Assembly: GCF_003334335.1 (NCBI RefSeq)
Contig: NZ_QOWQ01000145.1
Reading direction: 5' to 3' (one strand)
Length of the DNA stretch: 848 nucleotides
Source: Escherichia coli
GTDB taxonomy: Bacteria; Pseudomonadota; Gammaproteobacteria; Enterobacterales; Enterobacteriaceae
Shown here: in pieces, positions 1-848 of the stretch
How positions within the stretch are numbered: the stretch's first letter is position 1
Layout: the number at the start of each line of letters is the position of its first letter
Position numbers and translations under genes: made by a program
The notes under the pieces: model-generated
Databases searched by the model: none
Seen by the model: the letters and a program-made list of their open reading frames with translations, nothing else
Told to the model about the DNA's origin: nothing

Positions 1-848
1 CTTTTCGCGCCGGTGTGTATTCCGGCTCCACCTGTCTGGCCAGTTGCTCCACCGTCAGCCCGCACTGCGCAAGCCACGCCCGGCTTTCACTGCTCACGCG
101 GTCTGCCCGGATTTCTTCCTCCAGCCTGTCCAGCAGCCGCACCAGTTCAGCCGGGAACACCACGCCGTGGCCGTTCTCACTCCCTTCCTGCTGGAGCGTC
201 TCTGCCAGGCTGCGCCGCTGCGCTTTTTCCCGCTCGCCGTTCTCTGTCTCGACCCGGATGAGCGGCGTGAAGCTTCCCGGCTCGTATACCGTCTGGATAC
301 GTGTGGTGTCAGTCTGCACCGTCGTCAGCCTGTCTCCGTCCCAGCCATACCACGTCACCTCCGGTTTACGCGACAGCGACATCCACCCCGTCAGGTCACG
401 CTCCCGCCGCCAGACCCGTTTTGCCATTCGCCGTCCCAGCGGGTCGTAGAGGTAGCGGCTCTCGACCAGTGGCTCGCCATGCTGTATCCGCGTGTAGAAC
501 ACCAGGCGGTGCTGGCTGTCGTAGTGGTAGTGGTGGGTCCGCTCGTCGTCCGTCCGTATCACACCCGCCGGGATGCGGTCCGTCTTCTCCGTCAGCCTGC
601 CGTATTCATCGTGGCGGTAGACATAGTGCGCATCCTCCGCGATGCGGTTATCCGGCCACACTGTGAGTGTACTGTCCGGGTGCAGCTCCGGGTCCGGCAG
701 CCGGTTGCCCGCCGGGTCCGTGGCATACGGGATGCGGATGTCCAGGTCTGGTGCGAGGGTGCGCACACTCTCCAGCCTGCCCGTGGCGCTGTAGCCGTAT
801 TCCCGCGTCTGTCGCGGGCCGCTGATGCGCACCAGGTCGCCGTTGTCA
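1..848 (-). CDS. rhs: Rhs-family YD-repeat core protein, internal fragment (partial at both ends; enterobacterial RhsA/B/C-type core; the variable C-terminal toxin domain is not in the window)
   Basis: The reverse complement read from + coordinate 847 gives 282 sense codons with no stop, ending at + coordinate 2. The window therefore sits entirely inside a longer ORF. The translation contains YD-repeat motifs: [10 protein letters not shown] (residues 16-25), [14 protein letters not shown] (75-88), [12 protein letters not shown] (107-118), [13 protein letters not shown] (131-143) and [10 protein letters not shown] (166-175). The 3' part ([97 protein letters not shown]) matches my recollection of the E. 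coli Rhs core shortly upstream of the core-terminating PxxxxDPxGL motif. Family assignment is from memory, not a search; 'rhs' is a family-level symbol and the paralog (rhsA/B/C/D-like) is unresolved. Confidence 0.88.

Follow-up and report, generated by a model that had tools for sequence, protein, structure and literature searches.

An 848-bp internal piece of the Escherichia coli RhsD/RhsE core, repeated exactly at two K-12 loci and carrying a predicted helical insertion

The coding frame and its place in the Rhs core

The window, meaning the whole stretch of 848 nucleotides of Escherichia coli DNA that was analysed, is almost certainly (probability about 0.96) an internal piece of an Rhs gene from E. 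coli with a core of RhsD/RhsE type, carried on the minus strand, and no observation spoke against this identification. The gene starts beyond position 848, and the end of the core, the toxin tip and the immunity gene are located beyond position 1. The object itself is already known: it is the core of E. coli RhsD/RhsE, an ordinary and long-known gene for an Rhs toxin shell. Descriptions of Rhs elements in E. coli K-12 go back to the 1980s, and it is established that they act as encapsulated polymorphic toxins delivered by a type VI secretion system (T6SS). The RhsD-E core subfamily was reportedly defined by C. W. Hill's laboratory. Two open frames run through the window:

2..847, minus strand: coding frame of 282 codons, an internal fragment of the Rhs core that equals RhsD 872-1153 and the corresponding stretch of RhsE
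2..847, plus strand: stop-free antisense frame with 0 stops; a by-product and not a gene

Six-frame translation of the 848 bases gave, for the minus-strand frame (offset 1, window 2-847), 282 codons and 0 stops, which bears out the stop-free frame reported by the original prediction from the letters alone. The four frames other than this one and its antisense partner contain 4 to 9 stops each. When the window was shuffled with its dinucleotides preserved, a fully open frame of any kind appeared in 64 of 3000 shuffles and two open frames together in none. The minus-strand translation recurs without change within E. coli RhsD (1426 aa), as residues 872-1153. It aligns end to end with the NCBIfam equivalog model NF041261 'RHS element core protein' (RHS_core), covering positions 875-1156 of 1261 (623.7 bits, E = 7e-187). 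This score lies below the model's curated cut-off of 2000 for the sole reason that the window covers 282 of the 1261 model positions, and the whole RhsD gene passes that cut-off with 2787.7 bits over positions 1-1261.

A megablast search of complete E. coli genomes found a match to the window in 3823 of 5426, at a median of three places per genome, and the best place was at least 99% identical in 1483 records. Among the matches listed, 25 of 25 had 100% DNA identity over the full length, and all 25 sit under genes annotated as rhsD, 'RHS element core protein' or 'RHS repeat-associated core domain-containing protein'. In E. coli K-12, the window is identical, with no difference, to both RhsD (rhsD-ybbC) and RhsE (the rhsE pseudogene-ydcD). 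No Rfam family was found at E <= 1 on either strand of the window, and the internal repeats within it amounted to short pairs at chance level.

The window consists of the last YD-repeat strands of the core followed by a helical insertion of about 80 residues. The first of these two parts and its motifs, all five located by pattern search and translation, are as follows:

245..847, minus strand: YD-repeat (beta-hairpin shell) part, window residues 1-201 = RhsD 872-1072, alignable to Tse5 (8cp6) and 7q97
773..799, minus strand: YD-type motif 1, YGYSATGRL
593..625, minus strand: YD-type motif 2, 11 residues long
503..529, minus strand: YD-type motif 3, YHYDSQHRL
428..454, minus strand: YD-type motif 4, YLYDPLGRR
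326..349, minus strand: YD-type motif 5, YGWDGDRL, in the conserved W-G-W-DGDRL strand that directly precedes the insertion, a flank conserved among relatives

A loose YD-motif pattern thus matched the translation five times, and protein shuffles gave a mean of 0.089 matches and a maximum of 2. All five motifs are situated within window residues 17-174, and the last 80 codons or so (window 5-244) are devoid of any. The literal pattern Y.YD..GR[LVI] is absent from the window and occurs in RhsD only at residues 363 and 746, so that the earlier wording of repeated YxYDxxGRL-like motifs was correct in its "-like". Searching with Rhs core models had been proposed as a check of the assignment; besides the NF041261 match, it yielded TIGR01643 (YD_repeat_2x) at 17.2 bits against a cut-off of 15.8, over window residues 164-188, and the same model matched the whole of RhsD in seven stretches with E = 1.8e-47. 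On the contrary, the Pfam RHS_repeat model (PF05593), suggested in the same check, gave only sub-threshold matches on the window translation (best E = 0.028) and would have been misleading if used by itself.

Two other identities for the open frames were considered, and both were given a negligible probability. One is that the stop-free frame of the plus strand is a real or an additional antisense gene, for which speak its 282 codons without a stop and the absence of paired open frames from the shuffles mentioned above. This frame (offset 1) is codon-for-codon antisense to the rhs frame and is open because the window uses no TTA, CTA or TCA codon: none was counted among 25 leucine and 14 serine codons, nor across rhsD codons 855-1210. 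Such openness is expected in a core in which third-position G+C amounts to 75% (81% in the window); given the codon usage of the whole rhsD core, a plus strand without a stop over the window has a probability of about 0.03. Its translation is of low complexity, rich in Arg, Pro and Val, and had no family match in NCBIfam; moreover, no gene is annotated on the plus strand in the records read. The plus-strand frame was therefore rejected as a gene and is regarded as a codon-aligned by-product of codon usage. The other identity is that of a different YD-repeat protein, such as the C subunit of a Tc-toxin, a WapA-like protein or a teneurin-like protein. YenC2, TccC2/3 and the teneurins do share the YD shell and were recovered as distant matches (E = 1e-5 to 1e-27); indeed, the cocoon formed by the B and C subunits of Tc-toxins (TcdB2-TccC3, YenB-YenC2) and the teneurins belong to the same fold class, with an RHS/YD shell ending in an Rhs-associated core. 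However, similarity is weak outside the C-terminal plug (the matches of YenC2 and TccC2 cover only RhsD 1194-1321, approximately), and delivery differs from that of Rhs proteins, as it takes place through the TcA injection device or at the eukaryotic cell surface. The match of the window to rhsD/rhsE is exact and that to the RHS_core equivalog far stronger, and neither a TcB-like partner nor a cell-wall anchoring feature is annotated at the loci. The exact rhsD/rhsE match all but rules out this second candidate and leaves the window as a piece of the RhsD/RhsE core.

Toxin tip, immunity gene and delivery

The conserved core of RhsD is about 1260 residues long. It contains DUF6531 at residues 46-123 and nine significant Pfam RHS_repeat matches within residues 365-678. 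PF03527 'RHS protein' is found at RhsD 1155-1190, the window ending one residue ahead of it, and the Rhs-associated core model TIGR03696 matches RhsD 1181-1258 (82 bits against a cut-off of 32.5), about 28 residues past the window end. The motif that closes the core, PLQQIDPMGL (PxxxxDPxGL), corresponds to RhsD 1249-1258 and lies 105 codons beyond the window. The prediction that the window lies wholly inside the conserved Rhs core agrees with this layout, since the translation is an exact substring of RhsD and the core ends only at residues 1249-1258. Right after the bases coding for DPMGL, alignable similarity between rhsD and rhsE is lost. Base composition changes too: the core has 63% G+C and the window 65%, against 37% for the tip, and third-position G+C is 75%, 81% and 18%, respectively. 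The pair of tip and immunity gene starts about 316 nt beyond window position 1, the gene being on the minus strand. The earlier reading of the window as conserved shell rather than variable payload holds, since the A+T-rich tip begins only at that distance.

The tip of RhsD carries DUF4329 at residues 1292-1411 (E = 9e-37) and is followed downstream by ybbC; past ybbC come an orphan Rhs tip fragment and then small ORFs. The tip of RhsE differs from that of RhsD and has ydcD downstream, a member of the YdcD family (NF050020). DUF4329 is described as the Tox-JAB-2 toxin clade, whose partner is Imm-NTF2 family 2 (PMC3482391), and one record labels the sequence of ybbC 'NTF2 fold immunity protein'. 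More generally, Rhs tips are described as toxins that are neutralised by the product of the downstream gene (PMC3150448, PMC3967940). Gene order and domains fit two putative toxin/immunity pairs, RhsD tip/ybbC and RhsE tip/ydcD. An adjoining toxin/immunity pair had been anticipated, and in all loci examined the core was indeed followed by a tip and then by ybbC (rhsD) or ydcD (rhsE), genes whose assignment as immunity partners is predicted from sequence.

A mode of action for such a gene product can be proposed from the literature and from the solved Rhs proteins to which it is homologous. The YD repeats would fold into a closed beta-shell around the C-terminal toxin, and the Rhs-associated core domain would cut the toxin free within the shell, by aspartyl autoproteolysis where core and tip join. 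The loaded shell would be mounted on the VgrG spike and fired by the T6SS into neighbouring bacteria, and siblings would be shielded by the downstream immunity protein. Encapsulation, autocleavage and mounting on the T6SS spike are documented for Rhs proteins in PMC8636562 and PMC8765631 and in bioRxiv 10.1101/2024.02.26.582050. On the strength of this literature, RhsD would follow the same encapsulation and autocleavage logic as the solved T6SS Rhs effectors.

The gene neighbourhood in several other strains supports T6SS delivery as a possible route for Rhs proteins with this type of core. Strain Z217-4 has a full-length Rhs gene with the ydcD tip directly after vgrG, at the site of the K-12 rhsE remnant. 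In the same way, strains TW10828 and 98234 carry the same tip and immunity gene as the ydcD type after tssB-hcp-vgrG. At the same site as in Z217-4, what is left in BL21(DE3) is a vgrG fragment, along with an N-terminally incomplete Rhs. Upstream of rhsD, the loci read have ybbP or an IS66-family element and no annotated vgrG, and none is annotated at the K-12 rhsE locus. The T6SS link put forward in the original prediction is thereby kept as a candidate route for the rhsE-type alleles with vgrG or tssB-hcp-vgrG linkage, and is not extended to rhsD, beside which no vgrG is annotated in those loci. K-12 is not known to have a T6SS, so that its Rhs copies may be undeliverable, and their delivery is doubtful. 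In addition, the search for a PAAR domain (PF05488) in the N-terminus of RhsD gave a match over residues 3-20 only, with E = 0.19, which is not significant. Some of the solved Rhs proteins have a clear PAAR domain, whereas rhsD is not classed as PAAR-Rhs on this evidence.

The exact repeat between rhsD and rhsE

Two perfect copies of the window are present in K-12, one in the intact rhsD and one in the rhsE pseudogene, which lacks its N-terminus and comprises 678 codons. Outward alignment of the two loci showed that the repeat ends exactly where the window does, with a mismatch at the next base on each side:

1..848: maximal exact rhsD/rhsE repeat in K-12; most likely a gene-conversion tract

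On the plus strand, position 1 is preceded by G in rhsD and by A in K-12 rhsE, and position 848 is followed by C in rhsD and by T in K-12 rhsE. The flanks are 8-10% diverged: between rhsD and rhsE, 31 of 400 nt are mismatched 5' of the tract and 31 of 300 nt 3' of it. Over the alignable core, the two K-12 genes show 0 differences in the 848 nt of the window and 66 in 714 flanking nt. When 66 mismatches were placed at random in the 1562-nt alignable core, an uninterrupted run of at least 848 nt was obtained in 0 of 200000 placements, the longest run being 344, and the analytic bound is 2e-21.

A comparison of nine rhsD/rhsE alleles showed a mosaic pattern that fits exchange between copies of the core. 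The last 312 nt of the core follow the tip: the rhsD alleles are all identical there, the rhsE alleles are at most 14 nt apart, and 34 nt separate rhsD from rhsE. The window segment is identical in K-12 rhsD, K-12 rhsE and Z217-4 rhsE, and differs by 1 nt in MLI105 rhsD and by 2 nt in BL21 rhsE. More divergent segments were found in the rhsD alleles of Z1322HEC0001 and AR_0128 (66 nt) and in T6SS-linked rhsE alleles (71 and 104 nt). In BL21 rhsE, the rhsD-like tract reaches further 5' than it does in K-12, and such different breakpoints in K-12 and BL21 would fit recurrent conversion between the loci. From these nine alleles, no direction could be assigned to the transfer, the window segment being locus-specific neither way.

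The 848-bp tract is most likely the product of homologous recombination (gene conversion) between copies of the core within the lineage, as judged from sequence comparison. This is consistent with the history of Rhs elements as 'rearrangement hot spots', a name they owe to this property, and with tip-swapping models (PMC2935791, PMC3967940). In a comparative study, Jackson et al. 2009 described recombination between cores at different E. coli loci as infrequent, if any (PMC2935791). A similar situation is that of rhs-main and the rhs-CT-orphan of Salmonella Typhimurium, in which two rhs copies share a near-identical stretch of core through which cores and tips are reshuffled by homologous recombination (Koskiniemi et al. 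2014, PMC3967940). The shared core is 522 bp long at 95% identity in Typhimurium and 848 bp at 100% here. Moreover, the Typhimurium copies are adjacent and their recombination was seen experimentally to activate the orphan toxin, whereas the K-12 copies are at two separate loci and exchange between them would be read from sequence only.

Perfect identity over 848 bp might otherwise reflect extreme purifying selection, or an assembly artefact in which repeats are collapsed, and not gene conversion. The tract is protein-coding and conserved at the protein level across relatives, and short-read assemblies are known to break at Rhs repeats (PMC3045373). However, selection on the protein leaves synonymous differences, of which the tract has none next to 66 mismatches in its 714 flanking nt, and orthologous alleles elsewhere differ from it by 66-104 nt, which indicates that the sequence is free to vary. 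The K-12 genome is finished and many independent complete assemblies contain the same sequence, so that neither selection nor artefact is more than a very improbable substitute for gene conversion. A question of more weight is whether the window comes from a dead copy, be it the truncated rhsE pseudogene found in strains like K-12 or some other partial Rhs, and would be a recombination substrate only; this is quite possible, at somewhat under even odds. Such copies exist: the rhsE pseudogene of K-12 ('missing N-terminus') includes a 100% match to the window, BL21(DE3) retains at the K-12 rhsE site the vgrG fragment and incomplete Rhs described above, and rhsD of strain MLI105 has an internal stop. 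Yet the identical 848 bases are also contained in the intact 1426-aa rhsD and in the full-length rhsE-type gene behind vgrG in Z217-4. The dead-copy question is one of which copy is at hand and not of a different kind of object, and the window is devoid of the information that separates the loci. Since it is identical in the two K-12 copies, the window alone cannot tell the locus; at least one base beside it would be needed to assign it to rhsD or rhsE, or to decide between an intact and a dead copy. As the same DNA is also found in the truncated K-12 rhsE pseudogene, an intact deliverable toxin gene is not guaranteed.

The helical insertion in the shell

The solved T6SS Rhs effectors share with RhsD a homologous YD shell and an Rhs-associated core domain; across most of the core, E values range between 7e-122 and 2e-41. 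The closest shells are those of Tse5 from P. aeruginosa (8cp6, E = 7e-122) and 7q97 (E = 6e-86), and further solved homologues include A. baumannii Tse15 (8uy4), the Salmonella bongori and Advenella Rhs proteins (8qja-d) and 7pq5. The alignment of RhsD to the Tse5 (8cp6) and 7q97 shells holds up to residue 1072-1073, where the second part of the window begins:

5..244, minus strand: non-YD helical insertion, RhsD 1073-1152, ending in EYTPAR; five predicted helices between two conserved shell strands

The insertion represents about 28% of the window, or about 80 codons. Alignments of the solved chains end at about RhsD 1070-1073 (...FTPLIRVET) and resume at 1140-1156 (...AHLYHCDHRGLP). Between these anchors, that is between the FxPL and the YHCDHxGxP strands, the alignments of four chains leave 3 residues in 7q97, 16 in 8qja, 22 in 8cp6 and 34 in 8uy4/8uxt; this range of 3-34 residues differs from the roughly 80 of RhsD, with their five predicted helices. 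In the structure paper on the S. bongori protein, the length of a loop at residues 1312-1315 is reported to vary among Rhs cores (bioRxiv 10.1101/2024.02.26.582050). By alignment mapping, this loop would fall at or very near the insertion site of RhsD.

The segment is common among close relatives. A search of 1.84 billion cluster representatives recovered 432 proteins at E <= 1e-30, and among the best 150 of these 432, 99 span both anchors; all of the 99 carry a segment of 61-116 residues with low internal sequence conservation. AlphaFold2 modelling of RhsD 1035-1177 with a 38-sequence alignment gave a mean pLDDT of 92.9. Strands are predicted at RhsD 1037-1073, and helices at RhsD 1074-1080, 1085-1092, 1104-1118, 1124-1132 and 1137-1141, between the shell strands. 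A Foldseek search of the modelled insertion against the PDB retrieved Rhs shells and nothing else; these matched by way of the flanking strands (TMq about 0.4), and the helical module itself was without a match. T6SS Rhs shells are called smooth and undecorated in one structural paper. As a guess, the helical module could be a structural decoration or a docking surface. A wider reading, in which the helical module is a functional add-on of the enterobacterial Rhs shell and the rhsD/rhsE tract a recent and possibly recurrent conversion between the loci, is tentative and, taken as a whole, rather unlikely.

As a discovery, the window is of low importance and low interest. A scan that flags it detects the core of a multi-copy, recombining gene, that is repeat DNA without single-locus placement, and Pfam RHS_repeat by itself misses this portion of the Rhs core. 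The window predicts a putative toxin/immunity pair about 316 bases past its low-coordinate end. To the knowledge of the family it makes two small additions, namely a sharply bounded identity tract and a helical insertion that is absent from the solved Rhs structures examined. If the helical module were a functional add-on, it may dock a spike, an adaptor or a chaperone, or it may line or gate the cavity of the shell.

Identity between rhsD and rhsE and inheritance of the core end

The two K-12 genes rhsD and rhsE share a block of perfect identity that begins and ends at exactly the same bases as the window.

window 1-848: equals 4862-5709 of L003, the K-12 locus with intact rhsD, and 9001-9848 of L001, the K-12 locus with the rhsE pseudogene

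This suggests that the window was excised as a maximal exact genomic repeat, or that it is one by coincidence. The final ~312 nt of the core, running from the window to the DPxGL codons (L001 9849-10160 and its equivalents in the other loci), are co-inherited with the variable C-terminal tip: the rhsD alleles are all identical over this stretch and the rhsE alleles all lie within 14 nt of one another. Unlike this core end, the window segment upstream of it is shuffled among loci.

On the plus strand, window 2-847 holds a second 282-codon frame without a stop, codon-aligned antisense to rhs, and it is stop-free because rhs contains no TTA, CTA or TCA codons there.

A helical insertion in the shell

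window 5-244, minus strand: helical insertion of ~80 residues in the Rhs shell

All close relatives that span the insertion site (99/99) carry a segment of 61-116 aa there, whereas the solved Rhs structures examined have 3-34 residues in place of the ~80-residue RhsD insertion. In several database proteins a portion of the Rhs core from further upstream is fused directly to the helical insertion (e.g. ...[31 protein letters not shown]...), and in another most of the insertion is absent. These proteins appear to have undergone internal deletion between repeats, or else to be chimeric gene calls.

Genes downstream of rhsD and rhsE

L002 11101-12258, L003 2452-3609, L008 5505-6684: orphan tip and small ORFs beyond ybbC
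L001 10993-13626: yncO and ISAs1-family transposase region past K-12 rhsE

The gene downstream of rhsD, ybbC, precedes an orphan Rhs tip fragment ('missing N-terminus') and, after it, small hypothetical ORFs, which vary by strain; the fragment and ORFs are probably displaced tip/immunity cassettes. Past K-12 rhsE, yncO is a small annotated gene lying antisense over the end of ydcD, and the rhsE module is followed by a pair of ISAs1-family transposase genes, of which one carries a frameshift.

The rhsE site in other strains and decay of alleles

L007 1639-8503, L005 1-8502, L006 1-8488, L004 4023-8482: counterparts of the rhsE remnant, BL21(DE3) included

In other strains the counterpart of the K-12 rhsE remnant is a full vgrG-rhs-ydcD module, located at the same yncH-pptA site or within a T6SS cluster adjoining tssB-hcp, and BL21(DE3) retains a vgrG fragment and an Rhs with incomplete N-terminus.

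Natural alleles show signs of decay, as MLI105 rhsD has an internal stop (L010 814-5094), AR_0128 has an intact rhsD but an internal stop in the adjoining ybbC (L009 5134-5502), and the T6SS-linked Rhs of TW10828 is frameshifted (L005 3800-8036).

Follow-up and report, generated by a model that had tools for sequence, protein, structure and literature searches.

Degenerate YD repeats in the last third of the Rhs core of Escherichia coli RhsD

The window analysed here is a stretch of 848 nucleotides from an E. coli contig (NZ_QOWQ01000145.1, assembly GCF_003334335.1). On its minus strand, one frame stays open over 282 codons, from nt 847 to nt 2, and stop codons break all other frames. All 848 bases are 100% identical to the annotated rhsD gene of numerous completely sequenced E. 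coli strains, K-12 derivatives among them. The comparison with RhsD of E. coli K-12 (WP_000014739.1) revealed no difference, and the window is a part of that gene. It encodes residues 872–1153 of the 1426-residue protein, and the feature at 2..847 on the minus strand is an interior part of the coding sequence of rhsD that is open at both ends. The NCBIfam model NF041261 ('RHS element core protein') matches the translated window collinearly (aa 1–282 to model positions 875–1156) with 623.7 bits. The curated cut-off of this equivalog model, 2000 bits, refers to the whole protein, and full-length RhsD from an identical locus scored 2787.7 bits over 1–1258, which makes it a member of the family. 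The gene to which the window belongs, rhsD, is well known in E. coli and codes for an Rhs polymorphic-toxin protein.

Of 5426 complete E. coli genomes, 3823 contained matches to the window, which occurred at 14,075 places in all; the median was 3 per genome and the maximum 9. The median of 3 is explained by the paralogous rhs cores. In the locus used to establish the gene neighborhood, ybbP precedes rhsD (1426 aa), which is followed by ybbC and then by an orphan rhs fragment and several small ORFs. The G+C content is 65% in the window and 60–69% in the rhs core, compared with 32–50% for the toxin tip and the flanking DNA, the tip being AT-rich (32–37% GC). This pattern agrees with the published description of rhs genes as a G+C-rich core of about 1200 aa followed by an A+T-rich variable extension (PMC2935791). 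Plus-strand ORFs of 50–144 aa were considered as genes and rejected; they are antisense to the open, conserved frame of 65% GC, and their products look like shadow translations rich in Ala, Arg, Pro, and Ser. A search of both strands of the window against Rfam (E ≤ 1) detected no RNA family, and scans of the window for sigma-70 promoters and intrinsic terminators detected none.

Domain searches placed the window within the whole protein. A DUF6531 N-terminal plug was detected at RhsD residues 46–123 (E 8.4e-19). PF03527 ('RHS protein') matched residues 1155–1190 (E 1.4e-15), beginning two residues past the end of the window, and TIGR03696 matched residues 1181–1258 with 82 bits against a cut-off of 32.5. 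Outside the window, RhsD also contains the DPxGL aspartyl-protease motif (...YITQDPMGL...IDPMGLLQ) associated with this PF03527/TIGR03696 core (1155–1258). A C-terminal DUF4329 domain (PF14220) occupies residues 1292–1411 (E 2.6e-36). Judging from these matches, RhsD has the complete architecture of an Rhs toxin shell, with both plugs, the repeats, and the C-terminal domain. The ybbC gene (YbbC/YhhH family) lies directly downstream and is a candidate immunity gene.

For the analysis of the repeats, homologues were aligned and the shell was modeled. The alignment comprised 59 sequences that are 34–93% identical to RhsD 760–1260. With this alignment, AlphaFold2, whose training data included solved shells of the Rhs, Tc, and teneurin types, was applied to RhsD 760–1260, a 501-residue piece of the shell. 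The model had a mean pLDDT of 87.1 and a pTM of 0.82, and each 10-residue block that covers a motif had a pLDDT of at least 87. We also trained our own repeat HMM on twelve Pfam-delimited RhsD repeats (residues 320–756), all of which lie outside the window.

Five YD motifs had been predicted on the minus strand from the letters alone. All five peptides are present and four of the coordinates were exact; motif 1 is located at 773–802, one codon away from the 770–799 that had been given. Motif 1 (773..802, aa 16–25) has the turn SATGR and the family consensus YxYDxxGRL among the 59 homologues. It is covered by a Pfam RHS_repeat match (aa 1–29) and by a match of our HMM (7.0 bits), and in the model DSSP assigned four strand residues, a five-residue turn, and one strand residue. 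Motif 2 (584..625, aa 75–88) has the turn DEYGR and the family consensus YxYRYDxxGNLxEK. It is overlapped by Pfam at aa 76–90 and by our HMM, whose match at aa 80–116 (14.2 bits) extends from motif 2 into motif 3; the DSSP pattern consists of five strand, five turn, and four strand residues. Motif 3 (494..529, aa 107–118), which is also matched by Pfam (aa 106–116) and our HMM, contains the turn DSQHR, in which His replaces the usual Gly. The same replacement appears in the family consensus, HxYxYDxxHRL. Here the model has three strand, five turn, and four strand residues.

Motif 4 (419..457, aa 131–143) has the turn DPLGR and was matched by our HMM with 3.5 bits. Its Y, D, R, and R residues are invariant in the 59 homologues (family consensus RYxYDPLGRRxxK), it aligns with RYRYDALSRRIAK of Tse5, and within the motif four strand residues lie on either side of the five-residue turn. 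Motif 5 (323..352, aa 166–175) differs in having a tight two-residue turn, preceded by five strand residues and followed by three. It lies under the best stretch of TIGR01643 in the window (aa 164–188). The GWDGDRL residues of this motif are at least 90% conserved in the alignment, and they align with FGWDGDR of Tse5.

The count of five was incomplete, since the window holds a degenerate sixth motif between motifs 1 and 2 and a seventh at its edge. The sixth motif (698..727, minus strand, aa 41–50) includes DPAGNRLP, whose residues are 70–99% conserved in the 59 homologues; hhalign placed it in register with YxYDxxGRL, with a probability of 27.5% and a score of 14.4. After it comes an irregular but conserved segment, with WPDNRI (aa 64–69) at its end. 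In the model, the sixth motif and this segment are mostly coil with isolated bridges (pLDDT 77–89), although few parts of the family are better conserved than the sixth-motif stretch and WPDNRI. The edge-cut repeat (824..847, minus strand, aa 1–8) is represented in the window by its second half, DNGDLVRI. The full motif (RDYGWS and DNGDLVRI, divided by the edge) spans RhsD residues 865–878. Its family consensus is RxYxYDxxGQL, a strand is modeled at aa 5–9, and hhalign matched aa 1–34 to YD repeats with a probability of 96.4%. The last hairpin (248..292, minus strand, aa 186–200) is conserved but is not a YD repeat. DSSP assigned it three strand, six turn, and six strand residues. Two of its residues, Y300 and P307 in model numbering, do not vary in the homologue alignment, and it aligns with TVHEPGGFVPLLRLE of Tse5 and with a 14-residue stretch of the Salmonella bongori Rhs.

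The repeats are present at the protein level only and do not form a DNA repeat array, as had been proposed; Tandem Repeats Finder returned 0 rows at a minimum score of 30. The direct repeats of the window are limited to two-copy families of 12–18 nt. Two of these, 328–345/423–440 (WDGDRL/LGRRMA) and 443–458/518–533 (RYLYD/HYHYD), correspond to codons shared between the motifs.

A scan with RHS/YD-repeat profiles, which the original prediction had offered as a check, called the repeats of the window only weakly and none of them significantly by itself. Pfam RHS_repeat (PF05593) matched weakly at motif 1 (i-E 0.028), motif 2 (0.98), and motif 3 (7.8). It gave no match at motifs 4 and 5 with the 282-aa fragment, and a scan of RhsD 301–1426 was no better within the window. 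TIGR01643 (YD_repeat_2x) exceeded its curated cut-off on the window (17.2 bits vs 15.8), with no single stretch being significant. At the level of the whole protein, the assignment to the YD-repeat family is clear. RhsD 301–1426 has ten Pfam RHS_repeat matches with i-E ≤ 0.001, nine of which lie upstream of the window within residues 320–756, and TIGR01643 reached 158 bits over nine stretches of whole RhsD. We then compared sub-alignments of the family with the N-terminal repeats of RhsD by hhalign. The probabilities were 96.4% for the motif 1 region, 87.5% for motif 2, 95.4% for motif 3, and 88.9% for motif 4. Motif 5 reached 4.9%, barely over background, although it aligned in register with a one-residue gap that reflects its shorter turn. 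As negatives, the TVYEPGSF hairpin, which is the last hairpin described above, gave 0.2%, and two helical control segments gave ≤0.1%. From these profile comparisons, motifs 1–4 are genuine YD repeats. Motif 5 is predicted to be a hairpin, and its sequence makes it a marginal YD repeat. PF05593 and TIGR01643 under-call degenerate repeats toward the C-terminal side of Rhs shells; therefore, profile-based counts underestimate the number of hairpins.

The model agrees with the expectation of one beta-hairpin per motif. A strand-turn-strand arrangement was predicted in this fragment at all five motifs, with modeled turns of five residues at motifs 1–4 and two residues at motif 5. The translated window had also been expected to be rich in beta structure, and aa 1–202 are 54% strand and 0% helix in the AlphaFold2 prediction. 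A Foldseek search of the PDB with the model gave Tse5 (8cp6_B) as the best match (E 2.9e-32, TMq 0.67, 32% identity). The next matches were RhsA (7q97_A, 7e-28), Tse15 (8uxt), the Advenella and S. bongori Rhs proteins (8qja), RhsP, and Tre23-Rhs, and the BC shells of Tc toxins and the teneurins came after the Rhs shells. A PDB sequence search found no experimental structure of RhsD. Folding of the YD repeats as hairpins of a spiral-sheet shell is thus supported by the predicted structure.

The spacing of the motifs is irregular, in line with the original prediction. The starts of the five motifs are 59, 32, 24, and 35 residues apart, compared with a repeat period of 20–21 residues in RhsD 579–716. 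Several features account for this. Between motifs 1 and 2 there are the decayed sixth repeat and the conserved irregular segment to WPDNRI, and one further repeat is cut at the window edge. A lineage-variable loop (aa 91–102), which is occupied in only 30–50% of the homologues, adds to the spacing, and so do longer strands; those around motif 4 have an unusual length of 10–11 residues in the model. When the two extra motifs are included, the turn-to-turn spacing is 19–36 residues. Once decayed repeats and inserted loops are taken into account, little of the apparent irregularity is left. The window would represent a part of the sheet that nears the C-terminal closure, where the repeats are less regular than at RhsD 579–716.

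Apart from RhsD itself, the closest known system is Tse5 from Pseudomonas aeruginosa, determined by cryo-EM (8cp6), which is the best PDB sequence match of full-length RhsD (E 7.3e-122). Residues 864–983 of Tse5 align motif for motif with aa 63–202 of the window (E 1e-09), and the two proteins share the elements WxxNR...YRxDxxGNL, RYxYDxLxRR, GWDGDR, and TVxEPGxFxPL. They also have in common variable, hairpin-forming YD repeats, a DUF6531 plug, and an aspartyl-protease plug, whereas Tse5 carries a pore-forming toxin and RhsD a DUF4329 domain. The barrel of Tse5 consists of 40 beta-hairpins with the consensus YDXXGRLV and 'significant sequence variability'. Its DXXGR forms the turn, and its Tyr points toward the cavity and is often exchanged for His, Arg, Trp, or Phe; its C-terminal plug is an aspartyl protease (PMC10684867). 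The study of the S. bongori and Advenella Rhs proteins likewise describes the YD motif as marking the point at which a strand gives way to a sharp turn.

The T6SS Rhs shells RhsA of Pseudomonas protegens (7q97), Tse15 (8uxt/8uy4), the S. bongori and Advenella Rhs proteins (8qja-d), RhsP (8h8a), and Tre23-Rhs (7pq5) are likewise cocoons of YD hairpins, with N- and C-terminal plugs that close them and with C-terminal autoproteolysis. They differ from RhsD in their N-terminal delivery domains and toxins, and are 18–27% identical to the model. The TcB/TcC shells (4igl, 4o9x) and the metazoan teneurins (6fb3 and others) retain the YD beta-shell fold at 9–15% identity (Foldseek E 1e-13 to 1e-17), and the 'RHS core' segment of TcC matches RhsD 1195–1258. 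In Tc toxins, however, the shell is split over two proteins and has different plugs, and in teneurins the toxin-like domain is outside the shell.

Based on these comparisons, we consider it almost certain that the five motifs are degenerate YD repeats of the RhsD shell, located in the last third of its Rhs core. In each repeat, the aromatic-x-aromatic element would end one strand, D-x-x-G-R would make the tight turn, and the next hydrophobic residue would start the return strand. Successive hairpins would lie side by side to form one long antiparallel sheet, which would spiral into a closed shell, or cocoon. The hairpins of the window probably belong to the part of the wall that runs up to the C-terminal protease plug. 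By analogy with the solved shells, the cocoon would enclose the C-terminal toxin, of the DUF4329 type in RhsD, until delivery, and the aspartyl-protease plug (PF03527/TIGR03696, ending at DPxGL) would cut the toxin free inside the shell. We infer toxin encapsulation, autoproteolysis, and delivery for RhsD from relatives in which experiments have demonstrated them. Delivery is uncertain because E. coli K-12 is not known to possess a type VI secretion system, and because the PAAR motif matches in RhsD were sub-threshold (E 0.11 and 1.1).

A more trivial origin of the motifs has to be weighed against this reading, namely that a GC-rich frame happens to fit a loose consensus at these positions and that the motifs have no structural meaning. 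The sub-threshold scores of the public profiles for the individual repeats would be compatible with it, and none of the five motifs fits the strict pattern Y.YD..GR[LIV]. Loose YD regexes found 3–4 matches where 0.02–0.04 were expected from 5000 composition-preserving shuffles; however, these patterns were chosen post hoc and the test is weak. It was replaced by our HMM, which matched the window at aa 11–25, 80–116, 129–139, and 172–179 with a total of 21.2 bits, whereas the maximum of 1000 composition-preserving shuffles was 6.8 bits and none exceeded the score of the window. The residues of the motifs coincide with conserved columns of the alignment down to about 35% identity. Among the 59 homologues, the HMM found a repeat at the positions of motifs 1–3 in about 80% of the sequences, at motif 4 in about 20%, and at motif 5 in 0%. 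Together with the hhalign probabilities of 88–96% for four motifs, against ≤0.1% for the controls, and the modeled hairpin at each motif, these results leave chance with practically no probability. The motifs are non-random and conserved, far beyond chance.

Two other readings accept the motifs as real and assign them another meaning. According to an older view of Rhs proteins, YD repeats are surface repeats of an envelope protein that bind ligands or carbohydrates and do not build a shell wall; Jackson et al. [quoted passage not shown] We regard this as very unlikely for RhsD, given that the best structural matches of the model are closed Rhs shells in which the repeats are the wall, that the structural papers on Tse5 and the S. 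bongori Rhs demonstrate encapsulation by the repeats, and that RhsD possesses both the DUF6531 plug and the C-terminal protease plug. It is even less probable that only the DNA matters, with the dispersed, near-identical, GC-rich rhs core acting as a substrate for homologous recombination and the peptide motifs being incidental. The abundance of the window (14,075 places in 3823 genomes) and the GC contrast between the core and the flanks and tip fit such a role, and rhs ('rearrangement hot spot') was named after recombination between the near-identical rhsA and rhsB sequences (PMC3150448). However, this role would complement the protein reading and not replace it, as the frame is open. Moreover, the motifs are conserved at 35–45% amino acid identity, a level at which the DNA is no longer similar enough to recombine homologously, and the window has no DNA repeat structure. 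The feature itself is already known, being the YD repeats of the textbook gene rhsD of E. coli, and a reading of the raw sequence without tools had recognised the repeats correctly.

A predicted five-helix insertion (38..241, minus strand, aa 203–270) lies outside the cluster of YD motifs. It is located between the last hairpin and PF03527, its DSSP helices have pLDDT values of 73–95, and as an hhalign control against YD repeats it gave ≤0.1%. Of the solved Rhs shells, those of Tse5 and the S. bongori Rhs can be aligned at this junction, and neither contains an equivalent insertion of comparable size. The distance from TVYEPGSF to LYHCDHRG in RhsD, with the insertion included, is about 98 residues, whereas that from TVHEPGGF to FFHTDHLG in Tse5 is about 50; in Tse5, TVHEPGGF begins at position 967, and the aligned region with FFHTDHLG is complete by 1048. 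In the S. bongori Rhs, no more than about 8 residues occupy the place of the helical insertion. PDB sequence searches found no solved Rhs structure that covers it. One possible explanation is that the irregular shell end, comprising the irregular segment to WPDNRI and the five-helix insertion, is a specialised module of the enterobacterial RhsA-D-type core and not simply a set of decayed repeats. We consider this unlikely, though less remote than the alternatives above; if it were true, the module might contact the encapsulated toxin, gate the C-terminal closure, or bind a partner. The insertion is present in nearly all of the 58 aligned homologues, which were picked with a query that contains it. 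Across 150 representative homologues, the spacing between the anchors YEPGSF and HxDHxG ranged from 58 to 121 in the 21 sequences for which the regex worked.

The DNA of the window was matched at 14,075 places across 3823 E. coli genomes; the median number of matches per genome is 3, and the maximum is 9. Of these matches, 15 are plasmid-borne. The window is a dispersed repeat at the genome scale, and the places that it matches are paralogous rhs cores, from which the family name "rearrangement hot spot" originates (PMC3150448).

The region downstream of rhsD was inspected in L001, a locus whose rhsD is identical to the window. The next gene, located outside the window, is ybbC, a candidate immunity gene of the YbbC/YhhH family. 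It is followed by a 5'-truncated pseudogene annotated as an "RHS repeat-associated core domain", which is accompanied by small hypothetical ORFs. This layout (L001 3591–5140) matches the organization of orphan toxin/immunity cassettes known from rhs loci (PMC3150448).

The GC content of the window is 65%, and that of the entire rhs core in L001 5700–9300 is similar (60–69%), whereas GC drops to 32–50% in the toxin tip, immunity gene, and flanks. A GC-rich core with a lower-GC tip and flanks is a known compositional signature of rhs elements (PMC2935791). Several ORFs of 50–144 amino acids are present on the plus strand, antisense to rhsD (window 13–825). They were considered as genes and rejected; with translations in which Ala, Arg, Pro, and Ser are abundant, they were judged to be shadow ORFs of the GC-rich coding strand.

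In the AlphaFold2 model of RhsD 760–1260, an insertion of five helices is predicted with pLDDT values of 73–95. It is encoded on the minus strand at window 38–241 and comprises residues 203–270 of the translated window (RhsD 1074–1141). The predicted insertion is flanked by the last shell hairpin on one side and by the segment matching PF03527 ("RHS protein") on the other. In the solved shell of Tse5 (8cp6), the corresponding stretch is approximately 45 residues shorter, and S. bongori Rhs (8qjd) has only approximately 8 residues at this position. Nearly all of the 58 aligned homologues carry the insertion, in an alignment whose query contained it.

A segment with a decayed YD motif lies at window 641–727 on the minus strand (residues 41–69 of the translated window). 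It holds two stretches that are among the most conserved of the family in the homologue alignment. Despite this high conservation, the segment is modeled as mostly irregular and not as a hairpin. Its conserved WxxNR is also kept in Tse5. In the full RhsD sequence, the right edge of the window halves a further YD repeat, RDYGWS/DNGDLVRI (RhsD 865–878; the slash marks the edge), whose part within the window occupies positions 824–847 on the minus strand.

Follow-up and report, generated by a model that had tools for sequence, protein, structure and literature searches.

An 80-residue segment of the Escherichia coli Rhs core protein RhsD is, by structure prediction, a small helical module and no YD (RHS) repeat hairpin, and it is inserted into a single beta-hairpin turn of the Rhs shell. 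The segment lies at positions 11-250 on the minus strand of the window, by which we mean the whole stretch of 848 nucleotides that was analysed, and corresponds to residues 200-279 of the window translation and to RhsD 1071-1150. We somewhat favour a reading in which the segment would form an exterior, acidic accessory knob of five helices at the C-terminal pole of the shell, with a mainly passive role. The protein family, the family profile that covers the segment, and the equivalent site in solved homologues are already known; what is new is the predicted helical module of the E. coli clade at that site. As a discovery it is an ordinary one, since lineage-specific insertions at the surface are routine and the protein is well known.

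Read on the minus strand from base 847, the window is a single open frame of 282 codons, and its translation corresponds to residues 872-1153 of the 1426 amino acids of E. coli RhsD. The window shows 100% identity with E. coli rhsD and, in K-12, with the rhsE pseudogene. It was found in 3823 of 5426 complete E. coli genomes; when sequences covered to at least 80% by the window are counted, the figure is 3802 of 5426, with a median of three copies per genome. RhsD matches the NCBIfam equivalog RHS_core NF041261 with 2787.7 bits (cut-off 2000) over residues 1-1258, which makes it a full-length member. The protein has a PAAR-like stretch at its N-terminus, the N-terminal plug domain DUF6531 (PF20148) at residues 46-123 (E = 3.8e-18), at least 7 RHS repeats (TIGR01643/PF05593), the Pfam RHS domain PF03527 at 1155-1190, which begins four residues past the 80-residue segment, and a TIGR03696 match at 1181-1258. 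The aspartyl autoprotease motif DPxG-x18-DPxGL is represented by DPMG at 1232, followed after 18 residues by DPMGL at 1254-1258; judged from this DPMG-x18-DPMGL motif at the end of the core, RhsD has a putative C-terminal autoprotease. The toxin that follows is 168 residues long and carries a DUF4329 domain. The protein is a textbook E. coli Rhs core protein, a member without differences of the E. coli RHS element core family (NF041261; RhsA-RhsE of K-12). The NF041261 profile covers the segment at positions 1074-1153, without sub-annotation there, and the segment alone matches these profile positions with E = 3.3e-40. In E. coli ER1709, rhsD is flanked by ybbP and ybbC, and in K-12 MG1655 rhsE follows yncH; in both cases vgrG is absent from the neighbourhood.

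At the DNA level, the window offered no competing feature among those searched for. Rfam gave no match at E ≤ 1 on either strand, there were no promoter-like or terminator-like sites on either strand, and the repeats in the window were only short two-copy ones, as expected by chance. GC content was uniform (61-69%) and therefore gave no sign of foreign DNA. The plus-strand open reading frames at 13-261 and 15-449 were rejected as candidates; both lie antisense to an intact conserved gene and are without support.

The segment differs from the upstream core in composition. Compared to the upstream core, Glu was raised (18.8% vs 6.9%), whereas Tyr (1.2% vs 7.4%) and Gly (6.2% vs 9.0%) were reduced. 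The net charge of the segment is -7; it holds a single Tyr, lacks any YD motif and is not matched by PF05593. Sliding-window composition was calculated for all 1179 overlapping 80-residue stretches of the Rhs core. Among these, the stretches with the lowest Y+G+D+T content and the highest E/L/A/Q/R/K content start at 1066 and 1075, and within the repeat region only stretches starting at 1039-1077 hold one Tyr or fewer. Since the extreme stretches are centred on the segment, its composition is more than a chance fluctuation. The first-pass annotation of the window had described a charged segment devoid of YD motifs at 11-250, and that description was confirmed by the coordinates, which agree exactly, by the composition and by the scan of 1179 stretches. 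The parts of the window are as follows.

251..847, minus strand: YD-repeat part of the shell, ordinary beta-hairpins (RhsD 872-1070).
242..265, minus strand: last beta-strand of the shell, PLIRVETE, entry strand of the stalk (RhsD 1066-1073); alignments stop at ...PLIRVE, and AlphaFold2 predicts a strand.
11..250, minus strand: 80-residue helical insertion (ETENGE...EPEYTP; RhsD 1071-1150), with no Pfam domain and five predicted helices.
221..241, minus strand: helix 1, NGEREKA (RhsD 1074-1080), predicted by AlphaFold2; short, polar and poorly conserved.
185..208, minus strand: predicted helix 2, LAETLQQE (RhsD 1085-1092), which holds L1085, the sole invariant residue of the insert.
152..184, minus strand: acidic Gly-rich loop (RhsD 1093-1103), with the lowest pLDDT of the insert (~68).
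107..151, minus strand: predicted helix 3, the long amphipathic central helix (RhsD 1104-1118).
65..91, minus strand: predicted helix 4, SESRAWLAQ (RhsD 1124-1132), with near-invariant S1123 just before it and W1129 and L1130 conserved.
38..52, minus strand: predicted helix 5, VEQLA (RhsD 1137-1141), after a conserved CGL turn (L1135).
2..10, minus strand: start of the exit strand, ARK (RhsD 1151-1153), which runs past the window as HLYHCDH, the start of PF03527.

A Pro-containing return linker, EPEYTP, comes after helix 5. The 80- and 75-residue forms found among the E. coli paralogues differ by 5 residues, and this difference maps to the loop at RhsD 1093-1103.

We used AlphaFold2 on the segment in two contexts. 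The first run covered RhsD 59-1258, a shell context of 1200 residues, with 81 aligned relatives, and gave a model with a mean pLDDT of 86.9 and a pTM of 0.81. In this shell model the insert was folded into five helices at 1074-1080, 1085-1092, 1104-1118, 1124-1132 and 1137-1141 (pLDDT 68-88), with moderate confidence (68-78) over helices 1 and 2 and the Gly-rich loop. The second run, on the isolated 100 residues RhsD 1061-1160 with a 36-sequence alignment, returned the same five helices with a pLDDT of 85.8, rising to 91-94 across helices 3-4, and paired the flanking strands (RhsD 1066-1073 and 1152-1159) as a stalk. The AFDB model of RhsD (P16919) superposed on the isolated module with a TM of 0.90. 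The 15-residue stretch of helix 3 has a hydrophobic moment of 0.69 and is strongly amphipathic. An all-helical prediction in two runs indicates that the segment does not consist of diverged YD hairpins. The expectation in the first-pass annotation of amphipathic helices rather than YD hairpins was thereby upheld, and the check it had proposed, structure prediction of the protein followed by comparison with solved shells, returned a helical insert on a shell of known type. Against the shells of Tse5, Advenella, RhsA, Tse15, S. bongori, Rhs1 and RhsP, the RhsD model gave TM values of 0.63-0.89, the best match being the Tse5 shell (TM 0.89 normalised to target, 31% identity). An internal duplication, in which helix 2-loop-helix 3 would repeat as helix 4-turn-helix 5, was tried and rejected with an hhalign probability of 1% over 9 aligned columns.

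Searches with the segment identified no sequence or fold relative outside Rhs proteins among the matches listed from PDB, Pfam, PADLOC and AFDB50. Pfam gave no match on the segment, with RHS repeats upstream and PF03527 after it. A phmmer search of the segment against the PDB gave one chance match (E = 1.1), a profile of 36 sequences found only designed helical repeats in the PDB (E = 0.07 or worse), and PADLOC gave only a chance match (E = 0.018). The 50 AFDB50 matches listed for the isolated module were all Rhs proteins. Our search of the literature turned up no publication on the E. coli module.

To place the segment in the shell, we relied on the solved Rhs proteins. In phmmer alignments, all solved Rhs chains align to RhsD up to ...PLIRVE and resume at ARKAHLYHCDH, with linkers between these points of ~5-8 residues in P. 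protegens RhsA and in S. bongori Rhs, 33 in Tse5 and ~40 in Tse15, compared to 80 residues in RhsD. Because the solved chains align on both sides of the gap, the segment can be placed as an insertion in a single hairpin turn. With this turn the shell wall ends and the conserved C-terminal RHS/plug region follows, and in the structure paper on P. protegens RhsA the C-terminal region is described as spiralling into the cocoon and sealing it. All solved Rhs structures are without an RhsD-type module.

The nearest counterpart at this site is Helical Region 2 (1031-1062) of Pseudomonas aeruginosa Tse5 (PDB 8CP6), a cryo-EM-resolved helical protrusion on the shell surface (PMC10684867). Chain B of 8CP6 has 1121 residues, as does the published Tse5-Shell 48-1168; phmmer places RhsD 1072-1150 opposite Tse5 1030-1062 (chain index + 47), and the Tse5 linker is therefore residues 1030-1062. 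Helical Region 2 and the RhsD module occupy the same loop, between the strands ...F(V/T)PL(L/I)R(L/V)E and (F/L)(F/Y)H(T/C)DH, and share a helical content, which on the RhsD side is predicted. However, the Tse5 region has 33 residues against the 80 of RhsD and thus cannot hold the five-helix arrangement. No sequence homology with the Tse5 region was detected in the PDB with the segment alone or with the 36-sequence profile, neither of which matched an Rhs chain; with the flanks included, only the last dozen or so residues by the exit strand align weakly to Tse5. Neither P. protegens RhsA nor Photorhabdus Rhs1 has a Helical Region 2 (PMC10684867).

Two further solved systems show the same site in simpler forms. 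[quoted passage not shown] This loop falls within the linker that corresponds to the RhsD module, but the Tse15 linker (~40 residues) is half the RhsD length and partly disordered, with no helical module reported. In the PAAR-Rhs core of Salmonella bongori (PDB 8QJB/C/D), the loop 1312-1315, whose length differs most between the solved Rhs cores (bioRxiv 10.1101/2024.02.26.582050), is again the site of the RhsD module; unlike in RhsD, it is a minimal turn of about four residues with no module.

The module is most likely exterior in RhsD, as judged by site homology and by volume. The same site is exterior in Tse5 and Tse15, and the module together with the toxin would overfill the cavity: the Rhs cavity measures ~25,000 cubic angstroms (bioRxiv 10.1101/2024.02.26.582050), and we estimate ~22,000 cubic angstroms for the 168-residue toxin and ~11,000 for the module. 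The first-pass annotation had left its role between a plug or lid element and a surface insertion. Of these, the surface insertion is favoured by the exterior loops of Tse5 and Tse15 and by the cavity volume, and the plug or lid finds no support.

To follow the segment across relatives, an exhaustive search with the RhsD core was run over 1.84 billion representatives and the best 150 relatives were taken, in which the linkers were delimited by anchoring on the two flanking strands. Linker lengths among these best 150 relatives ranged from 7 to 115 residues. A homologous version of 66-80 residues is present in E. coli, Shigella, Salmonella, Citrobacter, Enterobacter, Serratia silvae, Paracidovorax citrulli and P. 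avenae; the last two are betaproteobacteria, and the module thus spans two bacterial classes. These versions share the pattern [ST]LAxxLxQ...FPxELxxxLxxLExELRxGxxSxxSxxWLxQxGLxxEQ. As the first-pass annotation had supposed, the segment is not unique to this locus. Its proposal that the segment is conserved in the Rhs core of enterobacteria is supported by the NF041261 match, the 3823 of 5426 genomes and the several genera, and with the versions in Paracidovorax the module also reaches beyond the enterobacteria. Likewise, the alignment across Rhs subfamilies that it had proposed shows conservation within the lineage together with clade specificity, the segment being absent from P. protegens RhsA, from S. 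bongori Rhs and from some close relatives. Three such relatives, P0198, P0216 and P0264, have the same N-terminal architecture as RhsD and linkers of only 7-13 residues (DAPLRGA, 7 residues, in P0198). Because such short-linker relatives exist, the module is not required for the cocoon fold. For the dissimilar linkers of 70-115 residues in other Rhs relatives, a search space of 14 sequences yielded weak, collinear matches for P0207 and P0182 only, and these two are tentative remote homologues.

Within the module, L1085 is the same residue in all 36 representatives, and at least 90% of the sequences keep E1114, S1123 and L1130. The conserved hydrophobic positions of the module fall at helical spacing; in helix 3 they are 1106, 1110, 1113 and 1117, accompanied by the conserved E1114 and E1116. 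The net charge was negative in 36 of 36 representatives, with a mean of -6. Identity drops locally in the insert, to 50-61% vs 88-93% upstream, and this dip fits a solvent-exposed module. Typical values within E. coli are 61% in the insert vs 88-92% upstream and 75% downstream, and those for Serratia-like relatives are 27-33% vs 47% and 61-65%. Compared to four E. coli paralogues, the insert had a dN/dS of 0.09-0.39, and the shell portion of the window one of 0.11-0.24. These values indicate purifying selection on the insert, about twofold relaxed in the more divergent paralogue pairs.

The toxins attached to the module differ: RhsD carries DUF4329, and the Paracidovorax protein carries TseH, accompanied by an Imm58 immunity gene. 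This indicates that the module belongs to the delivery shell and not to the payload. The Serratia silvae homologue that carries the module lies directly downstream of vgrG, and the Paracidovorax copy has no vgrG nearby.

From these observations we propose that a small, self-contained acidic module of five helices would be inserted in the one beta-hairpin turn of the Rhs cocoon at which the outer shell wall hands over to the conserved C-terminal region, which spirals inward and would make up the plug and the aspartyl autoprotease. On a stalk formed by the two flanking strands, the helices would stick out into the solvent at the C-terminal pole. The module would then be an accessory of the delivery container, kept in the lineage of Enterobacterales and Paracidovorax regardless of the toxin. 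Its work is most likely passive: it would buttress and shield the seam beside the C-terminal plug, and it would add a negatively charged, protruding knob to a shell surface that is already acidic; T6SS Rhs shells are reported to be highly negative outside (bioRxiv 10.1101/2024.02.26.582050). The module itself probably has no catalytic or gating role. Against a purely passive role, the strong conservation of E1114, E1116 and S1123 is not readily explained, nor is the retention of the module from E. coli to a betaproteobacterium.

The same two observations could be accommodated by a more active function, in which the module would serve as a docking handle for a T6SS partner (VgrG spike, adaptor or chaperone) or for a target-cell factor, or as a latch that opens the C-terminal pole for toxin release. 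We regard this as possible, although doubtful. Wide phylogenetic retention with conserved polar residues (E1114, E1116 and S1123), the position of the module adjoining the conserved C-terminal plug region, and the Serratia homologue directly downstream of vgrG are all compatible with such a function, and the literature acknowledges that the manner and place of Rhs shell opening have yet to be settled. The faster divergence between E. coli paralogues could also mean co-variation with paralogue-specific partners, but dN/dS stays below 1 with no sign of diversifying selection, and most surface positions are poorly conserved. Moreover, no partner is known or predicted, relatives of the same N-terminal architecture do without the module, and the VgrG contacts in solved systems are made through N-terminal regions, for example through the clade domain of Tse15 (PMC11461821).

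The correspondence with Tse5 raises a second alternative, namely that the module is a membrane-binding amphipathic helical region, functionally equivalent to Helical Region 2. That region was proposed to seat the Tse5 shell on the target membrane on the basis of molecular dynamics only (PMC10684867). The shared topological site and the strongly amphipathic helix 3 (moment 0.69) fit this idea. However, the RhsD module is strongly acidic, and a net charge of -7 in RhsD and of -6 on average over the 36 homologues is unfavourable for binding to anionic bacterial membranes. The conserved hydrophobic positions fit the core of a folded bundle, which is predicted with high confidence even in the isolated piece. 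The module also goes with toxins unrelated to the Tse5 pore former (DUF4329, TseH), none of them a pore former, the searches detected no resemblance in sequence to the Tse5 region, and the Tse5 proposal itself comes from simulation. For these reasons, we consider membrane binding very unlikely.

Still less probable is an interior element, which would fold into the cavity as part of a plug or lid or offer a chaperone surface for the unfolded toxin. The segment does immediately precede the inward-spiralling region that seals the cocoon, and in P. protegens RhsA an amphipathic helix on the inner wall serves as an anchor, though at the N-terminal end. Yet the homologous loop is exterior in the Tse5 and Tse15 papers, toxin and module together would by our estimate not fit a cavity of ~25,000 cubic angstroms, and the module varies faster than the shell, which is unexpected for a functional plug in the interior. 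Finally, the view of the segment as only diverged YD hairpins or structureless low-complexity filler, the outcome that the first-pass annotation had named as contrary to its own reading, could appeal to the fact that the segment on its own matched nothing in Pfam, the PDB or PADLOC and to its absence from several solved Rhs proteins, but it is contradicted by five helices and no strands within the insert in two AlphaFold2 runs (pLDDT up to 94), by a conserved hydrophobic pattern with invariant and near-invariant residues, by dN/dS of 0.09-0.39 and by a length held at 66-80 residues across two bacterial classes, and we give it almost no credence.

The proposed exterior five-helix knob bears on two published descriptions of Rhs shells. 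The surfaces of T6SS Rhs proteins have been described as smooth and without decorations (bioRxiv 10.1101/2024.02.26.582050), and an acidic helical module in the E. coli clade, larger than the Tse5 region and present whatever the toxin, modestly qualifies that statement. Similarly, Helical Region 2 of Tse5 was linked to a membrane-acting toxin and reported to be absent from homologues with enzymatic toxins (PMC10684867), a report that is modestly qualified by an E. coli-clade module that goes with toxins not of the Tse5 type. Rhs proteins are among the commonest T6SS effectors, and the literature treats both the loading of their sealed shells onto the spike and the later opening of these shells as unsolved. 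If the module were a lineage-specific handle at the C-terminal pole, which would dock a T6SS component or a target-cell factor or whose displacement would trigger shell opening, it would open a direct way into the unsolved question of how toxins leave Rhs cocoons, although we judge this unlikely. The module is also a cleanly excisable element for tests of Rhs delivery and for engineered Rhs cargo carriers.

Besides the acidic five-helix insert of RhsD, two further stretches of the shell depart from the hairpin pattern, one inside the window and one outside it. They are given here together with related rhs copies, loci and proteins.

Features of RhsD and of related loci and proteins
Window 626-724, minus strand: Pro/Asp-rich non-hairpin stretch of about 33 residues, RhsD 913-945, sequence [35 protein letters not shown]
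Locus L002, 4142-4216: a further stretch of the RhsD shell lacking YD character (RhsD 252-276), beyond the window, with structure predicted by AlphaFold2
Window 130-240, minus strand, with database proteins P0027 and P0003 and locus L005: part of the insert segment, translated out of frame in some database proteins
Locus L001, 6001-6848: rhsE copy of the window in E. coli K-12 MG1655
Locus L009, 8001-12829: Rhs with a homologous insert, Paracidovorax avenae

In the AlphaFold2 model the Pro/Asp-rich stretch (model residues 855-887) has no regular secondary structure and a pLDDT of 76-85. Immediately downstream lies a W(P/A)(D/G)NR motif at which RhsD can be aligned to Tse5, the solved Rhs effector of Pseudomonas aeruginosa, and this adjacency places the stretch at roughly the position of 'Predicted Helical Region 1' of Tse5 (residues 873-914; PMC10684867). 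Identity to relatives is also lowered just upstream, at RhsD residues ~839-900. The element outside the window is predicted to form a helix (model 194-207) followed by a Ser-rich stretch, within which model residues 213-218 are the only internal region with a pLDDT <50. This element may be the counterpart of the first Tse5-specific protrusion, which spans Tse5 residues 141-167 (PMC10684867).

The insert itself varies among E. coli Rhs paralogues: at RhsD 1093-1103 (window 152-184, minus strand), the loop joining helix 2 to helix 3 contains an indel of 5 residues. RhsD- and RhsC-type copies carry an insert of 80 residues with the loop EGSE(N/D)GHG, and another paralogue type carries one of 75 residues with the loop EDTG. 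In the Paracidovorax locus, the Rhs bearing the homologous insert ends in a C-terminal toxin of the TseH type. Downstream of this gene come an Imm58 immunity gene and then a series of small unannotated genes, and no vgrG was found within 8 kb of it.

Across the entire 848 bases of the window, intact rhsD and the rhsE pseudogene of E. coli K-12, an N-terminally truncated copy adjoining ydcD, are 100% identical, as would be expected if one locus had recently been duplicated from the other or if gene conversion had taken place between them. Part of the insert segment is translated out of frame in some database 'proteins', among them P0027, which reads ...[29 protein letters not shown]..., a sequence very similar to the translation of the window in another frame. 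In addition, the annotation of one E. coli copy describes it as a pseudogene with a frameshift. Together, these records indicate that frameshifts in rhs copies, or errors in sequencing, occur commonly at this segment.

Follow-up and report, generated by a model that had tools for sequence, protein, structure and literature searches.

An 848-bp Escherichia coli contig very probably represents an exact repeat common to the rhsD and rhsE cores

The DNA analysed here, hereafter called the window, is a stretch of 848 nucleotides from Escherichia coli. On its minus strand, frame 1 of the reverse complement runs without a stop through all 848 bases and encodes 282 amino acids, all of which align to the NCBIfam equivalog model NF041261, 'RHS element core protein' (window aa 1–282, model positions 875–1156 of 1261, E 7.1e-187, 623.7 bits; the curated cutoff of 2000 bits is meant for the whole protein, and the window is a fragment, hence the score below it). 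The features of the window are as follows.

1 to 848, minus strand: internal segment of an Rhs core open reading frame, predicted to be part of the YD-repeat shell (open frame, NF041261 match, identity to K-12)
1, no strand: gene-distal end (3' in the sense of the gene) of an exact rhsD/rhsE repeat; the adjoining outside base is a mismatch
2 to 241, minus strand: charged stretch, codons 203–282, lacking a YD-repeat signature (from the translation; outside PDB coverage, inside the RHS_core model)
848, no strand: gene-proximal end (5' in the sense of the gene) of the exact rhsD/rhsE repeat; the adjoining outside base is a mismatch

Judged by family membership, the encoded segment would belong to the shell of YD repeats in which T6SS-delivered Rhs effectors enclose their C-terminal toxin. 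The PDB sequence matches are to T6SS Rhs proteins, namely Tse5 (8cp6) and the Salmonella bongori Rhs core (8qjb/8qjd), whose late YD shell is homologous to window aa 55–202 only. Both are distant from the window (E 1e-9 to 5e-5) and leave aa 203–282 uncovered; this charged stretch may be an insertion particular to E. coli-type cores. A Pfam scan of the window translation finds RHS_repeat weakly (best E 0.028). In full K-12 RhsD, TIGR01643 YD_repeat_2x reaches E 1.8e-47 and Pfam RHS_repeat is significant within the N-terminal 500 aa. The preliminary description of this DNA had assigned it to an Rhs core and put it upstream of the 3' end of that core, and this is borne out both by the NF041261 match and by the gene-sense end of the window, which falls 314 nt (∼105 codons) before the core/tip boundary. 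The Rhs-associated core domain TIGR03696 lies outside the window, which stops ∼105 codons earlier.

Open reading frames of 82–144 aa on the plus strand were rejected as antisense artefacts of a coding region with 65% G+C; it is the minus frame that has the match at E 7e-187. An Rfam scan of both window strands, with E values up to 1, found no family.

Two places in the K-12 MG1655 chromosome (NC_000913.3) match the window with 100% identity. The first is rhsD (b0497; 525873–526720, CDS nt 2613–3460, RhsD aa 872–1153), which is accompanied by ybbC and by the orphan ylbH/ybbD. The second is the rhsE pseudogene (b1456; 1528327–1529174, nt 426–1273 of the core remnant), which is accompanied by ydcD and differs from rhsD in both toxin tip and immunity gene. 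As direct repeats, the copies are 1,002,454 bp apart. K-12 RhsD is complete: it covers RHS_core (NF041261) positions 1–1261 with 2787.7 bits against the cutoff of 2000, with DUF6531 at aa 46–123 (E 1.8e-18) and the Rhs-associated core domain TIGR03696 at aa 1181–1258. It has a trace match to PAAR (E 0.11), and there is no vgrG upstream of rhsD. The K-12 rhsE remnant covers RHS_core model positions 738–1261 only (1158 bits, below the cutoff of 2000) and carries TIGR03696 at aa 448–525. Small genes are annotated downstream of both, ybbC after rhsD and ydcD after rhsE, and are putative immunity genes. The window has no difference from rhsD over its 848 bases, but it is not assignable to rhsD alone.

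The other K-12 cores, RhsA/B/C(F), belong to the same family and are collinear with the whole window without gaps, but they are only 77.7–77.8% identical to it and have no more than 23 nt in a row in common with it. This divergence is predicted to be too high for these cores to collapse with the window contig or to recombine with it efficiently. The window, 100% identical to rhsD and to rhsE and 77.7% identical to rhsA, rhsB and rhsC, belongs to the RhsD-E subfamily, a name from the nomenclature of the Hill laboratory for cores ∼22% divergent from rhsA/B/C, as cited in a passage of PMC2935791.

The rhsE locus takes very different forms across strains. We compared K-12, EJN001, 300709, 720632, AST81, VN 2017.04.02CC, Res13, ECOR29 and EDL933. 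Relative to EJN001, K-12 rhsE has cleanly lost 4,432 bp, and the junction shows 3 nt of microhomology (∼NC_000913.3 1527902; K-12 extract L003 5903–5905, EJN001 extract L014 2569–7003). The lost sequence comprises all of vgrG plus the initial ∼2,187 nt of rhsE, and the sequences on both sides are 100% identical to EJN001. Of 5,426 complete genomes, 488 (∼9%) have the K-12-type junction, and in K-12 the window copy lies 425 nt downstream of the truncation point. EJN001 retains the ancestral, undeleted locus with a full-length rhsE that contains an internal stop. Strain 720632 has an intact vgrG-rhsE together with an intact rhsD, and the exact window is found in both. In EJN001, 720632 and EDL933, vgrG lies directly upstream of full-length rhsE. 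Of the two loci, rhsD is the complete gene, with a DUF6531 N-terminus, full core, toxin tip and the putative immunity gene ybbC, and rhsE varies by strain from complete with vgrG (720632) through complete with a stop (EJN001) to 5'-truncated (K-12, ∼9%).

Two further arrangements were observed at the rhsE locus. Strain 300709 (extract L016 11775–13364) has a second, independent deletion that spares vgrG, joins a short DUF6531 fragment directly to alignment core position 612 and leaves only 652 nt of the tract. AST81 (L024 11361–22687) and ECOR29 (L019 2389–10848) each have two full-length RHS core genes in tandem, with the immunity-like genes dsORF-e4 and dsORF-h1, and with ISAs1 (H-repeat) remnants between and after the RHS genes.

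Depending on the strain, then, the window is part of both a full-length gene and a fragment. The preliminary description had set these as alternatives between which the window alone could not decide. The second half of that statement holds, as the same 848 bases occur in a complete and a truncated K-12 gene; the either/or itself was misframed, as the contig represents at least two loci. The same description had leaned towards a main rhs gene on the grounds that ∼850 bp of core is long for an orphan. That lean does not survive, since the K-12 rhsE remnant spans the whole window without any upstream core. The length argument also fails against orphans: ybfO, downstream of rhsC (extract L025 6135–6880), covers 88% of the equivalent region (window-equivalent positions 102–847), and yibJ, downstream of rhsA (extract L027 7208–7362), covers its last 156 nt (positions 692–847). 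Because ybfO retains ∼1.06 kb of core, orphans are not always limited to the extreme 3' end. The only K-12 orphan that misses the window is the rhsD-linked ylbH, whose ∼250–280 nt of core (83% identity) start 35 nt beyond it. The core fragments of K-12 orphans thus vary widely in length.

Neither K-12 copy of the window is itself a displaced orphan rhs tip: rhsD is a main gene, and rhsE has no main gene upstream. rhsE is not an orphan module, because it arose by deletion of vgrG and its own 5' half. Recombination between main and orphan rhs genes occurs in Salmonella. Under the C-terminal displacement model of Jackson et al. (2009; PMC2935791), displaced orphan tips carry core fragments of variable length that are homologous to the main core and can recombine with it. 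K-12 rhsE differs from these in being a deletion derivative of a once-complete vgrG-rhsE that does not lie downstream of a main rhs gene.

Copies of this core are common. Megablast matched the window in 3,823 of 5,426 complete E. coli genomes, with a median of 3 places per genome and a maximum of 9, which puts numbers to the earlier expectation that genomes carry several near-identical cores. The best place is ≥99% identical to the window in 1,483 records. Right junctions at ≥99% are of D type in 1,744 records and of E type in 2,538, among ∼3,598; these counts imply at least ∼680 records with both types, a figure that does not equate to the 848-bp repeat, as the final 100 nt of tract sequence lack the necessary specificity.

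The limits of the window coincide with the limits of identity between the two K-12 genes. The alignment of K-12 rhsD with rhsE spans 1,577 nt without gaps and has 69 mismatches, none of which falls within the window; the flanks differ at 36 of 415 and 33 of 314 bases. The bases directly outside both window ends are mismatched (rhsE extract L003 6327 and 7176; rhsD extract L002 6873 and 7722), which makes the window the maximal exact match of rhsD with rhsE. The distal boundary recurs in strain 720632 and in the comparison of EJN001 rhsE with K-12 rhsD.

The same unit recurs in independent assemblies. The exact 282-aa product is indexed in 39 blocks of a public assembly collection, and in 36 of these the longest contig is <2 kb. 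Among the 10 places listed for this product, seven are contigs of exactly 848 bp. One, the ENA MEGAHIT contig k141_1233448 (848 bp), is identical to the window and was seen in at least 20 samples; the remaining six stand-alone 848-bp contigs have 1–3 SNPs relative to it. The three longer records have the 848-nt unit at the end of a scaffold, behind a string of Ns. We infer from the 848-base source, and from ends that fall exactly on repeat boundaries, that the window is a whole contig. Identical copies would be inseparable to a de Bruijn-graph assembler, which would emit one small contig ending at the first mismatch on each side. De novo 454 assemblies of K-12 have contig breaks at Rhs elements, including rhsD and rhsE (PMC3045373).

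The six contigs with SNPs come from NCBI draft genomes. Their SNPs are synonymous and the exact 848-bp size is kept; the differences are either common to both copies, or belong to a bubble popped by the assembler.

The identity of the two copies is itself unusual. When 69 mismatches were placed at random on 1,577 sites in 200,000 trials, no clean run of ≥848 appeared and the longest was 381. Compared along the entire gene, K-12 rhsD and EJN001 rhsE are a mosaic, with identical runs at rhsD CDS positions 1–248, 460–1005, 1007–2135 and 2613–3460, and the patches between them have 3–12% differences per 100 nt. In strain 720632, rhsD and rhsE are identical over 685–2448 (1,764 nt) and again over 2613–3460 (848 nt), and in region 685–2130 these paralogues have common variants that are absent from K-12 rhsD and EJN001 rhsE. 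AST81 rhsD matches the gene at its own rhsE locus over nt 1–1586 (extracts L022 2380–6669 and L024 11361–15578). In four rhsD alleles the final 314 nt of the core are the same, and the differences from the window number 0, 14, 49 and 66 sites; the part of the core next to the tip seems to move together with the toxin/immunity pair.

We considered whether AST81 rhsD had copied its own rhsE-locus gene across the window as well. It had not: the identity is confined to nt 1–1586, and the window region resembles the ECOR29 allele.

These observations bear on what the contig represents. It could have been taken from a single full-length main gene, rhsD, with no second copy in the genome, a reading that agrees with the annotation of most best matches as rhsD or 'RHS element core protein', and with the few complete genomes that have the window at one place only (ECCWS199 and D53-1 are examples). 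We regard this as distinctly unlikely, because both window ends coincide to the base with rhsD/rhsE mismatch boundaries, and because 848-bp contigs recur independently although contigs would not end there in a single-copy region. It is very unlikely indeed that the window comes from a truncated remnant or orphan of the K-12 rhsE type in a genome where no intact gene carries it. The identical sequence is certainly present in the K-12 rhsE pseudogene, but every sampled genome with a K-12-type remnant (K-12 derivatives) also has rhsD with the identical tract, and a lone copy would again fail to give an 848-bp contig. With ends that are repeat ends at two loci, and with recurrence in independent assemblies, the window is very probably the 848-bp core segment identical in rhsD and rhsE, collapsed into one contig that represents both loci, its identity probably the product of gene conversion. 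That repeated cores collapse in short-read assemblies had been anticipated before this analysis; the window appears to be such a collapse itself.

Two other origins of the identity, strong purifying selection on the shell and a simple recent duplication, have next to no probability in our view. The segment does belong to a conserved structural core, as selection would have it. However, the flanks contain 36 synonymous and 22 non-synonymous codon differences between rhsD and rhsE and the 282 codons of the window contain none of either kind. Protein-level selection is no explanation for the identity, because synonymous changes, which it does not remove, are absent from the window and present in the flanks. 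The region moreover tolerates change, as other rhsD alleles differ at up to 66 of 848 sites. A recent copy of the whole gene, for its part, would not leave 9–10% divergent patches between identical runs, and neither selection nor duplication accounts for the common variants in the 720632 paralogues that other strains are without. The window's identity amid 9–10% divergent flanks most likely reflects RecA-type gene conversion between the two cores, to judge by the pattern of sequence differences.

More broadly, we propose that repeated homologous exchange would shape these genes, by gene conversion within genomes and allelic replacement between strains, with the tip-proximal end remaining bound to its locus. 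The other rhsD alleles compared for the direction of conversion in K-12 are each mosaic themselves, and it could be the flanks, rather than the tract, that are the imported parts. Jackson et al. (2009) judged recombination of cores between loci to be infrequent (PMC2935791); the rhsD/rhsE pair looks like an exception, among fewer than 10 genomes sampled. We see the case as evenly balanced for a stronger proposal, that conversion between rhsD and rhsE across 1 Mb is frequent and ongoing, so that core interiors are homogenised within each genome and the last ∼314 nt stay locus-specific. If this is true, core sequence says little about which loci are orthologous.

The tract also has consequences for chromosome structure. 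The window is the only long perfect homology between K-12 rhsD and rhsE, and as the copies are direct repeats 1.0 Mb apart it is a likely site for RecA-dependent rhsD × rhsE crossover. Such recombination has been reported: in an E. coli × Salmonella Hfr cross, it circularised a donor fragment of ∼957 kb (PMC9551528), in line with the earlier view of Rhs cores as recombination substrates. That crossover would have been located inside these 848 bp. The tract is thus a probable crossover site for the experimentally seen megabase-scale duplications and excisions between rhsD and rhsE.

In practical terms, an 848-bp contig of this kind is not assignable to one locus. Treating it as a single gene puts variant calls, gene counts and toxin-repertoire typing off by at least one copy. 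This gene family is well known from the best-studied of bacteria, and the window, very probably an assembly artefact, goes back to a repeat that is known too. The mosaic pattern is a small addition on the concerted evolution of Rhs cores and leaves the current understanding of Rhs systems unchanged.

Three minor observations concern other parts of these genes. Across all sampled rhsD alleles, the last 314 nt of the core have 0 mismatches and the interiors differ by up to 8% (K-12 rhsD extract L002 7722–8035, and the equivalents in L015, L017, L021 and L022). Strain 720632 (extracts L029 2641–6921 and L028 4389–8612) and AST81 should yield further collapsed contigs from their other identical runs. 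Finally, strain E2863 (NZ_AP018802.1 1848663–1848862) has an rhsE-type right junction at 100% in a gene annotated as rhsD; either the gene was named by similarity and not by locus, or its flank has been exchanged.
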